Of a stretch of 47,050 bases of DNA, positions 1 to 47,050 are shown in pieces. The position numbers and the translations under genes were made by a program. The stretch comes from a virus. Lineage: Duplodnaviria > Heunggongvirae > Uroviricota > Caudoviricetes. The first letter of the stretch is position 1. Each line of letters begins with the position of its first letter. The notes beneath the pieces were generated by a model. That model was not told the DNA's origin, did not search any database, and saw nothing but the letters and a program-made list of their open reading frames with translations. The DNA is taken from the IMG/VR virus record IMGVR_UViG_3300045051_000179, positions 1-47,050 of that record. One strand, 5' to 3'.

Positions 1-22
1 TCGTGCCAGAGAATCCAGACTG

Positions 23-349
23 TCATGCTTCCTCTACCCATCCTCTCACAACATTGTAGCCTCGACTAAGAGCCTGCATCATTCGATGCCCTCCCACACT
101 GTTACTAGTATGGACAATGAATAGGCCCACGTCAGCAGGCTTGCCATCGAAGGCATCATTCTCTAGCCGTACGACCAGTGGCATGATGGTGCTCTTGCCA
201 CTCAGGTCATGGTCGAGATATACCTCATCCCACGCCTGCGCATAGAGGAGTCTAGAACCCTCCTTCAATGTCCGGGCGTAGACGGCTTCCATTCCGGTAA
301 AGGTTCTTTGGTCGTCTATTACGAGGCGACTCATCTTCTTGGTGCTCAC
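23..349 (-). CDS. cyclic-phosphate-processing receiver-like domain protein
   Basis: LVIDDQR...YLDHDL...VHTSNSVGG motif pattern of stand-alone receiver-like domains. Confidence 0.65.
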   Translation of the reverse strand: MSTKKMSRLVIDDQRTFTGMEAVYARTLKEGSRLLYAQAWDEVYLDHDLSGKSTIMPLVVRLENDAFDGKPADVGLFIVHTSNSVGGHRMMQALSRGYNVVRGWVEEA

Positions 350-395
350 GGAACTTAATGTCCCTTCTCTTGGCTAATCGATTGACTTCCCTAAG

Positions 396-424
396 AGTAT
401 GACGGTCGATGTCAAGAATGTCAA
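396..424 (-). promoter_or_regulatory. sigma70-type promoter
   Basis: TTGACA-17-CATACT on minus strand. Confidence 0.6.
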
Positions 425-654
425 CGTTCATCTTGTCCTCTGCGATTATTCAGCGCATCACGGAGCGCAGTAAGTGCTTCCAGCGGAGTCTCACCGGGCA
501 TATACCAAACAGTATAGCCCTTCTCATGGATGATATCCGCGAACCAATTTCCCCCTAGGGTGACACAGACCCTTCGTCCCTTGGCCTCCGGAAGCAACTG
601 GACCTCTCGAAAAACCCTACGAAGTTCCTCGTCGCTATTCATTTCTCTCACCAC
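421..654 (-). CDS. hypothetical protein
   Basis: ORF in packed minus-strand operon. Confidence 0.65.
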   Translation of the reverse strand: MVREMNSDEELRRVFREVQLLPEAKGRRVCVTLGGNWFADIIHEKGYTVWYMPGETPLEALTALRDALNNRRGQDER

Positions 655-986
655 TTCTGAGGATTGAGTTGGTACTTGCTTGGCTTTGCTCTGGCGCTTT
701 CAAGGATTTCGATCATCCTTGCTGGCGTCGTCTTATCCGGGTCGGGCTCATTGCGCCATAGCCAGATAGCCAGTTGCATCCTAGGGTCATAGAAGGCATC
801 CATGCCATCACCAAAGACCTCGAAACGGACACCAGTGCTGTTCCCAAAATCGTAGAACCTGATTACGAATTCACTTGTGCTCTTGTCGTCCTCGATAACG
901 ATGTTCAGTTCTTCCTTAGAGCCCCAATCACCATGAAGATTGGGCCACGCAACAGACCTCTGTGTATAGGTGAACTTGCTCATCAA
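648..986 (-). CDS. hypothetical protein
   Basis: overlap-coupled ORF. Confidence 0.7.
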   Translation of the reverse strand: MMSKFTYTQRSVAWPNLHGDWGSKEELNIVIEDDKSTSEFVIRFYDFGNSTGVRFEVFGDGMDAFYDPRMQLAIWLWRNEPDPDKTTPARMIEILESARAKPSKYQLNPQKW

Positions 987-1312
987 ATCCTTCCAGTCAA
1001 TTTCTTGCCGATCCAGACTAACATTTCCTTGAAGCCATCATTGACATTGCGTCCGGGTCGGAGCCATAGGCCCTTTCCGGTACCACCGAAGAAGTCCTTC
1101 TCTTTTCCGATTGGCTCTCGGTATTCATACTTCCAGCGCTTGAACAATGGCCTAGTCACCATGCCAACGAGGAAGGCAAGGGGCCAGAGTAGTATCCAGA
1201 TTATGTTCGATGGGCTTCTCTTAATGATCCACCATTCACTACTAAGTAGCATACCTAGAACGATCAGGTAGACGATGGCAAATGACGCCACGACCAATGG
1301 TAAGAGGTTCAC
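983..1312 (-). CDS. membrane protein
   Basis: two N-terminal hydrophobic segments; ATGA overlap. Confidence 0.7.
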   Translation of the reverse strand: MNLLPLVVASFAIVYLIVLGMLLSSEWWIIKRSPSNIIWILLWPLAFLVGMVTRPLFKRWKYEYREPIGKEKDFFGGTGKGLWLRPGRNVNDGFKEMLVWIGKKLTGRI

Positions 1313-1521
1313 TGCATCTGCTCCAATAGGTTACGAGAAATATCTCGCATCTTCGTGACTCGTTTGATTTGCTCATCATGACCCTGCCCTGCCGGTCGAT
1401 CCCAATAGGCAGAGCCAAGGACATTGAGACGCTTCCACTCGGCAATGGCGTCGGCCTCAGCCAAAACCAAGATACGATATAGGGCATCTTCGAATTCATC
1501 TGGAACTGTAAGGGTCTTCAT
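1309..1521 (-). CDS. hypothetical protein
   Basis: start refined to ATG 1521 just after upstream stop. Confidence 0.65.
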   Translation of the reverse strand: MKTLTVPDEFEDALYRILVLAEADAIAEWKRLNVLGSAYWDRPAGQGHDEQIKRVTKMRDISRNLLEQMQ

Positions 1522-1522
1522 T

Positions 1523-1750
1523 TTATCCTGCCCTGAAACTCGCATGCACTACACCCTGTTCTCCTGCGACAGTCAATTGCTCTACAGTAGCCTCGGACCA
1601 CACCCTCCTATGCCAAGGGGTAGGGCTACGACCCGCGACCGCCTCCGCAGTAGCGATTGCCCTAGCCTCGTCAATAGACTTCGCACGAATGACGAATGAG
1701 TCGTACTCATCGTATTCCCACACAGTGGCAGAGACAATCCAAAGTTTCAT
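1523..1750 (-). CDS. hypothetical phage protein
   Basis: packed ORF; YDEYDSFVIRA..EAR pattern typical of small phage proteins. Confidence 0.7.
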   Translation of the reverse strand: MKLWIVSATVWEYDEYDSFVIRAKSIDEARAIATAEAVAGRSPTPWHRRVWSEATVEQLTVAGEQGVVHASFRAG

Positions 1751-1751
1751 A

Positions 1752-2141
1752 TTACCTCACATCAACGTCGGGAACAATGACCGAAGGCTTGAACACGACG
1801 CGGTAGTGGTCCTTGCTGACATTAGCAGAATCCAACTGCTCCACAAAGTATGTCACGTTGTCGGAGAGACCAAGGAAGTTCTTCTTGTATTCGCCCCTAC
1901 CAACCTCACAGGTGACAGACAACGTACCAGCGGCGTCGTTGTTTCCAAGGGAGCAATAGCCCTCGATGGTGAGCATGTACTCACCAGTAATGCCGTTGTA
2001 GAAGACGATCCTACGCAGGACTTCGAACTGGTCGGCAGCCTTTGATACGTTCTCTGATACGACATCGGCATCATTCTTACAACCGGCGACAGAAAACACA
2101 ATGAACAGACCCATCACAAGGGTCAGCAACTTCTTCTTCAT
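1752..2141 (-). CDS. phage lipoprotein
   Basis: signal peptide with lipobox VAGC; ADVVSENVSKAADQFE..RRIVFYNGIT..FLGLSDNVTYFVEQ family pattern. Confidence 0.8.
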   Translation of the reverse strand: MKKKLLTLVMGLFIVFSVAGCKNDADVVSENVSKAADQFEVLRRIVFYNGITGEYMLTIEGYCSLGNNDAAGTLSVTCEVGRGEYKKNFLGLSDNVTYFVEQLDSANVSKDHYRVVFKPSVIVPDVDVR

Positions 2142-2521
2142 GTAGGAAAATCTCCTTCCGTCCAGTCGTACTTTGATTTCTTCGGTTGCACAGGCCCACA
2201 GCAGCCATCACAACCATGAACTCCCCAACCAGCCTCTTGGTTCGCCCAATTGAGATAGGCCACACTGTCAGGATTAGGATGCCCGACTCCGTGCTTGCAG
2301 ATATCCTCGATCAGTGCCGATGATCGGAGCACCTGAGGACTGCCTGTCAACTTGTGCAATGATGGCTTATGGATAACACAGTTCTTCGGTGCGCCCTGAG
2401 CACGAGATGCCTTGCACTGCACCTTGGTATGAAGACGCCCACCGCTAGCAACATATTCCGGCAATGAGATAGACATCTCACCGAGAATAGAAGCATAGAG
2501 ATATGGGTCAATGTGGGTCAT
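2138..2521 (-). CDS. Cys/His-rich putative metal-binding protein
   Basis: CKHGVGHPNPD...HGCDGCC; start refined to ATG 2521. Confidence 0.7.
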   Translation of the reverse strand: MTHIDPYLYASILGEMSISLPEYVASGGRLHTKVQCKASRAQGAPKNCVIHKPSLHKLTGSPQVLRSSALIEDICKHGVGHPNPDSVAYLNWANQEAGWGVHGCDGCCGPVQPKKSKYDWTEGDFPT

Positions 2522-2534
2522 ATAGATTTCCTCA

Positions 2535-2852
2535 TCAGAAACAGTAGTCACAGGTACAATGAGCGTGGCCTTCCATCTTGCCTGTCTCTGGATTATACCA
2601 TCGAGACCATGACTGGCAATGATAGGTGTAACCATACGCCTTGTCTTCGGTCAAATCGTATCGACCAGTGTAGTGTCCGGGCATCATCTCTCCGGGCTTA
2701 TGTCGCTGACACGAGGTACAAGCGGCAACGTCAGCATCGACAGCAGCCTTCATCTTCTCGACCTCGGCCCTGTTGTAGGTCTGCTTAGTCGAGCGACCAT
2801 ACTTGTAGCCAAGGGAATGCCAGACAGGTACAGCCGGGATATGAAGGCCCAT
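2535..2852 (-). CDS. hypothetical Cys/His-rich protein
   Basis: CTSC and HCTCDYC motifs; TGATG overlap. Confidence 0.65.
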   Translation of the reverse strand: MGLHIPAVPVWHSLGYKYGRSTKQTYNRAEVEKMKAAVDADVAACTSCQRHKPGEMMPGHYTGRYDLTEDKAYGYTYHCQSWSRWYNPETGKMEGHAHCTCDYCF

Positions 2853-3055
2853 CAGTTGACCCTCTTAAGCGTAATCTCGTACAGGCCAGCGCCAATGGAC
2901 TTGCCTACCAACGACCATTTATATCCCTGAGCCATGATCCGGCCCTGAGAATGAAGCATGATGGCTCGATAGTTCTTCGTCTCGGTGACGAGTCGCCAGT
3001 AATATGGATTGAACGCGGCCCTGTCCAGTTCTCGGTCTATCTGCTCTGTGGTCAT
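2852..3055 (-). CDS. hypothetical protein
   Basis: ATGA overlap; start refined. Confidence 0.65.
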   Translation of the reverse strand: MTTEQIDRELDRAAFNPYYWRLVTETKNYRAIMLHSQGRIMAQGYKWSLVGKSIGAGLYEITLKRVN

Positions 3056-3357
3056 GACACCCTCCCTACTCGAATTGGTCCCGACCATCCGCACGATGGG
3101 CAGAACTGGCCATCGGCGTAGGCGAATGAGCAGTTGGGGCAAGGCTCGATGATGGGTCGAGTCGTCTCACCATGAATGGCCTTGACCGTCTTCTCGACGA
3201 TGAGGACAGGCTCGGTCACGACTCGCTTCTTCCGGGCGACCGGAGAGGGTTCGACCTTGACGGTCCTGACTGCCTTAATCTTCGCTCCATGCGCGGCATG
3301 GGCAGTCCCATCCTTGTTCACATGTCCCTTGCGGGGCTTACCTTTTGGCCACGGCAC
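3052..3357 (-). CDS. basic zinc-ribbon protein
   Basis: PWPKGKPRK AT-hook-like start; CPNC..CPSC; RBS GAAAGGA. Confidence 0.7.
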   Translation of the reverse strand: MPWPKGKPRKGHVNKDGTAHAAHGAKIKAVRTVKVEPSPVARKKRVVTEPVLIVEKTVKAIHGETTRPIIEPCPNCSFAYADGQFCPSCGWSGPIRVGRVS

Positions 3358-3399
3358 TGGTCAGTTCCTTTCTGAACTGTAATGCTTTTGGTTTACCTG

Positions 3400-3721
3400 C
3401 CTACACCAACGTATTGCGACTCTAGCCGGGAGTCCAACCCGGAACGTTGCCTTCTATGGCCCCTCGGCCACTCCCTTACGGGCTCCACCCTACTCGTGAG
3501 CGCCTCCATGGGCTGGTAAGCCTAGGCTAGATCGCGAGCCACCATATTCTCTATGATGCACCTTGGCAGGATTTGTATGTCGCGAGAGGCCCGGTTCCCA
3601 ATTGTCCATAGCGCCGGGATTACTTGGACCTCTCGCTTATGATTGACACGGATGACCGGCTCATGGTGGGCTTGTACCACCCTCTAACGGTTCACGTCGC
3701 GTTCGTCAGCGATCCGTGTCT
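3400..3721 (-). ncRNA. structured leader or ncRNA with three domains
   Basis: begins at promoter TSS; stems GACACGGAT/ATCCGTGTC and GCGAGAGG/CCTCTCGC; tRNA-like top half at 3416-3535. Confidence 0.6.
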
Positions 3722-3727
3722 GCATCA

Positions 3728-3756
3728 ATCTTAACGGTTCATCCCCTGTCTGTCAA
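3728..3756 (-). promoter_or_regulatory. sigma70-type promoter
   Basis: TTGACA-17-TAAGAT. Confidence 0.75.
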
Positions 3757-3810
3757 GTCAATCGAGGCCATCGATACGAGTGATGATTGTTAAGGTTTGA
3801 TTAAGGTTTC

Positions 3811-4017
3811 TCAACTATTGTTATGCCCTTGCTCATAGCCATACACATAATCAGCATTGTTTGCCCACTGCTGATTGAAGTTTCGACCGTCATCAGCGCC
3901 ATCCAGATACCCTATATCTTCCAAATGAAAACGGTTGATGTGTTTACCAAGACGACGGACTAACTTCTTCTCCATCCAGCAATAGGGACATTCTTTCTTC
4001 GGGCGATGGTCGGTCAT
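3811..4017 (-). CDS. hypothetical protein, possible C2H2-like site
   Basis: CPYC...HINRFH; ATGA overlap. Confidence 0.65.
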   Translation of the reverse strand: MTDHRPKKECPYCWMEKKLVRRLGKHINRFHLEDIGYLDGADDGRNFNQQWANNADYVYGYEQGHNNS

Positions 4018-4217
4018 CGCAGTTCCCAATCCTCGATCATATTTCGAGTAACGTGCGGGGGAAAGGTGGCTAATACGGCGTTGTCCGTGAGCCTACTCCA
4101 CTTATCGAACTCAATATCTTCGTCGGCCAATAGGCCAGCCAATTCCTGATAGTCATCTTCTGAGATGTCGAAGATCAACTCGACTCGGAGTTGGCGAGGT
4201 AGCGTTGTTCTAGTCAT
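4014..4217 (-). CDS. hypothetical protein
   Basis: ATGA overlap. Confidence 0.7.
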   Translation of the reverse strand: MTRTTLPRQLRVELIFDISEDDYQELAGLLADEDIEFDKWSRLTDNAVLATFPPHVTRNMIEDWELR

Positions 4218-4462
4218 ATTTTCACCCTCCCACTACCGATCATTGCGATCCGCCATGGACAGGTTGGAACATGGTAGGCAATGTCGTTCCTGTTGCCCCA
4301 CACGCAGACACAACCGGGCTTACCGAGTGTCTCTCCCTCGGGCCGCTTGCCACCGGTCATCACATCGTATTCAACGGCTGCCTGCGTGGCGATATTGGCA
4401 TCGACCCATCCGCCTGCCCTGCGAATAGCATCGAACAGAACAGTCCCATCAATCTTGGTCAT
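4214..4462 (-). CDS. hypothetical protein
   Basis: ATGA overlap. Confidence 0.65.
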   Translation of the reverse strand: MTKIDGTVLFDAIRRAGGWVDANIATQAAVEYDVMTGGKRPEGETLGKPGCVCVWGNRNDIAYHVPTCPWRIAMIGSGRVKI

Positions 4463-4752
4463 GACCAGATGCCTCCATATCGAAAGGGTTCGTCCTTCTG
4501 GCGAGCAGGGCAGTGTTGAATATGAAGCGCATCAGCAGTGTAGGATGCCCGACATACGCAGCCTGTTATCGGATGCCTTGGCCTGTCTCGCGGAGGAACG
4601 TATGACCATGTTGGTCCGGGCACAAAGCGCTGGACAGCCTCGCCCAATTTCCCGAATGAAAGGTGCCTGAATGGACGGGCCTGCCGATCCCAAGACCGCG
4701 ACCGAATAGCAGCAGCCCCATTACGGGCGACTGTACTAGGTGAGAGTGTCAC
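4459..4752 (-). CDS. hypothetical protein
   Basis: ATGA overlaps on both sides. Confidence 0.55.
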   Translation of the reverse strand: MTLSPSTVARNGAAAIRSRSWDRQARPFRHLSFGKLGEAVQRFVPGPTWSYVPPRDRPRHPITGCVCRASYTADALHIQHCPARQKDEPFRYGGIWS

Positions 4753-4961
4753 GGAATGTTCCTCACATAATCCTCTGCATCCAACTTGGTAATGATGTCA
4801 CGCAGGCCATGCATGTAGTCGAACAGCGGGTTCTCCCCATACACGTTAACAAGACGCTGGTGGATGAAGACAAGAAGCCTGACCTCTCGGCTTACGGTTC
4901 TACCCTCCAAAATACGATCCACCAAATCATTATCAAGGTCATTGAGATTTCTGCCAGTCAT
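4749..4961 (-). CDS. hypothetical protein
   Basis: ATGA overlap. Confidence 0.7.
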   Translation of the reverse strand: MTGRNLNDLDNDLVDRILEGRTVSREVRLLVFIHQRLVNVYGENPLFDYMHGLRDIITKLDAEDYVRNIP

Positions 4962-5182
4962 CGAAGCCTGCTCGGGACCAAGGCCCTGAACGTCGCTGTC
5001 TCTACCGCTGGATACTCCGGCCCACCAAGGAAAGAATAGTGCCAGACAGGAGGCGTCTGGAAGGTCGCCAGAGGGTCTACGATATTGCGTGGACCGTTCC
5101 GACGAAATCCAAGGCGTCTGATACTAACTCGCGCCATCTGCTTGTCTGTTGAATAACTGTAGCGACTAGACATCTTCATCAA
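4958..5182 (-). CDS. hypothetical protein
   Basis: packed ORF. Confidence 0.6.
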   Translation of the reverse strand: MMKMSSRYSYSTDKQMARVSIRRLGFRRNGPRNIVDPLATFQTPPVWHYSFLGGPEYPAVETATFRALVPSRLR

Positions 5183-5411
5183 CCTCGCGTACTGCTGACC
5201 TAATGATTTCGATGGGCCTAATGATATTGTTCATCAACTTAAAGCGAGTCGCGGTGAGGTCGTTGACCTCGGCAACGGTTCCCCAGTCAAGAGAGTAAAT
5301 GATACGCTCCTTAAGATAGCCCTTAAGGTCGTGAGCGTTCATCGACAACTCGCTCAGCATCGCAGTAAGGTCAACGTCCTCTCCTGCCCGACGAGCGCTG
5401 TATGTACCCAT
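5166..5411 (-). CDS. hypothetical protein
   Basis: packed ORF. Confidence 0.65.
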   Translation of the reverse strand: MGTYSARRAGEDVDLTAMLSELSMNAHDLKGYLKERIIYSLDWGTVAEVNDLTATRFKLMNNIIRPIEIIRSAVREVDEDV

Positions 5412-5750
5412 TTACTTGCCCTCCTCTCTGGCTGCTTTCTCTGTCTTTAGGATGGTGATGAATGCCTTGCCACTGAAATCAAATCCACAGGGCAGGTGTT
5501 GCATGAAGCAATCACCTGTTGGGCTACCGCACTTAGTGCATCGATAGCCGCGCTGAAACTCGGGCTCGCCATCGAGCAAGGTATCTGGCGCAAACGTATG
5601 AGTAGGATGTGTTCCACGGACATGGAACAAGCCGCGTCCGAGTCGATCAGACTTCCGGATAGACTCATGGGCCATCCACTCGGCATCGAACCAATCGTCT
5701 GTTCGATGCACTACGTAGCCATGATAGTCAACGACATTAAAGGTCGTCAC
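5412..5750 (-). CDS. hypothetical protein with zinc ribbon
   Basis: GGAGG RBS plus GTG 5750; CTKC..C..C. Confidence 0.6.
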   Translation of the reverse strand: MTTFNVVDYHGYVVHRTDDWFDAEWMAHESIRKSDRLGRGLFHVRGTHPTHTFAPDTLLDGEPEFQRGYRCTKCGSPTGDCFMQHLPCGFDFSGKAFITILKTEKAAREEGK

Positions 5751-5929
5751 TTCGATCCCTCCCAATGCCGACGACACACAAACTCTGTTGACCCATCTGG
5801 TCCCTTGTTGCCAAGCATCCAAGCGTTCTTGCAGTAACGCTTCACTCTAGGCAACCAGCGCTGACAACGATCCTCATCAGCGTATCGACAGTCATCTGAG
5901 TAGTGGAGTGTTCCTTCGGGAACGGCCAT
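5747..5929 (-). CDS. small Cys-rich protein
   Basis: packed ORF, four Cys plus His. Confidence 0.6.
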   Translation of the reverse strand: MAVPEGTLHYSDDCRYADEDRCQRWLPRVKRYCKNAWMLGNKGPDGSTEFVCRRHWEGSK

Positions 5930-5932
5930 GAT

Positions 5933-6349
5933 TCACCCCCACATCGAAAAGAGATACCAACCGGGAGTCTTGACCTCCAAGCCAAGTGCCTTCTGCGCTT
6001 CGAGAAGGCTCTCATCCCAATATCGAGTCCGACTTAGGAGAGTTGGAACTTTCTGAGGATAGCCACGATTGGCTCGTGTCACTGATCCCCTAGCGGCAAG
6101 GAAGTACATCGGGTAATCATAGGAGCAGTGATATTCAATCTCTACTCCTGTCTTCTCCTCGGCTGCTTGCTTGCGGTCGAAGTAGGTCTCATCACCATCG
6201 GTCCATTCATCAGTGAAGCCAGCCAGTTTTTCGAGCAATCTGCTCTCTAGGGCCTCGCCAATATCGTCTACATCTTCGAGCCAGTCGAGGTCAATGTCAT
6301 CGCCTAGGTCAACACCATAGGCGAGGATGGCATCTGTTGAGACTCCCAT
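5933..6349 (-). CDS. hypothetical acidic phage protein
   Basis: MGVSTDAILAYG start and PGWYL end; start refined. Confidence 0.75.
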   Translation of the reverse strand: MGVSTDAILAYGVDLGDDIDLDWLEDVDDIGEALESRLLEKLAGFTDEWTDGDETYFDRKQAAEEKTGVEIEYHCSYDYPMYFLAARGSVTRANRGYPQKVPTLLSRTRYWDESLLEAQKALGLEVKTPGWYLFSMWG

Positions 6350-6350
6350 T

Positions 6351-6638
6351 TTATCGACTCCTCTCCGGGTCGTTGGCTTCGCAGTAAACAAGCAGGCCAA
6401 TCGCAGCGGCCCTTAGGCTCTCGATAGTGAAATCTTCCTTCGCGACAACACCGGGCCGGAACTGCATCAGGAGATGCTTGCCTGTCTCATGGTTTGGCTG
6501 AACACTACCGAGTTCTCCAAGCCCAAAGTTTTCTGAATATGTCCAAGGTCGATCAACACCACTAGGATAGAACTCATCAAACAGGTCCCTTGCAGCCTGC
6601 CTGATAGCATCGTACTCAGGGTCAACTCCAACAGTCAT
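6351..6638 (-). CDS. hypothetical protein
   Basis: packed ORF. Confidence 0.7.
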   Translation of the reverse strand: MTVGVDPEYDAIRQAARDLFDEFYPSGVDRPWTYSENFGLGELGSVQPNHETGKHLLMQFRPGVVAKEDFTIESLRAAAIGLLVYCEANDPERSR

Positions 6639-6919
6639 ACTTCAATCCCCTTAGTGCCTGCCTCTAGGATATACTGGTCCTCGGTCGTCCGAGTACCATC
6701 AGCAGAGACATATTCAATGAGGACGCTGGCCCGAAGGGTCTGTGACATCGAACGCTCTACTACTATTGCGACAGACCGATTTGGCTTGATGTCGAGTGCT
6801 TCGTAAAGAGCGTTCCGAAAGGCATTGGATGCCTGTATGAAGTTCGACACTAAGTCTACTGCATTGTGTGACGCAACAGACGATCCTTCACGCTTGAAGT
6901 AGTGGATGCTCTTATTCAC
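6635..6919 (-). CDS. hypothetical protein
   Basis: packed ORF, GTG start. Confidence 0.65.
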   Translation of the reverse strand: MNKSIHYFKREGSSVASHNAVDLVSNFIQASNAFRNALYEALDIKPNRSVAIVVERSMSQTLRASVLIEYVSADGTRTTEDQYILEAGTKGIEV

Positions 6920-6922
6920 TTC

Positions 6923-7318
6923 TCAGAACAGCCGATCCTTGATGGCCTTTGCAATGTGCTTGCAGTAGCCAGCAGCGTCAAGACCAGATGCGAAGATAAA
7001 GGACTTGCAGGTGCACTTGTAGGTGAACTGCGGGTATCCGAACTTATTCTCGGTTCGAGTCACGTCATAGAACTTGAACCAATCAGAGTCACTTCGGACC
7101 TTGACAGTCTTTACTGTCGTCGGGGAGTACGGAGGCGGAAGAAGAACGCTATTGATTGCTCTGATGTCTGTCTCAACAGCAGCAAGGTCGGCCTTCTTCT
7201 GGACAACTGCTGCCTCGGCGGTCGCAAGTTCTCCCTTGATGACATCACGCTTCTTGACGAGCGTCGGCAGGATAGATGAAAGAGTGTCCTTCGAAAGGTT
7301 TGATAGGGTAATGCTCAC
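6923..7318 (-). CDS. SWIM zinc-finger protein with N-terminal coiled coil
   Basis: CTCKSF...CKHI SWIM signature. Confidence 0.8.
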   Translation of the reverse strand: MSITLSNLSKDTLSSILPTLVKKRDVIKGELATAEAAVVQKKADLAAVETDIRAINSVLLPPPYSPTTVKTVKVRSDSDWFKFYDVTRTENKFGYPQFTYKCTCKSFIFASGLDAAGYCKHIAKAIKDRLF

Positions 7319-7587
7319 TTGTTCTCCTTGTTCTGCCTGCGATCCGGCAGGCCAAATGCTAGTCTCCCACCACGGGTGTCGAGGTCAATGTAATCCTCGC
7401 CCTTGACAACTTCTCCACCGAAGATGTCAAACAGGTGCGTGCCATAAGGAAGGGTGTCGAATTTCTCAGGAGTGAGAAGTTCAATAATCCTGCCATCTTT
7501 GAGCAGCCACGGGACAATGAGTTCATCACCGTCTTGGTAGGCGCTCGACACCTTAAGGCCGTTCACTACGATATCTGCTGAACTCAC
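7315..7587 (-). CDS. hypothetical protein
   Basis: GTGA overlap; DYIDLDTRGG motif. Confidence 0.7.
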   Translation of the reverse strand: MSSADIVVNGLKVSSAYQDGDELIVPWLLKDGRIIELLTPEKFDTLPYGTHLFDIFGGEVVKGEDYIDLDTRGGRLAFGLPDRRQNKENK

Positions 7588-8798
7588 TTGTTCTCCTTCT
7601 CCATCTTACACCGGGTCAGGACAGTCGTTGGACGATTAGTGAACTTGTCCAATTCATGTCCTTTCACAGTACCAGTCAGGACGTACTCGACGCCTTCCTC
7701 AATCTCGCTCGTGGCCGGTGACCATGAAGCCCACCATAGCAAGTCATTGGTCCCGCTGGTCATCCGAATGAGGTACCGCTCGAAGCGGTCGAACGCATCC
7801 GACACCTTGCGCTTTCCTGTGACCCGAACAGGGACGGTGATGCGCTCGCCAATCTGACCAATCCACTCACTCACACCCTTGCCCTTCGATTTGCGATCCA
7901 TGGCCCGAAGGCCCTGAATGACAGCCGATGCAAGGGTACCCACGTGTCGCCACTGAATACCCTTGGCGGTCACGAGGTCGATAATCTTCGACTCATACTC
8001 GTTGTACGGGTCGAGCGAAGGGATGGCAGCAAGGGTGAGTTCAACAATCTTGTCGGACTCATCAGTCTTAGGGTACTTGCCAACGAAGTATTCCAGTGCC
8101 TTGCCCTTGGCTGACATGTACTCACGGACCAGTTCAGCGGTGCTGGTTCGATCATCTTCCTCGGCGCGAGCCTTGGAGATGTAGAACCCTTCCTTGCCCA
8201 CGATCCGGGCCGAGATATCAAGGACGTACTCTGGCGGGTAGAACTTGGTAGCACTGCCTGCCCATCCAGAAACCTCATCATCATTGAATGAAAGGGATTG
8301 GTACGCTTCATACATGGCAATGAGGGCTTCGGGTGAATGTCCAAGGAAGTCACGAAGACAGTTACGGCCAACCTGACGCACGATACCAGACCCAACATGC
8401 CGCACAAGGAAGGTCTCATTGCGTCGGCGTGAGGTTTCGCAGTGGTCACAATAGTCGTACTGGTCAATTTCAGGAAGGTCGCCCTCGATACCGGGAACCT
8501 TGTCGATGACAGGCTTAGCCTTGCCCTCGGCATCCTCGATGAATGACACGACACCGATCAGTTCCCAACCAGAGAACTTAATCGGCTCACCCTCGATGAT
8601 GGCCTCGACCCATTTGATGAACTGGCCCTCGATGGCCTTGCCTTCCTCATCAAAAATAGGGCGTTCCATCGTCGCACCCATAATGAGTTGCGGCGCAGGA
8701 AAGCCCTTCTTGGCGGCACGCTTAGCGATCCGAGACACACGCTCGGCAACGATATCAAGTGCATCTTCGGGCACGAAGGCCCTGCTCAGTTCATTCAT
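7584..8798 (-). CDS. conserved phage protein with Zn site and C-terminal OB-fold-like domain
   Basis: 404 aa; CDHC..R.R...QVGRNCLRDFLG; C-terminal IGQIGERITV..GTVK.H..T.LTRCK pattern. Confidence 0.8.
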   Translation of the reverse strand: MNELSRAFVPEDALDIVAERVSRIAKRAAKKGFPAPQLIMGATMERPIFDEEGKAIEGQFIKWVEAIIEGEPIKFSGWELIGVVSFIEDAEGKAKPVIDKVPGIEGDLPEIDQYDYCDHCETSRRRNETFLVRHVGSGIVRQVGRNCLRDFLGHSPEALIAMYEAYQSLSFNDDEVSGWAGSATKFYPPEYVLDISARIVGKEGFYISKARAEEDDRTSTAELVREYMSAKGKALEYFVGKYPKTDESDKIVELTLAAIPSLDPYNEYESKIIDLVTAKGIQWRHVGTLASAVIQGLRAMDRKSKGKGVSEWIGQIGERITVPVRVTGKRKVSDAFDRFERYLIRMTSGTNDLLWWASWSPATSEIEEGVEYVLTGTVKGHELDKFTNRPTTVLTRCKMEKENK

Positions 8799-8804
8799 GA
8801 GAGA

Positions 8805-8833
8805 ATTATACCACCTTTCGGGATGGCTGTCAA
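8805..8833 (-). promoter_or_regulatory. perfect-consensus sigma70 promoter, leaderless
   Basis: TTGACA-17-TATAAT; ATG 6 nt after the -10 box. Confidence 0.9.
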
Positions 8834-9156
8834 GAGGCTGTTAGCAACTGCTGGATTGCCTTGACGATAGCCTCTCGCTCGGTGTCACCCGAAGTATCCG
8901 TCCAGTAGTGGTCGTTGTAGGAGTTGTAAATCCAACGATGGTCGTCTGTCTGTCTCGGTCGCCAGCCATCGGGCATTACTAGATACGCCCACCACTTGCC
9001 GCCCTTAGCCTGTGATGCATGAAGGGTGGCAGGCGGGAACAGAGACGCCATCACATCGGAGACAAGAGGTCTCGTATGCCCGCTCGTGTTATACCTCTCG
9101 GCCAATCGCTCGATACGATCAGCAATGCTTTGCAGTTCTTGCTGGATGCTGCTCAC
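8830..9156 (-). CDS. hypothetical protein
   Basis: packed ORF. Confidence 0.7.
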   Translation of the reverse strand: MSSIQQELQSIADRIERLAERYNTSGHTRPLVSDVMASLFPPATLHASQAKGGKWWAYLVMPDGWRPRQTDDHRWIYNSYNDHYWTDTSGDTEREAIVKAIQQLLTAS

Positions 9157-9426
9157 TCATTCTCCCTTGTGCTCGAAGGTCTTCCGGTGCAGGACGATGT
9201 TCTTGCCCTTGACGGTGATGGTAATTTCCTCGGCAGGAACAACGAGTTCCTCGGTTATCATCTTGGAGGTCTGGCTAGTGTAGATATCTACGGTCTTCCA
9301 GATGCCATTAGATTGGGTGGCCGGTGCTTCTGCCCTGCCTGCTCTCTTACCCTCACCATATCCGATATACAGAGCGACAAAGACGAGGATTACAAGAGCA
9401 ATCGCCGTCACTACATCAGAATTCAT
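9157..9426 (-). CDS. single-pass membrane protein
   Basis: N-terminal TM segment; start refined. Confidence 0.7.
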   Translation of the reverse strand: MNSDVVTAIALVILVFVALYIGYGEGKRAGRAEAPATQSNGIWKTVDIYTSQTSKMITEELVVPAEEITITVKGKNIVLHRKTFEHKGE

Positions 9427-9605
9427 TCCACTCCCCTCAGTTGCTCGACGGTCCATTCACCACGAATGCTACGACCAGTTTCGACCTTGCCACAGGTCGA
9501 GCATCGATACCCGACAATCGTTCTTGGCCCGGTGATAGACTCATAGACGCTGACATTCACGATTGACCACGTGTGTTTATGTCGATTACCAAACGGCCAC
9601 TTCAT
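9423..9605 (-). CDS. small zinc-ribbon-like protein
   Basis: HKHTW...CSTCG. Confidence 0.65.
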   Translation of the reverse strand: MKWPFGNRHKHTWSIVNVSVYESITGPRTIVGYRCSTCGKVETGRSIRGEWTVEQLRGVE

Positions 9606-9655
9606 GACCCACACCCGATAACAAGGAAGATGAAGATGAGAATGATGAACGGCAT
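9602..9655 (-). CDS. 17-aa hydrophobic micropeptide
   Basis: MPFIILIFIFLVIGCGS; TAATG and ATGA overlaps at both ends; absent from ORF track. Confidence 0.55.
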   Translation of the reverse strand: MPFIILIFIFLVIGCGS

Positions 9656-9873
9656 TACTTGGACGCCTCGATAATCCGAGTCAGTGTATCGCGAACCTGA
9701 ATAGCCTGCTCGCGGTTGATGAAGATAGATGCCTCTTGGTGGAGCGGATGCCGTTGTTCTTGGATGAGGAGATATACCGCAGTCCCGTTTCCGATAAAGG
9801 ACGGCTGTACTGCGAGAAGGTCATCATGGAGGCTAGACTTGATGTCTAGGAACTGGTCATCACTAGCGGCCAT
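9655..9873 (-). CDS. hypothetical protein
   Basis: TAATG overlap. Confidence 0.7.
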   Translation of the reverse strand: MAASDDQFLDIKSSLHDDLLAVQPSFIGNGTAVYLLIQEQRHPLHQEASIFINREQAIQVRDTLTRIIEASK

Positions 9874-10550
9874 TACTTCGTAACCTCCTGATTGTGCTTC
9901 TCACGAAGCCTGACATTCATAGCCTCGACAACCTCGACCGCCTTGGACAGGGCCTCGGCGTAGAGTCGAGCCAGTTTGGGCGTCATCTCGGATGAGACAG
10001 ACGACCGAAGGCTGGCAGGATAAGTGACATCATCGTAAGGACTCTCATCCCTGACGCTGATTTCGAATTGCTGGTTAGCGCGAACCCAACGCTCCTCGTC
10101 AGGATGCTCAATAGCATAGGCATCACGACGAGCAAGGTCTTCCGCATCATAGGCGACCCACTTGCGGACGAGCCCATCGTAATATCGAGTCTCCTCCTCG
10201 TAGGAGAGAAGGTACTCGGGCTCGTTGTCTCGACGCTCCCAATACGTCTTGGCAATCCCTGCCTGACGCTCATGCTCAGCGATATCTCGTTGAACCTTCT
10301 CGGCTGCCTGCTCGACTGTCTTGCGCTCGGCACGGAGGGCTAGAGCACGCTTGGTCACAGGCTCGATGGGCACCCAACCCCACTTCAACTGATAGTTGCT
10401 GCGCTTCTCCGGGCCGGGACCATGGATACCACAACGGGTCTTCTCGTGGGCCAATGCCTGCTGCTCAGGGTCGGTCGGGTCAGTGACAGACAAGTCAGAG
10501 CGCTGGTACTTAGCCTCATGGTTGCACTTGTAATTGCCACACTTGGTCAT
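9873..10550 (-). CDS. hypothetical protein
   Basis: 225 aa; N-terminal C..C/C..H; coiled-coil stretch. Confidence 0.75.
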   Translation of the reverse strand: MTKCGNYKCNHEAKYQRSDLSVTDPTDPEQQALAHEKTRCGIHGPGPEKRSNYQLKWGWVPIEPVTKRALALRAERKTVEQAAEKVQRDIAEHERQAGIAKTYWERRDNEPEYLLSYEEETRYYDGLVRKWVAYDAEDLARRDAYAIEHPDEERWVRANQQFEISVRDESPYDDVTYPASLRSSVSSEMTPKLARLYAEALSKAVEVVEAMNVRLREKHNQEVTK

Positions 10551-10720
10551 CAGAACCCACCCTCATTAGTCTCGTATGCGAGGTTGTCTTCGAAGTCATC
10601 ATCGACCTCGATATCATCCTCTGGATTATAGGGGTAATGGTCGCCTTCGTCAAGGTACAATCCGCAGAATGCACAGGTATCGTACCTCGATCCGAAGACA
10701 GGAACGAATTCGTGCTTCAT
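10550..10720 (-). CDS. small acidic protein
   Basis: 56 aa MKHEF..CAFC..H with D/E-rich tail; fills gap exactly; absent from ORF track. Confidence 0.65.
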   Translation of the reverse strand: MKHEFVPVFGSRYDTCAFCGLYLDEGDHYPYNPEDDIEVDDDFEDNLAYETNEGGF

Positions 10721-10908
10721 GCCTTCTTCCGATCCACAACAATCGCTACGATGCGCCGAACATCAATGGTCAGGATGATGCGCTTAGCGTCGTTGTTCCA
10801 TTCCAGTTTGCTTATCACGCCACCGTTGTGCGTTGCAACGATATGCGTGTCGGGCAACTCGATAACCTGTCCGCTATCGAGGTAGATAAAGGTTGTTTCG
10901 TTCTTCAC
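10717..10908 (-). CDS. hypothetical protein
   Basis: GTGA overlap; start refined. Confidence 0.65.
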   Translation of the reverse strand: MKNETTFIYLDSGQVIELPDTHIVATHNGGVISKLEWNNDAKRIILTIDVRRIVAIVVDRKKA

Positions 10909-11159
10909 TTCTCTCCTACCCATGCATTCAGGCGTGCCGACACAAGGGCATCATCAAGCGAACGATGGCTGATGAGCCCGCTGATGTCGCCAGTCACAGT
11001 GTCGATAGTCGCAGCGTAGTATTTCTGCTCGTCTGTGACAACTGCGCCACCAGTACGATAACCATTTAGCCAGCGTGCAGCGATGAGACGGAACTCCTTA
11101 CCAGCGTAGCGCTCATCACCAATGGCCTTGACCTTATCGCCAATCACAAAGGTCTTCAT
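10905..11159 (-). CDS. hypothetical protein
   Basis: KOW/SH3-like start FVIGDKVK. Confidence 0.7.
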   Translation of the reverse strand: MKTFVIGDKVKAIGDERYAGKEFRLIAARWLNGYRTGGAVVTDEQKYYAATIDTVTGDISGLISHRSLDDALVSARLNAWVGEK

Positions 11160-11353
11160 GGGTTGACCTCATCGAAGATGACATCACCGGGAAGCGTTAC
11201 CTCAACGACACTCAGTTCAGTACCGAATGTCCCGAAGCCGGTCTCGAAGTCCTTCGCGAAACCCTCTGCCTGTTCGCGAAACCCGAAAGGTCCGAAAGCC
11301 TCCGGCTCGCCGTCTGCATCCTCGGCGTCGGTCACAATCACGACAAACATCAC
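11156..11353 (-). CDS. hypothetical protein
   Basis: ATGA overlap. Confidence 0.7.
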   Translation of the reverse strand: MMFVVIVTDAEDADGEPEAFGPFGFREQAEGFAKDFETGFGTFGTELSVVEVTLPGDVIFDEVNP

Positions 11354-11625
11354 AAGTCTCCAATATCAATTGACTGATACCATGGCAACACGTCATCAAG
11401 CGTGCGCTGAAACAGAGCCCAATCGTCAGGCCATGCTCCAATCTCATTCCAGACTTCGACGGCTGCCTTGCAGACAGCAGCAACCTTCTCGGGGTCACCT
11501 GTCTTTCGAGCGCGAGTCAGTGCTGCCTTCTGCTTGGGGAATTCCTTCTGCATCCGGGCATAGTCAATGGGCTTGCGGGCGGGACGATTAGCCTGACGTG
11601 CAAGAGCATCTGCAATAAGGGTCAT
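11350..11625 (-). CDS. conserved phage protein
   Basis: KAALTRA...WPDDW..FQRTLDD pattern; start refined. Confidence 0.75.
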
Positions 11626-11804
11626 CGCTGCGTCACCCATCCTGCCTCGATCAGACGCATAGCCATCCGACCATACGTACCCTGCAACGTCCAAGCCATG
11701 CCTGTATCAACAAGGTACTGGAACAATTCAATAACGCCATCCATATCGAGTTCGCCAGCCTCGAAATCCATGATGGCTCCGATCAAATCAAAGTTCATTG
11801 TCAA
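11622..11804 (-). CDS. conserved small phage protein
   Basis: [29 protein letters not shown] pattern. Confidence 0.75.
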
Positions 11805-12049
11805 ACCTCAAACACAATGATGGAGTCAGTACCGGGGATGACATAGCCGTACGGGAAGTCATCCTCATTCAGCATACCAGCCTTGGCCACTGCCTGATAA
11901 TCAAGTTCACGACCGTAGATGACAACCATGCCCTCCTTGGTGATGCCAAGGTGACCATCGACCCGGAAGGCTACGTCACGCATTGCTTCGAACATAGCCT
12001 TGGTGAAGGGCTGTGAGGGCTGGTAGTCAGAGAATTCACCACGACTCAT
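11801..12049 (-). CDS. hypothetical protein
   Basis: ATGA overlap. Confidence 0.7.
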
Positions 12050-12285
12050 TCCAGAATTTCCTCCGCGATAAGGCGGAACCGAAACTCCCTAGGCGCGGGC
12101 TTAGACTGGCCAAGCGCAGGATACGCATCGACAAGCGCATCGACAATCTCTTGGGCCTTGGCCTCGGAGATATTACTACAAACGATGGCAGCAGTGTTGC
12201 TGGAGTCGCTGATGTCGAAAGCGGCCTCTCCGTTGGTAATCGGAAGGATGCGCAGTGTCACGCCCTTACGAAGTTCAATACTCAC
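12046..12285 (-). CDS. hypothetical protein
   Basis: GTGA overlap. Confidence 0.7.
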   Translation of the reverse strand: MSIELRKGVTLRILPITNGEAAFDISDSSNTAAIVCSNISEAKAQEIVDALVDAYPALGQSKPAPREFRFRLIAEEILE

Positions 12286-12548
12286 AGGTTCAGCCCTGCC
12301 TTTCGAATTGCTGCGTACGCTGGACGCGACTCGTGCGTGTACCCTGAGGCATGCTCGATACCGGCGAGAAACGCATAGGCAATCTCGGCAACGGCTCGGG
12401 TATTGAGGTCATCGGTCGCCGTGTTTTCGAGGTAGTCACGAAGACCAGCGATCCTGTCGCCTTCCTCGGTATTCACGTCACCGGTCTTGTTGCCCTCGAC
12501 ATCGGCCAGAGCCTCATCGAGAGTGTCCAGAACTGGCTTGATGTTCAT
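12282..12548 (-). CDS. hypothetical protein
   Basis: AGGAG RBS; start refined. Confidence 0.7.
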   Translation of the reverse strand: MNIKPVLDTLDEALADVEGNKTGDVNTEEGDRIAGLRDYLENTATDDLNTRAVAEIAYAFLAGIEHASGYTHESRPAYAAIRKAGLNL

Positions 12549-12556
12549 CGATCCTC

Positions 12557-12934
12557 CTAGATGAATGACTGACGGGCCATCAACTCGGCCCCAATGACAG
12601 TCGAGCAATCAAGACGACCATCATGGTCGGCGTGCTGAGGATTACGGAGGTCGCCGTACCTGTCTCGGCACAGGCTCTTGTCCTTGGGCGTGATGGAATT
12701 GAATGGCTTCCACTCGGGGTCATAGAGCGCTCGACGCATGACGCCGATCCCGACAGCCTTGGCAATCTGGCCAAGCAGGGTCGGATGCTCGTTGGCAAGG
12801 GCCGTAGCGAAAGCATCGAACCCGACGATACCAACTCCATTGATGAATGAGGACAGGCTATCAACGAGAGCCTTAGCCTTCTGCTCGGCCTCGTACTTCC
12901 GCTGCTCCTGACGTACCTCGAACGTTTCGTTCAT
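12557..12934 (-). CDS. hypothetical protein
   Basis: AGGAG RBS; EHPTL and DGRL motifs. Confidence 0.7.
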   Translation of the reverse strand: MNETFEVRQEQRKYEAEQKAKALVDSLSSFINGVGIVGFDAFATALANEHPTLLGQIAKAVGIGVMRRALYDPEWKPFNSITPKDKSLCRDRYGDLRNPQHADHDGRLDCSTVIGAELMARQSFI

Positions 12935-12973
12935 CGTGTCTCCTGTGTTCATACTGCCATCATAGCGGCTTGC

Positions 12974-13171
12974 TCAGGACTTGTCAATATCCCTTCGCTC
13001 AACCTCAATGACAAGTCGGCCATGAGTGTTGAGGGAGAAGACTTCCGTGACATCGGCATCAAACGACTCGCTCGGAGCGCTGGATGGAAAGACCACAACC
13101 TGAACCTGCCTGTATCCGCGAACGAATTGCTTTGCCTCAATAAGACGAGCAATCAGTTCATCAAGCGTCAT
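12974..13171 (-). CDS. hypothetical protein
   Basis: ATGA overlap. Confidence 0.65.
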   Translation of the reverse strand: MTLDELIARLIEAKQFVRGYRQVQVVVFPSSAPSESFDADVTEVFSLNTHGRLVIEVERRDIDKS

Positions 13172-13431
13172 TCCTCATCCTCCATATCCGTGAACAGTGA
13201 CTCAACAACTACCTCAGGAGCAATGCCCTTGCCAATCATCTTGGATAAGGCATCACCAGCAGCAGTCCATGAGTCGCCATAGTGTGACTCGCCAAGGACC
13301 CAATTGCCGAAGCCCTTGACAAAAACACTCTCACCACCGTCGAAGAAATGCTGCTCGACCGTGAAGCCAAGAGGCCCAAGGGCATGCAGCAAAGTTTCAT
13401 ACTTGATGTTGGTGATGTTGCGATCAGTCAT
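13168..13431 (-). CDS. hypothetical protein
   Basis: ATGA overlap. Confidence 0.7.
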   Translation of the reverse strand: MTDRNITNIKYETLLHALGPLGFTVEQHFFDGGESVFVKGFGNWVLGESHYGDSWTAAGDALSKMIGKGIAPEVVVESLFTDMEDEE

Positions 13432-13652
13432 CGATCCGTAGTCCTGACGGTGACGTATTCCACCCTTGCATTCTCCGGCGCAGGGTAGCCTTCCTCGGGA
13501 AGCAGGGCATACCAGACACCAGCAATACCCTGCGCCCTGTATTCTGCCGGGATAAAGTATGCCTTACCTCCACCCAATTGCATCAGGCGAGAGGTAGGAA
13601 TACCGGGCAGGACTTCACCTGTTCCTACCTTGATAACCTCGATGTCTCTCAT
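13428..13652 (-). CDS. hypothetical protein
   Basis: ATGA overlap; start refined. Confidence 0.65.
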   Translation of the reverse strand: MRDIEVIKVGTGEVLPGIPTSRLMQLGGGKAYFIPAEYRAQGIAGVWYALLPEEGYPAPENARVEYVTVRTTDR

Positions 13653-13834
13653 GCTGTCCCAAGGAAGGTTGCATTCGGGCAATGCCCGTGGTCAGTCTCC
13701 CCGTCATGAAGACAGAGAATGTAGGTGGATGACTCATGGATATGGGGCTCGCATGAAGCGCTACAGGTGCATTCCTGCTCGGACATGGCGACCTGTTCGC
13801 GCTCGGCTTCGAAGCCCATGCTGCACTGGTACAT
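13649..13834 (-). CDS. small Cys/His-rich protein
   Basis: fills gap between neighbours. Confidence 0.55.
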   Translation of the reverse strand: MYQCSMGFEAEREQVAMSEQECTCSASCEPHIHESSTYILCLHDGETDHGHCPNATFLGTA

Positions 13835-14050
13835 TTACGACTGCCCTCCAAAGACTTCCACGAACCTCTGGTACGTGGACTCATCCTGAGCGACCAGCGT
13901 GATGCCCTTGCCATTGACCGATCCTGACACGTAGCCAACCATCGGCCCATCACGAAGGTCACATCCGCAGGGACAGGGCCGCTGCGCCCTGACCGGTCGG
14001 TTCTGGTCCACGTTCGGACCCTGCCAAAGGGTGACTTCGACGGTGTTCAT
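13835..14050 (-). CDS. hypothetical protein
   Basis: CPCGCD motif; ATGA overlap. Confidence 0.65.
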   Translation of the reverse strand: MNTVEVTLWQGPNVDQNRPVRAQRPCPCGCDLRDGPMVGYVSGSVNGKGITLVAQDESTYQRFVEVFGGQS

Positions 14051-14985
14051 GCTGCAATCTCCTGCTCGCTCTCGATGTTCTCTGCCTTGATACCCTGCTC
14101 GCCAAGGATGTAATCGCATGCCTTTTGTGCTCTGCCAGCAGCGGTGATGACCAACTTCGGGTCGGCCTTAATCTTCTCGATCCAGCCGCCGATGTACGAA
14201 GCAGTGTCCTCGATGATGTCGTCAGGCAGCCCTGCCATTGAAGACAGGAAGGCAGTAGCAAAGTCAGCGGTCAATTCCTCGACACCATACTCATGCGTCC
14301 CGAAGAAATTTGCCATGTCACGGTTAAGTCGGTCCCTGTGACCAGTGCTATGCGAACCCTCATGAAACAGAGTCCGATAGAATTTGAAATTGGACAGGAA
14401 GTTTTCCTTCTTCGGCAGGTGAATACTATCCTCGCTCGGGACATAGTAGGCTCGGTCGCCACCATCGAAGTGAACAAGAGGCCGATCCTTGAAGCCCTGC
14501 CAAATCGCCTCAGCCTCGGCAATGGGGTCGAATTCAATGGCTCCCTCAACAGGTGCATTCAACGCATCGAGCGAAGCCTGAACCTTCTTGGGAAACTTGC
14601 ACCCTTCTGTTTGGGCCACATTAAAGACAGTGTAATATCGAAGCGTGAGCAGACGCTTGCGAACGGTCTTGCCCTTCTTCTCGTCAAACTCATCCTTCTC
14701 AAAGGGCTGCCAGAGAATGACGCTCATGCCCTTCTGGCCCGCAGTGACCTTGCCACCAAGGGCAACGGCCTGCTTGTAGGTCAGGAAGTATGGGGACTCA
14801 TATCCAAGCATGGACAGGAGCCAGAGGTTGATGCCACGGTAGGCAGTGCCACGGATGTTGCGCGGGATGTTTCCGGTGCGACCACCGATCCAACCCTTGC
14901 GCCACGGAACGATGCCACGATCAAGGGCATCAAGGATGCGGCTGGTAATGATTTCGTAAACGCTTGTCTTCTCGCCCTTCGTCAT
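14047..14985 (-). CDS. ardC: ArdC-like ssDNA-binding antirestriction protein with zincin-like domain
   Basis: IVPWRKGW, YRGIN..LL, Y.VFNVAQ, HEGSHSTGH..RLNR, YGVEELTA. Confidence 0.9.
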   Translation of the reverse strand: MTKGEKTSVYEIITSRILDALDRGIVPWRKGWIGGRTGNIPRNIRGTAYRGINLWLLSMLGYESPYFLTYKQAVALGGKVTAGQKGMSVILWQPFEKDEFDEKKGKTVRKRLLTLRYYTVFNVAQTEGCKFPKKVQASLDALNAPVEGAIEFDPIAEAEAIWQGFKDRPLVHFDGGDRAYYVPSEDSIHLPKKENFLSNFKFYRTLFHEGSHSTGHRDRLNRDMANFFGTHEYGVEELTADFATAFLSSMAGLPDDIIEDTASYIGGWIEKIKADPKLVITAAGRAQKACDYILGEQGIKAENIESEQEIAA

Positions 14986-15191
14986 CGAACAACCTCCACA
15001 GGGTACAGGCCGAATGAATGCCACCGATCCAAGGTGAACCTCGGAGCACGCAGGGTCAGGACGAATTCCTCATCCCGGTCGCGGTCCCAAGTCTCGACCG
15101 TGGCCCGGTCGTACCGAAGCATGTCGAACAGGCCAGCCATGTCATAGGTCCGGTTGGCCCTGACCTTGACGGTGTAAGTAGGGAAATTCAC
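14982..15191 (-). CDS. hypothetical phage protein
   Basis: DMLRYD...T.DRW.SFG pattern. Confidence 0.75.
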   Translation of the reverse strand: MNFPTYTVKVRANRTYDMAGLFDMLRYDRATVETWDRDRDEEFVLTLRAPRFTLDRWHSFGLYPVEVVR

Positions 15192-15431
15192 TCAGTCCTC
15201 CAACTGGTAGATGTGCTGGACCTGAGACACGTTGACCGGACCAAGGTCCGGGTCGTTGAACCGGAAGCGCTCACCGATGCGGGGCTCGGCCCCGATGACC
15301 GGGCCGCTGTAGATGCGGTCGGTGGGCATGAGCGGGGAGTCGAAGGACACCCTGCCCTCAATGAACGTGCTATCGCCGGGGTATTTCTTGCCGACGTAGA
15401 CGCTCTGGCCGGTGACGATGATGACTCGCAC
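15192..15431 (-). CDS. hypothetical protein
   Basis: GGAGG RBS plus GTG. Confidence 0.7.
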   Translation of the reverse strand: MRVIIVTGQSVYVGKKYPGDSTFIEGRVSFDSPLMPTDRIYSGPVIGAEPRIGERFRFNDPDLGPVNVSQVQHIYQLED

Positions 15432-15471
15432 TTACTTCCTCCAATCAAGGGGGTCGATTGATGTGATGTAG

Positions 15472-15500
15472 ATATTAGCGGGTGACGGGACGGTTGTCAA
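15472..15500 (-). promoter_or_regulatory. sigma70-type promoter
   Basis: TTGACA-17-TAATAT. Confidence 0.7.
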
Positions 15501-15504
15501 TACC

Positions 15505-15783
15505 CTACTTACCAAGAACGATCCCGATCCGCAGTTCTGCACCAGCATCAATGCCTTTGAGGTTCGGATGGATTTGCACCAGCACCTTGGTCAGGTCGCG
15601 AATGTACTGGACAAGTTCATCACGTTGAAGACGTGCCTTCTGCTCGGCACTCGCAGCCAGACTCAGGTTCGTATCAGCAATATCGAGCGCTCGCTTGGCG
15701 GCATCGAAGTCTTCAATCGGGACCGCCACCCAATTGCCCTTGAACCCCTTCTCATCACTGATAAGGACGTTTCGATTAAGCAC
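15505..15783 (-). CDS. coiled-coil hypothetical protein
   Basis: GGAG RBS plus GTG 15783. Confidence 0.6.
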   Translation of the reverse strand: MLNRNVLISDEKGFKGNWVAVPIEDFDAAKRALDIADTNLSLAASAEQKARLQRDELVQYIRDLTKVLVQIHPNLKGIDAGAELRIGIVLGK

Positions 15784-16123
15784 GTTCGACCTTCTCCTTC
15801 CCATACAGCAGGGACAGCATGACCTGATAAGCATCGGTAATTCCGAAGCCGATGGACTCAATCGTATAGAACGATGTCGATCCATTCGCATCGACCAGCA
15901 GGACATCGCCCGTGCTCAGCGAGCGAACGTATGAGGGCCAGCGATTGTCCTCGTAATCGTAGCCGATCCGATTGCCAATCTCGAATGCCCTGTTGAGCGC
16001 AGCATCGATGTCGTCTGCCTTTATTCGGATAGTGACCTCGTGCGTGAGTTTGTCAGTACCTTCCTCGTACTTCCAGAAGCGACCCTCACCACTGTTGATG
16101 AGGGCTGCGACGGTGTAAATCAT
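15776..16123 (-). CDS. hypothetical protein
   Basis: GGAGG RBS; RSLSTGDV motif. Confidence 0.75.
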   Translation of the reverse strand: MIYTVAALINSGEGRFWKYEEGTDKLTHEVTIRIKADDIDAALNRAFEIGNRIGYDYEDNRWPSYVRSLSTGDVLLVDANGSTSFYTIESIGFGITDAYQVMLSLLYGKEKVERA

Positions 16124-16206
16124 GCAATCCTCCGTTCGATGTAATCGCCAATCGGACAACCGATGACGAAGAACAGGCTGATGACGATTATGACGATGCC
16201 GATCAT
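16120..16206 (-). CDS. 28-aa membrane micropeptide
   Basis: MIGIVIIVISLFFVIGCPIGDYIERRIA; ATGA overlaps both ends; absent from ORF track. Confidence 0.6.
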   Translation of the reverse strand: MIGIVIIVISLFFVIGCPIGDYIERRIA

Positions 16207-16406
16207 AGCAACTCCTTGATAAGTCTCATGGCTTCGGCAAAGTCAGGATGAGCGCTGTTGCGAATACCAAGATTGCGCGACAACCAACGCACATCGTTCT
16301 GCCGGAGTATCGGCACATCCATCTTATTGAGGATGACCTGTAACCTGATAACTCGCCAACGGTGCTGCATATGGCGGCTCAGGTCGTCGCCTAACTGCGC
16401 ATCCAT
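16203..16406 (-). CDS. hypothetical protein
   Basis: TAATG overlap. Confidence 0.65.
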   Translation of the reverse strand: MDAQLGDDLSRHMQHRWRVIRLQVILNKMDVPILRQNDVRWLSRNLGIRNSAHPDFAEAMRLIKELL

Positions 16407-16576
16407 TACTGGTATTCGTACCTCACTACATCGTTCTTGCCACGACCAGTTACGATCATGTCACCGTACTTCAAGCACTTGGCGTCGGCCCGATACCGGA
16501 AGTTATGTCGAATGACATGATAGACGAGTGACTCTATCGTGTCAAGACAGAAGTCACACTTCACGGCTCGCTTCAT
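16406..16576 (-). CDS. small Cys protein
   Basis: CDFC..C; start refined. Confidence 0.6.
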   Translation of the reverse strand: MKRAVKCDFCLDTIESLVYHVIRHNFRYRADAKCLKYGDMIVTGRGKNDVVRYEYQ

Positions 16577-16818
16577 CGTGACTTTACCGTGAGCCCACAT
16601 GCATTGCACGGGACCACATCATCCCGGTCGTGGTCGTAATACCACGGCTTGTCATCGGGCTCGACATACGTCGATCCGTCCAAGCGAGTGAAGATATTGT
16701 CAGGCAGGGACGACCAGCGGATGCCACACTTGGTGATATCGTCATCCTCCGTCCGTGCGTCGATGTCTAGCACATGCTCGGTGAGAGTATCGGGCTCGGT
16801 CCAGATGTATGCAAACAT
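16573..16818 (-). CDS. hypothetical protein
   Basis: H..TKCG...CNAC; TAATG overlap. Confidence 0.65.
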   Translation of the reverse strand: MFAYIWTEPDTLTEHVLDIDARTEDDDITKCGIRWSSLPDNIFTRLDGSTYVEPDDKPWYYDHDRDDVVPCNACGLTVKSR

Positions 16819-17048
16819 TAGATGTATTCCTCCATCTGCATCGAGCGAGTCATATCTCGCAACGTATGGCCGCATTCGAATTCTACTGATAGGTTCGCCC
16901 ACGATCCGTAATCGTCACCGACTACTTCACGAGTGGCGATGACCCGCAATGGACGATTGCATATCACGACTACATCATTGTTGCTCGTGATGACAGGGCA
17001 TGCATTCAATTCGACACTGTTGATTGACAGAGTTTCGATATCGCTCAC
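16818..17048 (-). CDS. hypothetical protein
   Basis: GTGA overlap; ECGH motif. Confidence 0.6.
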   Translation of the reverse strand: MSDIETLSINSVELNACPVITSNNDVVVICNRPLRVIATREVVGDDYGSWANLSVEFECGHTLRDMTRSMQMEEYI

Positions 17049-17314
17049 AGTGTTGCTCCTTCTCCACCAATCGGCCAATTCAGCCGACACTCACGACAGA
17101 CTAGACCACGATCCTCGATGGTGAGAATGTTCTCGCACTCGGTGCATTGTAGCGTCTTCTCGACCACCGGGATAACGTAGGTTCCGCCATCGGCTCGCTC
17201 GATAGGCGGGTTGTCGCTCGGCGCGACGATCCATGAGACAGGCACCTGACCCGTGCGATTGCGCAAGTCAAGGTCGCGAGCGATGTCTTGAAGGTCGAAG
17301 ATGTCGATGCTCAT
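17045..17314 (-). CDS. zinc-ribbon protein
   Basis: CTEC..CREC. Confidence 0.7.
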   Translation of the reverse strand: MSIDIFDLQDIARDLDLRNRTGQVPVSWIVAPSDNPPIERADGGTYVIPVVEKTLQCTECENILTIEDRGLVCRECRLNWPIGGEGATL

Positions 17315-17538
17315 TTGTTCTCCAATCTCAGCACGGCATCGTGCATGCGATCCATGCTGGTCAGGCTCGGGCCGAAGCCCGTGAAGTCATGCTTGAATAG
17401 CGGCTTGCTGTAGTCGTAATCTCCCTTCGGAGGTGGAACGTGCCGCTCCGTCACGAGACTATCTTCGTAACACAGCCCACACCGAAACTCGTCACACACT
17501 TCAACCATTTGTGTGTGATGCACGGGACATTCAGTCAT
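17311..17538 (-). CDS. hypothetical protein
   Basis: CPVH..CGLC; start refined. Confidence 0.65.
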   Translation of the reverse strand: MTECPVHHTQMVEVCDEFRCGLCYEDSLVTERHVPPPKGDYDYSKPLFKHDFTGFGPSLTSMDRMHDAVLRLENK

Positions 17539-17938
17539 CGTCTTCGACTTCTCCATGCTTGCGTTCGAATTCCTCAGCCGCTCGACGGCCAATCTCGTTC
17601 TCGATGTGGTCATACGCTCGGGCATGACCCTTCTCATCGAGCCTGCAATTGCGGACCCTGCACTTGAATGTTCGCTTGTCTGCCATCGTTGTACCTCGCA
17701 CTTCGATGAAGTCAATGATATCTCCGGTGTCAAGCATTGTCACGACCGCGATGCGATCTGCATTCTCGGTCGGCCCGACAACGATACGTGCATCCGGGTT
17801 ATGCTTGCGATTGATCGCTACTGCACTTGCGATGTAGCGATCTTGCTCGGCAAGCGCACCGTTGTATCGCCGCGTAGTAGCGACGACAATCTCAGGTGCG
17901 TTGCCGATGTTCTTGGAAGTGATGACTTGGTATTTCAC
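17531..17938 (-). CDS. hypothetical protein, possible internal in-frame start at MADKR
   Basis: GTGA overlap; internal GAGGT RBS. Confidence 0.6.
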   Translation of the reverse strand: MKYQVITSKNIGNAPEIVVATTRRYNGALAEQDRYIASAVAINRKHNPDARIVVGPTENADRIAVVTMLDTGDIIDFIEVRGTTMADKRTFKCRVRNCRLDEKGHARAYDHIENEIGRRAAEEFERKHGEVEDDD

Positions 17939-18012
17939 CTGTAGTACACCACAATCAGCGCTGCGACAAACAGCACGACTGGAATGTAGATTGCTAGACG
18001 AGACAGTTTCAC
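17935..18012 (-). CDS. 25-aa membrane micropeptide
   Basis: MKLSRLAIYIPVVLFVAALIVVYYR; AGGAG RBS; GTGA overlaps; absent from ORF track. Confidence 0.6.
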   Translation of the reverse strand: MKLSRLAIYIPVVLFVAALIVVYYR

Positions 18013-18215
18013 CAGTCAACTCCTAATCTCGCTGCCGCAGCAGCATTCTCTGCGTCTGTACCTTCATCGTTTCGATGCAGCGCAATCATCCATGCAGGAC
18101 GTTCACGCATTCTCACCATGCCAGACGAATGCTCACGAGTAGAACGTCGATGACGCTTCGTGGATAGATGCGTCACGCCTCGTGTATTCGTCTGGCACGT
18201 GTAGCAGTATTTCAT
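18009..18215 (-). CDS. small basic Cys/His protein
   Basis: CYTC..H..H. Confidence 0.6.
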   Translation of the reverse strand: MKYCYTCQTNTRGVTHLSTKRHRRSTREHSSGMVRMRERPAWMIALHRNDEGTDAENAAAAARLGVDW

Positions 18216-18616
18216 CCGCCGACGACAGGCTTATCGGTGAGCCAGTACGAATTCGAAGGCTCGCCTGCAAGGCTGATGACCCTGCCAGTCAGGAACGAAT
18301 AGATGGAGTCCTGACCGAACGCTCGACCGACGATGACGGCTGAGCCGTAATCAGGCAGGATGACCACCGGGTCGATGTGGACGATGCCGTTGTCGATCCA
18401 CGTTCCGATGTACTCAGCGCCATAGACACCCTGCACTTGGTCTTCGATGGCCCACGTGATGCGTGTGAGCAGGTCGAGAGAGTCACGCACAGGTAGCGTG
18501 ACAGCCGACCCACGCACGACCGCCACGGCATATCCGCTTGTCGGATTGACAGGCGTGAGGTCGGATGCGCGGAAGGTTCCGCCTCCGTTCTCGATTGTGT
18601 ACTGCGCTGCATTCAT
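18212..18616 (-). CDS. conserved phage protein
   Basis: GGGTF..GYAV..GTW.D....D...GQDSIY pattern. Confidence 0.75.
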   Translation of the reverse strand: MNAAQYTIENGGGTFRASDLTPVNPTSGYAVAVVRGSAVTLPVRDSLDLLTRITWAIEDQVQGVYGAEYIGTWIDNGIVHIDPVVILPDYGSAVIVGRAFGQDSIYSFLTGRVISLAGEPSNSYWLTDKPVVGG

Positions 18617-18912
18617 GCTCGCGCCCTCCTATTGAGTTCGTCCCATGCCACCGTGCTGACGCCATCGTACTTACTATGTGTCCACTCTTGCAGCAATTCA
18701 TCAGTGACGCTGCGTGCATTCACTTCGGCAAGAGTCGTCGCGGATACCTCGTCGCGATACTCTTTCAGTTGCGAGCCACTGATGAATGTGCCCATGTCGA
18801 ATTCGCTGCCACACAGAACGCACGATCCATCATGCAGTTCATCGGGCAGATACCGACCGTCATTGATGCGCTCATAGAAGCACACCTGACAGATGAAATT
18901 CCAGCGTGCCAT
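18613..18912 (-). CDS. zinc-ribbon protein
   Basis: CQVC..CVLC; start refined. Confidence 0.65.
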   Translation of the reverse strand: MARWNFICQVCFYERINDGRYLPDELHDGSCVLCGSEFDMGTFISGSQLKEYRDEVSATTLAEVNARSVTDELLQEWTHSKYDGVSTVAWDELNRRARA

Positions 18913-18913
18913 T

Positions 18914-19006
18914 TTACTTACTCCACAGGATGAACGATCCGACATGCCAGTGCCGGAAGTAGACGAATGAAAGGGTTACGAATATCAGGATAGCGATTAC
19001 TAGCAT
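18914..19006 (-). CDS. 30-aa membrane micropeptide
   Basis: MLVIAILIFVTLSFVYFRHWH; GGAG RBS. Confidence 0.55.
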   Translation of the reverse strand: MLVIAILIFVTLSFVYFRHWHVGSFILWSK

Positions 19007-19011
19007 CGTTG

Positions 19012-19308
19012 TCAACTCCCGATGCGATGGATAATTCTGGACTCGACTCCGTACAGTCGCAGCGCACCGAACCGACGCAGTTTCCATGCGCGAGCGAAAC
19101 TGATGACCGGAAGCCTCCAATTAAAGGTGTGATACGTCTTCACGTACTCACAACCCGGACCCCAATTCGTCATGTCCTTGCGCTTCCGCACGTACCGGAA
19201 GACGATGAAGAACGTCGGGCTGTGTGATCCAGCCCTGCCCTCAGGGTCGAGCCCGACAGTGAATGGGCCGAAGTCGTGAAGCCGATACGTCATGCCTTGT
19301 CGTCGCAT
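19012..19308 (-). CDS. hypothetical protein
   Basis: GGAGG RBS. Confidence 0.65.
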   Translation of the reverse strand: MRRQGMTYRLHDFGPFTVGLDPEGRAGSHSPTFFIVFRYVRKRKDMTNWGPGCEYVKTYHTFNWRLPVISFARAWKLRRFGALRLYGVESRIIHRIGS

Positions 19309-19500
19309 CTATTCCTCCGTTTCGTAGTCGATGCCGACGTTTGATGCGATATCTGCATCAATTTCCGCGAGCCGCTGACGCAAGGCTCGACGTTCGAATG
19401 ACCGCTCGATGATGCCAAGGTCGTTGAGGTTATCCGATGTAAGGCGTCGGAGCAATTCCTCACGCTCACCTTCGAGCATGATGTAGTCGATGTCAGACAT
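19309..19500 (-). CDS. small coiled-coil protein
   Basis: GGAGG RBS; start refined. Confidence 0.65.
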   Translation of the reverse strand: MSDIDYIMLEGEREELLRRLTSDNLNDLGIIERSFERRALRQRLAEIDADIASNVGIDYETEE

Positions 19501-19705
19501 TCGAATTCCTCCGCTCGTTCGACTGCGCCTGAGTGTAGGTGCGATGCGTGACCGGGCATCGACCGTTGATGTGCAAGGCCGGAAGTGTGCCGCAATCGGG
19601 ACACTCGCGAGCCCACGTGAACGGTGCGAGCGCATCGTTGCCGGTGAGGTTAATGATGGTCCGACCGTCATTCGTTGACGGCATCGACTGGAAATTGATG
19701 CTCAC
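19493..19705 (-). CDS. hypothetical protein
   Basis: CPDCG..H..C. Confidence 0.6.
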   Translation of the reverse strand: MSINFQSMPSTNDGRTIINLTGNDALAPFTWARECPDCGTLPALHINGRCPVTHRTYTQAQSNERRNSNV

Positions 19706-19905
19706 TTAGCCGCTCCTGTTCCGATGTAGTTCTCGACCTCGCCCGACTTGACCGAAGCCACGTACAGGTCCGCAAGTCGCGCCATGCGGAGCAATTCCGC
19801 CTCCGCAACCTTGCGAGCCTCGACGGTTTCCGCGTTCGTGATGATTGCCAGCAGCGCGGGCAGGATACCGGCCCACGTCGGAGTGATGGTGATTGACTCA
19901 GGCAT
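19702..19905 (-). CDS. conserved small phage protein
   Basis: ITPTWAGILP..EL.RMARLAD pattern. Confidence 0.75.
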   Translation of the reverse strand: MPESITITPTWAGILPALLAIITNAETVEARKVAEAELLRMARLADLYVASVKSGEVENYIGTGAAK

Positions 19906-20101
19906 TGTGGCTCACCTTCTCGTACGCTTCCCTTGCGGACAGGACTTCTGTCTGCCAGAATGTGATATCCCACGGCGATGCGCACGGGCTCTTGCGTTCC
20001 TCCGCGAGCCGCAATTCCGCCGCGACTAGTCGGCTGGCCGCATCCTCAATGGCCCGCGCGCGCGGGTCGGTACCGGTGTCCGGTGTGTACTTGCGCTTCA
20101 C
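19898..20101 (-). CDS. hypothetical protein
   Basis: GAAGGA RBS plus GTG. Confidence 0.65.
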   Translation of the reverse strand: MKRKYTPDTGTDPRARAIEDAASRLVAAELRLAEERKSPCASPWDITFWQTEVLSAREAYEKVSHNA

Positions 20102-20119
20102 AATGTGTATTCCTTCCTG

Positions 20120-20269
20120 CTACCAGTTTCGAACGATGACGACTGTGTATTCCGGGTGAAGCCGGAGGATGCGCCACTTTGCGATGCTCGCACTGCGAGC
20201 GGTCATGTGATAGGAGTACGTACTCCCGTTGACCTTAACTGTGTACTGACTGTTTGCGGCTGTTCGCAT
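20120..20269 (-). CDS. small basic protein
   Basis: AAAGG RBS; start refined. Confidence 0.55.
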   Translation of the reverse strand: MRTAANSQYTVKVNGSTYSYHMTARSASIAKWRILRLHPEYTVVIVRNW

Positions 20270-20324
20270 TGCACCTTTCCTTTCGTGGATATGATCGTGA
20301 CACGTGATCGTGTCACCTAGTGTG

Positions 20325-20525
20325 TCACTCTGTGGCATCGTCCGGTGCGAATTCGTCATTGAGCCAGAACGCGGAGTCAATCTCACGGCTGAGCGCTTCG
20401 GCTTCGCTCGGCGGAAGGTTGCCCCCAAGCCGAACGATGGATGATGTGTTGACCGCGAGGAAGGTATCGTTGACTTGCGTATCGTCAACGATGACGATGT
20501 AGACGGCTTGGTTCATCTGTTTCAT
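20325..20525 (-). CDS. hypothetical protein
   Basis: ATGA overlap. Confidence 0.65.
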   Translation of the reverse strand: MKQMNQAVYIVIVDDTQVNDTFLAVNTSSIVRLGGNLPPSEAEALSREIDSAFWLNDEFAPDDATE

Positions 20526-20824
20526 TCTCCCGTGAGGTCATGCACTCGATTGACCGCGAGTGCTTCCGGTGTAAACGCTTGCGATGATCGCCGGAGCATG
20601 TATGTAACGACCCGACGCTTGCGAATGATTGCCACGACCGTATCGCCGTTGCTCTCTCCCGCCCATGCGTTTCGAACGTCGCGATAAACTCGCAACGCGA
20701 TATCGCATCCAGCCGGTGCGGTCGTCGCATACGTTTCCGCAGCATCGACAATGGATCGTGCGCGTTCGAAACCTAGCGTCCCGACGATACGTTCTGTCGC
20801 GCGATCACTTCCATGGTATGTCAT
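20522..20824 (-). CDS. conserved phage protein
   Basis: HA.ER-like start; SNGD.VVAIIR...VVT.MLRRS.Q pattern. Confidence 0.75.
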   Translation of the reverse strand: MTYHGSDRATERIVGTLGFERARSIVDAAETYATTAPAGCDIALRVYRDVRNAWAGESNGDTVVAIIRKRRVVTYMLRRSSQAFTPEALAVNRVHDLTGE

Positions 20825-20967
20825 GACTTCCTCCCGGTCGTGAAGGTGAGGTATTGTGCTGGCGCGATGTGCGCGAACGGCTCGCGCTCATGCTGGCGAC
20901 GGTACGATGCGCTCATGAAGCGCTTTCCGCACGTCTTGCATGTCTTCGGATCGGTCTTCGTAATCAT
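20821..20967 (-). CDS. C2H2-type zinc-finger microprotein (48 aa)
   Basis: CKTCGKRFMSASYRRQHEREPFAH = C-x2-C-x12-H-x6-H; ATGA overlaps both ends; absent from ORF track. Confidence 0.7.
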   Translation of the reverse strand: MITKTDPKTCKTCGKRFMSASYRRQHEREPFAHIAPAQYLTFTTGRKS

Positions 20968-21323
20968 GCCGTGCACCCTCCTGTCTTGATAACGTACTCG
21001 ATTGTGTCGATGACGTGATCCCGGCGCGGTAGGTTGTCATCGTTGCGACGGAACGCATCCGCCAGTTCTAGCAGTGTGGACACTTGCGCATCGGTCAGAT
21101 GACGACCGGACGACACGGTTTGTGGGCTGCTGAAGTGTACCCATCCGCGCCGCTCTAGGCCCTCCGACCATGTATCGTGAAAGCGCTCCGCGAAGTCATT
21201 GTGACCGCCGTATGTGACCGCGAAGAACCGCCCGTCAGGATCGATGAAAGCCGCATACACTGCGCACGGCTTGATCGGATGCCCGTAGTCGTTGTCTTGC
21301 GTCGATGCGATGCGAATACCCAT
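20964..21323 (-). CDS. hypothetical protein
   Basis: FIDPDGRF..H...RGWV pattern; start refined. Confidence 0.7.
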   Translation of the reverse strand: MGIRIASTQDNDYGHPIKPCAVYAAFIDPDGRFFAVTYGGHNDFAERFHDTWSEGLERRGWVHFSSPQTVSSGRHLTDAQVSTLLELADAFRRNDDNLPRRDHVIDTIEYVIKTGGCTA

Positions 21324-21327
21324 TGTG

Positions 21328-21933
21328 TCACTCTCCCGTGCCACGAACGACGCACCATGTGATCGCCTGCAAATCTTGCACGCGCTCATTGACGAGTTTC
21401 GCAACCTCGCGATATGCATTTGCAATCGCGATGTATTCTCGACCGGTCGGGACTTTCCCGCATCCGTGAGTATTCGAACGGGTGCATGTGCATCCTTCGA
21501 AATTCGTCGCGATACGGTATGCCCAACGATCAACGGTTACCGCGTCATCGTCGCACAGGTTTCGCGTGAACGACACGATCTTGTAGTTGTTCCTGTCCTT
21601 TGTGAGGATGGCGTCGATATCAGTATCGTCGGTCGATGCAATGATCCGACGCACCTTTGATACGACCATGCGCAGCGTTCCACCGTTTCGCAGCGCATCG
21701 TATCCGTTCTCATAGTCGTTGATTGATTGCGCAGCGAGTGCAAGGTTTCGGGACCACGGTGTATTTATTGACGTAGCAGCGTAAATCGCCGCACACTGCC
21801 GAACGCGCAGACCTGAACGGTTTGCATGCTCGCGCATAATGCGTGCCATCGACGGATACCACGTTCGACCGTCGATGATATCCTGAGCGCTTGCGCGATC
21901 ATAGAATGATCGGATATTGGATACGTAGTCCAT
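21328..21933 (-). CDS. conserved phage protein, possibly HhH/glycosylase-like fold
   Basis: G..WY...W..N...VTVD.WA...Y...YR..A...QAITW pattern; fold is inference. Confidence 0.75.
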   Translation of the reverse strand: MDYVSNIRSFYDRASAQDIIDGRTWYPSMARIMREHANRSGLRVRQCAAIYAATSINTPWSRNLALAAQSINDYENGYDALRNGGTLRMVVSKVRRIIASTDDTDIDAILTKDRNNYKIVSFTRNLCDDDAVTVDRWAYRIATNFEGCTCTRSNTHGCGKVPTGREYIAIANAYREVAKLVNERVQDLQAITWCVVRGTGE

Positions 21934-22059
21934 CTACTTTGCATCCTTTCCGCAGAATGGTGCATTTGCGCACACCGGCTGATTGAGTCGGTTCTCCGTG
22001 AATGTCGGACGATGGCAGACGACACACTTTCGTGTCTTTAGCGCACGGTTTCGAGCCAT
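21934..22059 (-). CDS. 41-aa Cys protein
   Basis: MARNRALKTRKCVVC..C..C; TAGGAG RBS; absent from ORF track. Confidence 0.6.
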   Translation of the reverse strand: MARNRALKTRKCVVCHRPTFTENRLNQPVCANAPFCGKDAK

Positions 22060-22071
22060 GATCGTATTCTC

Positions 22072-22395
22072 CTACTCGCGATGCACATTTGGCACGCGCT
22101 GGAATGTATGGATTTCGAGCGTCCATACATTCCCGTGCGGGTCGAATGTAAAACCCTACGCTCGCAGCGTTGCGACGATGTGGTATACGTTTCGCCCGAC
22201 GCTATCGAGATACGCGACCTGATCACCAATTCCGGATTGGCTGTTAGCAATTGCCTCCGCGCCTAGATGGGTTTCGACCCTGTACGTACGATGATCGAGC
22301 AGGGTTGTATTCGTTTCCATGCACGCATCAATTAGCGTGAGGACGGCTTCATCGGGGGAGTTTGAATTGACGAATACGTGAGTTTGTGCGTTCAT
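22072..22395 (-). CDS. hypothetical protein with internal TAG at 22156-22158 (readthrough candidate; 79 aa without readthrough)
   Basis: frame stays open 27 codons after TAG up to the RBS of the next gene. Confidence 0.5.
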
Positions 22396-22416
22396 GATAT
22401 TTAGTCGTCCAGTCCG

Positions 22417-22641
22417 TCAGCGTGACTTCGAAACTTCGATTACCACGATGTATGTCTTCACGACTCGCGCGGTGCGAGGAGTTTCGTAAAGAGCGACAAA
22501 CTCGTTGGCGAGTTTGATATAGGACTGTTCAGCGGAAACCACGAAACCGTTAATCCCATCCTTAACGAGTTGACGGGAAACGATCATTTCGGCGTGCACC
22601 TTGCACGTAGCATTTACGTGAATACTGGCCCTACGAGTCAT
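22417..22641 (-). CDS. hypothetical protein
   Basis: TAGGAG RBS. Confidence 0.65.
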   Translation of the reverse strand: MTRRASIHVNATCKVHAEMIVSRQLVKDGINGFVVSAEQSYIKLANEFVALYETPRTARVVKTYIVVIEVSKSR

Positions 22642-22662
22642 TGTATTCTCCTACCGTTTCGG

Positions 22663-22845
22663 CTAGTAACTAACTAGCACTAATTCATACCGGATATCCT
22701 GCCTCAGGTGACAGAATTTGTAGTTTCCGGTGACGGTATATCCTATCGCATCAATTCCCGTTACAGGAATTGTAGGATTGCCGCGCATGGATTTACGATA
22801 TCCGGAGTCTACTCGTCTGTCCGTGAGATATATTCTCCGGTACAT
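22663..22845 (-). CDS. hypothetical protein
   Basis: 60-aa ORF in same orientation as operon. Confidence 0.5.
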   Translation of the reverse strand: MYRRIYLTDRRVDSGYRKSMRGNPTIPVTGIDAIGYTVTGNYKFCHLRQDIRYELVLVSY

Positions 22846-23229
22846 TGATTACTACGCTGTTCGATATCCTGCGACATTTCAATTCGCTTCAATATCGAAT
22901 ATCCCGAAGATACCACCTGATACCCTGCTGTTATCAATTCAGCCTGTCGGGATGATTTCAGCGATCAATACGAGAAGCATTGACCTACCGCTTTACTACC
23001 ATGCTTATTGATACTCGAAATCTACCGGTCCTCGATTGATTGTATCGATTAACGACTAATCGATAATCATTCTCGGGATTTACGATTTCGAATATTCGAG
23101 TTGTAAAGGTTCGAGGTTCAATCTTGCCCGTTGCTATGGCGGGTTCGGTCCTGCTAATCACTTTGTGACTCGTGACCCGTTCGCTTGGCTGAAACTGTAC
23201 CCGGACGGTACAGCGAGCCTGCGAGGGGT

Positions 23230-24240
23230 TGGCCGGTGTAGCAAATCCCCCACCCAAGGGAGGATTGGACCGTATTCGATTGAACCTTTCATATTGGAAG
23301 ATTGACGATCAATTGACCGTGCCGCAAGGCTATTCGAGCGGGATTGACCCTGTCTACCTGTTATTGTCTACATTGCGATTTCTTAACAATTCTCTTGATC
23401 CGCGACGGGAGGACCGCGCGACGCGATGCGCGATCAATCCTCCGCGCACGCGCGAGGGACCTTATACGAATTTCACAAAGCATTACATATCAAGCGTGAG
23501 GTGACTGTACTGTTATCCTATAGGCTATACGGTTTCTGTACAGCGTGATATCTCGACCGTGCCATTCCTATAAACTCTGCTTATAGGGTTTATTTCGTGC
23601 TCCTAAACCGGTTTAGTCACGATCAATTTGGCCGTAGTGCCACGATCCGGTCATGCGCCATATCAGAACGTCACTTCAGAATTTCCGGGTCATGTAGGCC
23701 GTTCTAAACCGGTTTAGTAGGGGTCATCGGGCGGGATGGGCAGGATATAGAACGGCTGTTCTGCCCGTTCAGGATTTAGTCACAATATACTCTCTTTAAT
23801 AGGGTTTTGACGTGAAGGTTGCAAGGTTAATGGCCCCTGCTACATGCATATCGAGGGAATATAGAGGGTTTAGAACTGGAATAGTAAGAGTTTAGGGTGT
23901 CGTCGCATGTGTAGCGCTAAACTTGTACGAGTTTCGTGCGTGTGTGCACTCGCGAGCACGTTCTTAGAGGGTTTATGATCGTCGTTTGATACTCCGCGTT
24001 CATACCGGTATCATCCGGTATCGGGCTAGCCCCTCAATTTCGCTCCAAAACTACAGCATGAGTTTCCGACTAGCAGGTACAGAAAATACATCCATTTTCA
24101 AAAGTTGCCTGAATGTGGAAGCACAAGACCCTGAGTGTAAAGCATCCTTTACAACCTCGATACCGGAGAAGACCTCGATATTCCATTATCAGCGATCTTT
24201 ATCCATTATTTACCAGTTGGTTAAATACTAAAGGAGGATA
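23230..24240. other. non-coding divergence region between the two gene arms
   Basis: no convincing ORF; palindromes; strand switch. Confidence 0.65.
23603..23717. repeat. two copies of the 14-bp palindrome CTAAACCGGTTTAG
   Basis: 23603-23616 and 23704-23717. Confidence 0.9.
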
Positions 24241-24252
24241 AGCCCAGAGGAC

Positions 24253-24281
24253 TTGACAGTAGTCGGTATAGGTGGTATCCT
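24253..24281 (+). promoter_or_regulatory. sigma70-type promoter
   Basis: TTGACA-17-TATCCT. Confidence 0.7.
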
Positions 24282-24327
24282 GTCTGGTGAACATCTTATC
24301 TCGGGCCGAACTCTGAAAGGAGCGCTC

Positions 24328-24402
24328 ATGGAGTTCTTTCTATGGATCATACTGATGTGGTTCATCTACTCAATCATCTTCAATGACGAGAATGTTGAGT
24401 AA
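24328..24402 (+). CDS. 24-aa membrane micropeptide
   Basis: GAAAGGAG RBS; MEFFLWIILMWFIYSIIFNDENVE. Confidence 0.55.
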   Translation: MEFFLWIILMWFIYSIIFNDENVE

Positions 24403-24446
24403 CCTTTTGTTAAGATTCCGTAAAGAAACCTTAACCAAACTGGCTC

Positions 24447-24475
24447 TTGACATCATGAGGCTATCCTGTTATACT
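24447..24475 (+). promoter_or_regulatory. sigma70-type promoter
   Basis: TTGACA-17-TATACT. Confidence 0.8.
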
Positions 24476-24518
24476 TCTCTATCCTTATATATATAGAGGA
24501 GTAGTAACACTTCTTTGG

Positions 24519-24839
24519 GTGCTAACGCACTACTTTTCAAAAAAGGATGACCCTAAGGTTTATACCTTTGGCTTCATGATATCGGACGAGGAGGAAATTT
24601 TGATCGAGAACAAGCCATCGAGGGCAGCATTTGATCGGGCGGCAGAAAGAGCACGAGTGCTCCTCGCCAAGAGTGACGAAGCCATCGCAAAGGCCAAGGC
24701 CGACCCTAGCCTCGTCAACACCCTTGCAGCCGTGACAGCCGTTAAACTCTCTGGTTCTGCGGTCAATGCTCTCGCAGATGAGCAAGCCGCCTATGCGGCT
24801 GACGCAGCGACCTGCATAGCGAGACTCATCGATGGCTAG
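24519..24839 (+). CDS. Ala-rich helical hypothetical protein
   Basis: ORF after promoter; start uncertain. Confidence 0.6.
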   Translation: MLTHYFSKKDDPKVYTFGFMISDEEEILIENKPSRAAFDRAAERARVLLAKSDEAIAKAKADPSLVNTLAAVTAVKLSGSAVNALADEQAAYAADAATCIARLIDG

Positions 24840-25506
24840 CGCAGGAAGCATCAACATCAATGTTCATATCACGTCCTCTGTCGGCGTAGGGCGCCCCAAT
24901 CTCGCCTTAAATCCTCACATCAAGGTCAGTCGTTATGTTGGCGATCCCCACACTACCTCAGCCAGTTCTTACGGCTATGGCTTGCCCGTTAATAGGTGGG
25001 TTACCGTCATTTCCGAGTTCTCGCTGAGCACTCCCGCTAAGATCGAGGACTTCATTGTCAGGCTCAGATCAGGTCTCCTCGGTCGGAACAACCAGCAGAT
25101 CGAGGCCGTCCGAAAGTTCGTAGACGGATCATATGATACTCTTGTCTCCGGCTACAATCTCGACAACCCTGAGGAGGTCGAGGAGTATCTCGTCAAGTTG
25201 CGAGCACAACTCCTTACCGGCGACAGAGAGAAGTTGTATGGGGAGAGCGATGAGTACCGAGAAAGATATGGCTACCGTATCTCTGGACGGCATGACTACA
25301 GGTACGACTACACGACTTGTTGCTGCCCAACGGATCATATCTGCTGCTGGCATGCCTGCTTTGATTTTCAGTACGGTGGGGAGTGTCACCATGACGTTCC
25401 TGAGCAGACATATGCGAACGTGTCATGGGACGGCAAATTGCGTCATTGCCCCGTCAGGTCTCATACTCCCTTGCCAGACTTCAGCCACACGCACAAGAAG
25501 GATTGA
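24832..25506 (+). CDS. hypothetical protein with Cys/His-rich C-terminus
   Basis: CCC..HICC.H.C..CHH..HC. Confidence 0.7.
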   Translation: MASAGSININVHITSSVGVGRPNLALNPHIKVSRYVGDPHTTSASSYGYGLPVNRWVTVISEFSLSTPAKIEDFIVRLRSGLLGRNNQQIEAVRKFVDGSYDTLVSGYNLDNPEEVEEYLVKLRAQLLTGDREKLYGESDEYRERYGYRISGRHDYRYDYTTCCCPTDHICCWHACFDFQYGGECHHDVPEQTYANVSWDGKLRHCPVRSHTPLPDFSHTHKKD

Positions 25507-25508
25507 TC

Positions 25509-25775
25509 ATGTCCAAGTTCTACCTACAGGATCGCGAGACGCATCAGGATATCGAGACTGGACCATCGACTACCTTGCACTTCAATGGATACATCAAAGG
25601 TATCATAGACCTGTGGTCGAAGTCCAATCCTGCCTTCTCGGCGGTCTCGATCAGCGTTTCAATTGGTCATGACTGGACGATGGACTCTGTCGCTACCCTT
25701 GATGCAATCGTGGAGCGCATGAGTACCAAGGAGTTTGCAGAGAAGATTGAAGATGCCATCTTCGGAGAAGACTGA
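25509..25775 (+). CDS. hypothetical protein
   Basis: AAGAAGGA RBS; start refined. Confidence 0.7.
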   Translation: MSKFYLQDRETHQDIETGPSTTLHFNGYIKGIIDLWSKSNPAFSAVSISVSIGHDWTMDSVATLDAIVERMSTKEFAEKIEDAIFGED

Positions 25776-26026
25776 TGCCCTGTAGGTTCGAGATAACCAT
25801 GGAATCAGATCGGTACTACCCGCAGGGAGGGTACCGAGAGATTGAGGTTATCGCCTCCGGAGATGTTGATCTGGTCGGAGAGATGCAACCCTATATCAAG
25901 TTCTACATCAATACCAAGGAACTCGGTGAGGAAGGGACGCAAATCGACAGGATCAAGGATGTTCTTCGGTCCAAGGAATTCTATCGCCGGATAAGAGCAG
26001 CATTGGAGATGATCAATCGTGAATAA
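25775..26026 (+). CDS. hypothetical protein
   Basis: TGATG overlap. Confidence 0.65.
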   Translation: MPCRFEITMESDRYYPQGGYREIEVIASGDVDLVGEMQPYIKFYINTKELGEEGTQIDRIKDVLRSKEFYRRIRAALEMINRE

Positions 26027-26156
26027 TTCCAAGAAGCGCCGACAGGCAAAGGAACGACCCAGCGTCGGACTCAACGAGAGCAGTGGTCCAAATCGCCACG
26101 AGCGTCGGACCATGATTGCTCTCGCCCGAAGATCAAGTCGGACTCAGCGCTCTTGA
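26019..26156 (+). CDS. 45-aa basic peptide
   Basis: MNNSKKRRQAK..NRHERR; overlaps upstream stop. Confidence 0.5.
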   Translation: MNNSKKRRQAKERPSVGLNESSGPNRHERRTMIALARRSSRTQRS

Positions 26157-26181
26157 CGCTAAGATCATCTTGTGGTATAAT
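26153..26181 (+). promoter_or_regulatory. sigma70-type promoter with extended -10
   Basis: TTGACG-17-TATAAT, TG upstream. Confidence 0.8.
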
Positions 26182-26222
26182 GAAGGAACTTCAGTAGAAA
26201 CCCCGCTATAAGAGGCTGATTC

Positions 26223-26426
26223 GTGCAAGAGGCATATGATGATTTCGTCAAGACGATGAACTTCGGGTTCCTCGGCATGGCGATCTGTTTTGGGTTCGCC
26301 CTTGCTGGCACACTCGTGTTCAGAATCTTCGTTCCAGACTATCCGATCCATAACGTATTCCCGGTCACGGCCTTCAATGTGGGGGCTTTTGTGATCGGGC
26401 GTCTTGTTCTCTGGGGCAAGTCGTGA
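26223..26426 (+). CDS. two-TM membrane protein
   Basis: hydrophobic segments. Confidence 0.7.
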   Translation: MQEAYDDFVKTMNFGFLGMAICFGFALAGTLVFRIFVPDYPIHNVFPVTAFNVGAFVIGRLVLWGKS

Positions 26427-26596
26427 AGAATGACTTCGTGTACTACACTGTACTTGGATGGCTGAGTCTCATCCTCGCGGCGATAGTCATTTACTCTCTG
26501 GTGCTGCTCATCTCATGGGGTGTCATCCTCTGGGTGTTGCTCATTTTCCTAATTGGTACGCCTATCGCGTATTTTGTTGGAGCAGTGATTGATTGA
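26423..26596 (+). CDS. 57-aa membrane protein
   Basis: GTGA overlap; almost entirely hydrophobic; absent from ORF track. Confidence 0.65.
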   Translation: MKNDFVYYTVLGWLSLILAAIVIYSLVLLISWGVILWVLLIFLIGTPIAYFVGAVID

Positions 26597-26597
26597 C

Positions 26598-26861
26598 ATG
26601 CTAGAGAAACTCAACACACTCATCACTCGCGTCGTACAGGGTGGATTGATAGTCTGGTCCATTCTACTCATCGGCTATGGTTTGATTCGTCTCGATCAGT
26701 TCGCTGTCGGTAGATGGGGAGAGCCAGTCAATCTGTTCCTGCTTGTTGTCTTCATCGGTATTCTTTTGTTCTACGTCATCGGATCGCTCTGGGAATGGGT
26801 GGCGGCTGAAGATGGCGAGGACGAGTATGAGACGTTCAAGCGACTGAGAGGCATTAAGTAG
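26598..26861 (+). CDS. two-TM membrane protein
   Basis: hydrophobic segments; start refined. Confidence 0.7.
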   Translation: MLEKLNTLITRVVQGGLIVWSILLIGYGLIRLDQFAVGRWGEPVNLFLLVVFIGILLFYVIGSLWEWVAAEDGEDEYETFKRLRGIK

Positions 26862-27133
26862 TGCCCCCTAAGAAGAAGGTCGCCGCTGATCGAGAGGAGA
26901 TTGAAGTCTCTTACACGGTCATTCCTGCCTTTGCCGTCAGGGCCGACAGTGACCGTCTTTCTGGCACGGTCGGGATTGGATTGACCGCTAGAGAGGCCAT
27001 CAACCACCTTCGAGCCGAGGTTAAGCGTAGATATCCAGAAGAATCCTATATCGTGAAGGAGAAGGCAACTAATGTTGACCTCTGGTCTGCGACTGGTTGG
27101 AGGGAGCCAACATATGATGATAAGCGAAGTTAA
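26861..27133 (+). CDS. hypothetical protein
   Basis: stop/start overlap. Confidence 0.7.
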   Translation: MPPKKKVAADREEIEVSYTVIPAFAVRADSDRLSGTVGIGLTAREAINHLRAEVKRRYPEESYIVKEKATNVDLWSATGWREPTYDDKRS

Positions 27134-27356
27134 ATGCCCGCACGGCAGAAATGCTGTCGATGGCAGGTATCAGGGCGTCTTTGCGGCACCATTCTATACC
27201 TGCAAGTGCTGTGGCGTCCACTTTCCATATATCGATAGCGGATCGTATTCATATTCCTCCACCGGAAAGGCGACAATCGAGAGCCGAACATGGACAAAGA
27301 ACCTTTGTTTCGAGTGCGGTGGGCATTATGAATACTGGGGAGACGCTGCGGCATGA
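27114..27356 (+). CDS. zinc-binding protein
   Basis: CPH, CKCC, CFEC; GGAG RBS. Confidence 0.7.
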   Translation: MMISEVKCPHGRNAVDGRYQGVFAAPFYTCKCCGVHFPYIDSGSYSYSSTGKATIESRTWTKNLCFECGGHYEYWGDAAA

Positions 27357-27634
27357 ACTTCGAGGTTGAAATTCCTTTTGATCCGGAAACAGAATCTATC
27401 TACTGCTCATTCTGCGGATCGAGACTAGAGAAATCTGGCCACATGTTCTCAGTCCACATGCTCTGTCCTAAGCATGGAGAGTTTACGATATCGCCAATTG
27501 TGATGAGTGAAAAGGGTAAGTGGTTTATTCTGACCGACAGGACTACAGCAAGTATGTGGGAAACCTGTAGAGTCGTTGATTCAAGACATAAAGACGGATC
27601 GCCATATGATCCGCGAGAAACGAGAGTAATATGA
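27353..27634 (+). CDS. zinc-ribbon protein
   Basis: CSFC..CPKHG. Confidence 0.7.
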   Translation: MNFEVEIPFDPETESIYCSFCGSRLEKSGHMFSVHMLCPKHGEFTISPIVMSEKGKWFILTDRTTASMWETCRVVDSRHKDGSPYDPRETRVI

Positions 27635-27894
27635 TCAGTCTAAAGTATTTCACCGCGCCTTGGTGCGTGCCATGCAAGACCTTCGGCCCGATAATGGCTG
27701 AATTTGCCGCAAATAACCCTGACCTCGACCACGAGAGGGTCGATGTCGAGGCCGATCCTAGCGCCTCGGCCAGATACGAAGTTCTCTCTATCCCCACCGT
27801 CATCGTCTTTCAGGACGGCGTAGAAGCAGGTAGATTCTCCGGAGCACGAACATACGACTATGTTGAGCGTTTTCTCAACTCATTCACAGGATGA
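27631..27894 (+). CDS. trxA: thioredoxin
   Basis: FTAPWCVPCK active site; V.SIPT. Confidence 0.95.
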   Translation: MISLKYFTAPWCVPCKTFGPIMAEFAANNPDLDHERVDVEADPSASARYEVLSIPTVIVFQDGVEAGRFSGARTYDYVERFLNSFTG

Positions 27895-27900
27895 ACGTAC

Positions 27901-28341
27901 GTGGGATATGATCTAGTTCCTCGAAACAAGAAGGCCGAAGGATTTTACTTCGGTGCCTTCTCGTGGCCATTCTTTCTAGGGCATGCTGGTCTTATCTGGC
28001 CCGCTATCTTCAAGGGTCCGCGCTGGTTCGTAGTAAACGGGATTGATAAACGAGTTGAGAGTGACTATCCTAGTCTCATTTCGAACGACGGATTTCGTGT
28101 TACAGCCGAGGAAGCACGATGGTTGGGAAGGATTGCGTTTAATCTAGCCTCAATGAATGAAGTTCTCCTCGTAGAGACAAAGCCGACAGACCCCAAAAAT
28201 CAAACACGGGGCAGATTTATTGACGGTGAGTATTACAGCACCGAAGGCCCTGACTTCCGAACTTTCCGTGAAGATTGGAATGAGATTCTATACCGATTTT
28301 CGAAGTGGGCACCAACCTCGTCCGGATTCACAATTCACTAA
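27901..28341 (+). CDS. conserved phage protein
   Basis: MGYDL..W...SNDGF.VTAEEA..F...SSGF.I pattern. Confidence 0.75.
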   Translation: MGYDLVPRNKKAEGFYFGAFSWPFFLGHAGLIWPAIFKGPRWFVVNGIDKRVESDYPSLISNDGFRVTAEEARWLGRIAFNLASMNEVLLVETKPTDPKNQTRGRFIDGEYYSTEGPDFRTFREDWNEILYRFSKWAPTSSGFTIH

Positions 28342-28350
28342 AGGACCGCT

Positions 28351-30855
28351 ATGACTTCTATTGACATCACCCAGTACCCCGACACTGTTACCGAATTCGG
28401 TGGCAATGAGCAGCGTGCCACAGTCTTCCTTGATCGCTACTCTCTGAAAGATCAGCAGGGTAATCCCACTGAACGCAGCCCCAAGGAAATGTGGGCGCGA
28501 GTGGCAACAGCCATCAGCAACGACGATCTTGAGCGTGCTCAATTTCGTGATCTGCTCGATGGCTTTAAGTTTGTGCCCGGTGGTCGAATCTTAGCCGGTG
28601 CCGGAACTGGAACAGAAGTTACCTACTACAACTGCTTCGTGATTCCAGTTGAGACAAAGGCCCGTCGCCAGAACCGTTGGCCAGCCACGGAAATCAAGGC
28701 TGAAAATGAATTTGAGGAGTACGAGTGGCGAGTTCCGCCAATTCTTCCTGATCCCGGTTCTGACTCTCGTGAGGCGATCTTCGACACCATTGGCCTGATG
28801 GTAGACATCATGAGCCGTGGTGGTGGCGTGGGAATCAACTGGTCTGTCCTTCGTCCGAAGGGCGCACACCTAAAGAGAGTCAATGGAACGACATCTGGCC
28901 CGGTTTCGTGGATGGATGTCGCGTCCAAGGCAGTTGGCGTCGTGGAGCAGGGTGGCTCTCGTCGTGGTGCTGCCATGTTCATGTTGGATGACTGGCACCC
29001 AGACGTAGAGGAGTTCATCGATGCAAAGCGGAATTTCGGCGTCATCACTAACGCGAACGTTAGCGTTGCTGTATCAGACGAGTTCATGGCAGCCGTTGAA
29101 AGTGACAGTGACTGGGAACTTCGATTCCCCGACACAAGTGATCCTAGATATAACACTGACTGGGACGGAGACCTTGAGGGATGGATCGCTCGTGGAGGTA
29201 ATGTTGTCAATTACCGCACGGTGCGGGCCAAAGACCTTTGGAGAAGCCTTGCGGCTGCTGCTTGGGCTTCAGGAGAACCCGGTGTGGTCTTCTTGGGTCG
29301 ATACAATGGGAAGTCTACAGGACGTGGCGTGGAACGTATCATCAGCGTCAATCCGTGTGGGGAACAGGGTCTAGGCCCATATTCGGTCTGTAATCTAGGC
29401 GCGATGAATCTCGATGCATATGTTGAGCAGAAGAAGGATAAGAATGTCTTCAATTGGAAGCGCTTCCAAGATGATGTTCGAACTGCTACCGCATTCCTTG
29501 ACAACATCATCGACAAGACACATTACTTCATTCCCGAGAACGAAAAGGTCCAGAAGGAACTCCGTAGGATCGGGCTTGGCGTGATGGGTCTTGCTGATGC
29601 GTTGATTGGTCTTGGTCTCCGATATGGATCGCCCGAGGCGCAGGAATTCACGCACGAAGTCTTCACTGTCATGAAGGTTCAGGCAATCAAGGAGTCTGCG
29701 TCTCGGGCTGCGAGCCTAGGACCGGCTCCCGCTTGGCGTGACGAGATGACGAAGCGTCCATACTTCGATAGCCTTCGAGATACGCCGATGTTCTCGTCTG
29801 TTCGAAAGAACGGCCTGCGGAACATCTTCCTGCTCACGCAGGCTCCAACGGGCACAACGTCCCTGCTGGCAGGTGTGAATTCTGGCATCGAACCATACTT
29901 CGCGTTTGAATACACACGCAAGGACCGAACCGGTACGCACATCATGAAGGCTCCGGCTATTGAGAAATATGCCGCCAAGGAGAGCGCCACAAAGAGGCCA
30001 TGGCTCGTGACCTCTAATGATGTCTCCGCAGAGGAGCATGTCTACATGCAGGCTGCGGCACAGGATAACATTGACTCGTCTGTATCAAAGACGATCAATG
30101 CTCCGAACAGCCACACCATTGAAGATGTAGAACTAGCGTACACCTTAGCCTATATCAATGGCTGCAAGGGTATTGCTTATTTCCGAGATGGTTGTGGTCG
30201 AGACCAAGTTCTCTACAAGGATGGCGTTCCTGTTGTCAGCGATGAGAAACTGAAGGACGCGCTAGCAACAATTGAGAAGTTGGAATTCGAGAATGCGGAC
30301 CTATACGAGCAGATTGACTCTCTCGCCCCGTACGGAATATCCTATAGCCGTCCTACGGTCTTGCAGGGTGAGACCCACCGCATCGTAACCAAGGCTGGAA
30401 CCGCCTATGTCACAATCAACCGTGACCAGTATGACGGCAAGCCGGTAGAAGTCTTCTTCAATGTCGGCAAGGCAGGATCAGACCTGACGGCTATGTCAGA
30501 GGGTCTGGGTCGAATCGCGTCACTTGCCCTCCGTCATGGAGCCTCACTTGGTGGGGTTGCTCATCAACTCGAAGGTGTCGGAGGTAATGGTAATCTTCAG
30601 AAGTCTATACCGGCTGCTATTTCTGAGGCGCTGACCAAATCGAATCAGAAGAAGAACTTCAAGGTAGAGGTCAATAGCGAAGAAATCAAGAGCGTCAAAC
30701 TTGAGGATATCGGTGTATTTGATGCAGCCGACCATCCCGAATTACCAACGCTCTCTGTTTCTCGCGCCGACCTCTGCCCCGAGTGTGGCAATGCTTCCCT
30801 CGTCAGAGAAGAAGGATGTTCCAAGTGTCAAGTCTGCGGGTACAGTGCGTGTTAG
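28351..30855 (+). CDS. nrdJ: class II (B12-dependent) ribonucleotide reductase with TSCPD and C-terminal Zn-ribbon domains
   Basis: YNCF, GGGVGIN, NPCGE, CNLG, APTGTTS, KGI.YFRDG, CPECG..EGC..C..CGYSAC. Confidence 0.96.
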   Translation: MTSIDITQYPDTVTEFGGNEQRATVFLDRYSLKDQQGNPTERSPKEMWARVATAISNDDLERAQFRDLLDGFKFVPGGRILAGAGTGTEVTYYNCFVIPVETKARRQNRWPATEIKAENEFEEYEWRVPPILPDPGSDSREAIFDTIGLMVDIMSRGGGVGINWSVLRPKGAHLKRVNGTTSGPVSWMDVASKAVGVVEQGGSRRGAAMFMLDDWHPDVEEFIDAKRNFGVITNANVSVAVSDEFMAAVESDSDWELRFPDTSDPRYNTDWDGDLEGWIARGGNVVNYRTVRAKDLWRSLAAAAWASGEPGVVFLGRYNGKSTGRGVERIISVNPCGEQGLGPYSVCNLGAMNLDAYVEQKKDKNVFNWKRFQDDVRTATAFLDNIIDKTHYFIPENEKVQKELRRIGLGVMGLADALIGLGLRYGSPEAQEFTHEVFTVMKVQAIKESASRAASLGPAPAWRDEMTKRPYFDSLRDTPMFSSVRKNGLRNIFLLTQAPTGTTSLLAGVNSGIEPYFAFEYTRKDRTGTHIMKAPAIEKYAAKESATKRPWLVTSNDVSAEEHVYMQAAAQDNIDSSVSKTINAPNSHTIEDVELAYTLAYINGCKGIAYFRDGCGRDQVLYKDGVPVVSDEKLKDALATIEKLEFENADLYEQIDSLAPYGISYSRPTVLQGETHRIVTKAGTAYVTINRDQYDGKPVEVFFNVGKAGSDLTAMSEGLGRIASLALRHGASLGGVAHQLEGVGGNGNLQKSIPAAISEALTKSNQKKNFKVEVNSEEIKSVKLEDIGVFDAADHPELPTLSVSRADLCPECGNASLVREEGCSKCQVCGYSAC

Positions 30856-30977
30856 TCCTATTATCGGTTGACATTTTCAGGTTCTTTGGAGTTGTCATCT
30901 TCGCATATTGCCTCGGGTGGTTCGCCTCGTGGTTAGCCTATGTCGGAATCCCAAATTGGAAAGCAAGGAGAAAGTAA
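30849..30977 (+). CDS. small membrane protein
   Basis: one TM plus basic tail; start refined. Confidence 0.55.
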   Translation: MLVLLSVDIFRFFGVVIFAYCLGWFASWLAYVGIPNWKARRK

Positions 30978-31166
30978 GTGCAAACCTATCAATTGGCTCT
31001 CATGATGAAGAAGAAGCCAGAAGACGAATGGTTGATCGCACAGATCACCCTTCAGCCGAAGGATTACACGGATATCCCCGCTGCTGTTCATCGAGCAGTT
31101 GACCCAATGCTCTTGTCGATGCTAGAGAACGACAAGGACGGAAAGGTCTTCAACGTGAAGAAGTAG
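30978..31166 (+). CDS. hypothetical protein
   Basis: AGGAG RBS plus GTG. Confidence 0.65.
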   Translation: MQTYQLALMMKKKPEDEWLIAQITLQPKDYTDIPAAVHRAVDPMLLSMLENDKDGKVFNVKK

Positions 31167-31354
31167 TGTACGATGTTACTGTGACCGTCAAACTTCCAGA
31201 TGGGGAGGAGGTTCGTGCCTTCTCAAGGGTGGATATTGATTCCTTTCCAGATAAAGAAGAAGCGATGGATGAAATTGGATCATTAATGATGCGAGAAGTC
31301 TACGAAGCCATTTTGGAGAAGAAGTCCCGAGTGTCCGTCCTGCACCTACCGTGA
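31166..31354 (+). CDS. hypothetical protein
   Basis: overlap-coupled. Confidence 0.65.
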   Translation: MYDVTVTVKLPDGEEVRAFSRVDIDSFPDKEEAMDEIGSLMMREVYEAILEKKSRVSVLHLP

Positions 31355-31387
31355 ATCCTATGTTCCACAATCCAGTTGGAGAATGTA

Positions 31388-31582
31388 ATGGCGATAACGC
31401 TTAACTACGACGATCCCGTAATCTTTGCAAAGTGCTCTGGCGAGTGCTGCAAATCCCGACCGGGGAAGAAAGTTGGTAACTACTTCGCCAAGGCATATAC
31501 CGAACGTCGATGGCGTCACGGTCCTGTCTGCGACAACTGCAACGCACCGATGGTGAAGTTGTATGAGGTTGAGCGTGAATAA
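31388..31582 (+). CDS. zinc-ribbon protein
   Basis: C..ECC...CDNC; GGAG RBS. Confidence 0.65.
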   Translation: MAITLNYDDPVIFAKCSGECCKSRPGKKVGNYFAKAYTERRWRHGPVCDNCNAPMVKLYEVERE

Positions 31583-31925
31583 GGGATATACCGACAACAA
31601 GTGGCGAGAATGCTGCTCTGCGTATGTCAAAGATAGCGGCGGGCTAATGATAGAATGGCTAGGAGAGGCCCTTAATCCTCGAAGGCAAAGTTCCATAATC
31701 CGTAGGAGAGTCTATCTTAGTAGTATCCTTTGGTTGCTCAAGATCGACCTTAATATCATCACCGGACGCTATGCATACAGGGACAATGGTCGCTGCCCTT
31801 GGCACAACATGACCGGAGTCTTCGGTTGGCAGAATTACCAAGGCGTTACGAAGGCAGTCAAGGACGATCCTGATTTCGAAGAACACCTAGGGCCGATAGA
31901 AATCATCCCAAAAGAGATGTTGTAG
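31575..31925 (+). CDS. hypothetical protein
   Basis: overlap-coupled; start refined. Confidence 0.6.
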   Translation: MNKGYTDNKWRECCSAYVKDSGGLMIEWLGEALNPRRQSSIIRRRVYLSSILWLLKIDLNIITGRYAYRDNGRCPWHNMTGVFGWQNYQGVTKAVKDDPDFEEHLGPIEIIPKEML

Positions 31926-32018
31926 GTAGTTAGTCCCAGTTGCAGGGATGTCTAATTCCTGATACACTAACGGCATAAGTGTCCAGTTTATGAGACACAG
32001 ACAATGTACGGAGGTACA

Positions 32019-32639
32019 ATGCGAAAGTTTGCATCTATTCTAGCCATTGGGCTTCTGCTGGCATCGACCAGCATTGCCCTTGCAACCAAGCCTGATACTA
32101 ATGGCCAGCATCAGGTTTGGGTTTGTAAGTACGTAGGCCAGCCCGGTGACTTCGAGACCCTCAAGCCCGGTAAGAACCCCATCATCGTTGATGTCGCCGC
32201 TGCCGACGCTTTTGTTGGAGCAGACTTCGCAGATGGCCAGACCCACTCATTTGTTATCGACCTAGCCACGGATGAAAACACCGGACAGGGCGAGAAGTAT
32301 ACAGGCGAGGCTACATGCCCAACGCCTGAGTCAACTCCTGCACCAACTGAAACGCCTTTCGTGACGCCGGAAGTTACTCCTGAGATTACGCCTGAGCCGA
32401 CCGTCAACCCAACTCCTGAGATTACACCAGAAGTCACGCCAGAGGTTACACCTGAAGTGACGCCCGAGGTTACTCCGGAGGCCCTACCTTCGCCTGATAC
32501 TGGTGGTGGCCCAACGCTTCCGCCGACCGATACCATTGATTCCGGCTCGACCCAGAGCAATAGCCCTCTAGCATTCATACTGTTGATGCTATCGGCTATC
32601 TCTGGTGCGTTTGCCGTCCTACTTCCTAAGAGGAGTTAA
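32019..32639 (+). CDS. secreted surface protein with TPE-repeat stalk and C-terminal sorting-like signal
   Basis: signal peptide; VWVCKYVG domain with three Cys; (V/I)TPE repeats; TLPPTDT, TM, PKRS tail. Confidence 0.85.
   Translation: MRKFASILAIGLLLASTSIALATKPDTNGQHQVWVCKYVGQPGDFETLKPGKNPIIVDVAAADAFVGADFADGQTHSFVIDLATDENTGQGEKYTGEATCPTPESTPAPTETPFVTPEVTPEITPEPTVNPTPEITPEVTPEVTPEVTPEVTPEALPSPDTGGGPTLPPTDTIDSGSTQSNSPLAFILLMLSAISGAFAVLLPKRS
32320..32490 (+). repeat. coding 12-nt tandem repeats (TPEV/TPEI stalk)
   Basis: synonymously diverged acN-ccN-gaR-gtN units. Confidence 0.8.
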
Positions 32640-32640
32640 C

Positions 32641-33345
32641 TTGGAACCTGTAGTCCGTCTGCTCACGACCACTCAGCCAATTTTTGAGAAAACATTAACA
32701 GAAACTATCGATGACTACCAGCGCTTTGAGGCGTTCTATGTCTATCCGTATCTGAAGGATGAACTTGATATTGTTGAGTACGCGGGCAGATGGGACTACG
32801 GGGAGAATTCAATCTCAAAGATGGGGGATCGTAGCATCATCTCTCGATGGCTGGCCTCTGGCGAGGAGAGCATGATCGAGATGGTAGATGCTACGTTCTT
32901 CATCGAATGTAGTCGAGTGGTAACACACGAACTTGTTCGCCATCGACTGGCTTCTTATCAGCAGGAGAGTCAGCGTTTTGTTCGGTACGATGGAGTTGAT
33001 GTTGATGATCTATTTATCATGCCCGACGAACTTACAGAAGAACAAGCAGCGCTGATGAAGGTCTCGTTCCAGCAAGCGAAGGATGCCTATCTTGCCCTCA
33101 AGGCTGCTGGCGTCAAGAATCAGATCGCTCGCTATGTTCTACCGAACTCGACTCGTACGAGGATCATTGCCAAGATGGACCTCAGGGAGTGGCGTCATGT
33201 TCTTCGTCTTCGGGCTCATACATCCGCGCAGCCGGAGTTCAGGGTGATTGCTCTCAAGATTCTTGATATCTTGAATGGACGATACCCGGAGGTATTTGCC
33301 GATGTCAAAAAAGACATTGAAGCACAAGTCCGCGCAGCCCGCTGA
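32641..33345 (+). CDS. thyX: FAD-dependent thymidylate synthase
   Basis: THELVRHRLASYQQESQRFV; AR.VLP; DLREWRH...AQPE.R; TTG start. Confidence 0.95.
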   Translation: MEPVVRLLTTTQPIFEKTLTETIDDYQRFEAFYVYPYLKDELDIVEYAGRWDYGENSISKMGDRSIISRWLASGEESMIEMVDATFFIECSRVVTHELVRHRLASYQQESQRFVRYDGVDVDDLFIMPDELTEEQAALMKVSFQQAKDAYLALKAAGVKNQIARYVLPNSTRTRIIAKMDLREWRHVLRLRAHTSAQPEFRVIALKILDILNGRYPEVFADVKKDIEAQVRAAR

Positions 33346-33460
33346 ACAACAGAAAGGTCTGAGTCTTCTTGACTGGGCTATAGCCAAGCATACAGAATGG
33401 CAGTGTCCCGGTCGATGCTTCCCAATAGTTCATCGTCCTTGGATGCAGGTAATCCAATGA
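33302..33460 (+). CDS. hypothetical protein
   Basis: ends in ATGA overlap with next gene; C..C..H. Confidence 0.45.
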   Translation: MSKKTLKHKSAQPAEQQKGLSLLDWAIAKHTEWQCPGRCFPIVHRPWMQVIQ

Positions 33461-33696
33461 TCACGATGTACCCACCGACTAAGCAGTGCAAGAACTGCTT
33501 CACATTCAAGACACTGGATAACTTCAGTCGCGATAAGTCGCGTGGCGACGGGCTGGACCGGAGATGCAAGCAGTGTCATAAGGACTATGACGCAGCAAGA
33601 AATGTTAAGGCATCTAAACAATTAAACAGCAGACAAAAGCCCTTCCAAAACTGGACAAATGAGGACATTGGGGCCTTTCGTGTCCCACAAAGGTAG
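33457..33696 (+). CDS. CxxC-CxxC zinc-finger protein of the type found at the N-terminus of EndoVII/HNH endonucleases, no nuclease domain
   Basis: KQCKNC...K.LDNF..D..RGDGL...CKQC. Confidence 0.7.
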   Translation: MITMYPPTKQCKNCFTFKTLDNFSRDKSRGDGLDRRCKQCHKDYDAARNVKASKQLNSRQKPFQNWTNEDIGAFRVPQR

Positions 33697-33792
33697 TTCA
33701 CCCCGCCTATATTGAGTAGAGAGGGCTTTGTATCTCTGTGTCTGTTTTATAGTTGGCCCACCGGTCAGGGTGGCCGTGGGGAGAGCAACTGA

Positions 33793-34197
33793 ATGGACAA
33801 CCAAGCACTTGTTGCGCTTCTTGCCCAACTACCACTCGTGGGCGCTTTCTTCTTCGCGCTGCAAAAGAAGTGGATATACATTGGTACCAATGTCACCCAA
33901 CTCCTAGAAGAAAATGATCAGCAGATTGCTGACCGACAAAAACAAATCGAGACTCTTGCTACGTTCAATGCTGATCGTATCAAAGAGATTAAGGCTGAAC
34001 ACCAAGTCGAATTGGCAGCAGCGAACGCCCGTGCGGATCGAGAGCGTGAGGATCGCATCGCCGCAGATGAGCGCACCGCCAAGATGGCAGTCTCCTTAAC
34101 GGAGGCGACCAGTGTTATGGAGCGATCTGTTGCCCTACACGAACAGGCTGCTCTAGGAGCGGGCAATGCTGCACGACCAAGACGAACAACGCGCTAG
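33793..34197 (+). CDS. membrane-anchored coiled-coil protein
   Basis: N-terminal TM then heptad-like region. Confidence 0.75.
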   Translation: MDNQALVALLAQLPLVGAFFFALQKKWIYIGTNVTQLLEENDQQIADRQKQIETLATFNADRIKEIKAEHQVELAAANARADREREDRIAADERTAKMAVSLTEATSVMERSVALHEQAALGAGNAARPRRTTR

Positions 34198-34366
34198 TCA
34201 TCAGGAAATAATCGATATCGCAGATGAAGCACTGTCCGTGGCAGGAGAGGCCATCAAGGTAGCACGAGAGAAACTAAAAGTTGCCCAGCGCAACTACGCA
34301 GACCGTATGCGCCTGCCAACCCTTGAGGCCCAAAATGGACAACGCAACCATACTCAGCATCTTTAA
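34166..34366 (+). CDS. small helical protein
   Basis: GGAG RBS; overlap-coupled. Confidence 0.6.
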   Translation: MLHDQDEQRASHQEIIDIADEALSVAGEAIKVAREKLKVAQRNYADRMRLPTLEAQNGQRNHTQHL

Positions 34367-34646
34367 CTCCATATCACTAAGCCTGTTTGTCACGATTAGT
34401 CTCCTTATTGCTGGTAGAATTGGCTATCGAGCACTGGTCTATCGTAAGGCTCAAGAGAAACTTCCGATCCTGCTTAAGAGAGACTTGTACCTGTTCTCAT
34501 CCATCGGACTGTTCATGATCCTGCTAGCCTTCATCAGGGTAGCCGGGATTCAGGGCTTACAGCAAAATATCTTCTGGCTAGCCTTTACGAACTTCCTGTT
34601 GCTTGGTCCATTTGCCTTTTGGGCCTACGTGGAGTGGACACAGTAA
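34335..34646 (+). CDS. three-TM membrane protein, holin-like candidate
   Basis: three hydrophobic helices in 103 aa. Confidence 0.65.
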   Translation: MDNATILSIFNSISLSLFVTISLLIAGRIGYRALVYRKAQEKLPILLKRDLYLFSSIGLFMILLAFIRVAGIQGLQQNIFWLAFTNFLLLGPFAFWAYVEWTQ

Positions 34647-35077
34647 TGGCTAAGTTCGAGGCTGAGATTCGCAGGATAGATCAGTTATCTGCGGCAGAGT
34701 CTCGTCGCGTCGATGGTATCCTCCGCGAGCGCGAGTTAGCCGTGAATGCAGCGCTAGTCTCTCAGGAGAAGGCAATTCAAGCCGCTCTTGCTGCATCCGA
34801 GAAAGCCGTAAGCAAGGCCGAGACCGCAACAGAGAAGCGCTTCGAATCAGTCAATGAGTTCCGTGGACAACTAGCGGATCAGACCGCTGGATTTCTATCA
34901 AGGGTCGAGTATCTTGCAGACCAGCGAGCAATGAACGAAAAGTTGGACGCTATCAAGGGCTTTCAGGGGAATCAGGTCGGGGCTAGTAGCGCGATTACCA
35001 ATGGCTGGAAATACATCCTATCCGTTGGCTCTTTGATAATCGGTATAGTTGGCATCTACATCGCCACTCATCCCTAA
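34646..35077 (+). CDS. coiled-coil protein with C-terminal TM
   Basis: AALAASEKAV.KAE.ATEKRFESVNEFR pattern; TAATG overlap. Confidence 0.75.
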   Translation: MAKFEAEIRRIDQLSAAESRRVDGILRERELAVNAALVSQEKAIQAALAASEKAVSKAETATEKRFESVNEFRGQLADQTAGFLSRVEYLADQRAMNEKLDAIKGFQGNQVGASSAITNGWKYILSVGSLIIGIVGIYIATHP

Positions 35078-35086
35078 AATTCCCTC

Positions 35087-35115
35087 TTGACAGGTCTTGC
35101 CAGAACGGCTATAAT
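35087..35115 (+). promoter_or_regulatory. perfect-consensus sigma70 promoter
   Basis: TTGACA-17-TATAAT. Confidence 0.9.
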
Positions 35116-35185
35116 CGCACCCATGCAGTTCAGGAGTAGACGCCTGCCGACTGCCCCCCGGAAATAAGAAGGCCAAAATTACCTC

Positions 35186-35214
35186 TTGACAACGGTTAGG
35201 TAGACCGCTATACT
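35186..35214 (+). promoter_or_regulatory. sigma70-type promoter
   Basis: TTGACA-17-TATACT. Confidence 0.85.
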
Positions 35215-35221
35215 TCTCGAC

Positions 35222-35333
35222 AGCCCCTCGGAGATAGGGCGATACTGCTTGGAAGTAAGGCTTGTAGATGAAACAACCTTCATCTCCCCTGAAACCTACG
35301 ACCAACCCGAAACCGGTTGTTCTCCGAGGGGCT
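35222..35333 (+). ncRNA. small structured RNA
   Basis: 13-bp terminal stem AGCCCCTCGGAGA/TCTCCGAGGGGCT starting at the predicted TSS; two internal hairpins. Confidence 0.5.
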
Positions 35334-35369
35334 CTAGAGGGGCTTGAAAAATTCTCCGAAAATAGGGTA

Positions 35370-35398
35370 TTGACAAACTGCCAGAAACATGGTAGAAT
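35370..35398 (+). promoter_or_regulatory. sigma70-type promoter with extended -10
   Basis: TTGACA-17-TAGAAT. Confidence 0.85.
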
Positions 35399-35555
35399 GC
35401 TCTACTCAATCAAAAATCGTCTGGTGTAATAGGTCTTCGGGCTCTATGGAAAACGGGCGATCTGGTATCTAGGTACCACTCACGCTGAGATATGTCGTGG
35501 GCTAGGTCGTAATCCTAGAGTCTGAACTTCAACACTAACGTGAGAGTCAACCAAT

Positions 35556-35629
35556 CAGGGTGTGGTGTAATGGCCGCGCCGCCGCTTTGGGAGCGGACGA
35601 TGGAGGTTCGATTCCTCTCTCCCTGACCA
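35556..35629 (+). tRNA. tRNA-Pro(TGG)
   Basis: cloverleaf, loop TTTGGGA, CCA. Confidence 0.85.
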
Positions 35630-35630
35630 T

Positions 35631-35710
35631 AGATTCGAAACTAACTTAGATGGACTAAGAGCAGCCTCCAAATCTGCCAGTAAGGGGTTCGATTCCTCTC
35701 GTCTCTGCCA
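35631..35710 (+). tRNA. tRNA-Trp(CCA), degenerate
   Basis: loop CTCCAAA, T-arm, CCA; acceptor mismatches. Confidence 0.6.
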
Positions 35711-35711
35711 T

Positions 35712-35787
35712 AGCAGTCTTCATGGTAGGTACCCGACTGGCCTCATAAGCCAAGTCTTTAGCGGCTCAATTCCGCAGGCTGCAACCA
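35712..35787 (+). tRNA. tRNA-Met(CAT), atypical
   Basis: loop CTCATAA; 1:72 mismatch; CCA. Confidence 0.65.
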
Positions 35788-35789
35788 AA

Positions 35790-36090
35790 TACTACGGATT
35801 GTTGCAACTCTCCGTATGAGTCAAGGGTCGCGAGGTACGCTCTATATGGGCTACCTAGAAGCAGGTGGATGAAAGAGAACAGGCCACTAAGGTGACTCAA
35901 CCTCGTCCTTGATAACCAAATACTTTACTCCGGCCCGATAAACGGAAGTCAGCAACGGGGTAGCCGGAACAAATCGAGTGAGTGACTCTAACAGGCTCGA
36001 TCAATCAAACGCTGGGGACACGAACGGTTCCCTTTCATAGATGTCGCGCATCTATGGCTCAACTAAAGAAAGGATGGTGTTCCATATGAC
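35790..36090 (+). ncRNA. about 300-nt structured RNA of unknown class
   Basis: multiple stems and crossing pairings GAGTCA/TGACTC and GGAACA/TGTTCC. Confidence 0.45.
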
Positions 36091-36114
36091 TATACTCTAG
36101 AAAGGAGGTAGTCA

Positions 36115-42089: not shown

Positions 42090-42166
42090 GCTTTTCTATC
42101 CCAATCGGTAGAGGAACAGCCCTCAGAAGGCTGCAAGTGTGAGTCCGAATCTCACGGAGAGCACCA
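42090..42166 (+). tRNA. tRNA-Leu(CAG), short variable loop
   Basis: loop CTCAGAA, CCA. Confidence 0.85.
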
Positions 42167-42168
42167 AT

Positions 42169-42253
42169 CGAGATATGCTGGAATTGGCATACAGGCTAGT
42201 CTTAGAAACTAGTGCCGAAAGGATTGAGAGTTCGACTCTCTCTATCTCGACCA
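42169..42253 (+). tRNA. tRNA-Leu(TAG)
   Basis: loop CTTAGAA, long variable arm, CCA. Confidence 0.9.
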
Positions 42254-42305
42254 TCCGCACGCTGTTGAAGTCAGATAGCAGTTAAAGTCTGCTGGTGTGG
42301 GTCAT

Positions 42306-42381
42306 ACCGTTGTAGCACAGTTGGAAGTGCGTCGGCTTGCCAAGTCGAAGGTCCGGGGTTCGAGACCCCGTAGCGGTACCA
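42306..42381 (+). tRNA. tRNA-Gly(GCC)
   Basis: loop TTGCCAA, CCA. Confidence 0.85.
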
Positions 42382-42383
42382 AT

Positions 42384-42456
42384 GCCTAGTGGTGTAACGT
42401 TAGCACGCCGTCCTGATAAGACGGAAGTTCCTTGTTCGACTCAGGACTGGGTACCA
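42384..42456 (+). tRNA. tRNA-Ile(GAT)
   Basis: loop CTGATAA; irregular T-arm. Confidence 0.75.
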
Positions 42457-42457
42457 A

Positions 42458-42537
42458 CCTTATTGAGCACGGCTAGGTATGCGTGCAGGTCCCTGATAAG
42501 GACAAGGCCGAAGGTTCAATTCCTTCAATAAGGACCA
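42458..42537 (+). tRNA. tRNA-Ile(GAT), second copy
   Basis: loop CTGATAA, CCA. Confidence 0.75.
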
Positions 42538-42538
42538 A

Positions 42539-42615
42539 GCAGATGTAGTGTAGTGGTCTAACATCTCTCCCTGTCAAGGAGATGATCGCCAGTTCGAATC
42601 TGGTCATCCGCGCCA
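42539..42615 (+). tRNA. tRNA-Asp(GTC)
   Basis: G73, CCA. Confidence 0.88.
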
Positions 42616-42617
42616 AT

Positions 42618-42693
42618 GGCTTCGAAGACAAATGGCATAGTTGTTCGATTGTCAATCGAAAGGGAGTGGGTTCAATCCCCATCGGAGCCGCCA
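42618..42693 (+). tRNA. tRNA-Asp(GTC), second copy
   Basis: G73, CCA. Confidence 0.85.
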
Positions 42694-42694
42694 A

Positions 42695-42768
42695 GGTCTT
42701 GTAGTTTAACGGAAGAACAAGGGCGTTGTATCCCCTTGGTCACAGTTCAATTCTGTGTGGGACCTCCA
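42695..42768 (+). tRNA. tRNA-Thr(TGT)
   Basis: loop GTTGTAT, U73, CCA. Confidence 0.75.
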
Positions 42769-42844
42769 ACCGCTGATTAGTGTAACGGACAGCACGCCAG
42801 TCTTTGAAACTGGAAGAACGGTTCGATTCCGGTAGGTGGCATCA
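42769..42844 (+). tRNA. tRNA-Gln(TTG), weak acceptor, no CCA
   Basis: CCAGT-CTTTGAA-ACTGG; TTCGATT. Confidence 0.6.
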
Positions 42845-43225
42845 AACGGTCCCGTATCGCTATCCTGCAAGATAGGCGATCCTTCATTGCAGTGGAGTGT
42901 GGACTCCGGAATCGTCACCGGAGATTATATGCTAGATAGTCTGATGCGGATGCATCCGCTTAGGCCGGTCATGAACGGGCGTAGACTATCGAACAAAACG
43001 TCTACGGTTCCCATGACGTAAAAGATTCCGGGGGAATAAGCGTACAGTATCGCACTGCAAGGTGACCTGATACTCAGGCTATGCTCGACATAGACGATCT
43101 AAAGAGAGTGCGCAAAACGCAGCAAACGTGGTCGGAGGACCCGAATAAGTCCGTAACCCTTGTGGTAGACGGTGAAGGTGCGAACGGGCGGAAGCCTTTG
43201 GGTGAAAGTGGCTGCGAAATAAGGG
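42845..43225 (+). ncRNA. about 380-nt pseudoknotted RNA of unknown class
   Basis: long-range TTGCAGTG/CACTGCAA; crossing GATAGTCT/AGACTATC. Confidence 0.5.
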
Positions 43226-43226
43226 C

Positions 43227-43255
43227 TTGACAAATGGTTGGCAACCTGCTACAAT
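43227..43255 (+). promoter_or_regulatory. sigma70-type promoter
   Basis: TTGACA-17-TACAAT. Confidence 0.85.
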
Positions 43256-43261
43256 ACGGCT

Positions 43262-43820
43262 AAGCCGATGAGGACACTCGAACCTCGACGGTACGCCCAA
43301 GGGGACCTTTCTGCTGACTCCCTAGTCGCGTCAGGTTGGGTGATCTGGAAACGGAATCACGTCGGAACTCTCCTAACCGACAAATCATTAACCGGTCGTA
43401 GGAGTGCTCAATCACTTCCCTTGGCAATTGAGAAGGCCATGGAGAACCCGACGCTGGCTTTGCGGAACCAGCAACTATATGTAAAGGGTGTCGTGCATGC
43501 TCCTGACAAGTGTGCTAGTCAGAGTCAGGTCTGATGATACGCGACTTCAGGAGCCACCCTGAAACTATATGATGGTAGGGCTGTGGAGCAACCCGAGTAT
43601 GACGCGATTACTTCTCGGGAACAGCGGTGAAGCAGCCCGTCGCGCTTTTCATTAGTCCGTTTGTGGGCGGTAACCGGACGTTAAACCGAAACCCTCGTTA
43701 TATAATGCGTCGATGTGGAAGTTACCTGCTAGTCACAGGACGACTCTCCCGGCTATCCCTTGACTAAGGATGGTGTTCCGACCGGCCCAGCAGAGGTCGG
43801 CTACGGAAGCGCAGTAACAA
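43262..43820 (+). ncRNA. about 560-nt multi-pseudoknot RNA of unknown class
   Basis: own promoter; many stems and crossing pairings; no RBS-led ORF. Confidence 0.6.
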
Positions 43821-43821
43821 T

Positions 43822-43897
43822 GCTTCTTTGGCTGAGTTGGTCAAAGCGGGGGCCTGAAAAACCTCATATCTCAGTTCGAATCTGAGAGGGAGCACCA
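43822..43897 (+). tRNA. tRNA-Phe(GAA)
   Basis: loop CTGAAAA, CCA. Confidence 0.85.
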
Positions 43898-43899
43898 AT

Positions 43900-43977
43900 G
43901 CTCGTCTATTCCCAATAGGCAGAGGAAAGCGTCTTAAACACGTTTCAGTCTGAGTTCGAATCTCAGGACGAGTACCA
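43900..43977 (+). tRNA. tRNA-Leu(TAA), short variable loop
   Basis: loop CTTAAAC, CCA. Confidence 0.85.
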
Positions 43978-43978
43978 T

Positions 43979-44055
43979 AGATCGCTGGCGCAACGGTTAG
44001 CGCTCTTGTCTTATAAACAAGCGGTTTCTGAGTTCGAGTCTCAGGCGATCTACCA
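43979..44055 (+). tRNA. tRNA-Ile(TAT)
   Basis: loop CT-TAT-AA, perfect acceptor, A73, CCA. Confidence 0.88.
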
Positions 44056-44056
44056 A

Positions 44057-44131
44057 CGTTTCTTCGCCAAGAGGAAAGGCAGTGGTTTCATAAGCCACTA
44101 TGCGATGGTTCGAATCCATCAGAAACGACCA
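44057..44131 (+). tRNA. tRNA-Met(CAT)
   Basis: loop TTCATAA, CCA. Confidence 0.85.
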
Positions 44132-44138
44132 TGCGGGA

Positions 44139-44185
44139 GGAGAGCCAATCCCTCTCCTTCTGACAATTGCTCTGGATTGGAGAGT
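44139..44185 (+). ncRNA. kissing-hairpin pair
   Basis: loops CCAATCC and GGATTGG are exact complements. Confidence 0.5.
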
Positions 44186-44200
44186 ACAATGTCTAGATAT

Positions 44201-44275
44201 GGGCCTCTAGCACGACGGTCGTGCATGCGTCTTTTAAACGTTAGGGTCGGAGTTCAAGTCTCCGGGGGCTCTCCA
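44201..44275 (+). tRNA. tRNA-Lys(TTT)
   Basis: loop CTTTTAA, CCA. Confidence 0.8.
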
Positions 44276-44276
44276 A

Positions 44277-44351
44277 TGCAATGTAGTTCAGCGATAGAAC
44301 TGGTGGCCGTTAACCATCGTGTCGTAGGTTTGAATCCTACCGTTGCAGCCA
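44277..44351 (+). tRNA. tRNA-Asn(GTT)
   Basis: G73, CCA. Confidence 0.8.
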
Positions 44352-44352
44352 A

Positions 44353-44427
44353 GGGTCATTAGCACAATGGTGGTGCAGAAGGTTCTTACCCTTCCGGATA
44401 TCGGTTCGAGCCCGATATGACTCTCCA
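44353..44427 (+). tRNA. tRNA-Lys(CTT)
   Basis: loop TTCTTAC, CCA. Confidence 0.85.
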
Positions 44428-44428
44428 T

Positions 44429-44504
44429 ACTCGCATCGACTAATTGTTAAGTCTACTCGCTGTTAACGAGGAAGATACAGGTTAGAATCCTGTGACGAGT
44501 GCCA
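44429..44504 (+). tRNA. tRNA-Asn(GTT), second copy
   Basis: loop CTGTTAA; acceptor mismatches. Confidence 0.75.
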
Positions 44505-44505
44505 T

Positions 44506-44580
44506 AGGCAGATGACTACTGGTCGTCTAACTAGTCCCTTAAACTAGGATATCGGGGTTCGATTCCCCGTCTGCTTACCA
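44506..44580 (+). tRNA. tRNA-Lys(CTT), second copy
   Basis: loop CCCTTAA, CCA. Confidence 0.75.
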
Positions 44581-44776
44581 TAGGGCGATGTTGTAGTCCT
44601 GATAGTTAACACCGCGCGGCGCTTGGCATCAGGTCACATTCTAGCCCTCTCCAACGAAGTTCCGTACCCCAGTGGACATCTTGCTTGCATGAGTGTTCGC
44701 GGCTTGCAACAGGGAGGCGTCCTGTTGACTTCGATCAAATCTTCTTCGGGGCAAGAAGTAAACAATGCTCCACCAT

Positions 44777-44851
44777 TCCCCTCTCGTCTAACGGTAGGAT
44801 TCGTGGCCTTGAACCATGTAGATGCTAGTTCGAATCTAGCATGGGGAACCA
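44777..44851 (+). tRNA. tRNA-Gln(TTG)
   Basis: loop CCTTGAA, CCA. Confidence 0.82.
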
Positions 44852-45430
44852 ACATCATTTAGTTTCACATCGAGAAGCGCCCGTGATCAAGGGAAGCGCA
44901 GGGTCACGATCCTGCAATGATGAACATATTGTCGAGCCGTGATAGTAAAGGCCAAATATCCTGATCCATGCGCATGGCGTCAGGTGAAGCCCGGATCATA
45001 TAGGCGGCTTCCGGACCCCGTAACCGTGAACTATATAATTGGTCGTGAGCGGCGGTAACTGCTCTACTGGCATCCTTACCGGGATGGAGGAAGACGCGAC
45101 TCTGGATCAGGCATAACCAGAGACTATATAATGGCCTAGGTTAGCGCCTAGGTCAGGGATGTGCCGGAAATCTCCTACTGTGAGGCGGGAGAACAACGGG
45201 ACTACGGCAAGAGTTGACGCAAGAGGATATCGACCTGAACTGGGGGACAACGAACCAGCAGGCACGGGGACTTTTGCGGAAGGCATGCCAGTGCTGAACT
45301 TGTGTCGGGAGACTAACGTAGGGTTGTGGGTTAACTAGTTCACTGCTATTGACCAGCCACACGCGCACATATGGGTAGGCAACCCCATCGTCCAACTCAT
45401 TAGCACTGAGTCGAAATAGGCTAATACCAT
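44852..45430 (+). ncRNA. about 580-nt structured RNA of unknown class
   Basis: dense hairpins and a pseudoknot between the last tRNA and the terminator; no RBS-led ORF. Confidence 0.5.
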
Positions 45431-45432
45431 GG

Positions 45433-45463
45433 AACCCTTCTCCTAACCGGAGAGGGGTTTTTT
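45433..45463 (+). terminator. intrinsic terminator closing the RNA island
   Basis: AACCCTTCTCC-TAACC-GGAGAGGGGTT followed by a T run. Confidence 0.88.
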
Positions 45464-45488
45464 GTTGCCCGGAAATTGGAGGTATGAG

Positions 45489-45665
45489 ATGCCGTACAAT
45501 TCGATATCAGACTTACCTCAGTCAGTAAAGGACAACTACAGCAAGCGTTGCCAAAAGGTGTTCATGGAAGCATGGAACGCCAATCACGACAAGAACAAGA
45601 AAGAAAGCATGGCATTCGCAGCCGCGCACACAGCGGCCAAGAACTGCATGAAGGCAACATCGTGA
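45489..45665 (+). CDS. chaB: ChaB family protein
   Basis: MPY.S.SDLP.SVK....CQKVF..AWN...E..AFAAA..AAK; GGAGG RBS. Confidence 0.85.
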   Translation: MPYNSISDLPQSVKDNYSKRCQKVFMEAWNANHDKNKKESMAFAAAHTAAKNCMKATS

Positions 45666-46327
45666 TCGAAGAACCCAAGCATGCCAATAGTCGTACCGCA
45701 AAGCGTGCGACTGAGGGCTCTCGAAAGAACTCTGGTGTAGCCCGATCAGATCGTATTGTCACGAATCGTGGTCGTGGTCGCCCGCCCGGAGTAAAGAACA
45801 AGCCAAAGTCTCTAGTCCCGACTGAATTGGCTAATGAACTCCTCCTGAAAATGGAGTCGATGGTTCCTCCGGAGCACTTCAAATACCTCAAGGGTGTCAT
45901 CAAAGACGGCAAGGCCGTATCGACCAAGCAAGAACTCGATACCCTGATTCTCCTGCTCAATAGGAATCTCTGGCCAGCCCTTGTTGCTGAGGGCCGACTG
46001 ACCAAGAGTTCCAAGGTCGAAGATATCGTCGATGTCGATCCTGACAAGGAAGACAAAGAAGATGATGAAAAGGGTCCAGTATTTCGTAAGGATGTAACTG
46101 AGCGCTTGAAGGTTCTCAATTCCCTCCTTACCCTCCGACATCAGATTGAAAAGAACGAGGTCAGCCCGGATGACGGCAGCCAGCCGCTCCTAACGATCTT
46201 CGCAAAGCGAGGCGTTTCTAGTCGCCTTGGAATTCTCATTGGTGAAGTAGAGCCGCCAAAGGCGCTCCCTGCTGTCACAGAAGAAAGAGTCGCGCATGAC
46301 GGCCAAATTGTCATTGACCCAGAGTGA
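45662..46327 (+). CDS. putative terminase small subunit / AT-hook DNA-binding protein
   Basis: RGRGRPPGVKNKPK; helical; directly upstream of and overlapping terL. Confidence 0.6.
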   Translation: MIEEPKHANSRTAKRATEGSRKNSGVARSDRIVTNRGRGRPPGVKNKPKSLVPTELANELLLKMESMVPPEHFKYLKGVIKDGKAVSTKQELDTLILLLNRNLWPALVAEGRLTKSSKVEDIVDVDPDKEDKEDDEKGPVFRKDVTERLKVLNSLLTLRHQIEKNEVSPDDGSQPLLTIFAKRGVSSRLGILIGEVEPPKALPAVTEERVAHDGQIVIDPE

Positions 46328-47050
46328 TGCCCTCGGGTATCTCGTCTATCCTGCGGTCTGGCTCGAAACACTAACCGAACTCGATGGTGCTCCGTTTGTG
46401 CTTGAGCCCTATCAGGTTCGGTTTCTTAATGATCTGAGTTATTTCCGGATCGTTAACAAGAGCAGACAGATCGGATTCTCTACGGTTCTCGCCGGGGAAG
46501 CACTTGCAAGAGCGTCAACACAGGAGGGCTACCGGGCCAACATCGTCTCGATCAATCAGAAAGAAGCATCTGACAAGATCGAGATTGCGCGTAATCTCTA
46601 TCATTCGATCCCAGATGAATTCCGCGAGGGCAGTCCCAGTCTTAAGCCAATCCTCTATACGGATTCTGACACTGAACTTTCCTTTCATCGACCTCCTAAG
46701 ACCTCAACAATCATCAGTCAGCCTGCGTCTGCCGCTATTCGTGGTGGCCGCAAGGATATCTACTTTGATGAGTTCGCGCATATTCGAGACGCTGCCAAAT
46801 TGTATCGAGCCGCTACACCGGCCATTATTCGCGGAAACAGTCGTCTCACAATAATCTCGACGCCTCTAGGGCAATCTGGACTGTTCTACGACATCATGTC
46901 GGGGACCGACGCCTACAAGAATTACTCACGCCATGCAGTTCCGTGGTGGGAATGCTCTGCCATGGTGAAGCCCGGTTACTATGAAGAAGCGCTAGCCTAC
47001 GCTGCATCGATCCCCGGTAGTGAGGATCGTATCAGGAAGTACGGTAGCGA
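46296..47050 (+). CDS. terL: terminase large subunit, partial (runs off window)
   Basis: EPYQ; Walker A NKSRQIGFST; Walker B IYFDEFAH; IISTPLG; absent from ORF track because there is no stop. Confidence 0.92.
   Translation, partial: MTAKLSLTQSDALGYLVYPAVWLETLTELDGAPFVLEPYQVRFLNDLSYFRIVNKSRQIGFSTVLAGEALARASTQEGYRANIVSINQKEASDKIEIARNLYHSIPDEFREGSPSLKPILYTDSDTELSFHRPPKTSTIISQPASAAIRGGRKDIYFDEFAHIRDAAKLYRAATPAIIRGNSRLTIISTPLGQSGLFYDIMSGTDAYKNYSRHAVPWWECSAMVKPGYYEEALAYAASIPGSEDRIRKYGS

Follow-up and report, generated by a model that had tools for sequence, protein, structure and literature searches.

What kind of RNA fills a non-coding stretch among the tRNA genes of this Caudoviricetes genome? 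The sequence analysed here (the window) is a stretch of 47,050 nt at the start of a complete virus genome of 111,050 bp with direct terminal repeats (IMG/VR record IMGVR_UViG_3300045051_000179). A gap of 980 nt separates the end of tRNA-Gln(UUG) at 42841 from the start of tRNA-Phe(GAA) at 43822, and the studied interval is its second half. An initial annotation, made from the sequence alone, had read this interval as a single promoter-driven RNA of about 560 nt, held together by interlocking pseudoknots and belonging to GOLLD, ROOL or a new class of very large ornate RNAs. Its landmarks proved correct. A TG-extended sigma-70-type promoter, TTGACA-17-TACAAT, is present at 43227..43255 on the + strand with 11 of 12 matches, the TG lying before the -10 element, and the interval is bounded by tRNA-Phe(GAA) (43822..43897, +), which heads ten downstream tRNAs. 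No credible ORF is present, as had been proposed: the longest encodes 98 aa, starts at 43238 within the promoter spacer and has no PHROG match, and the indels among the homologues described below are not multiples of three.

ARAGORN detects 47 tRNA genes in the window, all of them + strand genes located from 35.5 to 44.9 kb, and the gene for the large subunit of the terminase begins at 46296. There is no close cultured phage, the best terminase identity being 36%. Seven near-consensus sigma-70-type promoters (10-12 of 12 matches), located between 35087 and 43255 and oriented like the tRNAs, split the island into sub-operons. The promoter at 40443 precedes both a reduced class A RNase P RNA (40480-40817) and, directly 3' of it, a weakly matching YrlA-like RNA (40815-40931, 28.4 bits). 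The RNase P RNA reaches 93.9 bits in the window, just below the Rfam cut-off, and 133-141 bits in eight relatives. Given that the island holds both an RNase P RNA and a Y-RNA-like RNA, non-tRNA stable RNAs appear to be a regular feature of it. Genes for Ro/TROVE (PF05731), RtcB (PF01139) and RnpA were searched for in the complete phage genome, and none was found. Further stretches of the island also deserve mention. A block of about 330 nt located 3' of the last tRNA (45117-45463) is conserved, with nhmmer E-values between 1e-20 and 1e-51 in seven relatives, and is closed by a strong intrinsic terminator at 45431-45463; at the equivalent place, the contig L078 gives a weak match to manA-RNA (28.6 bits, E 0.0016). 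Two conserved non-tRNA blocks in the gap between tRNA-Pro and tRNA-Ser (35680-35796 and 36061-36305) are common to L002, L004, L005, L009, L010 and L013. The segment 42458-42534 scores 46.7 bits with the Rfam tRNA model and is not called as a tRNA by ARAGORN.

The ornate-RNA proposal drew on ten complementary motif pairs, all of which (10/10) are found where the annotation had placed them. Their abundance is close to what chance provides: the minimum free energy of 43262-43821 has a z-score of -1.63, with 7 of 100 shuffles folding as well, the minus strand of the same segment gives -0.62, and 51 perfect complementary 6-mer pairs were counted versus 38.5 +/- 7.9 in shuffles. Partition-function probabilities are high for CUCCUGA/UCAGGAG (0.99) and CUCCUA/UAGGAG (0.78) alone, the other three crossing pairings having values of 0.01 or less. 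The annotation had named, among the grounds on which it could fail, folding no better than dinucleotide shuffles combined with a lack of covariation. The 560-nt fold is indeed no better than its shuffles; covariation does exist, within the two modules described below.

Starting from a terminase fragment as query, we collected 47 related uncultured viral contigs, to which metagenome contigs were added. The order tRNA-Thr(UGU), gap, next tRNA is kept in 13 loci (L002-L010, L013, L016, L020 and L021), the next tRNA being Phe in all of them except L016, where it is Met. The gap before that tRNA measures 169-331 nt in the relatives versus 980 nt in the window. By nhmmer, the only conserved parts of the window's gap are 43251-43431 and 43647-43706, and neither the 385 nt upstream of the promoter nor the 265 nt at 43382-43646 has a homologue in 111 loci. 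Structural conservation is confined to two modules of about 110-125 nt each, which we call A (43256..43381) and B (43706..43813), and not to a single 560-nt RNA. Homologue collection yielded 15 distinct sequences for module A and seven, including the window's, for module B. The part of the earlier proposal that saw a conserved, structured, non-coding RNA adjacent to phage tRNAs and downstream of a strong promoter is thus borne out at the level of these modules.

Between A and B, the window carries three segments of its own, X1-X3, and a displaced block, H. X1 (43382..43473, +) folds like random sequence (z = +0.15) and has no homologue in the 111 loci. It carries UAGGAG and CCCUUGG, the complements of the P4 loop and of the junction motif of module A, and the CUCCUA/UAGGAG helix between the A-P4 loop and X1 reaches a probability of 0.78-0.92 in silico. 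This pairing could represent a lineage-specific alternative fold, or it could be a coincidence. An ACUAUAU linker (43474..43480, +) leads to X2 (43481..43563, +), a window-specific long hairpin in which AGGGUG/CACCCU surrounds GCUCCUGA/UCAGGAGC. X2 is the only one of the three that folds unusually well (dG -34.6 kcal/mol, z = -4.06; minus strand z -2.68), and it too has no homologue in the 111 loci. After a second ACUAUAU linker (43564..43570, +) comes X3 (43571..43646, +), a window-specific hairpin GGGCUG/CAGCCC around CCCGAG/CUCGGG with a fold z of 0.04 and no homologue, whose end bears a weak terminator-like site (43624-43643) followed by GCUUUUCAUU. Finally, the H block (43647..43705, +) consists of a hairpin GUCCG...CGGAC, GUUAAACC and an A/U-rich segment with TATAAT at its end, with nhmmer matches in L002, L003 and L010. 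It lies directly after tRNA-Thr(UGU) and 5' of module A in L002, L004-L007, L009 and L010, and is displaced in the window to a place 5' of module B. We considered H as a repeated phage promoter and rejected this, the motif occurring once in the 111-kb genome.

The linkers themselves form a recurrent element. ACTAHAT occurs 23 times in the window versus 9.8 expected, and 11 of these copies are on the + strand within 40817-45129, where they stand between the non-tRNA modules and never within tRNAs. In L004, L005, L069 and L016, module A is likewise followed by ACUAAAU, ACUAUAU or ACUACAU. Given the likeness of ACUAHAU to a tRNA 3' end (ACCA) plus UAU, it may be a shared processing signal.

These comparisons bear directly on the ornate-RNA reading. 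A promoter and dense complementary segments are present, as it demands, and X1 complements both conserved single-stranded motifs of module A, one of these helices having the high probability given above. However, the middle 265 nt and all long-range partners are missing from every relative, the whole gap fits within 169-331 nt there, and the ACUAUAU linkers divide the stretch into units. Of the quoted stems, GTCGG/CCGAC (A-P4) and CTGAC/GTCAG (the variable A-P2) belong to helices that relatives keep, while CTCCTGA/TCAGGAG, GGGCTG/CAGCCC and CCCGAG/CTCGGG are local hairpins of window-specific sequence. The crossing pairings tie conserved motifs to segments that no relative has and are therefore not part of the conserved fold. 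The requested kind of Rfam search adds to this picture. Using cmscan with all 4227 families of Rfam 15, at the gathering score on the window and at E <= 10 on 42780-43900, the latter region returned the two flanking tRNAs and no match for A, B, X or H, so that the interval does not belong to GOLLD, ROOL, OLE, raiA or the group I and II intron families. Taken together, the comparison with the relatives largely refutes the reading as one ornate RNA, GOLLD- or ROOL-like or of a new large class, and we now consider it very improbable.

Module A (126 nt, +; 94.2 bits with R1, a covariance model of the module built from ten sequences) comprises a 5' tail, a hairpin P1, a G-rich junction and three further hairpins, P2, P3 and P4. 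The tail reads ACGGCUAAG, or AAGCCUGUAC in a variant that we call A'. P1 (43265..43291, +) pairs CCG-a-UGAGG with CCUCG-a-CGG around a 9-nt loop containing a near-invariant ACUCGA, and its stem letters differ in nearly all homologues with the pairing kept. The junction motif (43295..43304, +) is GCCCAAGGGG, invariant in type-A members, and GAUGGUGGAGG in variant A'. P2 (43305..43336, +) is a variable hairpin including CUGAC/GUCAG, often capped in relatives by GAAA or UUCG, and a UGGG at 43337-43340 links it to P3. The latter (43340..43360, +) is a GUGAU-CUG-GAAA-CGG-(bulged A)-AUCAC hairpin with a GNRA tetraloop. P4 (43361..43381, +) consists of GUCGG/CCGAC and an 11-nt pyrimidine-rich loop, AACUCUCCUAA; across the family, this loop has 11-13 nt, is pyrimidine-rich and ends in an invariant CCUA.

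Covariation in module A is extensive. In the main alignment, which was fitted to the R1 model, 89.4% of the cells are paired versus 68.6% in shuffles and about 45% with slid partners, and 19 of the 28 pairs change on both sides versus 5-9 in the slid controls. An unfitted analysis with MAFFT and RNAalifold still found 14 of 21 pairs to be compensatory. By helix, double-sided changes affect seven of seven pairs in P2 (helices 3 and 4), 6/8 in P3 (helix 5) and 3/5 in P4 (helix 6). The sequence thus forms a family defined by four helices with compensatory changes and by the invariant loop motifs ACUCGA, GAAA and CCUA. The window copy by itself folds no better than shuffles (MFE z -0.26), and its own MFE structure lacks P3 and P4; the support for the predicted structure of module A is comparative and not thermodynamic.

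The junction motif has several candidate partners, namely the 5' tail (GGC/GCC), the UGGG at 43337-43340 and the P4 loop. The tail:GCC, GCCCA:UGGGU and AGGGG:P4-loop pairings are all either invariant or explained by base composition, and GCCCA/UGGGU and GGC/GCC, the two possible closing helices, are both invariant and could not form at the same time. An AGGGG:CUCCU pseudoknot of 4-6 bp could form in all members (93% paired). We rejected it as a proven pairing, given that it has no double changes and that its length is not greater than with the loops shuffled (5.3 versus 4.4). Likewise, the CUCCUAACCG common to the P4 loop and the terminator at 45431-45463 is not kept in relatives and was set aside as a coincidence.

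Homologues of module A were sought with a three-motif pattern scan of IMG/VR, metagenomes and the genomes of 185,579 species of bacteria and archaea, one per species, followed by scoring with R1. Together with the contigs collected above, this gave the 15 distinct sequences, one strong copy per contig, with 57-109 bits, the copy in L024 being marginal at 21.5 bits. All true matches of the pattern belong to the same phage clade: the species genomes produced 24 pattern matches, none of which (0/24) passed R1. An A'-type pattern found at 81 IMG/VR loci turned out to fall in unrelated coding sequence. Module A always lies within a tRNA array, on the tRNA strand, with a short A/U-rich stretch 5' of it and no terminator of its own. 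The next tRNA is tRNA-Phe in 13 of the 15 and another one in L016 and L024. In L002, L009, L010, L012, L013 and L020, only 5-6 nt separate A from tRNA-Phe, and in L078, A starts 5 nt 3' of tRNA-Thr, apparently likewise in L012 as judged by eye. With such spacing to the flanking tRNAs there is no room for a promoter, and A is bounded like a member of the array, promoterless in those genomes. Its borders thus sit a few nucleotides from tRNAs or linkers on the same strand, as would be expected of an RNA excised from a tRNA precursor. By eye, two other kinds of element were noticed between A and the following tRNA. In L069, the stretch 9235-9444 between A and tRNA-Phe shows a T-arm-like hairpin followed by a D-arm-like one, the layout of a permuted, Y-RNA-like tRNA relative; in L016 (4583-4674) and L078 (1143-1236, minus strand), a third module, 'C', unrelated to B, lies between A and the next tRNA.

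The constancy of this position is also what makes a cis-acting role the main rival explanation. A structured RNA also heads a long untranslated unit in the case of the put RNA of phage HK022 and of the antitermination elements of rrn leaders. Module A, with or without B, might work only in the nascent transcript, either by rendering RNA polymerase resistant to termination across the untranslated tRNA block in the style of put and rrn leaders, or by protecting the 5' end or tuning RNase P cleavage at tRNA-Phe. In agreement with such a role, A is the last structured element before tRNA-Phe, or nearly so, in 13 of the 15 phages, it begins at the promoter in the window, directly downstream as in put and rrn leaders, and it has no terminator of its own. 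On the other hand, promoter-proximal placement is not a conserved trait of A: in L078, tRNA-Thr lies 5 nt upstream, at the very place of the -35 element, which is found in the window only and not in relatives. Module B, the third module or as much as 440 nt can fit between A and the tRNA with A still kept, and the next tRNA is not Phe in L016 and L024. In addition, four covarying helices and three invariant loops exceed what put and boxA elements are known to need, A being larger and more complex than these. A cis-acting leader is therefore a possible but unlikely account of module A.

Module B (43706..43813, +) is a 108-nt RNA with a four-way junction, in which three arms branch from an outer helix that bears a conserved CGA bulge; the loop of the middle arm has 7-9 nt. 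In relatives it appears as an element of about 120 nt in the stretch from A to tRNA-Phe of L004-L008 and L065. A model built from these six, with the window left out (R2), matches the window at 43696-43819 with 22 bits (E 5.5e-05), its only extra match in 465 kb. With these 22 bits the window copy is a weak member, and its MFE is no better than in shuffles (z -0.25); it keeps 27 of the 31 model pairs. Covariation over the seven sequences is moderate, 88.4% of cells being paired versus 78.9% and 10 of 29 pairs changing on both sides, with the structure derived from the same sequences. The outer helix with the CGA bulge and the three arms, placed directly 5' of tRNA-Phe, are the features by which B, too, is recognized as a family. 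We also tried B as a tRNA and rejected this: the likeness is limited to cloverleaf topology, and tRNA models give no call.

Modules A, B and X were also compared with known RNAs. No tRNA is called on any of them by ARAGORN or by RF00005 (E <= 10, both strands), and no tmRNA was found by ARAGORN in the window or the whole 111-kb genome, nor by Rfam. The YrlA model, which does detect 40815-40931, has no match on A or B at E <= 10. An Rfam search of the corresponding stretch of L004 (2965-3255) gave chance-level matches only, and a GP20-b match encountered in the Rfam searches (17 bits, E 0.23) contains non-canonical pairs and was dismissed as chance. Comparison of the gap with phage GenBank by blastn found no match, an exact 26-mer of module A has no occurrence in IMG/VR, and no part of the gap is repeated within the 111-kb genome. 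A full-text literature search returned no description of module A or B RNAs. A and B are thus families that match no Rfam entry; for IMG/VR, a separate collection of 8,495 candidate RNAs without names has been published (PMC10690425).

Given that tRNA arrays shuffle and decay, the interval might consist of functionless tRNA or tRNA-like remnants and neutral spacer, an idea to which the cloverleaf topology of B and the lineage specificity of the X modules lend some colour. Against this, compensatory changes keep the helices of both modules in contigs that share 62-79% identity with the window in their terminase fragments, the loops are invariant, and tRNA models match neither strand, so we regard decay as very unlikely.

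A different possibility is suggested by the phage RNase P RNA, which lies about 2.4 kb upstream of module A. A could be a trans-acting cofactor of phage tRNA maturation, for example by replacing the P12-P14 specificity part that is missing from the slim RNase P RNA. Every A-bearing contig that reaches far enough also has this RNase P RNA, and we take A-P3 (CUG-GAAA-CGG) and the P4 loop, by eye, to recall P13 and L14 of the E. coli M1 RNA. However, the Rfam RNase P model (RF00010) has no local match on module A, R1 run with filters off on five bacterial RNase P genes gave alignments of 2-6 bits, no better than background, and the co-occurrence of A with the RNase P RNA comes from a single clade. 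We accordingly give the cofactor reading very little weight. The broader view, in which the phage encodes a system of tRNA maturation that has A, and perhaps also B, as RNA subunits acting in trans, seems to us just as improbable. If A did supply the specificity-domain function to the slim RNase P RNA, the two would constitute a naturally split ribozyme.

The explanation that we prefer, with a probability of roughly 60%, is that the tRNA-Phe sub-operon begins with a non-tRNA head, the interval studied here, made up of a chain of RNA modules that fold independently, of which A and B are excised as stable RNAs. For both modules, conservation, covariation, single copy, strand and place among the tRNAs are observed; excision and stability we infer from position, given that A lies 5-6 nt from tRNAs in relatives where a promoter is excluded, which leads us to regard both modules as small stable RNAs excised from the tRNA precursor. 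The enzymes that mature tRNAs would release A and B as discrete RNAs of about 110-125 nt: RNase P, cleaving where the next tRNA begins, would set the 3' end of the preceding module, and an endonuclease may cut within the A/U-rich linkers of the ACUAHAU type. Once freed, A and B might act in trans through their invariant loops, which would contact a partner, protein or RNA, connected with tRNA or translation. In module A, the candidate contact loops are ACUCGA (P1), the GAAA tetraloop (P3) and the pyrimidine-rich CUCUCCUA (P4), and we consider the conserved loops, above all the last one, the obvious candidates for partner contact. X1-X3, the displaced H block and the strong promoter right before A would be lineage-specific gains of this phage. 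Some points speak against this explanation. The predicted transcription start, at about 43262, probably falls within the conserved 5' tail of module A and would drop its ACGGCU; the families are small, with 15 (A) and seven (B) members from one clade; and the near-constant link of A to tRNA-Phe fits a cis role too.

Precedents for such an arrangement exist. The tRNA cluster of phage T4 encodes species 1 and 2 (rnaC/rnaD), and, like functional spacers of bacterial tRNA operons such as 3'ETS-leuZ, these are non-tRNA RNAs that are co-transcribed with tRNAs and released separately; to our knowledge, the function of the T4 species has remained obscure. A and B resemble species 1/2 and 3'ETS-leuZ, as far as descriptions allow comparison, in being bounded by tRNA-processing sites. 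Unlike the T4 species, they have covarying architectures of their own and come from an uncultured clade with an RNase P RNA. Regulatory sRNAs with C/U-rich loops, such as the actinobacterial 6C RNA and RsaE/RoxS, provide another comparison: module A resembles them in that its stable P4 hairpin exposes a pyrimidine-rich, invariant loop, for which purine tracts of the Shine-Dalgarno type are possible pairing partners. It differs from them in having no Rfam match and three further conserved elements, and its internal G-rich AAGGGG could occupy the P4 loop. GOLLD and ROOL are likewise phage-associated, often near tRNA genes and non-coding. Nevertheless, they comprise several hundred nucleotides of conserved multi-domain structure, whereas here only 126 + 108 nt are conserved and the rest is lineage-specific. 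Finally, YrlA and the bacterial Y-RNA-like RNAs (Chen et al. 2014, PMC4201824) are modular, tRNA-associated small RNAs, as are A and B. The closing stem of B, with its conserved bulge GUCGAUG, recalls the GNCGAA(N)G motif of YrlA, and its top is cloverleaf-like. In contrast to YrlA, A and B have no T-arm or D-arm and do not match the YrlA model at E <= 10, and their phage encodes neither Ro/TROVE nor RtcB.

Non-tRNA RNAs of phage tRNA clusters have been recognized since T4, and we know of none with a function. Modules A and B provide clear comparative support and defined boundaries for RNAs of this kind. The models R1 and R2, together with the coordinates, turn them into defined objects for experiment, correcting the call of a giant ornate RNA. 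That their clade encodes an RNase P RNA of its own as well as a Y-RNA-like RNA suggests that these phages carry a set of stable RNAs aimed at tRNA and translation biology.
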